DNA from: an uncultured delta proteobacterium
GTDB lineage: Bacteria; Myxococcota_A; Polyangia; Haliangiales; Haliangiaceae
NCBI GenBank assembly: GCA_963848295.1
Contig: CAWKDB010000011.1
Span: 608,001-672,000 of the forward strand
Reading direction: 5' to 3'
Length of the DNA stretch: 64,000 nt
Position 1 is the first letter of the stretch. Each line of letters opens with the position of its first letter. The notes beneath the pieces were generated by a model. That model searched no databases. It was not told the DNA's origin and saw nothing but the letters and a program-made list of their open reading frames with translations. This document shows, one piece after another, positions 1-64,000 of this stretch. The position numbers and the translations under genes are program-made.

Positions 1-1308
<1,308 letters not shown>

Positions 1309-1370
1309 CGCCGCAAGATTTCCAAGCGCTTGACCGGGGGCGGTGGAACTTTCGTCAACTTTCTCCTGCG

Positions 1371-1402
1371 CGCTGCGACGTCGCAGCGACAGTCCCGCGA
1401 CA
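1371..1402. promoter_or_regulatory. Candidate upstream activator (enhancer) site
   Basis: Perfect 18-bp palindrome CGCTGCGACGTCGCAGCG (1371-1388); GCGAC repeated at 1375, 1386 and 1397 (11-bp phasing). Confidence 0.5.
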
Positions 1403-1466
1403 CCGCGGCCGCGTTTGCGCGGTTCGAGGCGCCTCACGGTTACCGACTGTTACACCAGGCAACCGA

Positions 1467-1482
1467 CGGCCTGGTTCGTGCT
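1467..1482 (+). promoter_or_regulatory. Candidate sigma54 -24/-12 promoter
   Basis: CGGCCTGGTTCGTGCT has GG (1468-69)-N10-GC (1480-81) spacing, about 70-90 bp downstream of the phased repeats. Confidence 0.5.
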
Positions 1483-1492
1483 TCATAGGGCG

Positions 1493-1576
1493 TGCCCGCG
1501 CGATCGAGCTGAAGCCTCCCTGAGGGATCTTTCGGCAAAATCGATCACCTTCTGCCTCGATCGCGCGAGCGACCCT
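1493..1576 (+). ncRNA. Putative structured small RNA (three-way-junction hairpin)
   Basis: 12-bp stem CGCGCGATCGAG (1497-1508)/CTCGATCGCGCG (1556-1567), inner GAAG/CTTC stem and two small internal hairpins; starts ~12 nt after the sigma54-like -12 box; lies between convergent genes. Confidence 0.4.
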
Positions 1577-2500
1577 TCAAGCGCCGGTCGTGCGCTGCGC
1601 GAGCCCGAACAGCTGGCGCTCGGTCCACGCGTCGAGCGCTGATCGCGGCTTGCCCGCGATCCGGCGCACCGCCTCGGAGCGTGCCGGCAGCGCGATCGCT
1701 CGCGCGGGCAATCGCCGGTAGAGCGGCGCGAACACGGCGAGCGCGGCGTGGACGGCCGCGGTCGTGCGCGGCGAATCCTCGAGGCCGAATGCGCTCACCA
1801 GGTGGCGCGGCAACAGCGTCGCGGTGATCGACTCGGCGACGCGACCGAGCGCGGGCTGGCGCCCACCGCCGCGCCCGACGAGAAACGCGCCCATCTCGCG
1901 CGCAGGCGGCGAGACCGCGAGCGTGGCGAACGCGCGCTCCATGTAGGCGGCGTGCTCGGCCCACGAGCGCGGCAGCAGGGCGTCGCGAAGCCCGAACAGC
2001 CGGGCGAAGCGGTTCTGCTCGACGACGTAGGCGTCTTTGATCGCGACGGGCAGCTCGCCGTCGAGGCGCTCGCGCACGACGAGCACGGTGTCGACCAACG
2101 TGGCGTGAACCCAGCGCAGCGTGGCGTCGTCGGTCGCGGCGTACCGGGTGCCGGCGGCCCAGCTGCCGACTCGCTCTGGCAACGCACCGGCGATCCGCGC
2201 GTGGACCGCATGGACCCGGCGCGCGGCGGCGAGCGCGGCATCGAGCTCTCCGAACGTCATCGCGAACACGTTGCGAAACGTGCGCTGGAAGCGGCCGACG
2301 ACGTCGCTGCGCGTCCGCGAATGCTCTGCGATCGCATAGGCGACGAACGGATGCGCGAGCTGGAGCAACGCCGCGCGCCCGCCGCCGAGGAACACCGCGA
2401 CGTCACCCGCGAGCTGCCACGACACCGAGCTCGGGCCGTAGATGCCGTGCCGCGGTTCGCGGATCTCGCGGGTCAGCGTCGCGAGCGATTCCTCGAGCAT
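1577..2500 (-). CDS. DUF2236 / MpaB-family oxygenase-like protein
   Basis: GPSSVSW..GGGRAALLQLAHPFVAYAI..RFQRT..WVHATLVD pattern; ATG at 2500. Confidence 0.85.
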   Translation of the reverse strand: MLEESLATLTREIREPRHGIYGPSSVSWQLAGDVAVFLGGGRAALLQLAHPFVAYAIAEHSRTRSDVVGRFQRTFRNVFAMTFGELDAALAAARRVHAVHARIAGALPERVGSWAAGTRYAATDDATLRWVHATLVDTVLVVRERLDGELPVAIKDAYVVEQNRFARLFGLRDALLPRSWAEHAAYMERAFATLAVSPPAREMGAFLVGRGGGRQPALGRVAESITATLLPRHLVSAFGLEDSPRTTAAVHAALAVFAPLYRRLPARAIALPARSEAVRRIAGKPRSALDAWTERQLFGLAQRTTGA

Positions 2501-2514
2501 GTCGCGCGTGACGA

Positions 2515-3923
<1,409 letters not shown>

Positions 3924-3927
<4 letters not shown>

Positions 3928-4571
3928 CGCTTCATGCCCACGACGAGCCCGTCCGGCGTAGGCACGCAGACCGAGGTACATGCTGCGGCGACGAGCTCGT
4001 GAAACTCGCGCATCGCGCGGCCTCGAGCATCATCCTGCATGAGCTCGCCGAATAGATAGGCGTTATCGCCGATCACGAGGCCGCCGATCCTCAAGTTTGC
4101 GAGCGCCCATCGCCCGTAGTGCGCGTAGTTGTCTTTGTCGGCGTCGATGAACACGAGGTCGAACGGCCCGTGACCGACGAGCGTCGGCAGGACGTCGCGG
4201 CCGGCGCCGACGTGCACGCTGACCCGCTCGCCGAGCCCGGCGGTCGCGAGGTTGTTGCGCGCGACCTCGGCGTGGCGCGGCTCGTACTCGACCGACCACA
4301 GGTGGCCGTCGGCGGGCAACGCGCGCGCGAGGTGGATCGCGGAGTAGCCGACGAGCGTGCCGACCTCGACGATCTTGCGCGCGCCGACGAGCCGCACGAA
4401 CAGCTCGAGCAAGCGGCCCTCGCTCGGACCGACCTGGATCGCGGGAATGCCGTCGGGCACCGCGAACGCCCGGGCGAGCGCCGCGTCGTGGCCGGCGTGG
4501 GTGCGATTCGCGAAGTCGAGGATCGCGGCAGAGGTGTAGCGTTCGCCAGCGCGAGAGTCGGAGTCGGCCAT
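3924..4571 (-). CDS. Class I SAM-dependent O-methyltransferase (caffeoyl-CoA OMT-like)
   Basis: VEVGTLVGYSAI; FDLVFIDADKDNY; GGLVIGDN. Confidence 0.92.
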
Positions 4572-4597
4572 CGCGCGTACTGTAGACGGGTTTGGCC

Positions 4598-5818
4598 TCA
4601 GCTGGACTGCGATGGCGCGTCGTCGCCACCGGCGTCGTCACCCGAAGCATCGCGGTACGGCCCGAGCTTGCCGAGCTCCGCGAGCTCCGCCTGCATCGCG
4701 CGCGCCTCGCGTTGCGTGAAGTCCTCGATCGCGGCGGACAGGCCGGGATGGCGGACCCAGTGCGCCGAGTACGTCGGACAGGGCTCGAACCCGCGCAGCA
4801 GCTTGTGCTCGCCTTGTGCGCCCGCCTCGAACAGCGGGATGTGCTGCGCGATCGCGCGCTCGATGCCGGCGTAGTACGCGGTCTCGAAGTGGAGCAGATC
4901 GACGTGGCGGTTCGCGCCCCAGTAGCGGCCGTACAGCGCCTGCTCGGTCTCGAAGAACACCGCGCCGGCGATCCGCTCGCCCGCTTGTGAGACCTCGACC
5001 ATGCGCAGCGATTCCGGCAGGGTCTCGGCGAGCCGGTGGAAGAACCCCGGGCGCAGGTAGTCGCGGCCGCCGTGGTTGTCGACCGTCGCGCGATAGAACC
5101 GATCGAGGTCATCGAGCCGCGGTTGATCGAGCTCGCCGCCGGACAGCCAGGTCAGGTGATCGATCGCGGACCTCGCGCGCTCGCGCTCCTTGCGCAGCTG
5201 CTTGCGCTTGCGGCTCTTCAACGTGCCGAGAAAATCGTCGAACCCGCGATAGCCGCGGTTCTTCCAGTGGAACTGATAGGTGGCGCGCGGAAAGAATCCG
5301 GCGGCGGTCAATGCGCGCTGCTCGAGCGCGGTGCAGAACAGCCAATGGATCGACGAGCACTCCGCTTGCTCGGCGAGCGCGCGCACCGCGCCGATCAACG
5401 CGGCGCGGACCTCGTCGCCTTCACCCGCGGCGAGCAAGATCCGCGTCCCGGTCGCCGGGGTCGCGGGGGCCGCGATCACGAGCTTCGGGTAGTAATCGAT
5501 GCCGGCGCGGATCGCCGCGTTGGCCCAGCCCCAGTCGAAGATGTACTCGCCGTAGCTGTGGTCTTTGACGAACGCCGCGACCGCGCCGACGAGCACGCAG
5601 GCGCGCTCGGCGAGCAGGTACACCGGGGTCCAGCCCGAGCGCTGCCGCCCTCGCCCGCCGATCGATCCCGAGTCCTCGAGCGCGTGGAGAAAGCCGTGGC
5701 GCAGGAACGGCGACGGCCCGTGGTCGAGCGAATCCCAAGCGGTCTTCTCGACCTCGGTGATCGTCCCGACCGCTCTGACGACGAGTCCCGCCGGCCCGGA
5801 GATCGTGCTAGAAGCCAC
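4598..5818 (-). CDS. DUF482 / FemAB-like GNAT-fold protein
   Basis: [53 protein letters not shown]; exact start uncertain. Confidence 0.9.
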
Positions 5819-5826
5819 GTAGCACC

Positions 5827-6756
5827 ATGACGCTCGATCCCCAAGTCCGCCAGAAGATCGACCAACTCGTGTCGTCTGATTCCGTCGTTTTGTTCATGAA
5901 AGGCACGCGCAGCTTCCCGCAATGCGGGTTCTCCGCGGCGGTCGTGAACATCCTCAACAGCCTGATCCCGAAGTACAGCACGGTCAACGTGCTCGCCGAC
6001 GTCGACATCCGCGGCGGCATGAAGGACTACTCGGACTGGCCGACGTTCCCGCAGTTGTTCGTGCGCGGTGAGTTCGTCGGTGGCTCGGACATCGTCCGCC
6101 AGATGCACGAATCCGGCGAGCTCGAGAAGAAGCTCGGCGATCTGGTCGTGGTCCCCGACGCCCCGACCGTCACGGTGTCGGCGCGCGCCGCGACCGAGCT
6201 CAAGGGCGCGCTCGAGGACGGCGGCCCCGGCGACGTCATTCACCTGACCATCACGCCGGCGTGGGAGCACCAGCTCGACATCGGACCGAAAGAAGCGAAG
6301 CACGTCACGGTCGAGACCGGCGGCATCACGCTGCAGCTCGATCGGGCGAGCGTCGCACGTGCGGCTGGGGTCTCGATCGACTTCATCGAAGATGCGACCG
6401 GCGCCGGGTTCAAGATCGAGAACCCGAATCGCCCGGTCGTCGTGCGCGACATCGGACCGCGCGAGATCAAGTCGATGATGTTCCACGGCAAGATTCCGAA
6501 GATGTGGGACGTGCGCACGCCGAAAGAGCGCGCGTTCGCGTCGATCGACGGCACCGTGCTGCTCGACGACGCCGAGATGGCGGCGATCGAAGCGCTGCCC
6601 CGCGACACCCCGCTCGCGTTTCACTGCCACCACGGCGGTCGTAGTCGCGCCGCGGCCGAGCACTTCTTGAAGCTCGGCTTCAAGCAGATCTACAACATGG
6701 CCGGCGGCATCGACGCCTGGTCGCGCGACGTCGACCCAGCAATTCCGCGCTACTAA
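5827..6756 (+). CDS. grxD: Monothiol glutaredoxin (Grx4, CGFS) fused to a Cys-less A-type-carrier-like domain and a rhodanese domain
   Basis: [33 protein letters not shown]; middle [15 protein letters not shown]-terminal DVRT..CHHGGRS..GGIDAWS..DP.IPRY. Confidence 0.9.
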
Positions 6757-6758
6757 CT

Positions 6759-6822
6759 GGGGACGGTGTTCACTTTGACAACCGGTGTCCGGTCCGCGGT
6801 TGTCAAAGTGAACACCGTCCCC
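6759..6822. repeat. Perfect 26-bp inverted repeat (REP/MITE-like element or bidirectional terminator)
   Basis: GGGGACGGTGTTCACTTTGACAACCG (6759-6784) and its exact reverse complement (6797-6822), 12-nt loop, between convergent genes. Confidence 0.85.
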
Positions 6823-7636
6823 CGCTAAGCAGCTGCAACGCCGCTCCGCATTCGGCGGGTACGATGAGCGTCGCGTGCGGATCGCCTCGGGTCTCGCCGC
6901 GGTTGATGATCGCGACCGGGATGCCGCGCTCGGCGGCGCGCCGGACGAACCGATAGCCCGAGAACACCGCGAGCGAGCTGCCCGCGACGACGAGCAACTC
7001 CGCCTGGTCGAACAAGGCCCACGCCGCATCGAGCGTGTCGCGCGGCACACTGCCGCCGAAGAACACGACATCGGGCATGAGCACACCGCCGCAGTGACAC
7101 GCGACTACCTCAAAGCCCGCGATCCGCTCGGGCGGGAGCTCGAGGTCGCCATCGGGTGCGATCGCGCCGCCGGCCGCGAGATGCTCGGGGTTCGCCGCGA
7201 TCAGCCGGCGCTGGAGCTCGGCGCGAGAGGTCAGCTCGCCGCAGTCGAGGCAGCGAACGCGCGCGAGCGCGCCGTGGAGCTCGACGACGGTGCGGCTGCC
7301 GGCCATGCCGTGCAGGCCATCGACGTTCTGCGTGATCACGCCGGCGAGCGCGCCGCTGCGCTCGAGCGCGGCGAGCGCGGTGTGCGCCGGGTTCGGCCGC
7401 GCCGCGGCCATCGCCGGCCAGCCGATGATCGAGCGCGCCCAATAGCGCTGGCGCGCCGCCGCGCGTTCGACGAACTCGCGGTGCTGGATCGGCGTGCGCG
7501 GCTTCGCATCCGGGCCGCGATAGTCGGGGATCCCCGATGCGGTCGAGCAGCCGGCGCCGGTGAGCGCGACCAGCCGTTTGCCGCGCGCCAGCTCGACGAG
7601 CCGCGCGGTCGGATCTGCGAGCTGGGTCACGGCCAC
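6803..7636 (-). CDS. NAD-dependent deacylase, Sir2 family (SIRT4-like)
   Basis: LTGAGCSTASGIPDYRG; RQRYWARS; ITQNVDGLH; ELHG; CxxC; PDVVFFG; GSSL.V.SGYRF. Confidence 0.92.
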   Translation of the reverse strand: MAVTQLADPTARLVELARGKRLVALTGAGCSTASGIPDYRGPDAKPRTPIQHREFVERAAARQRYWARSIIGWPAMAAARPNPAHTALAALERSGALAGVITQNVDGLHGMAGSRTVVELHGALARVRCLDCGELTSRAELQRRLIAANPEHLAAGGAIAPDGDLELPPERIAGFEVVACHCGGVLMPDVVFFGGSVPRDTLDAAWALFDQAELLVVAGSSLAVFSGYRFVRRAAERGIPVAIINRGETRGDPHATLIVPAECGAALQLLSGGRCSL

Positions 7637-7688
7637 GTCCCACCATAGCCGACTTGAAGCGCCGCGCCGAACCGGGCATGGTCGCGCG

Positions 7689-8984
7689 ATGCGTGCCCTG
7701 TGCTCGATCGCGCTCGTCTTGGTCTCCGGCGCCTGTGGCGACAACGTCGGAGCGCCGGACTCGGCGAGCTCGGGACCGCCGGTCGCGAACCCGACCCGCG
7801 ACGTCGTCGACACGCAGCTCGCGTTCGATCTCGCGAGCAACGCCGGGACCGCGACGATCACGTTCGCGCCGAGCGATTCGCCCGGCGGCAACCTCGAGGT
7901 CGGCGACCTGTCGATCGCGAGTGTCACCTCGAACGGCGCGCCGGTCATGACGAGCGAGGCGATGAGCGAGCTCGATCTCGCGATCCCGGCGAGCACCGAC
8001 ACGGTGGCGGTGACCATCGCCTACACGTTCAAGTACCACGAGGGGTTCATGGGCGAGTCGATGGCTGGCTACACGCTGATCTGGCCGTACTACTGCGGCA
8101 ACCTGTTTCCGTGTCACTCCGCGCCCGCGGACGGCACGACGTTCGAGCTGTCGCTCGCGAACGTTCCCGACGGCAACGTCGCGGTCTACCCGACGACGAT
8201 TCCCGCGCCCGCGCCGTCGTATCAGATCGCGTGGACCTACGGCGCGTACACCGAGCTGCCGCTTGGCACGACGACCGCGGGCACGAACATCTCGGTGTTC
8301 TATCGGACCAACGAGCTCAAGGACGCGACCGAAGGCACGGTGGATCTGGTCGCCGGGTTCGATTGGCTCGAGAAGACGCTCGGACCGTACCGGTTCGGTC
8401 CGAAGTACGCGTCGGTCTCGGTCGGCTGGCCTCCCGGCCAATACGGCGGGATGGAGCACCACCCGTACTCGCACATCGACTCGGCGGCGCTCAGCGACGT
8501 GAACACCAACGTCCACGAATCCGCGCACGGCTGGTTCGGCGACGGCATCCGCATCGCGTGCTGGGAAGACTTCGTGCTGTCCGAGGGCACGGTCGACTAC
8601 CTCGCCGGCCGCGTGCTCGATGTCGTCGATCCGACGGTGGGCGCGACGGTGTGGACCGAGTACGACAAGGAGCTCGCGCAGCTGACCGGCACCGAGCTGG
8701 TGTGGCCGCAGTCGTGCGGTCAGATCGACATCCTCAAGGACAACCTGTTCACCAATGCCCCGTACATCCGAGGCGCGCTGTTCTACCGCGCGGTCGCGCT
8801 CAAGGTCGGCGCAGACGTGCTCGACCAGGCGCTCGCGACGTTCTACCAAGCGCACGCGGGCGGATCGGCGCGCATGGCCGACATGCTCGCGACGATCCAG
8901 CAAGTCACCGGCTACGATCCGACGACGTGCGCGCAGACCTGGCTGCTATCGACGACGCGGCCGACGCCAGGGCCCTGCCCGTAA
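7689..8984 (+). CDS. M1-family-like zinc metallopeptidase, lipoprotein
   Basis: Lipobox SGAC; GGMEH; HESAHGWFG..LSEG; PYIRGALF. Confidence 0.85.
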   Translation: MRALCSIALVLVSGACGDNVGAPDSASSGPPVANPTRDVVDTQLAFDLASNAGTATITFAPSDSPGGNLEVGDLSIASVTSNGAPVMTSEAMSELDLAIPASTDTVAVTIAYTFKYHEGFMGESMAGYTLIWPYYCGNLFPCHSAPADGTTFELSLANVPDGNVAVYPTTIPAPAPSYQIAWTYGAYTELPLGTTTAGTNISVFYRTNELKDATEGTVDLVAGFDWLEKTLGPYRFGPKYASVSVGWPPGQYGGMEHHPYSHIDSAALSDVNTNVHESAHGWFGDGIRIACWEDFVLSEGTVDYLAGRVLDVVDPTVGATVWTEYDKELAQLTGTELVWPQSCGQIDILKDNLFTNAPYIRGALFYRAVALKVGADVLDQALATFYQAHAGGSARMADMLATIQQVTGYDPTTCAQTWLLSTTRPTPGPCP

Positions 8985-9023
8985 GACGTGCTCGAGCTCT
9001 GACACGTGCGCGGTTCACGCGGG

Positions 9024-10451
9024 CTACGGCGCGGGTTGCTCGATCCGCGTCGCCGGCATCGTCTTGCCGCCGACGAGGAACAGCAGCTGCTTGACGTGGC
9101 CGCCGTCTTTCTCGAACACCACGACGCCCTGCAGCTTCTCGATCCAGAACTCGTGATCGGACAGCGGCACGAGCCGGACCTTCGGCTCGCCGGGGCCTTG
9201 GATGTACAGCCGTTTATCGAGCGTGACCTCGATCGGCGTGCCGCTGAAGTCGTAGCGACCGACGTACGTCGCGAGCGCCGCCGCGGTCGGGAACACCGGC
9301 GGGCTGACCGTGTCTCCCGCCGCGACCCTGTAGAGCATGTCGACGAGGCGATCGACGATCGTCACCGCGCTCGATGCCATGATCACGACGCCGCGCCGCG
9401 TTTTCGGATCGAAGCCGATGAACGAGTGATAGCCGCCGGTATTGCCGTTGTGCCAATAGCGGCCGTTGGCATCGATCTCCCAGCCGAAACCTTCGTTCGC
9501 CCCCGGGTTCTTCAACTGCGGTTCTTGCGTCAGCTTGAGCACCGAGCTCAGCGGTTGGTCTCGGGCGCTCGCCTTCGCGAGCGGACCGAGCGCGGGTGAA
9601 TCGCTGGCCGCGTCCATCTCGGCGGCGATCAGCGCGAGTTGGTCGTGCACACACGAGATCACGCCACCCGCGCCGGCGAGCGGTCCCCACGTCCAGGCCG
9701 GCGCCGGTTGCAGATCGTCGTTCGTCCCCGGCACGACCCGCGCGCGCGCCGGTTCTGGCACATGGACGAACGTGTCGTGCAAGCCGAGCGGCGCGAGCAC
9801 GCGTGTGGTCAGCGCGTCGGCGTAGCTCGTGCCGACCTTGCGCGCGAGCGCGAAGCCCAAGACGCCGACGCCGTAGTCCGAGTACGTGATCTTGGTGCCG
9901 GGCGCATCGGCGAGCTCGGTGTGCACCAGATCCTGATAGAGCGCATCGTCGTCGTAGCCGACATACGGATCGGGCGCGTGCTCGGCTTCCGCGCGCGACG
10001 GCGGCATCTTCGGCAACCCCGAGGCGTGTAGCGCGAGCTCGCGCAGCGTGATCTCGGCCTTGTCTTTCGTCGGTGCGGTCACCCCGGGCGGCAGCAGCTC
10101 GGACAGCGGCGTGTCGAGCTCGACCTCGTGGCGCTGCACCTCATCGGCGAGCAGCAGCGACGTATAGATCTTCGACAGTGAGCCGATCTCGTACAGCGAG
10201 TGCCCGGTCGGCGGCTTCCCCCCGGGGCCGGTGCCGAAGCCGTAGATCTCGACCTTACCCGAGTCGTACAGCCCGACGACGATCGAGTTCGCGACTTGCG
10301 CATCGATGAACGGCTTGACCAGCGCGGCGATCGCGATGCGATGCGGGCCGTCGGGATCGCTGTCGTGCGGCGCCGGTGATTTCACCGGTTCCGGGCGGTG
10401 CGCGCTACCGCATGCACACGCGAGCGCCGCGAGCCACGCCGCGCGCGTCAT
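9024..10451 (-). CDS. Serine hydrolase (beta-lactamase class C-like) lipoprotein with C-terminal extension
   Basis: EIGSLSK (SxxK); LALHASGLP; YSD; WHNGNTGGY; signal peptide ending in ACAC. Confidence 0.9.
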   Translation of the reverse strand: MTRAAWLAALACACGSAHRPEPVKSPAPHDSDPDGPHRIAIAALVKPFIDAQVANSIVVGLYDSGKVEIYGFGTGPGGKPPTGHSLYEIGSLSKIYTSLLLADEVQRHEVELDTPLSELLPPGVTAPTKDKAEITLRELALHASGLPKMPPSRAEAEHAPDPYVGYDDDALYQDLVHTELADAPGTKITYSDYGVGVLGFALARKVGTSYADALTTRVLAPLGLHDTFVHVPEPARARVVPGTNDDLQPAPAWTWGPLAGAGGVISCVHDQLALIAAEMDAASDSPALGPLAKASARDQPLSSVLKLTQEPQLKNPGANEGFGWEIDANGRYWHNGNTGGYHSFIGFDPKTRRGVVIMASSAVTIVDRLVDMLYRVAAGDTVSPPVFPTAAALATYVGRYDFSGTPIEVTLDKRLYIQGPGEPKVRLVPLSDHEFWIEKLQGVVVFEKDGGHVKQLLFLVGGKTMPATRIEQPAP

Positions 10452-11002
10452 TTCCGGACTCTCGGCACATCGCGATCGAGGACGGTCTTGCGTTCGTCGC
10501 GGGCCGCGGCGCGGATCGACTCGTCGCAGATCGCGCGAACGTGATCCGACAGCAACTCGGCCACCGCGTCACCGCAGTTCATGCCCGAGCGATCCTTGAT
10601 GTACTTCTTCATCTTGGACACGACGATCAGCATCTCGCGCTCGGCGTCTTGCAGCTTCACGCCGCCGTCGCCGGTGACGACGGTCGAGGTCGTCACGGCG
10701 GAAGGTCCGGCATCGCCGACCATCCGTCGCACCGCCGGCGCCGCGGCGGGCTTGGCGACCTCGATCTCGACCGCGCCGCTCGCGACCTCTCGGTCCCAGG
10801 CCTCTTTGGTCGGCGCCTTCGCATCGACCGCCCAGGCGTCACGGTGGCGGAGCATCGCGACGTGGCTATCCCAACAAGGCACCGTACAAAAGACCAACCG
10901 GGTGCGAGCGCGGTTGCATGTCGAGACGCTGCATACCCAATGCGCGGCGTTGAACGGAATCGGGTTCCGGCAGGCGCTGCACTTTAGCCAGGCTTCGGCC
11001 AT
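10448..11002 (-). CDS. Bacterial histone-fold protein with N-terminal ZZ-like zinc finger
   Basis: N-terminal CxxC-x12-CxxxxC-x9-CxxxC-x3-H-x5-H; C-terminal LIVVSKMKKYIKDRSGMNC..LSDHVRAICDESIRAAARDERKTVLDRD resembles Bdellovibrio Bd0055-type histones (RKTV..RD motif). Confidence 0.8.
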   Translation of the reverse strand: MAEAWLKCSACRNPIPFNAAHWVCSVSTCNRARTRLVFCTVPCWDSHVAMLRHRDAWAVDAKAPTKEAWDREVASGAVEIEVAKPAAAPAVRRMVGDAGPSAVTTSTVVTGDGGVKLQDAEREMLIVVSKMKKYIKDRSGMNCGDAVAELLSDHVRAICDESIRAAARDERKTVLDRDVPRVRK

Positions 11003-13014
11003 TGGTAGATCTACTTTCCCTCGTTATGAGTTTCCGTACGACCCCCGTGGAAACCGTGCTTGCGGATTTCCCGCACACGGCTTGCGGGAGGGCTCTCGTG
11101 CGAGCGGTACTGGGTAGCCTCCGGATATTGGACGGTGCCGCGCAGGCGATGGAGTCCGAAGCTTTCGAAGTACTCGCGCGTCCATGTCGATGCGACGCGT
11201 CCATCGAGTTGGCGACCCGCGCGCTTCACGCGCAGGCTGCGTAATCGATCGCGCACGTAGCTGTCGATCTGGTTGAAGCTTCTCGCGGCGTTCCCGGTGC
11301 CGAAGTACACACCCCATCCTCGAAGGATCGGGTTGAGGTCGGCGATCACCTCGCGGAGATCCGCGTGGCACCGTCCTCGTTGTGTCTTGTCTCGCACCTT
11401 CTGTCGGATCCGCTTCATCGCGCGTTGCGACGGCTGGCGATGCAGGAAGTACTTTCGCTTTCCTTCTCGCTCCAGAATCGCACCGCTCAGACGTTTGCGG
11501 AAATGACAGCCGAGGAAGTCGAAGCCCTGCTTTCCATCGTAGAGCTCCACTCGCCTCGTCTTGTCGGGATGCAGCTCGAGACCGAGACGATGAAGATATT
11601 TCCTCACGTCGCGTTCGGCGTCTTCGCATTGTTGCTTCGTCTTGCACACCACGACGAGATCGTCGGCGTAGCGCACCAATGTTCCCAGCGGAGCACTGTG
11701 ACGAGTCCACAACAGGTCGAGGACGTGCAGGTAGATGTTCGACAAGAGTGGTGAGATCACCCCTCCTTGCGGAACCCCGGTCGTCGTCGACCGGAGCTCG
11801 CCGTCTTCCATCACGCCTGCTTCGAGCCACTGCCTGATCAGCTTCAGCACCCGTCTGTCCGAGACGCGTCGTTCGACGAGCTTCATCAGCTTGTCGTGAT
11901 CGATGCTTCCGAAGTAGTCGCGAATATCGGCGTCGAGCACGTGATGGTGCTGGTATCCGAGCTTGCGCACGGCCTCCAACGCCATCAGCTGGCTTCGCTT
12001 CGGCCGGTAACCGTACGAGGACGGCAGAAAATCCGCCTCGAAGATTGGCTCCAGCACGAGCTTCGCCGCCATTTGCACCACTCGATCTCGGACCGTCGGT
12101 ATGCCCAGCGGTCGCTGCTTTCCATCTGCCTTCGGAATGTACCGGCGCAAGGTCGCGCTCGGCCGGTACTCACCTGCACGCAACACGTTGCCGAGCTCTT
12201 CGGTGAAGCGCTCGACGCCGTACTGCTCCACCTCCGCGATCGTCTGGGCGTCGAGCCCAGCCGATCCACGGTTCTTCTTCACTCGCTTCCATGCTTCGCG
12301 AAGGACGTCACTCCTCCACATGCGATCGTACAGCGCATGGAATCGTCGCTCCGGTGACTGCTTGGCCGCTGCACCCAGTCGCCTCTGAAGTTGTCGCACG
12401 TTGTCGAACGGCCCACGCCGCTCGGGGTGGTTGGAACCGGTCGTGCCGGTCATGCCCTTACGCTTACCTTCGTCGACGACACACCCTCTCTCGTGGCCCT
12501 TCCCTCCGACGGCGTTTTGCGGCGCCGTCCTCGTCGGTACTATGACCCCGTCGGACTTCCGCTGCGCGATGATGCCCTTGGCACTCGGCCTGTTGGCGTC
12601 ACCCTGCCACGACGATGGCTGCGCAGACGGATCTCTCGTGTTCCGTGATGATCCTTGTACGCGCGCTGCTCCCCGTACCCCGCTGGGGTCGACGTCGTGC
12701 TCCAGAGCTCTCGTCGTCGATGTTGCCTTGCCCGTGACATGAGCGGCTCGGCCCCCAGATTGTTTCTCTTTCGAGGCTGCAGACTTCACTTGATGTTGCG
12801 GCTCGCGTACTCGCTCCTCGCTGATCAGCTCGCGCTGACTCGCTCGCTTTCGATGCCCGGCTTCAGCCGTCGGAATCTCTTCCTCTGCTGCGGGCCTGCT
12901 ACTCGGCGCTCTGGCGCTTTCCGAGACGGGACTTTCACCCGCTAGATCATCACAGCGTGACGGCAGTTTCCCGCCGGGATCCCCGGCGAGGCTTCTGTCG
13001 TCGTCACGACGCAC
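11000..13014 (-). mobile_element. Group II intron inserted at the start codon of the histone gene
   Basis: 5' GTGCG at 13014; domain V AAGCCGTGTGCGGGAAATCCGCAAGCACGGTTT (11083-11051, AGC triad); domain VI ending GATCT-A-CCAAT(G); internal RT ORF; lower GC than the flanks. The 3' boundary is 11000 or 11001. Confidence 0.92.
11011..12453 (-). CDS. ltrA: Group II intron reverse transcriptase/maturase, no HNH endonuclease domain
   Basis: AW.RVK.NRGSAGLD; IPKADGKQRPLGIPTVRDRVVQ; SYGYRP; DADIRDYF; GVPQGGVISPLLSNIYL; RYADD; FDFLG; domain X LNPILRGW..YF. The frame stays open upstream to 13017. Confidence 0.95.
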   Translation of the reverse strand: MTGTTGSNHPERRGPFDNVRQLQRRLGAAAKQSPERRFHALYDRMWRSDVLREAWKRVKKNRGSAGLDAQTIAEVEQYGVERFTEELGNVLRAGEYRPSATLRRYIPKADGKQRPLGIPTVRDRVVQMAAKLVLEPIFEADFLPSSYGYRPKRSQLMALEAVRKLGYQHHHVLDADIRDYFGSIDHDKLMKLVERRVSDRRVLKLIRQWLEAGVMEDGELRSTTTGVPQGGVISPLLSNIYLHVLDLLWTRHSAPLGTLVRYADDLVVVCKTKQQCEDAERDVRKYLHRLGLELHPDKTRRVELYDGKQGFDFLGCHFRKRLSGAILEREGKRKYFLHRQPSQRAMKRIRQKVRDKTQRGRCHADLREVIADLNPILRGWGVYFGTGNAARSFNQIDSYVRDRLRSLRVKRAGRQLDGRVASTWTREYFESFGLHRLRGTVQYPEATQYRSHESPPASRVREIRKHGFHGGRTETHNEGK

Positions 13015-13027
13015 CATGACGCGCAGC

Positions 13028-13699
13028 CTACCGCGGCCGAGCCCTCGCCGTCGCGAGCCAGTGACCGGCGTGGGTCTGCCAGCCGGCTTCGATCACGACC
13101 GGGAGGCGCACCGGATCGACCGCGACCGCGGCGCACGTGCCGTCGGCCTCGAGGGTGACCTCGACCTCGGTGAACCCCACGTAGCGCCTCACGATCGGGT
13201 CGATCGCCTTGTAGATCGCCTCCTTGATCGCGAAGCGGAGCATGACCTGCGAGCCGTCGATCGGTTGCCCGTCGCCACGGGCGCGCTCGCGTTCGGTCAG
13301 GATCCGCCGCGCGATGTCGACTCGCGACGGCTCGGTGCGCTCGAGATCGATGCCGACGAAGCCGGCGCTCGCCGCTGCGACGATCGCGACCGCGCGGGTG
13401 GCGCCAATTGCCTCACCGCGAGGATGCTTGTGGCTGATCGAGCCGACCCAACCCGCCGGCAGCACCGGCGCGCCGCGGTCGTCGCTCGTCACAGGATGAT
13501 CGGCGAACGCAGGGGCGTGCTCGACCAGCAGCGCGCGCAACGCGGTGCGCCCGGCGATCCATTCGGTGCGGCGCGCGGGCGCGATCGCTGCGGCGAGCGC
13601 TTGTTCGATCGGCGGCAACGCGGCGAGCACGCGATCCACATCGCCGGCGACGAGCTCGATCGCTTCGCACGTCCCGAACCGCGTGATCAGCCGAGTCAC
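13028..13699 (-). CDS. 4'-phosphopantetheinyl transferase (EntD/Sfp-like)
   Basis: RR.EWIAGR.A; GAPVLP.GWVGSISHK; VGIDLE; FAIKEAIYKA. Confidence 0.9.
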   Translation of the reverse strand: MTRLITRFGTCEAIELVAGDVDRVLAALPPIEQALAAAIAPARRTEWIAGRTALRALLVEHAPAFADHPVTSDDRGAPVLPAGWVGSISHKHPRGEAIGATRAVAIVAAASAGFVGIDLERTEPSRVDIARRILTERERARGDGQPIDGSQVMLRFAIKEAIYKAIDPIVRRYVGFTEVEVTLEADGTCAAVAVDPVRLPVVIEAGWQTHAGHWLATARARPR

Positions 13700-14917
13700 T
13701 TACTTCGTCGGCGCGACCGTCGCGGTTGGATTCGGCCGCGTGATCATCAGGTGATTGTGACGCGCGTTGTCGGGATAGCCGAACCGGAACGGCAGGTCGC
13801 GATGCGGCTGGTCCTTCCACAGCTTGATGAACTGAGCGCGCACGTTCTTGTCGTCGATCACGAAGTAAGGCCCGGTGAAGTCGCCGTACGTGATCTGCTC
13901 GTAACCCGCCGGGCCGGCGTAGCTCGGCGGCAAGCCCGACGCGTCGGAGATCATCCACGCGGTGTGCTCGAGCAGATAGTCGCGGATCTGCGAGAAGTCG
14001 TCGTACCAGAGCAGGAAGCTCGCGGCCTTCGTCATCACCGCGACCTTGCCCTTGAGCCGGAGGTGACGCAGCACGCGGTCGTCCTTGGTCATGTGCGGAT
14101 CGTCGAGGTTCGCGACGATGTGGCGATACGTGCGGAGCGGCGCGGTCGCGTCGCCGCGCGGCCGGTACTGGATCTCGACGTTGCCGAACGCCGAGTCTTG
14201 CTCGTACCAGTAGTGGGTGTAGGTCTTCGGCGGTTGCTTCTTCGCCGCCGCCAGCTCGGCCGCGCGTTGGTCGAGCTCGTCGTTCGTCAGGTAGCGCAGC
14301 TGGCCGTCGGGCTCGATGTCGAAGTAGCGCAGGGACACCGGCTCCATGCCGTGGACCGCGAGGCCGGCGAGCGCGAACATCAACGTGCCGGGCACGGTCG
14401 AGTGCGACGCGTGTTGCAAGCTCTTCGTCGTCGAGTGCGCGGCGGCGTACAGCCGGCGGATGTCGTACGTGATGTCGTCGAGATCGCTGTACAGCTTGGC
14501 CTTGCCGATCGTGTCGATGACCCGGACGTCGCCGGCGGCTTCGAGCGAGATCGTCGTCAGCTCGGTCGCGTCCGGATAGACGACGAGCGCCGAGACCAGA
14601 TCGCCGCCGCCGAACGGATAGACGACGGTGGTCGTGAGATCGCGTGGCCTGAGCTCCGCGATGAACGCCTTGGCCTGATCGGCCCACGCCTTCTTGTACG
14701 CCGCGTAGACCGCGGTGATCTCTCTGCAATGCGCGTCGATCGCCTTGGCCGAGAACTGCGGCGGGATCGGGTCGTCGCTGCCGCACGCGCCGACGCGAAA
14801 CAGCGCGCGCACTTGGGGTCCGAAGTCCGTGCCGCCTTTGGCATCCGACTTCGAGTCGGCGCTTGCCGGGGCGGCGCATAGGGCGAGGACGGCGGCGGCG
14901 ACGGCGAAGCTACGCAT
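13700..14917 (-). CDS. Secreted hypothetical protein
   Basis: Sec signal peptide, strong coding bias; VVYPFGGGD, KAASFLLW and LPFRFGYPD motifs; function not recognised. Confidence 0.75.
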   Translation of the reverse strand: MRSFAVAAAVLALCAAPASADSKSDAKGGTDFGPQVRALFRVGACGSDDPIPPQFSAKAIDAHCREITAVYAAYKKAWADQAKAFIAELRPRDLTTTVVYPFGGGDLVSALVVYPDATELTTISLEAAGDVRVIDTIGKAKLYSDLDDITYDIRRLYAAAHSTTKSLQHASHSTVPGTLMFALAGLAVHGMEPVSLRYFDIEPDGQLRYLTNDELDQRAAELAAAKKQPPKTYTHYWYEQDSAFGNVEIQYRPRGDATAPLRTYRHIVANLDDPHMTKDDRVLRHLRLKGKVAVMTKAASFLLWYDDFSQIRDYLLEHTAWMISDASGLPPSYAGPAGYEQITYGDFTGPYFVIDDKNVRAQFIKLWKDQPHRDLPFRFGYPDNARHNHLMITRPNPTATVAPTK

Positions 14918-14938
14918 CGCCGGGGGTATCGCACGACT

Positions 14939-16279
14939 TCACGCGGACTGCACGTGCGCACCGAGGGTCGCCAGGGCGGCGGCGAACCCGGGGTAAGAAG
15001 TCGCGACGTTATCGGCGTCGTCGACGACGGTGCCGCCGGTCGCGCACAGTCCGGCGACCGCGGCGGCCATCGCGATCCGGTGATCGCCATCGGCGTAAAC
15101 TCGACCGGGCGTGAACGGCGCGTCCGGCTGGCCCTCGACCGCGAAGCCGTCGGCACGGGCCTCGGCGGTGATCCCGAACGCGCGCAGCATCGCGACGGTC
15201 GTCGCGATCCGATCGGATTCCTTGACCTTGAGCTCGCCGGCGTCGCGCACGATCGTCGTGCCGCGAGCCCGCGCGGCGAGCACGCCGAGGATCGGTAGCT
15301 CGTCGATCGACCGCACCGCGAGATCGCCGCCGATCTCGGTCGCGCGCAGACCGCCCGCCGGGCCGCGCACGACGAGCGTCGCGGTCGGCTCCGGGCCATC
15401 CGTGCGCCGATCGTCGAGCGCGACGTCGCCGCCCATCGCCGCGATCGCATCGAGAAAGCCGGTGCGGGTCGGGTTCGTGCAGACGTTCGGCAGCCGGACC
15501 TCGGTCGCGCCGACGACGAGCGCGGCCGCCACGAGGAACGCGGCCGACGACGGGTCGCCCGGTACTTCGAACCCGGTGCCGGCGAGCCGGCGATCCCAAC
15601 CGCGGGTGTCGATCGCGACGCTGCGGCCTCCCGCGACGGACGAGAGCGGGGCGCCGAGATACGACAGCATCCGTTCGGAGTGATCGCGGCTCGGCCCGGG
15701 CTCGGTGATCCGCGTCGCGCCATCGGCGTAGAGGCCGGCGAGCAGGATCGCGGTCTTGACCTGCGCCGACGCCATCGGCAGCGCGTAGTCGATCGCGGTG
15801 AGCGCCCGGGTCGCCGGGCCGACGACGAGCGGCGGCGTGACGTCGGCACCGTCGCCGCGCCCCGTGATCGTCGCGGCCATCCGCGCGAGCGGCTCGAGCA
15901 CGCGGCGCATCGGGCGCTTCGAGAGCGATTCGTCGCCGACCAGCGTCGTCTGGAACCGTTGCCCGGCGAGCAGCCCGCACATCAAGCGGATCGTTGTGCC
16001 GGAGTTGCCGCAGTCGATCGCGGCGGTCGGCGCGCGCATGCCGTCGAGCCCGGTGCCGGTGATCACGAGCGCCCCGCGATCGCGCTCGATCCGCGCGCCG
16101 AGCATCGCGATCGCCTTCGCCGACCGGCCGTTATCGGCGCCGTCGCCGAGCCCGAGCACGCGCACCGGTGTCGCCGACAGGAGCGAGAACAGCAGCGCGC
16201 GATGGCCGATCGACTTGTCGCCGGGCACGGTGACACTGCCGCCGAGCGGCGCGCTGGCCGGCGTCACCACGAGCTTCAC
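14939..16279 (-). CDS. aroA: 3-phosphoshikimate 1-carboxyvinyltransferase
   Basis: PGDKSIGHR; DCGNSGTTIRL; SAQVKTA; RDHSE; ELKVKESDRI; DHRIAM. Confidence 0.97.
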   Translation of the reverse strand: MKLVVTPASAPLGGSVTVPGDKSIGHRALLFSLLSATPVRVLGLGDGADNGRSAKAIAMLGARIERDRGALVITGTGLDGMRAPTAAIDCGNSGTTIRLMCGLLAGQRFQTTLVGDESLSKRPMRRVLEPLARMAATITGRGDGADVTPPLVVGPATRALTAIDYALPMASAQVKTAILLAGLYADGATRITEPGPSRDHSERMLSYLGAPLSSVAGGRSVAIDTRGWDRRLAGTGFEVPGDPSSAAFLVAAALVVGATEVRLPNVCTNPTRTGFLDAIAAMGGDVALDDRRTDGPEPTATLVVRGPAGGLRATEIGGDLAVRSIDELPILGVLAARARGTTIVRDAGELKVKESDRIATTVAMLRAFGITAEARADGFAVEGQPDAPFTPGRVYADGDHRIAMAAAVAGLCATGGTVVDDADNVATSYPGFAAALATLGAHVQSA

Positions 16280-17229
16280 GAGCTCCCTCCGAGCAGGGAC
16301 TTCGCGCGTTCGACGACTCGAGCGAGGCGGCGCGGCCCGACCGCGATGATCGCGCGCACCCATGTGCCGCCGGTGACGATCCGCGCCTCGGACAGGCTCG
16401 TCGGTAGGCCGAGCGAGCGAGCGACTCCGAGGTCGGCCGCGCTCGCCAGCATGGCGCGGATCGTACGAGCGAGCCGCTTCGCGGCGTCCTTCGAGCCGCG
16501 ATCGCCAGGATCGATCGCGTTCGCGTCGACGATCACCGCGAGGTCATCGGCGACATCGCCCCACAGCGACAGCTGCGCGGGCGCCGCGTCGATCCCGAGC
16601 TGACGGGCGAGCGCGATCCGCGCGTCGAACGACAGCCGAGCGGTGACCCGCAACACCGCGCCGGTCGCACCCTCGGGCATCGCGTGCTGGCGCAGCCTCA
16701 TCAGCTCGGCATCGGGCGCGGCGCCGCCGATCTTCGCGCGGGCCTGAACCTGGCCGACCCAGGCGTCGGGGCCGAGCACGACGATCGTCGGCGAGATCCG
16801 CGTCGCGCCGGGCACCTCGTCCTTGGTCGCGACCACGGTGACCGCGGCGGCATTCACGGTGCCGACACCATACGCCGCGATCACGAGCGCGTCGGCGGAC
16901 GCGAGCGGCGTGCCCGCGACTTCGAGCGGCAAGCCCGGCAAGCGCGCATCGAGCGCCGCTTGCGCGAGCGCCGACTTCACGACGTCGCCGACCACCGGGT
17001 TGCTGCGCAGCCGCGCGAGATCGAGCTCGACGACGACCTGCGCGCCGTTGGGGATCACCGCGAGCAGCGCCTCGGCGCCGGTCTTGACGCGCGCGACCGG
17101 GTTGACCGTCACGGTGGGCGGGGCGTGGGTCGCGCCGAGGCACGACGCGATCAGCAACGTCAACGTCAACGTCAAGGTCAACGTCAGCGTTGACGTCGAC
17201 GTTGACTTGAACCTGAACGTCAACGCCAC
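16276..17229 (-). CDS. Hypothetical lipoprotein; N-terminus encoded by a hexamer repeat; start uncertain
   Basis: TLTLTLTLTL-LIASC lipobox-like segment; coding-like body; stop overlaps the aroA start. Confidence 0.65.
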   Translation of the reverse strand: MALTFRFKSTSTSTLTLTLTLTLTLLIASCLGATHAPPTVTVNPVARVKTGAEALLAVIPNGAQVVVELDLARLRSNPVVGDVVKSALAQAALDARLPGLPLEVAGTPLASADALVIAAYGVGTVNAAAVTVVATKDEVPGATRISPTIVVLGPDAWVGQVQARAKIGGAAPDAELMRLRQHAMPEGATGAVLRVTARLSFDARIALARQLGIDAAPAQLSLWGDVADDLAVIVDANAIDPGDRGSKDAAKRLARTIRAMLASAADLGVARSLGLPTSLSEARIVTGGTWVRAIIAVGPRRLARVVERAKSLLGGSS

Positions 17230-17345
17230 CGTGAACCTTGACGTGCACGTGTCACGTGTACGTGTACGTTCGGGGAAGTCACGTCGATGTCGACGGTAGA
17301 GTTCACGTTCAAGTTCACCGTTCAGGTCAACGTCAACGTCAACGT
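17155..17345. repeat. Low-GC hexamer repeat element (GTCAAC/GTTGAC/GTTCAN)n with conserved core
   Basis: About 30 period-6 units in both orientations; core 17241-17268 shared with 3892-3919. Confidence 0.85.
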
Positions 17346-18454
17346 AGGACGTCGTTCAACGCCGCGATGACGCGCGGCAGATCGTGATGCGACGCCGCCG
17401 ACACCCGCAGATGATTCGGCAGCCCCCACGCCGCCATCGGCCTCACGATCACGCCGAGCTTCAACAGCTGATCGTAGAGTGGCGTCGAAGGCCGACCGCA
17501 ATCGATCAGGACGAAGTTCGCGAGCGACGGCAGCACCCGGATCCCCGGCCCGACGATCTCCGCGCGCATCCTCTCGACCGCCGCGCGCGCATGGCGAGCG
17601 CTGATCGCGACATGGTCGACATCGTCGAGCGCGGCTTGCGCGCCGACGAGCGCGGTGCTCGCGACGTGAAACGTCCGGCCGACCCGACCGAGCAGATCGA
17701 TCACCGCAGCGTCGGCGACCGCGAAGCCGACGCGCAGGCCGGCGAGCCCGTAGATCTTCGAGAACGTGCGCAGCACGATGACGCGGCGATCCTTGGCGCG
17801 GAGCGCGAGTCCGTCGACGTGGTCGACCTCGGGCCACTCCGCCGCATATTCGGCGTACGCCTCGTCGATCACGAGCAGCGCGCGCTCCGGCAGGGCCGCG
17901 AGCAGCTGGTCGGCCGCCGCGCGGGTGACGACCGTGCCGGTGGGATTGTTCGGCGAGCCGATCACGACGAGCTTCGTGCGCGGCGAGATCGCGTCGATCA
18001 ACGCGCGCATGTCGCAGCCGAGCGCGGCGGTCGTCGGGGCCGCGACGAACTTGCGACCGGCGACCTGGGCGGCGAGCCGGTAGCTGAGGAAGGCACAGGC
18101 GTGCGACAGCACTTCGTCGCTCGGTTCGCAGGTCGCGAGCACGAGCTGGTACAGCAGGTCGTTCGAGCCGTTGCCGAGCGCGAGCTGGTCGATCGCGACG
18201 CGGTACTTGCCGGCGAGCGCGCGCCGCAGCGCGAAGCCACCGGCGTCTGGATAAAGGTGGAGCATGCCTAGCACCCCCGGGAGAGCCGCGACCGCCCGCG
18301 GCGACGGCCCGAGCGGGTTCTCGTTCGAGGCGACCTTGATGGCGCCGGTGATCCCGAGCTCGCGCTCCAGCTCCTCGATCGGCTTTCCCGGCTGATAGAC
18401 GTCGAGGGCGCGGACGTACGGCGGGGCAAAAGCGCTGATCCAGGTGTCGGGCAC
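17339..18454 (-). CDS. hisC: Histidinol-phosphate aminotransferase
   Basis: YQPGKPIEEL; KVASNENPLGPSP; GNGSND; SPNNPTG; IDEAYAEY; RTFSKIYGLAGLRVG. Confidence 0.95.
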   Translation of the reverse strand: MPDTWISAFAPPYVRALDVYQPGKPIEELERELGITGAIKVASNENPLGPSPRAVAALPGVLGMLHLYPDAGGFALRRALAGKYRVAIDQLALGNGSNDLLYQLVLATCEPSDEVLSHACAFLSYRLAAQVAGRKFVAAPTTAALGCDMRALIDAISPRTKLVVIGSPNNPTGTVVTRAAADQLLAALPERALLVIDEAYAEYAAEWPEVDHVDGLALRAKDRRVIVLRTFSKIYGLAGLRVGFAVADAAVIDLLGRVGRTFHVASTALVGAQAALDDVDHVAISARHARAAVERMRAEIVGPGIRVLPSLANFVLIDCGRPSTPLYDQLLKLGVIVRPMAAWGLPNHLRVSAASHHDLPRVIAALNDVLR

Positions 18455-18526
18455 GGCCCGGGGACCCTACACCGACGATTCGCCGCTTGGAATGCCCGTT
18501 CTCGCCGGTCCGGTTATAGTGGCCTG

Positions 18527-19873
18527 GTGGTACTCAAGCGTCGCCCCTGGCCGTGGCTCGTCGCGCTCGCGGTCGTCATGATTCCGGCGATCGCGTCGGC
18601 TGCAACGAACTGCAACAACGACTTCGACGAAGCACGCGCTCGCGGCTGGCTGTGGATGTACCTAGCGGCGTTCGGCTTCGGGTTCCAGACCTCGCTCACC
18701 CCGTGCGTCTACCCGATGATTCCGATCACGCTCGGCATCTTCGGCGCGCGTGGCAAGGACGTCCCGCGCCGGCGCGCGATCGCGCTCGCGACCTCCTACG
18801 TCGTGGGCATGGGCATCACCTACGCCGCGTTCGGCGTGATCGTCGCGATGTTCGGCGGCCAGTTCGGCACCCAGCTCGCGAACCCGTACTTCGTCGTGCC
18901 GATCGTGGTGTTGCTGCTCGCGCTCGCCGCTTCGATGTTCGGCGCGTTCGAGCTCAACCTGCCGGCGTCGTGGCAAGCGAAGCTCAGCCAGGTCGGCGGC
19001 CGAGGGTTCAAGGGCGCGTTCGCGATGGGCATGGTCGGCGGGCTCGTCGCCGCACCGTGCACCGGCCCGTTCTTGCTCGGTCTGCTCACCTACGTCGCGA
19101 CGACGCGCAGCGTGGTCGTCGGCGGCTCGTTGTTGTTCATCTACGCGCTCGGTATGGGCGTGTTGTTCTTCGTGCTCGCCGCGTTCGCGATCTCGCTGCC
19201 GAAGAGCGGCCGGTGGATGGAGTGGGTGAAGTCGGCCGGCGGAATCTTGTTGTTGCTGGCGTCGCTCTACTTCTTGTCGCCGATCGTCTCGGCGCTGCGC
19301 CACGTGCAGAACGCGAGCCTCGTGATGCTGCTCGGCTCGCTCGGGCTCGCGGTGGTCGGGTTCGGGATCGGCGCCGTCCAACTGTCGTTCCACGGCCCGT
19401 TCGCCGAAAAGCTGCGCAAGGGCTTCGGCGTGTTGCTCGTGACCGCGGGCTTGTTCGGCGCGTGGAGCTGGTATCTCGCGCCGAAGCAAGAGCTCGACTG
19501 GCAACACGACGAAGCCAAGGCGTTCGCGCTCGCCGCGAAGGAGCACAAGGGCGTGATGATCGACTTCGGCGCGAGCTGGTGCGGCGCGTGCCACGAGCTC
19601 GAGGGCACGTTCGCCGATGTCGACGTCTACAAGGCGATCACCGAGAACTTCATCCCGCTGCAGTTCGATGTCTCCGAGGACACGGCGCAGGGCGACGACG
19701 AGCGAGCCCGGTTCGATGCGGTCGGCCCGCTCCCCGCCGTGCGCTACGTCACCGCGGACAAGCAGCCGCTCGCCCACGTCGACCAGTATCTCGAGGCCGA
19801 CGCGCTGATGAAGGTGCTCGACACGGCGATCTCCGGGTTGCACGGCGGCACGACGTCCGAGCCTTGCAAGTAG
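18527..19873 (+). CDS. DsbD/CcdA-type thiol:disulfide interchange protein with thioredoxin domain
   Basis: SLTPCVYPMIPI; AAPCTGP; PKSGRWM; DFGASWCGAC. Confidence 0.9.
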   Translation: MVLKRRPWPWLVALAVVMIPAIASAATNCNNDFDEARARGWLWMYLAAFGFGFQTSLTPCVYPMIPITLGIFGARGKDVPRRRAIALATSYVVGMGITYAAFGVIVAMFGGQFGTQLANPYFVVPIVVLLLALAASMFGAFELNLPASWQAKLSQVGGRGFKGAFAMGMVGGLVAAPCTGPFLLGLLTYVATTRSVVVGGSLLFIYALGMGVLFFVLAAFAISLPKSGRWMEWVKSAGGILLLLASLYFLSPIVSALRHVQNASLVMLLGSLGLAVVGFGIGAVQLSFHGPFAEKLRKGFGVLLVTAGLFGAWSWYLAPKQELDWQHDEAKAFALAAKEHKGVMIDFGASWCGACHELEGTFADVDVYKAITENFIPLQFDVSEDTAQGDDERARFDAVGPLPAVRYVTADKQPLAHVDQYLEADALMKVLDTAISGLHGGTTSEPCK

Positions 19874-19902
19874 CGCTCGCGACGATGCTATACAGCCGAG
19901 CT

Positions 19903-20178
19903 GTGCGCGCCTTCCTGATCGGCCTCGTGCTGGCTACGGCGTGCGGCAACGCCGAGGTCGAGCAACTCGAGAAGGTCAAAGGCGAGGTCTGCTCGTGCAA
20001 GGACTCGAAGTGCGCCGAAGCGGCGATGACGGCTCTCCCGAAAGACCAGATCAAGGCCGGCCATCAGGCGCAGCTCATCGCCCGGCAGATGCTCGACTGT
20101 CTGTCGCGGCTGTACGAGGCCGAACGGCCCGCGCCGGCCGACGCCGACGGCGACAGCGACGGCGGCTCCGGGCCGTAA
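19903..20178 (+). CDS. Small Cys-rich lipoprotein
   Basis: LVLATAC lipobox; VCSCKDSKCA motif. Confidence 0.7.
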   Translation: MRAFLIGLVLATACGNAEVEQLEKVKGEVCSCKDSKCAEAAMTALPKDQIKAGHQAQLIARQMLDCLSRLYEAERPAPADADGDSDGGSGP

Positions 20179-20961
20179 CTACTTGCCCTCGAACTTCGGC
20201 TCTCGCTTGCCGAGAAACGCCCCGATGCCCTCGGCGAAGTCGCGGGTCGCGAGCAGCTCGAGCTGGCCCTTCGCCTCGCGATCGAGCGCGGCCGCGAGGT
20301 CGCCATCGGCGCTGGCATACACCGCGCGCTTGATCGAGCGATAGACGAGCGGCGGCCCGCCGGCGAGTCGATCGGCGAATTCGCCGACGCGCGCGGCGAG
20401 CTCGGCGGCAGGAACGACGCGGTTCGCGAGGCCGATACGCAGCGCCTCGTCGGCGGTGACGCGATCGCCGGTGTACATGATCTCGAGCGCGCGACCCAAG
20501 CCGACGATCCGCGGCAACATCCACGTGCCACCGCCGTCCGGCATCAGGCCGCGCTTGACGAAGGTCTCGCCGAACATCGCGCGGTCGGACAGCCAGCGCA
20601 GATCGCACGCGAGCGCGAGGTCGCAGCCGAAGCCCGCGGCGGCACCGTCGACCGCGGCGATCGTCGGCCGATCGCACGCGACCAGCGCCTTGATCGTGCC
20701 GTGAAAATGCGTACGCAGGTCCGTTTCGACCTGCGGGCCGGCGCCCATCCCGCGGCGCATGGCGTCCTTGAGATCGAGGCCGCTGCAGAACGCGCCGCCG
20801 GCGCCGGTCACGACGATGACGCGCACCGCCGCCGGCACCTCGCGCACCGCATCGCCGATCGCCCCGACGAGCTCGACGGTCAGCGCATTGCGGGTGTCCG
20901 GGCGATTCAACGTGATCGTGCGAACCCCACCGCGGTCGCCGATCTCCAAGCCGGCGCTCAT
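20179..20961 (-). CDS. Enoyl-CoA hydratase/isomerase
   Basis: ITLNRP..RNAL; AFCSGLDL; IAAVDGAAAGFG; GLMPDGG; FLGKREPKFEGK. Confidence 0.93.
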   Translation of the reverse strand: MSAGLEIGDRGGVRTITLNRPDTRNALTVELVGAIGDAVREVPAAVRVIVVTGAGGAFCSGLDLKDAMRRGMGAGPQVETDLRTHFHGTIKALVACDRPTIAAVDGAAAGFGCDLALACDLRWLSDRAMFGETFVKRGLMPDGGGTWMLPRIVGLGRALEIMYTGDRVTADEALRIGLANRVVPAAELAARVGEFADRLAGGPPLVYRSIKRAVYASADGDLAAALDREAKGQLELLATRDFAEGIGAFLGKREPKFEGK

Positions 20962-22211
20962 TCGTCGCCGTCCTCGTCTTCGAGTTCGGTGGGGGTCGAG
21001 GGCTCGGCGGCGATCGCCCAGCCTTCGTCGCCGGTGACCTCGGCGGCTTGCTTCGGATCGAAATGCGGTCCGAGCTCGGGCTCGCGGTCCGGATCGGCGA
21101 CGACGCGCGCGCCGAGGCGGACCCCGGGCATGATCAGCGCCATCGCCGGTGTGATCATCACGTCGGCGTCGGATTCGTGGCCGAAGAACTCGGTGTGCTC
21201 GTAGTAACGGACCGCGTAGCGCACGAGCACGGCGCACGTCGCCGCGATCGGCACGGCCAATACGACGCCGACGAACCCGAGCAGCTTGCCGCCGGCGACG
21301 ACCGCGAACAGCGCCCCCGACTCCGACAAGCCGACGCGGTGACCGACGATCTTCGGCGTCAGCACCGCGGCCTCGAGCAAGTGCAGGCAGCCGATCACGG
21401 CGGCGACCGACAACAGGAGCTGACCGCTGCCTCCATCGGCGAGCGTCACGATCAGCGCGATCGTCGCGCCCACGAACGTGCCGACGAACGGGATCACGGT
21501 CAGCGCGCCGACCAGCAACCCGATCGGCAGCGATAGCGGCATGCCGACGAGCGTGAAGCCGAACGCGTAGAGCAGCGCGAGGATCGATGTCGAGATCGCC
21601 TGGCCACGCACCCAGTTCGCGACGACGCGATCGATCTCGCGCACGATGTCGCGCACGTCGTGGCGACGGCGCGGCGGGATCACGTGATCGAGCCGGCGCA
21701 ACAAGTTCGGCCAATCGACGAGGAAATAGAACGAGAACACCGGGACGAGCAGCAGCTCGGCGAGCACGCCGAGCAGGCTGAACACGCCGCCGACCGCCGC
21801 GGTCGCGAGCTCGCGCAACGGCCCCGACGCGCCCGCGATCGCGCTCTTGACGTGCTCGCTCTCGGCCCACTTCTTCCAGTCCGACGGCAGCTCGATGCCG
21901 AGGTTCGCCTTCGCCCACGCGTCGAGGTTGTCGACCATGTGGGGGACGTCCTTCGCGAACTGCGTGACCTGATCGGCGACGCGCGGCGCGAGGAACGCGA
22001 TCGCTGTGATGATCAGCGCGAGGAACGTGACGAGCAGGATCGCCGCGCCGATACCGCGCGAGAACCCGCGCCGGTGCATGCGCTCGAGCACCGGGTTGAG
22101 CAGATACGCGATGCCGAGCGCGGCCAGAATCGGCGCGAGGATCGACGCGAGGTAGCTCAGCACGAGCCAGCCGAGCACGACGAACACCGCGATCAGCAGC
22201 CAGCGCAACAT
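20958..22211 (-). CDS. AI-2E family transporter
   Basis: IAYLLNPV; WVRGQ; IPFVG; PKIVG; GVVLAVP; multiple transmembrane segments. Confidence 0.9.
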   Translation of the reverse strand: MLRWLLIAVFVVLGWLVLSYLASILAPILAALGIAYLLNPVLERMHRRGFSRGIGAAILLVTFLALIITAIAFLAPRVADQVTQFAKDVPHMVDNLDAWAKANLGIELPSDWKKWAESEHVKSAIAGASGPLRELATAAVGGVFSLLGVLAELLLVPVFSFYFLVDWPNLLRRLDHVIPPRRRHDVRDIVREIDRVVANWVRGQAISTSILALLYAFGFTLVGMPLSLPIGLLVGALTVIPFVGTFVGATIALIVTLADGGSGQLLLSVAAVIGCLHLLEAAVLTPKIVGHRVGLSESGALFAVVAGGKLLGFVGVVLAVPIAATCAVLVRYAVRYYEHTEFFGHESDADVMITPAMALIMPGVRLGARVVADPDREPELGPHFDPKQAAEVTGDEGWAIAAEPSTPTELEDEDGDE

Positions 22212-22314
22212 CGCGATGACCTGCGACGTCTGATCTGAGGGCGTGCCCGGGCTCGACACCGCCCTGGGCAATACCACGATCAGTGCACCGATCGGGCGAT
22301 CGCGCCTGCGCCGA

Positions 22315-22983
22315 CTAGTCCAGCCAGCGGCGCTCGAGCGGATGCAAGCCGAACCGCGCGCGCACGTCGGCGAGCGGTTGGTCCCAGAGGTCTTCCCAGC
22401 GCACCGCGAGCAGCGGCGCGGCGTCGCGACCCTCGCGATAGGCCTCGCCGAGCGAGTGGCGCAGTGCGCCCCAGCGGCGTTCGCCGAGCACGTGCTTGAG
22501 CGTGCCGAACACCATGATCATCGCCGACACCGGCAGCTGGAGCTGGCCGAACGAGAACCAGTGGATGATCACTTCTTCGTGACCGGTGATGCCGAGCCCG
22601 AGCAACGCGTGCCACACGTCGTGGGTCTGGCGAAACCGGCGCATCAGGTACGCCATGTCCGGATCGTCGACATGGCGAGTCTTCGCGGCCTGGTAATCGG
22701 CGGTGATGCCGTTGCGATCGAGGTGGCGGACGTAGGCGCCGCCGAGCGTCGTCTCGGGCAGCGCGCGCAGCGCGTCGTAGTCGACTTGTTCGGTGGACAG
22801 CTCGGGGCGATCCGCGAGGATTCGCCGGCCCTCGGGGGTCGCGGCGATCTCGCGCAACAGCCGGCGGTAACGCGGCCGCCCGGTGATCTCTTCGACCCGG
22901 TGGATCTCGTGGGTCTTCGTCGAATCGGCCATCACGCGGACGACCGCTTGCGCGACGCGCGCTGTATCGGACACCAGGCCCAT
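22315..22983 (-). CDS. Coq4-family protein
   Basis: LRALPETTLG.AY; RFRQTHDVWHALLG....HEE (HDxxH-x11-E zinc motif). Confidence 0.88.
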   Translation of the reverse strand: MGLVSDTARVAQAVVRVMADSTKTHEIHRVEEITGRPRYRRLLREIAATPEGRRILADRPELSTEQVDYDALRALPETTLGGAYVRHLDRNGITADYQAAKTRHVDDPDMAYLMRRFRQTHDVWHALLGLGITGHEEVIIHWFSFGQLQLPVSAMIMVFGTLKHVLGERRWGALRHSLGEAYREGRDAAPLLAVRWEDLWDQPLADVRARFGLHPLERRWLD

Positions 22984-22999
22984 GGCCGAGAAGTTACTG

Positions 23000-23299
23000 T
23001 TACGGCAGGGTCGGCGCTAGCTCGATCGACAGCCGCTTGTGCTCGGCGCGGTGCAGATCGAGCTCGACGTAGCTCGAGAAGTAGTCGTCGCGCCGCAGCT
23101 CGAGCCGATGGCGACCCGGATCGATCGCCATGCCTCCGCGCAACCCCGCGACCGGCCCGACGAAATGGCCATCGATGTAAACCTGCGCGTCGGGGACGTT
23201 GGACTTGAGGTAGACGATCGAATCGTCGCTCGTGACCCCATTGGGCCCGCGTTTCGGGCCACAGGCGACGAGCGCGAGGATGATCAGCGTCGGCTTCAT
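23000..23299 (-). CDS. PEGA-domain lipoprotein
   Basis: LVAC lipobox; SNVPDAQVYIDG..PGRHRLELRRDDY. Confidence 0.8.
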   Translation of the reverse strand: MKPTLIILALVACGPKRGPNGVTSDDSIVYLKSNVPDAQVYIDGHFVGPVAGLRGGMAIDPGRHRLELRRDDYFSSYVELDLHRAEHKRLSIELAPTLP

Positions 23300-24446
23300 G
23301 GCGGAGTAGACAGCGTCAGCTCGATGACGTTGCCGATGACCCTTGCGGGTGCGGCCGGATCGGCGCCCGGCGACTTCGTGGCGACCGTAGCGATCTGGTC
23401 CATCGCGTCGCCGGTCACGACGCCGATCACCCAGCCGGCAGGCGAGACCCGATGCAAGCTGACCGACTTCACGCCGCGCGTGCCGGCGAGATACTTCTGT
23501 TCGTCGAGCACCGCGCGCCACGGGGTCTTCGAGGGCAGCCGGACGAGCACGACCCCGGGCTCGGCGATCGGCGTGTCGTCGCCGCTGAACGCTCCGGCTT
23601 GGCTGATCGCGGCGGTCGGCGCCGGCAAGGCATCCGCGACCGCGGCTGTGATCGCGCGGTCGACTCCCGCGGCGACCGCTTCTCCGAGCGCGGCGGCGGT
23701 CGCGATGCCCTCGCCGATCGACTTGTGCGCCGCGCGGTCGATGATCCGGATCCGCGCCGTGACGAGCGCGGCCGGCGTCGCGACGCCACGCACCGCGAGC
23801 GTCGGGCCGATCGTCACGCTCGCGATCGCCGCGAAGTCGGCCTTCGCATCGGCGGCCAGCGCTTCGGCCGCGGCGTCGTCGAGCTCGCCTGCGACTGCAG
23901 TCGCGGCTAGCGAGCGGCGGACCGCAAACCCGGCGTCGCGCAGCGCGGCACCGAGCGCCGCGGCGCCCGGCGTATCCTTGTCGGCGCCCGCGCCGTAGGT
24001 GGCTCGCACCCCCGACGGCGAGCTGACCCGCTCGAGCAAGGCGATCGGTCGCGCACCGGCCGGCTCGCCCGGGGTGACGGTCGCGATGGCGAGCTCGCCG
24101 AGCCGCACGCGCAGCTTGTCGCGATCGATGCGCACGCTGACCGAGAGCTCGCGGCGATCGTCGGCGGTGTCGTCTTTGGTCACGGAGAACCGGGCGACCC
24201 ACAGCCGGGCGTGGCCGACGATCTCGCGATCGAGATCGGCCTGATGAGCCGCGCGGACGTCCGGGGCGACCAGCTCGGCGAGCGCGTTGGTCGCGGCGCG
24301 CGCGAACGCGTCGTCGAGCGCCGCGGTACGCGGATCCGGCGCGCTGACGGGGGCCTCACCATCCACTTCATACGCGACCAGATCCTCGGCGCGCGCGACC
24401 CCGCCGACGAGCGCGGCGACGACGAACGCGAGCACGGCGGAGCGGA

Positions 24447-24450
<4 letters not shown>
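23296..24450 (-). CDS. Secreted hypothetical protein
   Basis: Signal peptide; ARAATNAL..EIVGHARLWV..VSVRID (FlgT/DUF2066-like N-terminus, tentative); overlaps both neighbours. Confidence 0.65.
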
Positions 24451-28260
<3,810 letters not shown>

Positions 28261-28319
28261 GGCGCACTCTACGGGAGCACTCTGATCTGAGCAAGCAGGA
28301 GGGATCCAACCGGCCGGAA

Positions 28320-30239
28320 TCACATCTTCGGCGGCGGAGGCTTTGGCTTCTGCCACGCGCGAATGACGTCTCGGCCCGCCTTGATGTACGCGGGATCGAC
28401 GGCGCCACCGGGCGAGCTCGGCGGCGTTGCGGGACACCGACTGGAGATCCAGCAGAACGAGTGCACCGCTTCCTGCGCGGTCTGCTGTTCGTCGGCGCCG
28501 GCCTCGAGCGCGAACCGAGCGAGCACGTCCAGCGCACGCGGATCTCTGATCCGACCCAGGCCGTTCGCGATCGCGAGCCGATCCTGTTTCGCAGCCGACT
28601 TCGCGGCGCGCAGCAGCGGATCGAGCGCGCGCTGATCGGCGACGCCGGCAAGGGCCGACAGCTCGGCGCGGCGCGCTCGGTCATCGGTCTCGTGGGCGAG
28701 CGCCGCGATCAGCGACGGCTCGGCCCCGGCCGCGCCTGCTCGCTCCAGCGCGTCCGCGCCGTGCATGCGCAGCTCGCCGCTCGAGCTACGCAGCCAGCCG
28801 AGCGCGATCGGCACGGTCAGCTTGTCGTAGCCGTTCGCGTCGAGGATCGAGACGGCCCAGTCGGCCGCCGCGCCGGCGCCGCGCACGTGAGCCGCGAGGC
28901 GCTGCGCGAACGGAACGTCCTTCGCCGCGACGCGCACCGCGACCGCCGCGATCACCGCGTCGTCCGGCCGCAACCGATACATCAGCTCGAGCAACGCGAT
29001 GGCGCGCGGTTGATCGCACGCGGCGAGGCGGAGCAGCGCGACGGGCGCCGGGCCCCGTCGGTAGGCCGCGTCGGGCTCCCAGTACGCCGCCGCGCGAACG
29101 CGATCTGCGCACGGCGGGTGGGTCGCGAGCTGGCGCGCCGCGAGCGCGCGCTCGGCCGCAAACCGCTCGGCGTGAACGTGGAGCACGCGCTCTGCGAGCG
29201 CGGCGAGCCGTTGCTTCGCCGGTAGCTTGCGATCGAGGATCTCGGCGATCGAGCCGAACGACGTCTCGCCGGCGTACGACAACCCGGCGATGTCGGCGCC
29301 CGGCCACGCCGACGCGTGCTCGTCCGCGGTCATGCCGCGCAGATCGCGATCGCGCACGACGCCGCTGTCGAGCCAGTCGCGCATCGCCGCCGCGAGCTTC
29401 GCGGGGCTGTTATCCAAGACGGCGAGCAGCGCGGTCGCGGTTTGCAGCTTGGGGGCGGCGAGCGGCGTCGGCACCGGCGGGTAGTTGCGCGCGCCGAGGT
29501 GCGCGTCGCGATGCGCGAGCCACCAGTCGAGCCAGCGCTGGTGCCACGCGGCGAGCTCGGCCGGCCCGGTGCGCGCGGGCCCGGCGATCTCGTTCGACGT
29601 CAACGCGCGCAACCGGGCCTGAGCCGCCGCGCGGAGGTCGGCGCTCCGCGACTCGAGCAGCGCCGCGAGGGTCGGAACATCGCGGTCGACATCGTAGATC
29701 GCCGCGACCGGATCGGGCGTCGGGTGGAGCAACGCCGCGGTGATCACGCGCGCGGTCAGCCCGAGCTCGCCGGGCTTGGTGTGCGCGGCGATCGCGCGCA
29801 GGTCGGTCAGCGTCAGGCCGTGCCGGTGCATGCCGATGACGCCATCGTCGGCGCCGTCGGCCGCGAGATCCGCCGGCAGCGTGTCACCGGCGCCGAGCGG
29901 CCACACGAGCGGTGGTTGCCGAGCCGGCGGCGACTCGACCGAGACCTCGGGCTGACCTCCGAGGTCGCGCGGCCGCACCACGATCACGACCCGGCTTCCC
30001 GGCGCGATCGGCGCGGCCACGAGCGCGGTCTGCTCGAACCACACGCCGACCAGGACTTCGTCGACGAGGATGCGCTGCGTGCCCGCCGGCGCCGGCCACG
30101 CACCCGCCTCGGCCGCGGTCTGCGCGTGGCCGATCAACACGGCCTCCGCCGCGCGCACCTCATCGCTCGCGCCGTTGACGTAATCGGCCGCGGCGATCCG
30201 CGCCCAGCACAGCGCCACGAGCAAACCCACCGAGCGCAC
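28320..30239 (-). CDS. Secreted HEAT-repeat protein
   Basis: Signal-like N-terminus; C-terminal HEAT-like repeats ([28 protein letters not shown]). Confidence 0.65.
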
Positions 30240-30353
30240 GAGGATCACAACGCGCAACCTACCGCGGGGGCCTACCGAAAATCGCGCCCGAGCGGGTACG
30301 CACACCGTGCGTGGCCCGTGGCTTGCCTCTCTCGACCATCTAGGAGGACAGCC

Positions 30354-30644
30354 ATGAAGCTCATCACGCTCGTCACGACGCTCGCACTCGCGCTCGGCGG
30401 TTGCGCGGCGAACGAACACTTCATCGTGAGCGCGTCGCCACCGGCGGCCCGAGCCGAGGTCGTCGTCGCACGGCCCGGCTACTTCTGGGTCCACGGCCAC
30501 TGGATGCGCGAAGGCCGTCACTGGGCTTGGCACGCCGGCCACTACCAAGCCGAGCGCCCCGGCTATGTCTATAGCGAGGGCGGGTGGCGGCGAAACGGCG
30601 ATAGCTACGTGTGGGTCCAGGGCGGCTGGCGCTCGCGCGGTTGA
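30354..30644 (+). CDS. YXWGXW-repeat lipoprotein
   Basis: AGGAGG RBS; LGGC lipobox; PGYFWVHGHW, WAWHAGHY, YVWVQGGW. Confidence 0.88.
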   Translation: MKLITLVTTLALALGGCAANEHFIVSASPPAARAEVVVARPGYFWVHGHWMREGRHWAWHAGHYQAERPGYVYSEGGWRRNGDSYVWVQGGWRSRG

Positions 30645-30661
30645 GCTAGAGTCGCTGGGAA

Positions 30662-31117
30662 ATGACGCGCGCCGGGCTCGTAGCGTTCTTGCGAACCGAG
30701 CGGCTCGGTGTGGTGTCGACGCTCGGTGATGACGGCGCGCCGCAGGCGGCGGTGGTGGGGCTCGCGGTCACCGACGAGCTCGAGCTGGTGTTCGATGCGA
30801 TCGTCGGGTCGCGCAAGGTTCGCAACTTGCGCCGCGATCCGCGCATCGCGGTCGCGATCGGCTGGGACCGCGAGCGCACCGCGCAGCTCGAAGGGCGCGC
30901 CGACGAGCCGGTGGGGGCGGCGCGCGACCGCATCCGCGCGGCGTACTTCGCGCAATTCCCCGACGGGCCGGAGCGGCTCGGCTGGGCCGGGATCACGCAC
31001 GTGCGGATCCGCCCGCACTGGGCGCGCTACAGCGACTTCTCCGCACGGCCCCCGTTGATCGAGCTGCTCGATCTAACACCGCCATCCGGTGGTGCGGCCG
31101 AGGAGCCCGCGCGATGA
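30662..31117 (+). CDS. Pyridoxamine 5'-phosphate oxidase-like flavin-binding protein
   Basis: GVVSTLG.DGAPQAAVV; SRKVRNLRRDPRIAV. Confidence 0.88.
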   Translation: MTRAGLVAFLRTERLGVVSTLGDDGAPQAAVVGLAVTDELELVFDAIVGSRKVRNLRRDPRIAVAIGWDRERTAQLEGRADEPVGAARDRIRAAYFAQFPDGPERLGWAGITHVRIRPHWARYSDFSARPPLIELLDLTPPSGGAAEEPAR

Positions 31118-32103
31118 GGTTCGCGATTTTCGGGGCCGGCGCCGTCGGCTGCTGGATCGGCGCGCGGATGGCCGCGGCCGGCGCCGATGTCACGCTGATC
31201 GGACGACCGAAGCTGATGGCGGAGATCAGCAACGGCCTGCGCGCGACCGATCTCGCGGGCGGCGACGTCGAAGCCAAGCCGCGCACCGCGACCGATGCCG
31301 GTGCCGCGCGCGACGCCGACATCATCGTCGTCACGGTCAAGTCGACCGCGACGACCACCGCCGGCCGCGAGCTCGCCGCGGTGGTCAAGCCCGATGCGGT
31401 GATCGTCAGCCTGCAGAACGGCGTGCGCAATGCCGAGCTGCTCGCCGCCGCCCTGCCCGGTCGCCGCGTGCTCGCCGCGATGGTCGAGTTCAACGTGACC
31501 AAGCCCGCGCCCGCGACGTACCACCGGGCCACGATCGGCAAGCTGATCGTGCAGGCCGATGCAGGCGCGCTGCCGCTCGCGGTGGCCTGGCGCGCCGCAG
31601 GGATCACGACGCAGCTCCGCGAGGACATGACCGCGGTGCTGTGGGGCAAGCTCGTGCTGAACCTCAACAACGCGATCAACGCGCTGTCCGGTGTGCCGAT
31701 CGCGGCCGAGATCATGCAGCGCGACTTTCGCCGCTGCTTTGCCGCCGCGCAGCGCGAAGCGCTCGGCGCGCTCGCCTCCGCGAACATCCCCGTCGCGCGG
31801 TTGATCGCGGTGCCGCCGCGCTGGATGCCGGCCGTGCTGTCGCTGCCCGACGCGGTGTTCAGGCTCGTCGCGAAGCGCGCCGTCGCGATCGATCCCACCG
31901 CGCGCTCGTCGATGTGGAACGACTTCGAGGCCGGCCGGCCCACCGAGATCGACTTCTTGCAAGGTGAGGTCATCGCGCTCGCCGACAAGCTCGGGCGCAG
32001 CGCACCGGTGAACCGCGCGCTGGTGCGGCTCGTGCGCGCCGCCGAGGCCGGCGGTCGGCGCGACTGGACCGGCGCGGAGCTGCGTCGAGAGCTCGGCGTC
32101 TGA
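31114..32103 (+). CDS. panE: 2-dehydropantoate 2-reductase
   Basis: GAGAVG; VTVKS; SLQNG; WGKLVLNLNN; RSSMWND..GRPTEIDFLQG. Confidence 0.88.
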   Translation: MRFAIFGAGAVGCWIGARMAAAGADVTLIGRPKLMAEISNGLRATDLAGGDVEAKPRTATDAGAARDADIIVVTVKSTATTTAGRELAAVVKPDAVIVSLQNGVRNAELLAAALPGRRVLAAMVEFNVTKPAPATYHRATIGKLIVQADAGALPLAVAWRAAGITTQLREDMTAVLWGKLVLNLNNAINALSGVPIAAEIMQRDFRRCFAAAQREALGALASANIPVARLIAVPPRWMPAVLSLPDAVFRLVAKRAVAIDPTARSSMWNDFEAGRPTEIDFLQGEVIALADKLGRSAPVNRALVRLVRAAEAGGRRDWTGAELRRELGV

Positions 32104-32128
32104 GCCGACGGTCCACCCCGACCGAAGG

Positions 32129-32437
32129 TCATGCGGACTTGGTGCGGACCTTGCCGAAGTGCGTCGCAGTGAACGTACCGATCAGGAGCGAGCCGACCCC
32201 CAACGCCGCCCATCCGAGGTAGTCCTGCGGGGCGAATCGCATGAACAGTGCGGCACCGCCGGCGAGGTTCGCGAAGCCCCAGTACACGTTGACCAGCGGC
32301 GACGATTCGCCGACGCCGGGCGGTTTCGCGAACGGACTCTGGAACGGTGCGCCCGAGAGGCCCTGGACGAAGTGCGGGATGCCGTTGGTCAACAACAGAC
32401 CGCTCGCGAACAACAGGAGGTATCCGTACCACGTCAT
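32129..32437 (-). CDS. Small membrane protein
   Basis: GAAGGAG RBS; three transmembrane segments; NGIPHFVQG.SG.PFQSPFA. Confidence 0.75.
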   Translation of the reverse strand: MTWYGYLLLFASGLLLTNGIPHFVQGLSGAPFQSPFAKPPGVGESSPLVNVYWGFANLAGGAALFMRFAPQDYLGWAALGVGSLLIGTFTATHFGKVRTKSA

Positions 32438-32463
32438 GTGAGCTCCTTCGTTTCGTCGAACCC

Positions 32464-33030
32464 CTACGCCGCCCACAGCGCGACGGCGAGGCCGGCGAGC
32501 ATCGCCAACACGAGCATCGCGTCGAGAAACCGCCCGTAGCTCTGCAGCCGGGCGCGCAGCGGCGCCTTGCCCTCGTGCTCGGTCAGCGGCAACTCGGCGC
32601 GCCGCAGTTGTTTGACCAGCGAATCGAACCGATCCCAGTCGCGCGCCGCGATGAACCACCACGAGCCGCGCTTGGCCTCGAGTGCAATGCCGTCGCGATA
32701 GACGTGCGCGGTGACGATGCGCGACGCAGGCTGATGGAACCCGAGCACCGCCCAGCCCCAGCGCACGCCGTCGCGCGTGACCGCGACGTGGGCGCGCCGA
32801 ACCGCGAACCCGAGCAGCGCGATCGCGACGAACGCGACCGGCAGCACGATCTGCGTGCTGGCATGGCGATTCCACGGGTGGCGCGACACGAGGTACCAGG
32901 TCAGCGCCCCGAGCAACACGACGAGCACGAGCGCGCTGCTCGCGAGCCTGCGCGATCGCAGCGGCGCGCGAAACGTCCCGAGCGGCGTGCCGACCAGGCC
33001 GATGCCTGGGGGCAGATCGATCACGCTCAT
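32464..33030 (-). CDS. Hypothetical membrane protein (PH-like middle region)
   Basis: Start overlaps the glnD stop; three transmembrane segments. Confidence 0.65.
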   Translation of the reverse strand: MSVIDLPPGIGLVGTPLGTFRAPLRSRRLASSALVLVVLLGALTWYLVSRHPWNRHASTQIVLPVAFVAIALLGFAVRRAHVAVTRDGVRWGWAVLGFHQPASRIVTAHVYRDGIALEAKRGSWWFIAARDWDRFDSLVKQLRRAELPLTEHEGKAPLRARLQSYGRFLDAMLVLAMLAGLAVALWAA

Positions 33031-35744
33031 GGCCGCCGCTCGCCGGTCGAGCTCGGGTCGACCGCGGCCCGGAGCTGGCCGATCAACGCGGCTCGCTCGC
33101 CGGCATCGGTGAGGCGCTGGCCGGCGCGCGTCACGTAGAACACGTCGGCGACCTTCTCGCCCTCGGTCGAGACCTTGGCGAGCGAGATGTCCAGGCCGAG
33201 CTCGGCGAACGTTTGGGTGATCGCATGGAGCACGCCGGGGCGATCGAGCGTGAACACCTCGACGATCGTCGCCTGGGTCGAGTCGTCGTGCAGACGGATC
33301 TCGGTGACGACGCCGGGCGTGACGCGGGCCGGCAACCCGCTCTTCGGCCGCCGCCTCGCGATCAGCGCGGCGACCTTCGCCGGATCGAGCATGGTCGCGA
33401 ACAGCTCGCGCAAGTCGGCGGCGACTTTCGGCCAGCGCGGATCGTCCTCGGTGATCGCGGCACCCTTGCCGTCGCGGACATAGAACGTGTCGAGCGCGAG
33501 TCGCCGGCCGGCGTGCTCGCCGTGACCGAGCGCGGCGCCGAGCACGTCGACCCGATGAGCGGTCAGCGCCCCCGCGATCGCGGCGAGCGCACCGGGCACG
33601 TCGGGCGCGATCACGGCGACCTCGCTGTGGCCCTTCATCGGGAAGCAGTGGACCTCGATCGCGATCGCCGGCTGCTTCGTCGCGCTCGCGATCATCGCGC
33701 GGACGTGACGCGCGGCTTGGCGCGGCGTGAGCTGGACGAGCAACTGCGGGTCGACACCGGCGACCGCAGCGCGCGCATCGGGCTCGGTGTGCGCGCCGTC
33801 GCCGACGACGAGCTCCGCGATCCGCCGGCGCGCACCATCCTCTGGAGCGCTGCCGCCTTCGGGCCGCTCGCCGCGAAGGTGCGCGCGCGTTCGCAGCACG
33901 AGATCGCGCAACAGGCCGTCCTTCCACGCCGACAAGTTGTCGGGCGCGGTCATCGCGGTGTCGCACAGCGTGAGCAGATAGAGCTGGACGAGTCGCTCCT
34001 CGCCGCCGGGCGCGTTCGCGCCGATGCGCTCGGCGAACCGCGCGATCACGTCGTGGTCGGCGAGGTCGCGGCGCTGCGACAGATGGCTCATCGTCAGGTG
34101 CTGGCGCACGAGCATCTCGGCGAGCTCACCGTCGGCGTCGGTCATGCCGATCCGGCGAGCGACCGCGCGCGCGATCACCGCGCCTTTCTCGGCGTGGCCT
34201 TTGCCGAGCGGCTTGCCGACATCGTGCAGCAACGTCGCGAGCAGCAGCGCCGCCGGTCGAGTCACCGATCGCCACAGCTCGGTCGCGAGCGGGTGCTCCG
34301 CCGCGAGCTCGCCGCGCGCCAACCGCTTCTGCATCGCGAGCGCATAGAGCTGATGCTGGTCGACGGTATAGACGTGATAGAGGTCGTGCTGGACGCGCGC
34401 GGTGCACGGCGCCCACTCCGGCATCAACGTCCCGAGGATCGCGAGTTGGTGCATGACCTCGAGCGCCGACGGCTGCGCCGCGTCGCGCAGATCGATCAGC
34501 GCATCGTGGAACAGCCGCGCGGCCAGCGGATCGCCGGCGAGCGGCGCGGGGTCGCGCGCGATCGTCTCGGCCGCGAGGTCGCGCGTGTGACCGTAGACCG
34601 GCAGGCCGTGCTCGACCGCGACCCGGAACAACCGCACCATCTCGGCGGGCCGCTCCGCGAACAACCGCGGATCTTTGAGCGCGAGCTCGCCGTTGAACGC
34701 GATGAACGACGCATCGATCGGGGCGATCCGCGGCCGACGGCGCGCCGGCACTCGCGCGGACTCGAGCAGGCGATCGGCGACCTGGACGACCGCGCGCGCG
34801 TGCAGGTAATAGTCGCTCATCAACGCCTCGACCGCCGGTGCGACGGCGGATCGAACATCACCTTGGTGCGGGCGTGCGTGCGGATACAGCCGCGGTGCGA
34901 TCGCCTCCTGGATCTCGAACGTGAGCTGATCGAACCGGCGCTTCGCGGCGAGCTGGACCAACGTGCGAATCCGCAGCTGGAAGTCGCGCGCGCCGCGCAA
35001 CACCTCGACCTGGCGATGCGTGAGGTGGCTCATCGCGACGAGGCCGCCGATCACAGAATCCGTGCCGGCCGGGTCGCTGCCCGGACGCGGCGGTTGCCAG
35101 CGCACGGTCGCCGCCCACAGCGCGGTCGACAGATCGCGCAGCGCGCCGATGCCCATCTTCAAGTTCGGCTCGAGCACGTAGATCGCGGCGCCGAACCGAT
35201 CGTGGCGAGCGCGATTCTCGGCGACGAGCGCGGCGATCAGCTCGTTCGGGTTGCCCGCCGGTGCGAGCGCTCCGAGCATCGCGCGCTGGAGCTCGGTCGT
35301 GAGACGCCGGTCGCCCGCGATGTGACGCGCGTCGAGCAACGCGGTCGCGGTCGCGAGATCATCTTTCGCCAGCCGTGCCGCCGCACGCGGCTCGCGCACC
35401 GCGTGACCGATCGCGAGCTTGTCGTCCCACAGCGGATACAGCAGGCGATCCGCGACCTGCTTCGCCGCGGCCTCGCCGCGCTCGTGCAGCACGATGAAGT
35501 CGATGTCGGAGTACGGCGCGAGCTCGCGCCGCGCCCAGCCGCCCGTCGCGACCAGCGCGAGCGGCGCGCCCGCATCCGCCGCCGCCGCGGTGAACCGCTC
35601 GGCGACCTCGCGATCGTAGACGTCCGCGATCGCGCGGCAAGCTGCCCCACCACGGCCCGCGGCCTCGAGCCGTGGCGCGAGCTCGCCGATCACATCGTCG
35701 AGCGCGGTGCGCAAGCTGCTCGGCAAAGCGGTGACGGCGGCCAC
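33027..35744 (-). CDS. glnD: [Protein-PII] uridylyltransferase/uridylyl-removing enzyme
   Basis: GGWARRELAPYSDID; EPNLKMG.GALRD; YHVYTVDQH; LLHDVGK; two ACT domains (DRPGVL..AKVSTEGEKVADVFYV); start approximate. Confidence 0.93.
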   Translation of the reverse strand: MAAVTALPSSLRTALDDVIGELAPRLEAAGRGGAACRAIADVYDREVAERFTAAAADAGAPLALVATGGWARRELAPYSDIDFIVLHERGEAAAKQVADRLLYPLWDDKLAIGHAVREPRAAARLAKDDLATATALLDARHIAGDRRLTTELQRAMLGALAPAGNPNELIAALVAENRARHDRFGAAIYVLEPNLKMGIGALRDLSTALWAATVRWQPPRPGSDPAGTDSVIGGLVAMSHLTHRQVEVLRGARDFQLRIRTLVQLAAKRRFDQLTFEIQEAIAPRLYPHARPHQGDVRSAVAPAVEALMSDYYLHARAVVQVADRLLESARVPARRRPRIAPIDASFIAFNGELALKDPRLFAERPAEMVRLFRVAVEHGLPVYGHTRDLAAETIARDPAPLAGDPLAARLFHDALIDLRDAAQPSALEVMHQLAILGTLMPEWAPCTARVQHDLYHVYTVDQHQLYALAMQKRLARGELAAEHPLATELWRSVTRPAALLLATLLHDVGKPLGKGHAEKGAVIARAVARRIGMTDADGELAEMLVRQHLTMSHLSQRRDLADHDVIARFAERIGANAPGGEERLVQLYLLTLCDTAMTAPDNLSAWKDGLLRDLVLRTRAHLRGERPEGGSAPEDGARRRIAELVVGDGAHTEPDARAAVAGVDPQLLVQLTPRQAARHVRAMIASATKQPAIAIEVHCFPMKGHSEVAVIAPDVPGALAAIAGALTAHRVDVLGAALGHGEHAGRRLALDTFYVRDGKGAAITEDDPRWPKVAADLRELFATMLDPAKVAALIARRRPKSGLPARVTPGVVTEIRLHDDSTQATIVEVFTLDRPGVLHAITQTFAELGLDISLAKVSTEGEKVADVFYVTRAGQRLTDAGERAALIGQLRAAVDPSSTGERRP

Positions 35745-35786
35745 GGCGTCTAGATCTAGCACTCGTCTCGCCGGCGCGGATCGGCG

Positions 35787-36410
35787 ATGCTCGCCGCGAT
35801 GCGACGTGCGATCGCCTGCGCGGCGCTGGTGGCCGGCTGCGGCGACAACGCCGGCGCGCCCGATGTACCTGTGACGGTCATCGCCGACGCCGCGCCCGAC
35901 GCCGCGGTGATGCCGTGCACCGGCGGCGTCGAGCTCGTCGGCCAGTTCACCGAGACGTCGGCCGGCGATCCGCCCGAGTTCCCGGTCGTGCAGCCCACCG
36001 TCGGTCACCCGGACGGCTTCGATGTTCGCGTCGCGACCTGGCACGTCACGCACCTGGTCGGCACCGAGCTGGTCCCGGACTCCGCGGTCGCCGTCGAGTT
36101 CACCGGCTACGACGCCGCGGCGTTGAACGCGGGCCTCGCGTCGATGTTGACCCAGCCGGACATCGATGGAGGGTTGCTCGAGTTCGCACCTGACGTCGGC
36201 GGCGACGTCGAGCTCGAGTTGGCGACCGCCGGCAACTTCGTCGTGATGGACGTCCGCTGCTTTGGCCTGCTCCCCGTCGGCGATGCCGGGCTCCCGGCGA
36301 TCGCTCCGTTCGGCGTCAGCTGTGGCGTCACGTTCCTGCAGATCGCGCCCGATCGCACGATCACGATGGCGCACGGCGGCGGCGGCGCGATGCAGCTGGT
36401 CTGCGACTGA
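35787..36410 (+). CDS. Hypothetical lipoprotein, tandem copy 1
   Basis: LVAGC lipobox; paralogous to 36446-37078. Confidence 0.75.
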   Translation: MLAAMRRAIACAALVAGCGDNAGAPDVPVTVIADAAPDAAVMPCTGGVELVGQFTETSAGDPPEFPVVQPTVGHPDGFDVRVATWHVTHLVGTELVPDSAVAVEFTGYDAAALNAGLASMLTQPDIDGGLLEFAPDVGGDVELELATAGNFVVMDVRCFGLLPVGDAGLPAIAPFGVSCGVTFLQIAPDRTITMAHGGGGAMQLVCD

Positions 36411-36445
36411 CGACGTCGCCTTGTCGTCGCCGGCTCGGATCGGCG

Positions 36446-37078
36446 ATGCTCTCCGCGATGCGACGTGCGATCGCCTGCGCGGCGCTGTTGACCGGCTGCG
36501 GTGACAACGGCAGCGTGCCCGATGCGCCGGTGGCGGTCATCGCCGACGCCGCGCCCGATGCCGCGGTCATGCCGTGCACCGCCGGGATCGAGCTCGTCGG
36601 ACAGTTCACCGCGACCAACGCGGGCAGCCCGCCCGAGGTCCCGGTGACGATGCCGACCGTCGGGCACCCCGATGGCTTCGATCTTCGCGTCGCGAGCTGG
36701 CATGTCAACCATGACGACGAAGGCGATACGATCTTGATCGCGGACTCCGCGGTGAAGCTCGCATTCACTGGCTACGACGCCGCGGTCCTGAACACAGACC
36801 TAGCGCCGGTCTTGACCCTGCCGGACCTCGGCGGGGCCCTGTTCCAGCTCCTGCCCCACTCCGTGCTTCCGGTGACGCTCCAGATCGCGACGCTCGACCG
36901 TACCGCGATCATGACCGCGGATTGTGGTGGCTTGCTGGGGCTCGACAACACGGGGGTCCCCACGATCGCTCCGCTCAACCTCTCCTGCAGTGTCACGTTC
37001 TCCCAGGACGCTCCCGACGGCACGCTGATCAAGCTCGCGAACGGCAACGACGGCGCGATCCAGCTCGTGTGCGACTAA
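36446..37078 (+). CDS. Hypothetical lipoprotein, tandem copy 2
   Basis: LTGC lipobox; near-identical 5' region to copy 1 and shared C-terminal QLVCD. Confidence 0.75.
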   Translation: MLSAMRRAIACAALLTGCGDNGSVPDAPVAVIADAAPDAAVMPCTAGIELVGQFTATNAGSPPEVPVTMPTVGHPDGFDLRVASWHVNHDDEGDTILIADSAVKLAFTGYDAAVLNTDLAPVLTLPDLGGALFQLLPHSVLPVTLQIATLDRTAIMTADCGGLLGLDNTGVPTIAPLNLSCSVTFSQDAPDGTLIKLANGNDGAIQLVCD

Positions 37079-38751
37079 GGCAGCTTGTCGTCGAACGACA
37101 GCTGCGACAGATCGATCCAGCCGTCCCACACCTTCACGCCTTTGACCCGGCGCTGGATCAGGCCCTGCGGCGCATCGGCGACGATGCCCGCGATCGGCCA
37201 GCTGGCGCCGAGCGCGGACGCGAGCTCGACCGCCGCCTTCCGGCGCTCCGCCGGATCCCACGCGGCACCGAGCGCCTCGAGCGCGCGGTCGACACGCGGA
37301 TCGGCGACCCGCCCCGGGTCTTTGCTGCTGACGATCGGGGCGATGTCGCCATCGACCATCCCGGACCACGCGAGCTCGATCAGATCGTAGTTGCCGTCGC
37401 TGCGCCGCTTGTCGAGGAACGCTTCGCCGCCGGTCTTGACGTCGATCACGACCCCGATCCGGCGCGCCGCCTCGACGAAGTAGTCGCGCTCGGTCTTGAT
37501 CGGTGGCCCGGTCGGGTCTTTCGGAGGCGGATGCTCGCCGCCGATCATGACGAGCCGGAGCTGCTTGCCCGCTTGATCGCGGATCGAGTCCTTGTCGCTG
37601 TCGGTCCAGCCCGCGGCGTCGAGCAGCTTGCCGGCGGCGGCGGGATCGAAGTCGGGCACGGCGGCTTCCGGCGCGTCGACCGGCCCACCCGGCCAGATCG
37701 GCCAGCCGACCGGCCGCGCGAGCCCGGCGAACACCTTCTTCGCGATCGCGCGGCGATCGACGAGCAACGCGAGCGCGTGGCGAACCCGCGGGTCGGCGAG
37801 CGCGCCGCGCGGGTCGAACGCGAAGTAGCGCAGCTTCGGCGGCGCGAGCTCGAGCGGACGAAACATCGCGACGATGCCGGGCGAGGTCGCCTGCTCGGGC
37901 CAGTGCGCCGGGATCAGCGCCGGAATTACATCGAGCTCGCCGTGCTTCGCCGCGGTCAGCGCGACCGCCGCGTCGGGCTCGTAGACGAACTCGAGGTCCT
38001 GGATCGCCGCGGGCCCGGCCCAGTACTTGTCGAACCGCGTCAGGTGGACGACGCCCCCCTTGTTCGACACCAGCTTCCACGGCCCGGTGCCGACCAGCGC
38101 GCCGCCCGCGTGCAGGCTGCCGTCGTAGACGTGCATCGGCAAGATCGGAATCTCGGCGAGCGCGCGCAGCACGTAGCCGCTCGGCCGCTTGAGCCGCAGC
38201 CGCAGCTCCTGCGACGTGATCAGCTCGATCGCTTCGACGTCGTCGAGCATCGGCCGGAGATGATCGACGCCTTTGTGCGGATCGCGGACCGCATCGAGCG
38301 TGAACTGGACATCCGACGTCGTCAGCGGCGTGCCATCGTGGAATAGAATCCCGGGCTCGAGCACGACGCGGATCTCCAAGCCATTCGGCATCACCTGCCA
38401 GCTGCGCGCGAGCCGGGGCGCGTAGTGGCCAGCGCCACCGGCGTCCGGCGGGACGTAGCGGAGCAGCGGCTCGAAGATCGTCCCGAGCGTGATCCGGCGC
38501 GCCCACAGCGACGGCTCGAGGATCGCGGTCAGCCTCCCGGGCTCGGCATCGACCGCGATCCGCAGCGTGTGCCCGCGTGCGGCATGGACCTCACTCTCGC
38601 TCGGCGTAGCGGCGAGCACGGGCGATCGAGGCGCTCGTTCGGCCTCGGCGGTGGGGTCCGGTGCGTGCCGCCACGGTTTGACGCGAGCCGGCGACTCGCA
38701 CGCGATACACGCGAGCACGAGAGCGGCGACTTGAGGGGCCCGCATCACCAT
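37075..38751 (-). CDS. ABC transporter substrate-binding protein, family 5 (peptide/nickel)
   Basis: IFEPLLRY; LARSW; FHDGTPLT.SDVQFT; VGTGPWKL; DPRVRHAL; LLDAAGW. Confidence 0.9.
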   Translation of the reverse strand: MVMRAPQVAALVLACIACESPARVKPWRHAPDPTAEAERAPRSPVLAATPSESEVHAARGHTLRIAVDAEPGRLTAILEPSLWARRITLGTIFEPLLRYVPPDAGGAGHYAPRLARSWQVMPNGLEIRVVLEPGILFHDGTPLTTSDVQFTLDAVRDPHKGVDHLRPMLDDVEAIELITSQELRLRLKRPSGYVLRALAEIPILPMHVYDGSLHAGGALVGTGPWKLVSNKGGVVHLTRFDKYWAGPAAIQDLEFVYEPDAAVALTAAKHGELDVIPALIPAHWPEQATSPGIVAMFRPLELAPPKLRYFAFDPRGALADPRVRHALALLVDRRAIAKKVFAGLARPVGWPIWPGGPVDAPEAAVPDFDPAAAGKLLDAAGWTDSDKDSIRDQAGKQLRLVMIGGEHPPPKDPTGPPIKTERDYFVEAARRIGVVIDVKTGGEAFLDKRRSDGNYDLIELAWSGMVDGDIAPIVSSKDPGRVADPRVDRALEALGAAWDPAERRKAAVELASALGASWPIAGIVADAPQGLIQRRVKGVKVWDGWIDLSQLSFDDKLP

Positions 38752-38766
38752 GTTATCACTCGCAGC

Positions 38767-39513
38767 ATGCCGCACCGTTCGGGCGTCTGCACCGTCTCCC
38801 TCGCCAGTCTCGTCGCGGTTGCCGCCCTGGGCGGTTGCAAGGGCGACAAGCTCAAGGGTCCTGAAGCCGAGGTCAAGAAGCCAGACATCAAGGTCGACTT
38901 GCCTGCGATCCCGGCGTTCGATATGCCGCCCGCCAACCCCGATGGGTCGCACTCGGTGAAGGAGCTGCGGGTCAAGGGCAAGAAGTTCTTAGATACCGAC
39001 ATCACGGTCAAGGGCATCATCACCTGGGCCTACGACTGCCCCACCGCGGTCCGCAAACCGGACGAGAGCGACAAGGATCTCAAGAAGCGGCTCGACGACG
39101 ATCCGACGCTGTGCGAGCGGCCGAAGTTCTACATCGGCGACACCGCCGCGACCCCGGCGGAGAAGAGCCTGTGGGTGGTCGACGTGCCCCGGCCGTACAA
39201 CAAGCTCGAAGAGGAGCGGCTCAAGAAGGCAGAGCGCAACGCGCCCGACCGCTGCGAGCCGGGCGAAAAGGATCCCAAGAAGATGATCTGCCCGCCTTAC
39301 AAGGTCGGCGACGAGGTGATCATCACCGGCACGTTCAAGCTGAGCTCGCCGCACAGCGAGCGCAACTCCGACGGCCTGCTCGTCTACAAGTCGCTCAAGA
39401 ACACGACCGAGAACTGGGAGACCCCGCCGCCCGTCGCGCCTCCGCCGGGCACGCCCGCTGCCCCGCCGCCCGCGACGAAGGCCTCGCCGACCGATCTGAT
39501 GAAGCACGGATAG
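38767..39513 (+). CDS. Hypothetical lipoprotein (OB-fold-like)
   Basis: LGGC lipobox; ITVKGII..YKVGDEVIITGTF..SDGLLVY; strong codon bias. Confidence 0.75.
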   Translation: MPHRSGVCTVSLASLVAVAALGGCKGDKLKGPEAEVKKPDIKVDLPAIPAFDMPPANPDGSHSVKELRVKGKKFLDTDITVKGIITWAYDCPTAVRKPDESDKDLKKRLDDDPTLCERPKFYIGDTAATPAEKSLWVVDVPRPYNKLEEERLKKAERNAPDRCEPGEKDPKKMICPPYKVGDEVIITGTFKLSSPHSERNSDGLLVYKSLKNTTENWETPPPVAPPPGTPAAPPPATKASPTDLMKHG

Positions 39514-39518
39514 AGTCG

Positions 39519-41102
39519 TTACGGCGAGGGGCCACCGCTTACGGTGCCCCTACGCGCCCGGAACCGCGCGAGCGCATCGCACAGCGCCGGCGCGACCGCG
39601 ACGACCTCGCCGGCGCTGCGGATCGCGCAGTGGCCGCCGACCTCGAGCTCGTGGTCGTACGGTGCGCCGCCAGGCGGCGAGACCGTGAGGTCGATGTGAT
39701 GGGTCGGCGTGAACGGCCCCGGCGGCGTGTCGAGCTCGGCTGGCGCGGCGACGAGCGCGACCACGGCCTGCGGGTCCGGCCGTCCTTTGGGATAGCTATC
39801 CCATTCTCCGACGACCGCACGGCGCACGTACCGGGCGTCGTCGATGACGATGCCGCTGATCGTCAACGGGTCTTCGAGCCAGGTGACGCGACCGCGCACG
39901 TCGCGCCGGGTCGACGTGATCCGCCGCCACGCGCCGTCGGACGGTCGCAGCGCGAGCGGCTCGCCGTGGCGGGCGAGCACGTGGTGGTCGAACAGATCGA
40001 GCCGCGTGCCATCGACGTCGAGATGCGACGTAGGCGGCGCGTCGGGCAATCGCGTGATCGTCGCCGGTTCGGCCAGCGCGGCGAGCACGGCGTCGACCCC
40101 CGGCGGGGACGCGGGCTGCGCGCCGATCATCGCGCGCTTGCCGAGCTCGATCGTCGTGCCATCGACGAGCACGAGCCGGTGATGCGCGCCCGCAAACGGG
40201 CGGCGATCGACGATCGCGCTCGCGTCGCCGGCGAGTGCGAGCACCGCGGCGCGCACCCGCTCGAAGGCTGCGACCGCGATGCATGCCTCGCCGTCCGGCG
40301 AGCTGAGCGCGACCGAGCCGCTGCGACCGAGGCACGGCGTCCCTAGCGTCGCGCGATCGGGATGAGCGCCGAGCTCGAGCACGAGCTCGGCGTCGCGGGG
40401 CGGCGGTGGCGGCTGGCGCGCGCTCCGATCGCCGAGCGGCTCGACCTCGACCGCCTGAAGCGCCGAGACGAGCGCCGCGATCCGCGACGGATCGACGCGC
40501 AGCTGCTCCGGCGCCGACTCCTGCCCGGTCGCGAGATCGACCGCGATGTCGGCGCCGCCGTCGACCCGGTGGACGACGAGCGCTTGCTCGCCGAACCCGG
40601 CGCGGAACGGATGCGCGCGCAGCATGGCGTGGAGCGGCGGATAGAGCGCGTGCGCGACCCAGTCTTCGACGAGCAGCGCGGCGCCATCGCCAACGAGCCA
40701 AGTCTCGCCGCTGCCGGGGAGCGGGTCGGCGATCGCGATCTGCCACGTGCGCGCGCCGGCGCCGACGGTCAGCGTCGAGCGAATCGCACCGGCGCGGGCG
40801 GCCCCGGCGCGCCGTTGCCAGCGCGCACCGCGCAGCGCGGTGAGCACGCCGTCGATCGCCGCGTCGTCGGCGGCGTACGGCTGCGGCGACGTGAGCGTCC
40901 ACGTGGTGCCGCGGCGCCCGACCCGCACGTCGCCGCCATCGGCGCGGTGCCACGCGAGCGAGTCGACCTGCGCGGGCTCCAAGTCCGGCGCGAGTTGCCG
41001 CGACCGAACCGGCTGCTTGCCACCGGGATCGATCGCGACGATCACCGCGAGCGCGAGCGCGACGACGGCGAGCGCGACCAGGCCGCGCCGGCTCGCGATC
41101 AC
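39519..41102 (-). CDS. DUF4340-like protein of a Gld-type ABC cluster
   Basis: N-terminal TM; W.LTSP.PYAADDAAID.VL motif; follows the GldG-like gene. Confidence 0.65.
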   Translation of the reverse strand: MIASRRGLVALAVVALALAVIVAIDPGGKQPVRSRQLAPDLEPAQVDSLAWHRADGGDVRVGRRGTTWTLTSPQPYAADDAAIDGVLTALRGARWQRRAGAARAGAIRSTLTVGAGARTWQIAIADPLPGSGETWLVGDGAALLVEDWVAHALYPPLHAMLRAHPFRAGFGEQALVVHRVDGGADIAVDLATGQESAPEQLRVDPSRIAALVSALQAVEVEPLGDRSARQPPPPPRDAELVLELGAHPDRATLGTPCLGRSGSVALSSPDGEACIAVAAFERVRAAVLALAGDASAIVDRRPFAGAHHRLVLVDGTTIELGKRAMIGAQPASPPGVDAVLAALAEPATITRLPDAPPTSHLDVDGTRLDLFDHHVLARHGEPLALRPSDGAWRRITSTRRDVRGRVTWLEDPLTISGIVIDDARYVRRAVVGEWDSYPKGRPDPQAVVALVAAPAELDTPPGPFTPTHHIDLTVSPPGGAPYDHELEVGGHCAIRSAGEVVAVAPALCDALARFRARRGTVSGGPSP

Positions 41103-43306
41103 GCGGCCCTCGCGGCGCGCCGCCGGCGCCACAGCACGAGCCCGCCGCCGATCACGATCCACGCGAGCGGGATCCCCGCGACCGACAGCGCGATCACCGC
41201 GCGGCGCTCGGCGTCGGTCATCACCAGGCGCAGCTGATCGGGCGTGCGCGTGTCGATCGCGATCCGCACCGGTTTGGCCGCGAGCCAGCGCACCGCCTGC
41301 GCGAGCCACAAGTCCCCGGCGGACACGCCGCTGCCGACGATCGACGTCGCGAACGACTCGGCCGAACCGAGCGCGATCACGCGATGCCCGGGATGCCCGC
41401 CGAGCGCGGCGAGCGCGACCGGGCCGGGCGGATCGTCGGGCGAGCGCGGCCGCAGCTTCGAACCTTCGACCTGGTAGCTCTGCTTGCTCGCGGTGACGAG
41501 CGCGAGGGCGCCTCCGGTCGTCGTCACCGCGCGCGGCTGATACCACAGCGTCGCGCGCCCTCCGGCGAAGCCGGCGTCGATCGGGTGCTCGGCGTAGCCG
41601 GTCGTCACCAGGATCGCGCCGGGTAGCCCGCGCAGCGCGACCTCCGGGCTCGGATCCACGACGAGCGCCGGCGGTAGGCCGAGCCCATCGGCCGCGAGCA
41701 CACCTTCGAGCCCCGTCGACGCGAGCGCGCCGGTGCCGATCGGCCTGCTCGCCGCGGCGACGAGCAGGCCCTTGCCGCGCGCGACGAACGCCTGCAGCGC
41801 GAGCGCCTCCTCGGGCGACAGCGGCGCAGACGGTCCAGTGACGATCACGACGTCGCACGCCGAGGGGATCGGCTCTGCGGTTAGATCGATCGCGAGCAGC
41901 GTCGCGCCATCACCGCGCAGACGATCGGCGACCGCGGTCCAATCCGCGTCCTGCGCCGCATGCACGTCGAACGGGAGCTCGCCGTGGCCGGTCGTCACGC
42001 ACGCGGTGTAAGGCTCGGCGGTCGCCAGCGCGGCGAGCGCGCCGGCGAGCGCGCGTTCGATCGCGACCTGCTCGACCGTCGGAGCGCCCGTCGCGCCGGA
42101 GTCGATCGTCGCGAGGTCGGGCAGATCGACGACGCGGCGCCGCCCGCCGAGCTCGACCACGACGCCCCCGTACTTCTCGAGGCTGTCGGCGGGTACGCCG
42201 GCCTCGCGCGCCGCCGCGGCAATGCCGCCGCCCAGCGCCGCCGGATCGATCCGGCGGACATGGATCGGCCCGCGCTCGGCCATGCGCGCGGCGACGCGCG
42301 AGGCCTGCTCGTACACCGGCTCGGGACCGGCGAGCGTGGGCCACACGATCGTGAGCGTCGCCGGCTCGGTGAGGCCGTCGCAGATCGCGGCGGTGCTCGG
42401 GTCGAGCGAGTTGCGGCCCGAAGCCGTGACGTCCCAGCGCGCGGGGTGGCGTGCCGCGATCACGCCTGCAAGTACCGCGATCGCGGCGACGAGCGCACAC
42501 GCGGCGAACCGCGCGCGGGATTCGCGGCGCGCGCGCCGGTCGGCGCACGCGAGCGCGATCGCGAGCGACAGCCCCGTCGCGGCGAGGCCAGCGATCAGCG
42601 CGACCGCGGGTACGGTGATCTCGCCGCGCGCGAAGCTCGCGAGCTGGCCGCGCAGCGAGCACGCCGCGAGCACCGCGGACAGGCTCGGGTGATCGCCGCC
42701 GAGCTCGGGCCACAGCGACGGCAGCTCGCCGACGAGGAAGATCCCGATCAGCGCGGCGAACCCGAGCGCGCCGGCCGCGAGCGAGGACGTCGTCGCCGCA
42801 CTCGCCGCGATCGCCCACGCGAGCAACGCCGCGCCGAGCGCGATCGCACCGGCATAGCCGCACGCGATGCTCGCGAGATCCCAGCCGCCGCCCTCGCCGC
42901 GATATGCCGCGACCACGGCGAGGTACGCGAGCGTCGGGACCCACAGCAGCGCGTACACGGCCGACGCCGCGAGCCACTTGCCGACGATCGCGGCGCGCTC
43001 GCTCGCGCCGGCGGTGACGAGCAGCTCCCAGCCGCCGGTGCGGCGCTCGTCGGCGACCGTGCGCATGCCGAGCAGCGTGATCACGACGAGCTGGAGCACC
43101 CAGGTCAGTAGCGTGCCGGACAGCTGGCCCTCGAGCAGCGCGCCGAGCGGTGCCGGCCGCTTGGGATCGGACAGGGCGCCGACGAGCCCGGCGAACGCGA
43201 GACCTTGGACGATCAGGAACAGACCGCCGACCACGTAGACGATCGGCGCGCGCAGCGTGACCGCGAGCTCGCGGCGAAACGTCCAGTACACCGCGCGCGT
43301 CGTCAT
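41099..43306 (-). CDS. Fused ABC-2 permease (GldF-like) and GldG-like auxiliary domain
   Basis: FRREL..P..YV; MRTVADERRTGGWELL; GKWLA; WDVT....SL; TTGHGE; VTGP..PLS.EE. Confidence 0.88.
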   Translation of the reverse strand: MTTRAVYWTFRRELAVTLRAPIVYVVGGLFLIVQGLAFAGLVGALSDPKRPAPLGALLEGQLSGTLLTWVLQLVVITLLGMRTVADERRTGGWELLVTAGASERAAIVGKWLAASAVYALLWVPTLAYLAVVAAYRGEGGGWDLASIACGYAGAIALGAALLAWAIAASAATTSSLAAGALGFAALIGIFLVGELPSLWPELGGDHPSLSAVLAACSLRGQLASFARGEITVPAVALIAGLAATGLSLAIALACADRRARRESRARFAACALVAAIAVLAGVIAARHPARWDVTASGRNSLDPSTAAICDGLTEPATLTIVWPTLAGPEPVYEQASRVAARMAERGPIHVRRIDPAALGGGIAAAAREAGVPADSLEKYGGVVVELGGRRRVVDLPDLATIDSGATGAPTVEQVAIERALAGALAALATAEPYTACVTTGHGELPFDVHAAQDADWTAVADRLRGDGATLLAIDLTAEPIPSACDVVIVTGPSAPLSPEEALALQAFVARGKGLLVAAASRPIGTGALASTGLEGVLAADGLGLPPALVVDPSPEVALRGLPGAILVTTGYAEHPIDAGFAGGRATLWYQPRAVTTTGGALALVTASKQSYQVEGSKLRPRSPDDPPGPVALAALGGHPGHRVIALGSAESFATSIVGSGVSAGDLWLAQAVRWLAAKPVRIAIDTRTPDQLRLVMTDAERRAVIALSVAGIPLAWIVIGGGLVLWRRRRAARAA

Positions 43307-44016
43307 GCCGAGGCGGCTCCGCCGAGCAACTGCACGACTGCGGCCTCGAGCGAGCCTTGCTCGGTCTGTTCGCGCAGCGCGGCCGGCGTCGCGACCGCGA
43401 CGAGCTCACCGCGGCGCAACACCGCGACGCGAGTCGCGAGTGGCTCGAGGTCGGTCACCGCGTGACTCGAGACCACGACCGCGCGATCGCGCGCTGCCGC
43501 GACGAGGTGCTGGCGCAGCTCGCGGACCTGGATCGGATCCATGCCGCTGGTCGGCTCGTCGAGCACGAGCAGCGGTGGCTCGCCGAGCAACGCGTCCGCC
43601 AGCCCGACGCGCTGGCGGAAGCCCTTCGACAGCGTCGCGATCCGCTGGCCGGCGCGCTCGGTGATCGCGACCGCGGCCATGACGCGTGACACTGCGGCGT
43701 CATCGCAACCCTTCAAGCGTGCCCGCAGCGTGAGGTGGGCTCGGACGTCGAGCTCGCCCGGCGCGGGCGCTTGCTCGGGCAGATAGCCGAGCCGGCGTTG
43801 CGCGCGCCCGCGCGGCGCGGCCATCGCGATCCCGTCGACCGTCACGCTGCCGGCATCGGCGTCGAGGTAGCCGGTCGCGATCCGCAGCAGCGTCGTCTTG
43901 CCCGCGCCGTTCTCGCCGACGAGCAGCACCGCTTCGCCGCGCGCGACCTCGAGCGACACGCCCGCGAGCGCGCGGCGCGCGCCGAACGCCTTCGAGATGC
44001 CGACGAGCGCGAGCAC
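43303..44016 (-). CDS. ABC transporter ATP-binding protein (GldA-like)
   Basis: GENGAGKTT; LSKGFRQRVGLA; LDEPTSGMDP; SSH. Confidence 0.93.
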   Translation of the reverse strand: MLALVGISKAFGARRALAGVSLEVARGEAVLLVGENGAGKTTLLRIATGYLDADAGSVTVDGIAMAAPRGRAQRRLGYLPEQAPAPGELDVRAHLTLRARLKGCDDAAVSRVMAAVAITERAGQRIATLSKGFRQRVGLADALLGEPPLLVLDEPTSGMDPIQVRELRQHLVAAARDRAVVVSSHAVTDLEPLATRVAVLRRGELVAVATPAALREQTEQGSLEAAVVQLLGGAASA

Positions 44017-44067
44017 GCCGCGAAGCTTAGCGCGCCCTCGGGCCGTGCGACGGTGTAGGTTCTGCGC

Positions 44068-44493
44068 ATGTCGAGACCGGCGGCGATCGCGATCCTCGCG
44101 CTGGTGGCGGCGTGCTACGGCGCTGAGAGTGATCGCTCGTCGAGCCACGGCTCTGCAAATCGGGAGGCCCCGATCTCGGCTCGGCGGCCCACCGACAAGG
44201 CGTTCGCAGCGATGACCGCCGACGAGCGTTGCGGCGCCACGTTCGAGCGCGCAGCGCCGTGCATCGACGACGTGCTCGCCGCGTCGATCGGTCAGGCCCT
44301 CGATCCGGGCCTCGGGGCTCAGGTCGGCTCGGCGTTCGAGCGCTCTGCGCCCGCCAGCGTCAGGGAACAACGAATCATCCACCGGAACCTGTGCGCGGGC
44401 ACCCGCGAATACGCGAGCGCGTTGATGGCGTGCTGGGACCGCGTCGGCTGCAAGGCGCTCGCGGCCTGCGTCTATCCGGCCCAGCCGAAGTAA
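44068..44493 (+). CDS. Hypothetical Cys-rich lipoprotein
   Basis: LVAAC lipobox; several spaced Cys residues. Confidence 0.6.
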   Translation: MSRPAAIAILALVAACYGAESDRSSSHGSANREAPISARRPTDKAFAAMTADERCGATFERAAPCIDDVLAASIGQALDPGLGAQVGSAFERSAPASVREQRIIHRNLCAGTREYASALMACWDRVGCKALAACVYPAQPK

Positions 44494-44496
44494 GCG

Positions 44497-46297
44497 CTAG
44501 CCGTCGCCATCGGTCGGTCGCTGGATCGGCAGGCGGATCGTGAACGTCGTGCCGCCCGGCCCTGAGTCGCAGCGGATCGTGCCGTGATGATCGTCGACGA
44601 TCTTCTTGACGATCGCGAGGCCGAGACCGGTGCCGCCCTTCTTGCCGGTCGAGAACAGCTCGAACAGCCGGCCCTGGAGCGCGGGTGGAATGCCGGCGCC
44701 GGTGTCCGCGACGGACCACACGAGCTCGTCGCCTTCGCGCTCGATCTTGACGCGGAGGTGGCCGCCCTCGGGCATCGCGTCGATCGCGTTGCTCGCGAGG
44801 TTGTGGAACACGCGCAGAAACTTCTGTTCGTCGAAGTAGGCGACGCCGTCGAACTTCATGTCGACTGCGAAGTCGATGCCGCGGCCGCTCGTCGCCGCCC
44901 CGAGCTGCGTCGTCAGCTCCTCGACGAACCGGTTGACGTAGACCTTGCGGACCACGAGGTCGGTGTCGCCGCGCGCGAACGTCAGCACCTCGCGCGTCAT
45001 GCCGGCGAGCAGATCGAACTGGCGTTGGATCTGCTCGACGTACTTGTCGCGTTGCTCCGCTTCGTCCGCCGCCGCCATCAGCTGCGCGTAGCCCGAGATG
45101 ATCGTCATCGGCGTCTTCAGATCGTGCAACAGGCCCGCGAGCATCTGGCCGATCGACGCGAGGCGATCGCGGCTCTCTTGTTCGCTGCGCCGGCGCGCGC
45201 GCCCGATCGCGCCGGCGGCTTGCGCGGCGATCAGCACGAGCAGCTTGAGATCGTCGTCGGCCCAAGCGCCTTCTCCATCGCGCACGCGCTTGCGTTGATC
45301 GATGATCTCGATGCCGCCGATCACGTCGTCGCCGTCGATCAACGGCGCGACCATCAGGTGTTGCGGCACGACGCCGGCTTCGCGCGCGACATCCGCGGCG
45401 TGGCGCGGATCGTTCGCCGGATCGGCGACGACCAGCGGCGTGCGATGGGCGATCGACCAGCCGAGGATCCCGGTGCCGTGCGGCAGCGTGCGCTCGATCA
45501 GCCGCGGCGCCGCCGGACCTTGCACGGTGCGAAACCGGAGCGCGCCGTCGGCTTCGTTGAGCGCGATCGAGCCGGCGCCGCCGCCGAGCACGGCGATCGC
45601 GCGCGCGAGGATACGCGACAGCAAGTCGTCGAGATCGAACGCGACCACGAGCTCTTTCTCGACCTGATACAGCGCATCGAGCTCGCGGCTGCGCCGTTCG
45701 AGGTCGCGCCGCGCGTGGACGAGCTCTTGGTTTTGCGTGACCAGCGAGTGATACAGCCGGGCGTTCTCGATCGCGATCGCGGCTTGGCTCGCGAGCGCGG
45801 TCATCAGATCTTCGTCGGCCGCGGTGAACGGGCCATCGTGCTTGTTCAGCACCTGCAGCACGCCGACGAGCACGCCGAGCGCACCGAGCATCGGCACGCT
45901 GAGGATCGACCGCGTGCGATAGCCGCTCTTCAAGTCGAACGCCGGCTGGAACCGTTGATCGGCGTACGCGTCGGGGATGTTCGTCACCTCGCGGGTCTGC
46001 GCGACCCACCCGGCAACGCCCTCGCCGAGCGCGAGCTTGATCTCGACCGCCGCGCCGCCCTGCACGACCTTCGACCACAGGTGTTGACCGTCCTCGGTCA
46101 AGAGGTACAGCGTCGACCGATCCGCTTCCATCAAAGCGGTCGTCTTCTCCATGATCAGACGCGAGCAGCGCGTCGAGCTCGCCCACCGTCGACAGCGCCC
46201 GGCTGACATCCTGGACGAGCGCGAACTTCTTCTGCTCGCGGGTCAGGGCGGCTTCGAGCGCGTGAGGCGCGCTTGCCAATCCCTGACCATCCGACAT
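44497..46297 (-). CDS. Double-GAF sensor histidine kinase, apparent frameshift near 46160
   Basis: Two GAF domains ([21 protein letters not shown]); H-box [29 protein letters not shown]. The first ~45 codons are in a different frame. Confidence 0.88.
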
Positions 46298-46353
46298 GTC
46301 GGCCATCGTACACGACCACGCGGCGCGCTGCCCGTCGCTGCGCGCGCCGGACC

Positions 46354-47622
46354 CTACTCCATGCCGCGGCGGCGCAGGTCGTCCTCGTCCAGGCCCTCGA
46401 GGTGGCCGATCTCGTGCAACAGCGTGTCGCGGATCTGCTCGCTGAGCTCGGCGCGGGTCTTGACCGCGCGCGCGAGGTTCTTGCGATAGAGCACGATCGA
46501 CGGCGGGTCCTCGCCGGGCGCGACCGCGCGTCCGACCGGCCCGCGGTAGAGCCCGAGGATCGTCGGCGGGAACGGCGGGCTGACCGCCTTGAGATCCGCT
46601 GGATCCGGTAAGTCGGAGATCTCGATCTTGATCGCGCGAACCCGCGCGCGCCGGTCCGCCGGCAGCGCGTTCACGTCGTCGTCGACCTCGCGCTGGAACT
46701 CGTCGAACGACACCATCACCGCGGGCGAGATCTCGTTCGGCGCGAGCTCGATCGCGCGGTGGAGCTCGACCTCGGCGTCGGTCTGATCCCCGAGCTGCTC
46801 GAGCGTGAGCCCGTACATCTGGTGGGTATACGCATCGTCGGGCTGCAGGCCGAGCGCCTTCTCGAACGCGGCCTTGGCCTCGGCGAACCGGGACAGATCG
46901 AACAGCGCGACGCCCTTCTCGTGGAGCGCGTCACCGCGCGCCGGTGCGAGGTGCAAGGCCGCGTCGATCCGCTCGAGCGCCTCGTCGCTGCGTCCGAGGT
47001 CGTTGAGCGCTTGACCCTCGAGGATCGCGAGATCAGCCGCGAGTGGCGCGTTGCGCCGGCGTCGGGCGAGCGCCCGGCGGCTGCCGCGCTGTGCGAGCTC
47101 GAGGCCGAGCCGGATCGCGTCGCGACCGCGCTCGCCCTTGCCGTTGATGTAGAAGTCGGAGACCGCGCGCAGCGTCTCCGGGTCGTCGGGATCGAGCGCG
47201 AGCGCGAGCGAGTACGCGGTCTGCGCATCGGCGTCGCGACCGAGCGCGGCGAGCGCGGCTCCGCGCAGGTGCTGGGCCTCGACCGAGTCTGGCGCGAGAT
47301 CGGCGGCCCGATCCGCGCAGGTCCACGCCGCAGAGTAGGCGGCCTGTTCGATCTGCTTCTCGGCTTCATCGAGCAGAGCCGACAACCGGGTGTCGTCGTC
47401 CGCGGTGTCCGGAATCTTCGCCGGACACTCCACCACCTGCTCTTCGTGGTGCGGGCGGACCACCGCGCCTTCGACCATGCTGCCGGGTTTCGATGGCACG
47501 GGCGCCGCGGTCGCCGCGGCTGCATTCGCGGTCGGCGCGGCACTGGCGGTGCGCTTGTCGGGCGCGGTCGACTGCCCGCCACAAGCGGCGACGACGGCGA
47601 CCAGCGCGACAGCGATCCGCAT
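46354..47622 (-). CDS. TPR-repeat lipoprotein with C-terminal minimal zincin metallopeptidase
   Basis: VAAC lipobox; TPR repeats; ILGLYRG..IVLYRKNL..TLLHEIGHLEGLDEDDL. Confidence 0.9.
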   Translation of the reverse strand: MRIAVALVAVVAACGGQSTAPDKRTASAAPTANAAAATAAPVPSKPGSMVEGAVVRPHHEEQVVECPAKIPDTADDDTRLSALLDEAEKQIEQAAYSAAWTCADRAADLAPDSVEAQHLRGAALAALGRDADAQTAYSLALALDPDDPETLRAVSDFYINGKGERGRDAIRLGLELAQRGSRRALARRRRNAPLAADLAILEGQALNDLGRSDEALERIDAALHLAPARGDALHEKGVALFDLSRFAEAKAAFEKALGLQPDDAYTHQMYGLTLEQLGDQTDAEVELHRAIELAPNEISPAVMVSFDEFQREVDDDVNALPADRRARVRAIKIEISDLPDPADLKAVSPPFPPTILGLYRGPVGRAVAPGEDPPSIVLYRKNLARAVKTRAELSEQIRDTLLHEIGHLEGLDEDDLRRRGME

Positions 47623-47764
47623 CAGCGCAAGGATACCCTCGGTCGGGCTGCCACGCGAAACCTGCTACCCGCTTCAAGCGAAAGGGAGCGTTTTTCCCCG
47701 CCGCCGCCACCGTAGCCTCGCCAACCGCGCTCTCGCGCCGCGGCTTGGTGTTACGGTACGAGCG

Positions 47765-48328
47765 ATGACGGCCGGCACCGAGATCTGGCATGTCGTGGAA
47801 GCTCGGCGCGACGATGGCGCGCCCACCACGTTCCGCATCCGCGAGCTCGAACCGAACGCGGAGCTCGCGACGATCTTCGTCGCCGAGCTGACTTACCCGA
47901 CGACCGAGCTGTCGCGGATGCCCTGCGCCGCCGACTACCGCGCCCTCGCCCGCTTCGAAGACGAGTGGTTGCGACCAGCGTGTGCGGCGCTGGGGTGGGT
48001 TCCAGTAGGTGTGAAGATCGAAGATGGCTCGTTCTTCATCTACGCCTATGGCTCTGGCGATCCCCGGTCGTTTGCCGAGAAGCTCGGTGGGTTCGGCGCC
48101 ACCCTCGTGTTCTACGACGACCACGATCCCGACTGGGGCGAGTACGCGACGCTGCGCGAGCTGCTCGAGCAAGCTCAGACGATCGAGCCCGAGCCGCCGC
48201 ATGCGGCCAAGGCCAAGCCGAAGGCGACGACGCCGATCGCCAAGCCGAAGCCGAAGCCGAAGGTCAAACCGAAGCGAGCCGCAAAGCCGAAACCCAAGGC
48301 GAAGGCGAAGCGCAAGGAGTCGCGCTAG
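47765..48328 (+). CDS. DUF695-like protein with Lys/Pro/Ala-rich tail
   Basis: MP..DY..LARFED..DPDWGEY; tail AKAKPKA..KPKPKPKVKPKRAAKPKPKAKAKRK. Confidence 0.65.
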   Translation: MTAGTEIWHVVEARRDDGAPTTFRIRELEPNAELATIFVAELTYPTTELSRMPCAADYRALARFEDEWLRPACAALGWVPVGVKIEDGSFFIYAYGSGDPRSFAEKLGGFGATLVFYDDHDPDWGEYATLRELLEQAQTIEPEPPHAAKAKPKATTPIAKPKPKPKVKPKRAAKPKPKAKAKRKESR

Positions 48329-51078
48329 GCGTCGGCCCAGGTCGGGCCGTGGCCGACGTCGACCTCGATCGGGACGTCGAGCTTGTAGACGTTCTCCATC
48401 TCGTGCTTGATCGCGGCGCTGACCTCGTCGGCGATCCGCGGCGGTGATTCGAACACCAGCTCGTCATGGACGGTGAGCAGCATCTGCACCGGCCAGCGCT
48501 CCTTCGCGATCCGCTCGGCGGTGCGCAGCATGGCGAGCTTGATCAGATCGGCGCCCGTGCCTTGCATCGGCGTGTTCTGAGCGACGCGCTCGGCGGCATG
48601 GCGTGCCGCCGGGCTCTTCGACATCAAATTCGGGATCGGCCGCCACCTGCCGAGCACCGTGCGAGCCCCGCCCTGCGCGCGCGCGACCGCGACGATGTCA
48701 TCCATGAACTTGTGGATCGTCGGGAACCGCTGAAAGTACCGCCGCGAGTACTCGGCCGCCTGCGAGCGCGAGACGTCGAGCGCCTTCGCGAGCCCGAAGT
48801 CGCTCTGGCCGTAGCTCAGGCCGTAGTTGACCGCCTTGGCGACCCGACGTTGCTCCGGCGTCACCGCTTCGCGCGCGACCCCAAACACCTCGGCGGCGGT
48901 CTGGGCGTGAACGTCGACGCGATCGCGAAACGCGCCGGACAACACCGGATCGCCGGACAGGTGGGCCAGGATCCGCAGCTCGATCTGCGAGTAATCGGCC
49001 GCGATCAACACGCACCCGGGAGCCGCGACAAACCCGCGGCGGATCCGCGCGCCGAGCTCGCTGCGAATCGGAATGTTCTGGAGGTTCGGATCCTGCGACG
49101 AGATCCGGCCGGTCTCGGCGACGACCTGGTTGAACGTCGTGTGGACGCGGCCGGTCTTCGGATAGATCAACGGCGGCAACGCATCGAGATAGGTGCCCTT
49201 GAGCTTCGAGATCTCGCGGTGCTCGAGGATCGGGGCGATGATCGGGTGGTCGAGCTGCTCGAGCGTGTCGGCCTCGGTCGACCAGCCGGTCTTCGTGCGG
49301 CGCACGCCCTTGGTGTCGAGCCGCAGCTTCTCGAACAACAGCTCGCCGAGCTGTTTCGGCGAGCCGACGTTGAGGTGCATGCCGGCGAGCTCGAAGATCT
49401 GGCGCTCGAGCTCGACGAGCTTCGCGCCGACCTCGGTCGACAGCGCCTTGAAGTGCGCGACGTCGATGTGGATGCCGACCCGCTCGACCTGCGCGAGCAG
49501 CTTCGCGACCGGGAGCTCGATGTCGCGATAGAGCGGTGCGAGCCCACCGGCGCCGAGTCGTTCCGGCAGCTCGCTCGCGATCGGCAACAGCGCGTTCGCG
49601 ATCGCGCCCGCCCACGGCGCCGCCCGTTCGACCGCGACCGCTTCGAGGCTGTGCTTGCCGCGCCCGGCGAGCGTCGCGCGCTCTGGCAACAATACGCCGG
49701 CGAGCCGCTGCGCGACCGCTTCGCCGGGCTCGGCCTCGGCGGTCGGATCGAGCAAGAATGCCGCGAGCATCGTATCGTCGACGACCCCCGACACCGTGAC
49801 GCCGATATCCGCGAACGCGCGGATCACCATCTTCGCGTCGTGGCAGACCTTGCCGATCGTCGGATCGCCGAGCACCTGATAGATCGGCGCGAGATCGACG
49901 TCGGGTGGCGGCGCGGGCGCCCCGATGTAGCGGTGCGCGAGCGGGATGTACGCCGGCGATCGCCCGGGCACCGAGATCACGATCGCGACCATGCGCGCGC
50001 GCTCGGCGCGCTCGGGATCGAGCTCGACCAGGAGGCCGATCTTGTCCGCCGTGCGCACCGAATCGGCGAGCTCGATGATCGCGACCGGGCCGGTGATGAT
50101 CCGCGTGTCTCGCGCGGCGGCGACGGTCGCGACCTGGGTCGCCTCGGGCGCGGGCACGATCACCACGTCGTCGCCCGGCGGCATCCGGATCTTGACCTTG
50201 TCGACGAGCAGCGCGAACTCGAGCTCGGTAAAGAGCTGGAGCAGCTCCTCGAGGTTCCACGAGCCCGCGACGAGATCCTCGAGCTTCGTCGGCAGCGGCA
50301 CGTTGCGACGGAGCTCGACGAGCTGGCGCGACATCATCACGCGTTGCAGTTGCTCGGGATCGCTGAACGGGTGCTTGACCGCGAGGCGCGGCACCGGCGG
50401 ATCTGCCGCGATCAGCTGCTCGAGCGTGCCGTAGCGATCGAGCAACGTCGCCGCGGTCTTGTCGCCGACGCCCTTGATGCCGGGGACGTTGTCGCTCGTG
50501 TCGCCGACGAGCGCGAGAAAGTCCGGAATCTTTTCCGGCGGCACGCCCATCTTCTTGATGACCTCTTCGCGCGTATACGTCTTCTGGTGCAGCGCATCGA
50601 TCATCGTGACGCCGTCGCCGATGAGCTGCATCATGTCCTTGTCGGCGGAGTACATGACGACGTCCCAGCCCCGCTGGCGCGCCTCGGTCACGAGCGTCGC
50701 GATCACGTCGTCGGCCTCGACCCCGGCCACCGCGATCGTGGGCCAGCCGAGCCCCGCGACGATCTTCGCGAAGTAGTCCATCTGGATCACGAGCTCTTCC
50801 GGGGTGTCCTTGCGGTTCGCCTTGTACTGCGCGTACATCTCGGAGCGGAACGTGCGCTTGCCGGACTTGTCGTCGAACACGACCACGATCCGCTCGGGGT
50901 GCGTGTCCTCTTCGAGCCGCATCAGCATCCGCGCGAACACGTAGAGCGCGCCGGTCGGCATGCCCTCCGCCGTCGACAACCTGACCTCTTTGCGCTCGCC
51001 GCGCGAGACGTTCATCAGTCCGTAGTGCGCGCGAAAGATGTAGCCGTGGCCATCGACGATGTAGAGGCGCTCCGGCAC
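48325..51078 (-). CDS. polA: DNA polymerase I
   Basis: 5'-exonuclease DGHGYIFRAHY, YKANR, EADD, GDTSDNVPG; polymerase TGRISSQDPNLQNIP, DYSQIELR, AKAVNYG, TVHDEL. Confidence 0.97.
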   Translation of the reverse strand: MPERLYIVDGHGYIFRAHYGLMNVSRGERKEVRLSTAEGMPTGALYVFARMLMRLEEDTHPERIVVVFDDKSGKRTFRSEMYAQYKANRKDTPEELVIQMDYFAKIVAGLGWPTIAVAGVEADDVIATLVTEARQRGWDVVMYSADKDMMQLIGDGVTMIDALHQKTYTREEVIKKMGVPPEKIPDFLALVGDTSDNVPGIKGVGDKTAATLLDRYGTLEQLIAADPPVPRLAVKHPFSDPEQLQRVMMSRQLVELRRNVPLPTKLEDLVAGSWNLEELLQLFTELEFALLVDKVKIRMPPGDDVVIVPAPEATQVATVAAARDTRIITGPVAIIELADSVRTADKIGLLVELDPERAERARMVAIVISVPGRSPAYIPLAHRYIGAPAPPPDVDLAPIYQVLGDPTIGKVCHDAKMVIRAFADIGVTVSGVVDDTMLAAFLLDPTAEAEPGEAVAQRLAGVLLPERATLAGRGKHSLEAVAVERAAPWAGAIANALLPIASELPERLGAGGLAPLYRDIELPVAKLLAQVERVGIHIDVAHFKALSTEVGAKLVELERQIFELAGMHLNVGSPKQLGELLFEKLRLDTKGVRRTKTGWSTEADTLEQLDHPIIAPILEHREISKLKGTYLDALPPLIYPKTGRVHTTFNQVVAETGRISSQDPNLQNIPIRSELGARIRRGFVAAPGCVLIAADYSQIELRILAHLSGDPVLSGAFRDRVDVHAQTAAEVFGVAREAVTPEQRRVAKAVNYGLSYGQSDFGLAKALDVSRSQAAEYSRRYFQRFPTIHKFMDDIVAVARAQGGARTVLGRWRPIPNLMSKSPAARHAAERVAQNTPMQGTGADLIKLAMLRTAERIAKERWPVQMLLTVHDELVFESPPRIADEVSAAIKHEMENVYKLDVPIEVDVGHGPTWADA

Positions 51079-51084
51079 GCCCGC

Positions 51085-51101
51085 ACTCTAGCGTGTAAGA
51101 T
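51085..51101. promoter_or_regulatory. Back-to-back -10-like hexamers for divergent polA and plsX
   Basis: TAGAGT (minus strand, 51090-51085) 6 nt before the polA GTG; TAAGAT (51096-51101) 6 nt before the plsX ATG; no SD motif in the 29-bp gap. Confidence 0.55.
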
Positions 51102-51107
51102 GACGGC

Positions 51108-52160
51108 ATGCACCGGATCGTCGTCGACGCTATGGGTGGCGATCACGCGCCGGACGAGATCGTCGCTGGTGCCGCCGAGGCGTCGCTCGCGTTGCCGGGC
51201 TCCGAGATCATCCTCGTCGGCGACGCCGCGGTGCTTGGCCGACTGTTGCCACGGCTGCGCCACGACGGCGCGCGCGTCCGGGTTCACCATGCGCCGAGCT
51301 TCGTCGAGATGGACGAAAAGCCATCCGAGGCGCTCGCGGCCAAGCCCGAAGCGTCGATCGCGGTCGCCGCGGACTTGGTGGCGCGCGGCGAAGGCGATGC
51401 GCTGGTCTCGGCCGGCAACACCGGCGCGTCGGTGCTCGCGTGCGCGCGGCGCTGGCCGTTGCTCGACGGCGTGCGCCGGGCCGCGCTCGCGGCCGTCTAT
51501 CCGACCGAGCTCCGCCGCGGCGAGAAAGACGACCCGTTCTCGCTGATCCTCGACGTCGGTGCGACGATCGACGCGACACCCGAGGATCTCGTCGGGTTCG
51601 CGGTGATGGGCTCGGCGTATGCGAAGCTCGTGTCGCAAAACCGTCGCCCCCGCGTCGCGCTGCTGTCGAACGGCAGCGAAGCCGGCAAAGGACCGCCCGA
51701 GATCGTCGCCGCGCACACCGCGCTCGTCGAGGCGACCGAGCTCAACTTCATCGGCAACATCGAGGGCGTCGACATCCCGCGCGGCGTCGCCGATGTCGTG
51801 GTCACGAGCGGGTTCGTCGGCAACGTCGTGCTCAAGATGCTCGAGGGTGTGTCCGAGACGGTCGTCAGGCTCGCGCGCTACGCGCACAAGGAGCGGCTCG
51901 CGTGGCGACTCGGGTTGCTCGCGCTGTCGTCTGCGATCGACCAGCTCAAGAGCATCACCGACTGGCAGCAATACGGCGGCGCGCCGCTCTTGGGGTTCGC
52001 GCATCCGTTCATCAAGGCGCACGGTCGCTCGAACGCGCGCGCGGTCCAGAACGCGATCAAGGTCGCGCACAAGGCGCTCGCCGGCAACCTCACCGGCAAC
52101 ATCGCGCGCACGATGGCCGAGCTCGATGACCGCGCGAAGCGACGCGCCGCGGGCGAGTAG
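51108..52160 (+). CDS. plsX: Phosphate acyltransferase
   Basis: VDAMGGDHAP; SAGNTGA; LDVGA; GSEAGKG; FIGNIEG; GFVGNVVLK; YGGAPLLG; KAHGRS. Confidence 0.96.
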   Translation: MHRIVVDAMGGDHAPDEIVAGAAEASLALPGSEIILVGDAAVLGRLLPRLRHDGARVRVHHAPSFVEMDEKPSEALAAKPEASIAVAADLVARGEGDALVSAGNTGASVLACARRWPLLDGVRRAALAAVYPTELRRGEKDDPFSLILDVGATIDATPEDLVGFAVMGSAYAKLVSQNRRPRVALLSNGSEAGKGPPEIVAAHTALVEATELNFIGNIEGVDIPRGVADVVVTSGFVGNVVLKMLEGVSETVVRLARYAHKERLAWRLGLLALSSAIDQLKSITDWQQYGGAPLLGFAHPFIKAHGRSNARAVQNAIKVAHKALAGNLTGNIARTMAELDDRAKRRAAGE

Positions 52161-52211
52161 CGCGATCGCCGGCGAGCTCGGCGCGCCTCAGCCGCCCAGG
52201 CCGGTCGGAGC

Positions 52212-52670
52212 CTACGGCGCCGCCGCGGGTGCGACCGGCGCACTCCCCGGTGGGGTGGTCGACTGATCGGAGCGCGAGCTCAGCCGCCAGTCGTAGTGGT
52301 CCCCGCCGAGCAGGTACTGGTAGACCGCGCTCCTGCCGCAGGCGTTGACGCCGATGAGCCAGCCGGTGCCGTCGAGCGGCGTCAGCTTGACCGCGCTCGG
52401 ATCGCAGCCGAGCTCGAACCCAGCGCGCGTCTGCAGATCCTGCATCGGGAAGCACTGCTCGCCGCCGAGAGGGAACGTGCCGCAGGTCACCATCTTGGTC
52501 CGGCCGCAGCCGGCGGCGATATCGGTGTCGCCCGCGAATGGCGACAGCTGGATCTGCGTCGCCGGGCACTTCAAGAACTGCGACGCGGCGTCGATCTTGA
52601 CCTCGGCGTGCGAGTGAACGCAGCCGACACCGAGCAGCAGCATCGAGATCATGGACGGGATGGTTCGCAT
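52212..52670 (-). CDS. Hypothetical Cys-rich lipoprotein with two internal repeats
   Basis: LGVGC lipobox; repeated A..F.(L).C....L......G..GCG unit. Confidence 0.65.
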   Translation of the reverse strand: MRTIPSMISMLLLGVGCVHSHAEVKIDAASQFLKCPATQIQLSPFAGDTDIAAGCGRTKMVTCGTFPLGGEQCFPMQDLQTRAGFELGCDPSAVKLTPLDGTGWLIGVNACGRSAVYQYLLGGDHYDWRLSSRSDQSTTPPGSAPVAPAAAP

Positions 52671-52755
52671 GGCGCCCACGGTGGTCGGCGACTGTAACGT
52701 CGCTGCGTCGCCGGTGTGAAGCTGTGTGAATCGCGTTAGCGCTATACTGCACCAG

Positions 52756-53889
<1,134 letters not shown>

Positions 53890-53891
53890 CG

Positions 53892-55304
<1,413 letters not shown>

Positions 55305-55305
55305 C

Positions 55306-56244
55306 ATGAACGATCTGGCGCGATCGCGCCTGACGTTCGCGCTTGCGGTCGCAGGAGCGCTGCCCGCTTGTGGCCGGCTCCGGTTCGACGACCGCGGGGT
55401 CCGCGACGGCGCGCTCGGCGGCGATGGCGCGGGTGACTCCGCGCTCGATGCACCGCCGCCGTGCACGTTCGGTGCGTGGAGCGCCCCCGTCCACGAGACG
55501 ACGGTCAGCGCGGTCGGTTCGCTCGATTCGGGCCCGTCGATGTCGGGAGACGGCCTGTCGCTGGCGTTCGCGTCCGATCGAGAGGATGGCTCCAATCTGC
55601 GGATCTACCTCAGCGAACGGGCGACGACCGCGGACGCGTGGCCAGCGCCCACGGTGGTCTCGATCGGCGGCACCGAGGTGCTCGGCGACGACCCGCAGAT
55701 CACCGATGACGGCTTGACGCTGATGTGGACGACTGAGGGCAGTGTCGTGATCGCCACCTCGTCGCGCCCGGCGCGCGGCGGCGCCTGGGCGGCTTATCAC
55801 ACGTTGCTCGGCGACGGTGTGCTCTACACGAGCGCGCAGGCGCCGAGCCTGTCGGCCGACGGCCGGTCGCTGTACTTCACGGCGACGACGCGAGCGACCG
55901 GCCTGCTCGACATGTACGTCACCACCAGGCTTTCGACCTCGGATGGCTTTCCGAACGCGAGCGCGGTGCCCGGCGTCGATCCGGCGATCCAGGCGGAGTT
56001 CGGCTCGGTCGCGGTCGGCGGGCTCGACCTCGTCTACCAGGAGGAGGCGAGCTACGAGATCTACGAGGCGACTCGGCTCACTACGACCGATCCGTTCGGT
56101 AGCGCGATCGTGCCCGCCGTGTTCGCGGGTGATCAGACCGCGGTGGATCCCGACCTGTCGAGCGACGGCACGACGCTGTGGTACGGCTCGACGATCACGA
56201 GCAGCGACTACGACCTCTACGAGTCGACGCGACCCTGCACGTGA
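55306..56244 (+). CDS. Lipoprotein with PD40/WD40-like repeats
   Basis: LPAC lipobox; repeated [16 protein letters not shown] / [12 protein letters not shown] / [12 protein letters not shown]. Confidence 0.8.
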
Positions 56245-56885
56245 TCGCGCAGCCGGCGCAGTCCGAGCTCGGTCTTCGCGTCGCACAGCTCGCCGCTCAC
56301 GCACGCGGCGATCGCGGCATCGATCGCGATCCATCGCGTCGTCGCGCCCTCCTCCATTGGCGAGCCGTCGCCGGCGGGCTCGCGCTGCGCGCTCGGATCG
56401 ACCTCGACCGCGGCGAAGTACAGCTTCTCGACCATCGCGGGCGACGGCAACGCGCCGGCGCCGAGCAGCTCGATCGCGCCCGGATCGACGGCGAAGCCCG
56501 CTTCTTCGAGCACCTCGGCGGCCGCTCGCTCGCGCAGCCCCTCGACGCCGCGGTCACCGACCTCGACGATGCCGGCGACGAGCTCGGTCAACATGAGCCG
56601 CGGCGCTGGCTCGGCAAGCGGTGCGCGCTTCGGATCGCGAGCGAGCGCGATCGCGGGCCGCAAGCCATCGCGGAGGAGCACGCGCAGCTCGCCGCCGACG
56701 TTCGTGTAGACCGCGACGACGACCGCGTCTTGGCCATAGGGCCGCACGATCGCGTCGCAGATGTACGGCTCGGACATCGAGCCGTCGCCGCGGCGATTGC
56801 GCAGGTGCAAGCGCCGGATCGCGAGGAACCCGCCTTCGCCGATCTGCTCGTCGTTCTCGACGATCAGCCCAACGACCGGGATCAC
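56217..56885 (-). CDS. NUDIX hydrolase (ADP-ribose pyrophosphatase-like)
   Basis: [27 protein letters not shown]. Confidence 0.85.
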
Positions 56886-57475
56886 GGAGCCGGCGCGGGC
56901 GCGGGCGCGGCCGACCCGGTCGACGGCGGCGGCGCGGCGCTGCCCGGCGCGGCACCAGGTGCGGCCGGCGGCGCGGCGGTGGTCGGCACGTTCGCCACCT
57001 CGTATTGCTTGAGCGCGTCGTGGATGTTCGACGCCAGGGCATCGACCTTCTCGCCGACGTACCCGGGCAAGCTCGGATCATCCGGCGTCAGCTGATCGGG
57101 GTTCGGGCGGCCGGCGATGTAGCGCAACAACACCGGCGTGACCTGAACGACCCACGAGTCGCCATCGGGCAGCAGCTTCGCGACCAGCACGATGTTGAGG
57201 CTGCGGTCCGGAAGGTCCCGCGTGTCGCGCTCGGACGCGGCGAGCCCCTCGGGCGTGTACCACCGGCCCGTGGTCTGCATCCCGAGCGTCGTCTCGTCCG
57301 ACTTGTCGAGCTTGTACTTGTCCTCGACCGCGCCGCGCATCGCGTTGTAGATCGCGAGCTTGTCGCCGCGATAGTGCGCCGCCTTGACGGCCTTGAGCTG
57401 GGTCGACGAAGGCCCGCACGCGCCGAGCGCGAGGGCGACCAGCGCGGCGAGACGAAACACGTTCGGGTTACGCAT
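56882..57475 (-). CDS. Hypothetical lipoprotein (paralog A)
   Basis: LGAC lipobox; CGPSSTQLKAVKAAHY..GRPNPDQLTPDDPSLP. Confidence 0.75.
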   Translation of the reverse strand: MRNPNVFRLAALVALALGACGPSSTQLKAVKAAHYRGDKLAIYNAMRGAVEDKYKLDKSDETTLGMQTTGRWYTPEGLAASERDTRDLPDRSLNIVLVAKLLPDGDSWVVQVTPVLLRYIAGRPNPDQLTPDDPSLPGYVGEKVDALASNIHDALKQYEVANVPTTAAPPAAPGAAPGSAAPPPSTGSAAPAPAPAP

Positions 57476-57537
57476 CGGCGATTCGTACAACGCTTCCGCC
57501 CCGCGAATCCAGCGCACGGGAGCGTTTCGCCCGGCGA

Positions 57538-58050
57538 TCACGTACCGGGAGCTGCGCCCGGCGGACCGGCAACGAACTGTTTCGCGTTCGCGTAGATCTC
57601 GAGCGCGAGCGTATCGGCGCGGCCGAGCACGAACGGCGGCAGGTACGGATCGTCAGGCTTGAGCTCGCGTGGCTGCGGGCTGCCGCTCACGACTTGCAGC
57701 GTCCGCGGCGTGACGACGACCGAGAAGCCGATATCGGCAGGTACGACGTGGACGATCAGCGTGACCTGGACGCTGCCGCCGCGGACCTGCGTCCAGCCGT
57801 CAGCACCCTCCGATTCGAGATCGCCGGTCGAGCTGTAGAATCGCGGGATCGTCGCGAACATCAGCTGGTCCTCGTTCACCTCGCCGACCTTGTATTCGAG
57901 CTTCGCGGTCTCGATCGCGAGCTGGAGCAGCTGCTTCGGATCCGCGGTGTAACGCGCGGTCTTCGCGGTCCTCAGCTCGGCGTTCGAAGGACCACATCCG
58001 GCGATCGCGAGCGCACCCGCCACGCCGACCACGACCCAAAAGCGCTTCAT
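57538..58050 (-). CDS. Hypothetical lipoprotein (paralog B)
   Basis: IAGC lipobox; CGPSNAELRTAKTARY..GSPQPRELKPDDPYLP. Confidence 0.75.
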   Translation of the reverse strand: MKRFWVVVGVAGALAIAGCGPSNAELRTAKTARYTADPKQLLQLAIETAKLEYKVGEVNEDQLMFATIPRFYSSTGDLESEGADGWTQVRGGSVQVTLIVHVVPADIGFSVVVTPRTLQVVSGSPQPRELKPDDPYLPPFVLGRADTLALEIYANAKQFVAGPPGAAPGT

Positions 58051-58107
58051 AGGCCGATCGTACGGCGGCCACGCGAGCGCGTCTACCCCACGTGGTAGCG
58101 TCGCCGA

Positions 58108-58899
58108 ATGCGAGCGCTGATCACGGGCGCGTCGAGCGGCATCGGGGCCGCGATCGCGCGCGAGCTGGCTACCCGCGGGATCGATGTCGTGCTCACCGCC
58201 CGGTCGCGCGACGCGCTCGATCGCGTCGCGGCGGAGTGCACCGCGCTCGGCGTCAAGGCCGAGGTCGTCGTCGGCGATCTCGGCACACCCGGCGCCGTGG
58301 CGACGCTGTGGCATGCGGCGCGCGCGAGCGGCGAGCTCGACATCGTCGTCAACAACGCGGGGTTTGGCTATTTTCGCCCGTTCGCCGATATCGACTGGGC
58401 GCGTGACGCCGAGCTGCTGCAGCTCGATATCGTGGCGCTGGTCGAGCTGTCGAAGGCGTTCGTCCGCGACGGCGAGCGCGGCTACCTGCTCAACATCGCG
58501 TCGACCGCCGCGTATCAGTCGGTACCGAACATGGCGGTGTACTCGGCGGCGAAGGCGTTCGTGCGCAACTTCACCGAAGGCGTGCACGACGAGTTGCAGG
58601 GCAGCGCGAAGTCGGCGACGTGCGTGTGTCCCGGCGGGACGACGACCGCGTTCCACGCGATGGCCGGCGCGGGCAACTATAGCTGGCTCGCGAATCGTTC
58701 GATGCTGACCGCCGAGCACGTCGCCGCGATCGCGGTGCGCGCGATGTTGCGGAAGAAGCGCACCGTGATCTCCGGGTTCCTGAACAAGCTGTCGTGCTTC
58801 GGCGTGCGGTTCTTGCCGCGCTGGCTCGCGTCGTGGATGAGCCGGCGCGTGCTCGGCAAGCCGCGCGCCGGCGCGTTACCACCGAGGGCCGTCGCATGA
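58108..58899 (+). CDS. SDR-family oxidoreductase
   Basis: TGASSGIG; NNAG; IAS; YSAAK. Confidence 0.93.
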   Translation: MRALITGASSGIGAAIARELATRGIDVVLTARSRDALDRVAAECTALGVKAEVVVGDLGTPGAVATLWHAARASGELDIVVNNAGFGYFRPFADIDWARDAELLQLDIVALVELSKAFVRDGERGYLLNIASTAAYQSVPNMAVYSAAKAFVRNFTEGVHDELQGSAKSATCVCPGGTTTAFHAMAGAGNYSWLANRSMLTAEHVAAIAVRAMLRKKRTVISGFLNKLSCFGVRFLPRWLASWMSRRVLGKPRAGALPPRAVA

Positions 58900-59915
58900 C
58901 CACCGAACCACTCAACGCACGGCATTGGCGCGACGATCAGCGCGGCGTCTACGAGGTCTGGTACCTGACGTGGAACCATCCCGACGGCACCGGCTACTGG
59001 CTGCGCTACACCACCGACGCGCCGTCGGACGGCGAGCCCGCGATCGCCGAGCTGTGGTTCGCGCGGTTCGATCCGGCGCGGCCCGAGCGCACGTTCGGTG
59101 TCCATCGCAGATTCGACGCGATCGAGCTCGTGTCCGAGAAGTCTCCGTTCGAGCTCGCGATCGGCGCGAGCCGGCTCGGCCACGACCGGGCGATCGGCGA
59201 GCTGTCGGGCGACGGCCACGACATTCGCTGGGACCTGCGCTGGGACCCGGCGGTGCGCGAGCTGCGCCAGTTGCCGGACGTCATGTACGCGCGCGGCGGC
59301 CTCGGCGAGACCACGGTCTTATCGCCAAACCCTCGGGTGTCGATGTCCGGTCGGCTCGAGATCGACGGCGAGGTGCTCGACTTCCATCGCGCGGTGCTCG
59401 GCCAGACCCACCTGTGGGGCAAGAAGCACGCGCTGAGCTGGACGTGGGCGCGCTGCGCCGAGCTCGCGGGCGCTCCCGACGGCGTGATCGAGCTACTCGG
59501 CGTCAAGCTCCAGCGCCGCGGCGTCACGCTGCCGACGCTCGTCGTCGCGACGCTCGATCTCGACGGCGAGCGCCATCACTTCAATCAGTTTCGCCACACG
59601 CTCGGCAACCGCGGCACGTGGCGGACCGGCCGCAGCGAATTTACGCTGAAGAACGCGACCACCAAGGTCGAGGGTGAATTCGTGTGCTCGCACCATCAGC
59701 TCGTCGAAGCGCCGTATGTCGATCCGGATGGCACGCGCGTCTACTGCGCGAACACCGAGATCGGCGACGCGCGCCTCGTGATCTCGAAGCGAGCCGGCCT
59801 CGGCTGGCGCGAGGCCCGCAGGCTCGAGTCCCTCGGCCGCGCGCACTTCGAGACCGGCGGACGCGAGCGCGATCGCGCGGTGGTTCACGAGCACGTCTTG
59901 GTCCGATCGGTGTAG
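58896..59915 (+). CDS. Tocopherol-cyclase-like / hydroxyneurosporene-synthase-like beta-rich protein
   Basis: YEVWYLT..GYWLRYT; GQTHLWGKKHA.SWTW; Y.DPDG...YC.NTE; start overlaps the SDR stop. Confidence 0.65.
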   Translation: MTTEPLNARHWRDDQRGVYEVWYLTWNHPDGTGYWLRYTTDAPSDGEPAIAELWFARFDPARPERTFGVHRRFDAIELVSEKSPFELAIGASRLGHDRAIGELSGDGHDIRWDLRWDPAVRELRQLPDVMYARGGLGETTVLSPNPRVSMSGRLEIDGEVLDFHRAVLGQTHLWGKKHALSWTWARCAELAGAPDGVIELLGVKLQRRGVTLPTLVVATLDLDGERHHFNQFRHTLGNRGTWRTGRSEFTLKNATTKVEGEFVCSHHQLVEAPYVDPDGTRVYCANTEIGDARLVISKRAGLGWREARRLESLGRAHFETGGRERDRAVVHEHVLVRSV

Positions 59916-59927
59916 GCTGCGCCGGCG

Positions 59928-61046
<1,119 letters not shown>

Positions 61047-61052
61047 GTGACC

Positions 61053-61439
61053 ATGACGACCTTCCCCGCCGATCTCCGCTACACCAACGACCACGAATGG
61101 CTGCGCCCGCAAGGCGCGAGCTGGCGCGTGGGCATCACCCAGTTCGCAGTCGATCAGCTCGGCGACATCACGCTCGTCGATCTACCGAAGCCCGGTGACC
61201 TCGTCACGAAGGGCCAGCGGTTCGGCACGATCGAGAGCGTCAAGAGCGTCTCGGATCTGTACGCTCCGGTGTCGGGCCGGGTCGCGGCGGTCAACCCCGC
61301 GCTCAAGGACTCGCCGGAGCTCGTCAACAACGAGCCGTACGGCGGCGGCTGGATGATCGATCTCGAGCCGACCGAGAAGTCGGAGACCGACGAGCTGCTT
61401 TCGCCCGACGCGTATTCGAAGCACGTCGCCGCTCAATAG
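61053..61439 (+). CDS. gcvH: Glycine cleavage system H protein
   Basis: YTNDHEW; GITQFA..QLGDI; IESVKSVSDLYAPVSG (lipoyl-Lys). Confidence 0.97.
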   Translation: MTTFPADLRYTNDHEWLRPQGASWRVGITQFAVDQLGDITLVDLPKPGDLVTKGQRFGTIESVKSVSDLYAPVSGRVAAVNPALKDSPELVNNEPYGGGWMIDLEPTEKSETDELLSPDAYSKHVAAQ

Positions 61440-61467
61440 GGTGCGCCGCCGCGTCAGCGGCGCACCT

Positions 61468-63675
61468 TCACCGCGCCCCGCGCATCTCGTGCGTATGTCC
61501 TTGCTCGCGTTCTCTAGCGCACGCGCTCGAAGCTCCGGCGCACTGGATCCGCAGCTCCGCCGAGTAGTCCGGCGAGCGAAACCGGTCGTACGCGGCGAGC
61601 GCCGCATCGGCTTCGCTGCGATGCAACCCGGCGAGCGCGGTCGCCTGGCTGCGCAGCAGATCCGGATCGCGCGGCGAGAGCTCGAGCCCGGTCGTGGCCG
61701 CCGCGAGCGCGCCGGTGTCGTCGGCGACCGAGCCGAGGCAGCGCGCGAGCAGCTTCCACGCGGTGCTGTTGCCCGGCGCCTTCGCCGCGACCGCGCGCGA
61801 CGGGGCGACCGCGTCGCCCCAACGCCAGACTCGCATCAGCGCGTCGGCTGCCACCGCATCGAGCACCGCGGGCCCCGGCTTCGGCAACAGCTCGCGCGCC
61901 CGGCCGACGAGCGCGAGCGCGTCATCCACCCTGCCTTGCTTGGCCGCGACCTCGGCGAGCTGCACCAGGATCATCGCGCGCGGCTTGTCCGCCGGCGCGA
62001 TCGCGAGCGCGGCCTCGAGCACGGTGCGGGCCTCGTCGAGTCGTTCGCTCACGGTCGCGACCAGCGCCATGCCGTGCTCGTACTCGCGCTCCCAGGCAGG
62101 ACGTGCGGTCGAGATCGCGGCGCCAGCGCCGAGCTCGATCCGAGTCTGGGCGATCAACGTGATCGGCTGCGGTTTGCACGGATCGAGCACGACATCGCGC
62201 GCTCCGCGAGCGCCGGCGATGAACGCCTTGCCCGCCGGGGTCTTCGATTCGGTGCAGACCGTCGCCTGCATCCGCAGCGTGCGACTGCGGTGGCGCAGGC
62301 GCGCCGATGCGACCAGCGGCAGCTGCGCCGCGGTCAGCGACTTCGGCACGGTGAACGCGTAGCGCACGACTTGAGCCTCGCGCGCCGCGAGCGTCTGGGT
62401 CGCGATCTGGGTCCGGAACTCGGCGAGCTGATGCTGGTCGAGCTGCTCGCCCTTGTCGTCGACGACGAGCGTGCGCAGGACGTGGGCGTCATCGTCTGCC
62501 GGGTCGCGCTCGTGATCGAGCCCGGAGCTCGCGACCAGCGCGCCGGCGTGATCGCGAACCTCGACTTCGATCCAGGTGTCCTGGATGTCGAGCACGCCGC
62601 CCGGGAAGCGGTGGCCGACGAGCAGATTGCGCACGACGACATCGAGCTCGATCCGTGCCCCGGCGACGACGGGCGCACCATCGGCCGGCAGGTGCCAGAT
62701 CTTCTGGCCGTTGCCGCCATCGAGCCGGGCGCCCGCGATATCGATCGAGGCCGCGCCCTCGAGCTTGGCTTGCATCCGCCGGACCTGCGCGGTGTCGCCA
62801 CGCATCGCCGCCATCCAGGTGTGGCCGCCCATGAAGCGATGCGACGCGATCGTGCCGTCCTTCGCGCCATACTCGTCCTTCGACGCCGCCTCGCGCTCCA
62901 TGTGGCAGTCGATGCACGTCTTCGACGTCACCTGATCGACGCGCGCCATGCCGTTCCCGGTCCACGCCGAGTTGCGCCACGCGCCCGGCTCGTCGATGCC
63001 GGTCAGGTGCACGGGCAGGCCCATGTCCGGCGACAAGAATCCGCGATGACAGCCGACACACAGCTCGGGGCCGAGCGCCTTCACCGAGACTTGCGCCTTG
63101 TGCTTCGCGATCGACGCGGCATCGCCGAGCACCGGCTGGACGAGCGGCACGCGCGACCACGTGTAGCTGCCGTTGCCGTCCTTGCTGACCGCTTCGATGC
63201 CGTGGCACAGCCGACAAGTCACGCCGGAGTGCGCCCGCAGATCCGCCGCGGGAATCGCCGCCGAGCCGGTCAGCAAGCCGTCGACCATCAGCGGCATGTC
63301 ATGGCAGCCGCCGCAGTGCTGGCTCACGGCCTTGCCCATTTGCTTGCGCGCGAGCTCGACGTTGACCCGGTAGATCGGATTGCCGAACGACGCGAACGAG
63401 TGCGCGCTCGTCGCCCACTGTGCCGCGGCGTCGGGGTGACAGCTCGAACAGCTGTCGACATCCGCCAGCATCGTGCCATCGCTGATCCCGCTGGTGTTGT
63501 TCGCACCGTCGATCGTGACCAGGCTCGGGCCGAACACGCCCGGGCGGCGCGGCATCCGCGGTGCAACGACCGCGATCTTGCCGGTCTTGGCGTCGTGCGG
63601 TCGCGCGACCTCGTCGGGGCCGCCGCACGCCGCAGTCGCGGCAACGAGCACGAGGAAGACGGCGCGGGCGGTCAT
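61468..63675 (-). CDS. Pentaheme c-type cytochrome lipoprotein with C-terminal TPR repeats
   Basis: TAAC lipobox; five CxxCH motifs (CSSCH, CGGCH, CRLCH, CVGCH, CIDCH); GHRFPGG; TPR-like helices. Confidence 0.9.
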   Translation of the reverse strand: MTARAVFLVLVAATAACGGPDEVARPHDAKTGKIAVVAPRMPRRPGVFGPSLVTIDGANNTSGISDGTMLADVDSCSSCHPDAAAQWATSAHSFASFGNPIYRVNVELARKQMGKAVSQHCGGCHDMPLMVDGLLTGSAAIPAADLRAHSGVTCRLCHGIEAVSKDGNGSYTWSRVPLVQPVLGDAASIAKHKAQVSVKALGPELCVGCHRGFLSPDMGLPVHLTGIDEPGAWRNSAWTGNGMARVDQVTSKTCIDCHMEREAASKDEYGAKDGTIASHRFMGGHTWMAAMRGDTAQVRRMQAKLEGAASIDIAGARLDGGNGQKIWHLPADGAPVVAGARIELDVVVRNLLVGHRFPGGVLDIQDTWIEVEVRDHAGALVASSGLDHERDPADDDAHVLRTLVVDDKGEQLDQHQLAEFRTQIATQTLAAREAQVVRYAFTVPKSLTAAQLPLVASARLRHRSRTLRMQATVCTESKTPAGKAFIAGARGARDVVLDPCKPQPITLIAQTRIELGAGAAISTARPAWEREYEHGMALVATVSERLDEARTVLEAALAIAPADKPRAMILVQLAEVAAKQGRVDDALALVGRARELLPKPGPAVLDAVAADALMRVWRWGDAVAPSRAVAAKAPGNSTAWKLLARCLGSVADDTGALAAATTGLELSPRDPDLLRSQATALAGLHRSEADAALAAYDRFRSPDYSAELRIQCAGASSACAREREQGHTHEMRGAR

Positions 63676-64000
63676 GGCGATGCGGACGGTGCCATGAACG
63701 GCACGCGGATCTGCGGCGCATGGCGCGCCTTCTTGAACCCGATTTCCCATAGATCGCGGCCGATCATCGCGGCGAGCGGCAGCTTACCGCGTGGTGCGAA
63801 CGCGAGGTTGCTCGCGGCGATCGTGGAGTCGTCCTCGCCGTTCGGCGGCCCGCCCCAGATGTTGCGCTCCGGCCGGGTGCACGCGATCGGCCCCGACCAG
63901 TGATGGCGAATCGCGTAGCGCGCTTGAAAGTAGTTCTCCTGCGACGGCACCGCGCCGTACTCGATCCCCGCGCGACTCCATTCCTCTCGGCCGCCGGTGA
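63672..64000 (-). CDS. C-terminal part of a DUF2330-like protein (runs off the window)
   Basis: NYFQARYAIRHHWSGPIAC..WGGPP; stop overlaps the cytochrome start. Confidence 0.65.
   Translation of the reverse strand, partial: TGGREEWSRAGIEYGAVPSQENYFQARYAIRHHWSGPIACTRPERNIWGGPPNGEDDSTIAASNLAFAPRGKLPLAAMIGRDLWEIGFKKARHAPQIRVPFMAPSASP

Follow-up and report, generated by a model that had tools for sequence, protein, structure and literature searches.

The window (the whole 64,000-nucleotide stretch of DNA analysed here) carries on its minus strand a histone gene that is separated from its own start codon by a group II intron. In the direction of transcription, a 4'-phosphopantetheinyl transferase (PPTase) gene (13028..13699), a possible source of read-through RNA, is followed by a putative -10 box, TAGGCT (13025..13030); by the native histone start codon (13015..13017), which ends the 5' exon and lies 7 nt behind the box; by the 2,015-nt intron (11000..13014, GTGCG...CCAATG), which sits directly after this codon; by the histone reading frame of 184 residues (10448..11002); and by a gene for a beta-lactamase-family serine hydrolase (9024..10451). 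The PPTase stop codon TAG (13028-13030) also forms the first half of the putative box. The sequence-only reading had taken the ATG at 11002-11000 as the start of the histone gene, but these are the last three bases of the intron; the gene's own ATG is found at 13017-13015.

The histone reading frame that was read on the minus strand is real. Its product is identical to the intron-free allele of a close relative, G104, at 172 of 184 residues (93%), and since 2,234 of 2,766 candidate proteins match it at E<=0.001, the frame is not a product of chance. These homologues fall into 613 clusters at 50% identity, the named ones being Kofleriaceae or Myxococcales, and a by-eye count found the histone-bearing protein in 23 of 25 same-genus genomes (one match partial). 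Neither Pfam nor NCBIfam names the histone; both gave sub-threshold hits only. A search for a hidden internal start that could yield a short histone found none: the 32 orthologues have no in-frame ATG in the linker with a box or a Shine-Dalgarno (SD)-like word, and the histone gene itself has no internal ATG, GTG or TTG with either.

The N-terminal residues 1-64 (10811..11002) form a ZZ-like double zinc finger, judged from conservation, the structural model and weak matches to ZZ folds. This part contains six cysteines (8, 11, 24, 29, 39, 43) and three histidines (21, 47, 53). In an alignment of 80 homologues, conservation reaches at least 90% for the six cysteines, H47 and H53 but not for H21, so the earlier count of six Cys and two His is right if it is limited to conserved residues. 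As zinc ligands the model suggests C8/C11/C39/C43 and C24/C29/H47/H53. Folded alone, the finger reaches a pLDDT of 89.8; Foldseek places the p62 ZZ domain in 9 of its first 10 rows, but weakly (best E 0.15), and in the fold comparison the best Z was 4.2, with none of at least 5. The proposed finger fusion is thus borne out by the eight conserved ligands, while its likeness to ZZ folds is weak. Residues 65-121 (10640..10810) comprise a helix and a flexible linker, with a conserved RRxV-like motif; as had been described, the stretch is rich in Ala, Pro and Thr (19 of 57 residues), and model confidence is low here.

The C-terminal residues 122-180 (10463..10639), which hold the motif quoted by the sequence-only reading, form an HBb-type histone fold with a truncated alpha3. 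The domain matches Bd0055/HBb in a phmmer search (E 1.5e-7), and its model (mean pLDDT 85.2) superposes on HBb/Bd0055 in Foldseek with an rmsd of 0.7 Å over 58 columns at 38% identity; the suggested Bd0055-type fold and the structural comparison proposed to check it therefore agree. A homodimer model of residues 115-184 scored 0.84, with 0.00 for the best control, contact agreement of at least 98% between runs and pLDDT of at least 89. Of the reference cases, 20 of 30 solved pairs attain the mark for such a pass, as does 1 of 23 single chains. Since HBb-like dimers have already been solved, this prediction may show likeness only. The alpha1 lysines K130, K132 and K136 (spacing 11/13/17) and the R171-K-T-x4-D178 motif are kept, and the residues R48 and N52 of FtF tetramers are replaced by Ala and Asp in a by-eye alignment to HLp. 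HBb/Bd0055 (PDB 8CMP, 8FVX, 9EZZ, 9F0E) has the same lysines and RKT motif and likewise lacks the tetramer residues, but HBb is abundant, probably essential and without a finger, whereas the histone here has one.

On these grounds the gene product is almost certainly a ZZ histone. The available text of Schwab 2024 (PMC11390915) defines this class as a C4 + C2H2 ZZ finger on a bacterial-dimer-like histone of the alpha3 family, with D0LYE7 of Haliangium ochraceum as an example. The earlier statement that such fusions are described and functionally uncharacterised agrees with that text, and PMC12701072, in the part available, lists ZZ histones merely as a subfamily. Our histone shares with the published description the N-terminal C4 + C2H2 finger, the linker and the bacterial-dimer-like histone. 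Seven of the eight ligands in the available Fig. 4 legend map onto it with a fixed offset of 12; the eighth, C53, would map to 41, where our histone and its homologues have C43 instead (PMC11390915). By itself, the histone is a further member of this already described class, for which we found no experimental study in the literature searched. Its leaderless-type promoter and intron-derived start codon are features that do not appear in the ZZ histone description as far as the available text goes (PMC11390915).

The histone stop codon overlaps the hydrolase start as ATGA (10451-10448), from which translational coupling had been proposed. The overlap exists, but its proposed meaning is not supported. 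In a comparison of 34 histone loci with about 1.5 kb of flank (some shorter; one locus, L027, comes from the unpublished genome G010), a same-strand ATGA overlap occurs at two, those of the source genome and of its closest relative G104. The hydrolase lies upstream of the histone gene and divergent from it in 14 of the 34 loci, and the PPTase gene downstream and convergent in 19, so the synteny survey speaks against a conserved pairing; we rejected a functional link between histone and hydrolase on this count. The histone gene is apparently inverted between the PPTase and hydrolase genes in the source genome and G104 relative to most relatives (L002-L027, L133-L138). The overlap would therefore be recent and suggests no shared function. 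Elsewhere in the window, on the plus strand at 5827-6756, lies a gene for a three-domain protein with a monothiol glutaredoxin, a middle part resembling Fe-S-biosynthesis proteins (weak hit) and a rhodanese.

The insertion in front of the histone frame has the anatomy of a group II intron: domain I, domains V and VI, a reverse transcriptase (RT) with YADD (11670-11659) and a maturase are present, and RT and maturase are its only protein domains. Rfam matches are RF02003 at 12944-12791 and, below the gathering score, RF00029 at 11085-11001. Domain V (11083-11051) and domain VI occupy 11000..11083, and the putative branch-point A is the seventh base from the intron end, at 11006. The EBS1 loop CAUGUC (12736..12741) is complementary to the 5' exon end CATG, a putative EBS2 lies at 12765..12769, and J2/3 reads CGA (12551..12553), in which gamma = C would pair with the terminal G. 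In G104 the empty site consists of the box, 7 nt, a single ATG and the 93%-identical histone, so the insert amounts to 2,015 nt including one extra ATG. From DNA alone, the 3' splice boundary is ambiguous within the repeated ATG. We place the whole ATG in the intron because gamma is C in 64 of 65 loci among the listed relatives (out-group rows with gamma G end in C), because the branch A is then seventh from the intron end, because the first C of EBS1 faces an exon G in 54 of 55 listed relatives, and because the codons at the two intron ends differ in 12 of the 55 introns for which both ends are known, mostly with GTG before and ATG after. This last difference also implies that the 3' codon is not a copy of the target. 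The splice sites could instead lie one base earlier (AT|G), which would give the intron an extra 5' G and an AU end inside the start codon, as in the IIB1 clade. The Rfam model does end at AU, and the DNA leaves room for such a shift, but gamma C and the EBS1 pairing with the exon G speak against it, as does the branch position, which is seventh only with the G inside the intron; moreover, locus L083 has ATT before the intron start and still the same 3' end. We consider this earlier boundary very improbable and the ends at 13014 and 11000 highly probable. One contig of the sequencing run X1, possibly from the source sample, begins exactly at 11000; the joined, intron-free form was not found among the contigs of the sequencing runs.

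Three more pieces of the intron family occur in the source genome: an internally deleted copy of 0.98 kb with GTG before and ATG after (C11:151742-150761), a lone 5' stub following TAGACT-7-ATG (C10:54752), and a 3' part preceding a ketopantoate-reductase-like gene (C2:436389). No empty allele of the second intron copy was found in five genomes searched. At two loci of relatives (L097:~3830 and L062:~3830) a second group II intron appears to be inserted, nested, in domain V of the start-codon intron.

The position behind a start codon is a property of the whole intron family. Our set was drawn from the best 80 RT relatives listed, in named genomes, of which 64 loci at >=55% identity were kept, or 65 with that of the window; 16 loci were set aside as an out-group. 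The 5' end could be located from the intron letters in 59 of the 65 (six by hand from low-scoring hits) and was not found in six. Among these listed relatives, which come from many phyla, the intron follows ATG, GTG or TTG in 55 of the 56 with enough flank, and TANNNT stands 6-8 nt before that codon, again in 55 of 56. By comparison, the same spacing was found for 26 of 3,364 start-type codons in the flanks, and shuffled sequences gave a mean of 2.2 and a maximum of 7. A 3' end could be assigned for 59 of the 65, and 52 of these 59 read CTACCAATG; the pattern used required a final G, and the six misses comprise two contig ends, two interruptions of domain V and two cases with CCAATG by eye. 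The terminal triplet of the intron is ATG or GTG in 58 of 59, and 42 of 48 show a frame of at least 100 codons that starts from it, whereas the two other frames reach this length in 8 and 19. The host genes behind these introns are mutually unrelated and mostly intact, and some are housekeeping-like. Cultured carriers of such introns include Sorangium sp. So ce176 (L041), Nannocystis pusilla (L080) and Pelomonas dachongensis (L051). In one genome, G105, eight copies with identical starts all sit (8/8) at TANNNT-6 nt-RTG with C at box position 5, a spacer-6 and C-at-5 pattern for which the background in the source genome is 207/456 and 29%; kinship cannot explain this, because these are eight independent insertions in one genome at the same target pattern. 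A search with the 5' pattern of the G105 intron did not recover the body of that intron. Further junctions from the same genus agree with the rule in 12 of 12 cases. Taking these counts together, it is very probable that the intron inserts after a start codon with an upstream TANNNT, the arrangement of a leaderless gene.

The histone orthologue genes look leaderless themselves: TANNNT precedes the start by 5-9 nt in 29 of 32, and an SD-like word does so in none. A sigma-70 scan did not find a full -35/-10 promoter. None of the 32 other orthologue loci carries the intron. Across the source genome, TANNNT occurs 6-8 nt before ATG at 1,233 sites, 879 of them with 100 or more codons, as against 561 and 517 at control spacings; this excess suggests that the genome has hundreds of leaderless genes.

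The target appears to be read by base pairing. EBS1 has the form CAU(N), and its letters vary together with those of the exon: among the 55 listed relatives position -3 pairs in 48 (permuted mean 43.0, reached by 8 of 2,000 permutations) and position -4 in 46 (permuted mean 30.1, reached by 0 of 2,000), although permutation over related introns overstates significance, the rows not being independent. Pairing at exon positions -5 and -6 is no better than permuted in the same 55. A variable stretch upstream, which we take as the putative EBS2, covaries across the listed relatives with positions 4-7 of the box region: agreement is 0.81 at position 5 (expected 0.39), 0.69 at position 7 (expected 0.40) and 0.48 at position 4 (expected 0.23), and an invariant A faces the invariant T. 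In this analysis one row was dropped and one was mis-picked, and an ungapped check was made. The copy in the histone gene fits at two of the four box positions and has the lowest duplex score of the 55. A first candidate for EBS2, in the 12780 region, is complementary to the exon here; it was rejected as near-invariant across introns with different targets. The element would find its sites through two base-paired contacts, EBS1 to (N)ATG and EBS2 to the -10 box.

In a quick tree of the listed relatives a single branch (SH-aLRT 98) sets the start-codon introns (66 rows) apart from the rest, and in a careful tree 17 of 29 chosen rows stand together with support 88/96; the trees contain no references for g2, chromosomal class F/g5, g6 or U1-U3. 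Their length in the listed relatives is 1.84-2.10 kb. The g1/g3 references are 34-39% identical and fall outside the clade, the g1 references Rh.js.I1 and Sr.me.I2 in both trees, but joining the clade to g1 is not rejected (p-AU 0.206). Class C (IIC) introns insert after an intrinsic terminator and have a short domain V with a CGC triad; the intron here has a 33-nt domain V with an AGC triad and no terminator-like site in 10300-13300, features that do not fit that class. The nearest out-group rows among the listed relatives include Bacillota introns that follow terminator-like stretches. Four Paenibacillaceae out-group introns (L087, L103, L096, L108) likewise appear to have a terminal G, gamma being C wherever it could be located, and two of the four follow such stretches.

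Published work, to the extent of the text available, offers two comparisons. With the endonuclease-less classes C, g1-g6 and U1-U3 our intron has in common an RT-X protein without an endonuclease (En) domain, but it differs in its full-length domain V, its AGC triad and its promoter and start-codon target (PMC3552965, PMC8919778). The published g1/g3 introns end in AC/AT (PMC3552965), those at start codons in ATG, and Miura 2022 states that the 5' ends of g1 introns could not be found and, in the available text, describes no start-codon target (PMC8919778). The IIB1/CL1 introns recall ours in another way, since they too insert at the translation signals of host genes: Avi.groEL and EcKTE56.groEL sit at start or stop codons (PMC12584367). 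According to the text available of that source, their CL1 protein includes an endonuclease domain, a 300-700-nt insertion lies near their 5' end, and those members that were studied sit inside a stop codon. The intron here, in contrast, is about 2.0 kb long, encodes RT and maturase only, follows a complete start codon by a -10 box and ends in ATG; it does not fit the IIB1/CL1 clade, there being no En family hit and the RF02003 domain I match starting 70 nt after the 5' end. Targeting of promoter and start codon is, in the literature searched, a so far undescribed variant of group II intron targeting; that literature was mostly open-access, and Michel et al. 2007 may bear on the matter.

How would the histone still be made? 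We suggest that the TAGGCT box directs transcription to begin at the native AUG, which would give a leaderless mRNA, and that a ribosome starting there would read an open frame through the ribozyme as the RT/maturase. This frame (11011..13017) has 668 codons open from the host ATG, crossing domains I-III and later also V and VI, and it stops 8 nt before the spare ATG at the intron end; after this stop the histone would be re-initiated at the terminal AUG. Since the intron that follows the native ATG ends in an ATG of its own, production of the histone likely continues, and such re-initiation is the most probable means. Among the listed relatives the host ATG is in phase with the RT frame in 36 of 59, and the frame is open from it in 29 of 59, or 23 of 26 in the nearest subclade; an alternative start is the internal ATG at codon 189. 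Tight coupling of this kind is not general, because in most listed relatives about 100-125 nt separate the RT stop from the spare ATG, and in only 7 is the distance within 45 nt. An SD-like word precedes the spare ATG in 19 of 59 listed relatives and, by eye, is absent here. Re-initiation as the main route to the histone is, in our judgement, an even call, with splicing as its main rival.

Precise splicing, for example of PPTase read-through RNA, would likewise restore the native mRNA. The histone would then come mainly from spliced mRNA, with a 5' exon of 3 nt or with read-through from the PPTase gene, which runs in the same direction and stops 10 nt short of the native ATG, and the terminal ATG would be a by-product of the gamma-gamma' pairing and the branch site. 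The intact branch A, gamma and EBS1 fit such a view, as does the apparent terminal G of L087 and L103, two out-group introns that lie behind terminator-like stretches. A terminal G alone, however, does not require the ATG or GTG triplet that 58 of 59 listed relatives have, and the internally deleted copy at C11:151742-150761 keeps its spare ATG in front of an intact gene. A difficulty for our own reading is that a leaderless transcript, with a 5' exon of only 3 nt and no IBS2, offers no evident way to splice. We regard splicing as the main route as possible but somewhat unlikely. The insertion might also have silenced, or strongly reduced, a dispensable histone gene, the locus being a recent hit: G104 lacks the intron, as do the 32 other orthologue loci, and the genome has another small histone. 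Against such a loss stand the intact histone frame, 93% identical to the empty allele, and the mostly intact genes, housekeeping-like ones included, behind the introns of the listed relatives, and we hold it improbable. Our preferred route thus continues to be re-initiation at the spare AUG.

The ZZ histone would be a double-zinc finger tethered to an HBb-like fold, a predicted homodimer that likely bends DNA. In the source genome a second histone of 73 aa (C10:964902 onward) has a Lys/Ala-rich N-tail, a strong SD and an FtF-like Arg/Asn before its RKT, and it is likely the bulk histone. A 59-aa ZZ-like finger without a histone is encoded outside the window (C10:517840-518013 of the source genome); a second, finger-only match occurs in 24 of 25 same-genus genomes by a by-eye count, its stand-alone status being confirmed in the source genome. 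According to the available text of PMC11390915, the Bdellovibrio ZZ histone has low expression, the fingers lack a conserved peptide pocket, and a second histone is present in only half of the proteomes that contain a ZZ histone. In Bdellovibrio, the available text of Hocher 2023 (PMC10627809) names the second histone as Bd3044, which cannot readily replace Bd0055 and which we infer to be the ZZ histone of that organism, and a 2025 preprint (10.1101/2025.09.24.678257), in the part available, reports that both Bdellovibrio histone transcripts peak late in growth.

From the low expression in Bdellovibrio, the unconserved pocket, the separate 73-aa histone and the lack of any acidic side chain from position 4 to position 44 in the finger, we suggest that the ZZ histone may be an accessory, low-abundance DNA-bending dimer whose finger would bind a non-histone partner or nucleic acid, while the 73-aa histone would do the bulk packaging; we rate the chance of this accessory role as balanced. 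The finger could instead read the basic N-terminal tail of the 73-aa histone, much as eukaryotic ZZ domains read H3. Such a tail is encoded in the same genome, and the best fold matches of the finger (best E 0.15) are ZZ domains that bind N-termini, but the missing acidic residues and the existence of a finger-only paralogue argue against tail reading, as do the unconserved ZZ pocket and the presence of a second histone in only half of ZZ-histone proteomes (available text of PMC11390915). We think tail reading a rather remote prospect and retain the accessory role with another partner.

Taken jointly, our results are probably best read as a ZZ histone with an accessory role, whose gene carries a start-codon intron that finds its targets by base pairing and shares a leaderless, bicistronic transcript with it. 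More tentatively, and with less than even confidence, we propose that this widespread intron lineage homes to transcription start sites: it would base-pair with the -10 box and start codon of leaderless genes, probably while the promoter bubble is open, take over the host promoter and first AUG so that its RT is translated through the ribozyme, splice with a 5' exon of 3 nt and supply a replacement AUG.

The known targets of group II introns are fixed sequences, terminator hairpins, attC sites and housekeeping genes' start or stop codons. If true, recognition of promoter and start codon would give the element hundreds of targets per genome (1,233 sites against 561 control sites in the source genome), and insertion there would mean guaranteed transcription with little damage to the host. 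It would also offer tests of how short a 5' exon can be, of a ribozyme that doubles as coding sequence and of retrohoming in a transcription bubble. Insertions of this intron would also mark leaderless genes in uncultured bacteria and mislead the annotation of start codons. The ZZ histone here offers a workable subject for finding out what ZZ histones do, and if homing to transcription start sites is true, a chromatin protein would have become the second cistron of a retroelement.
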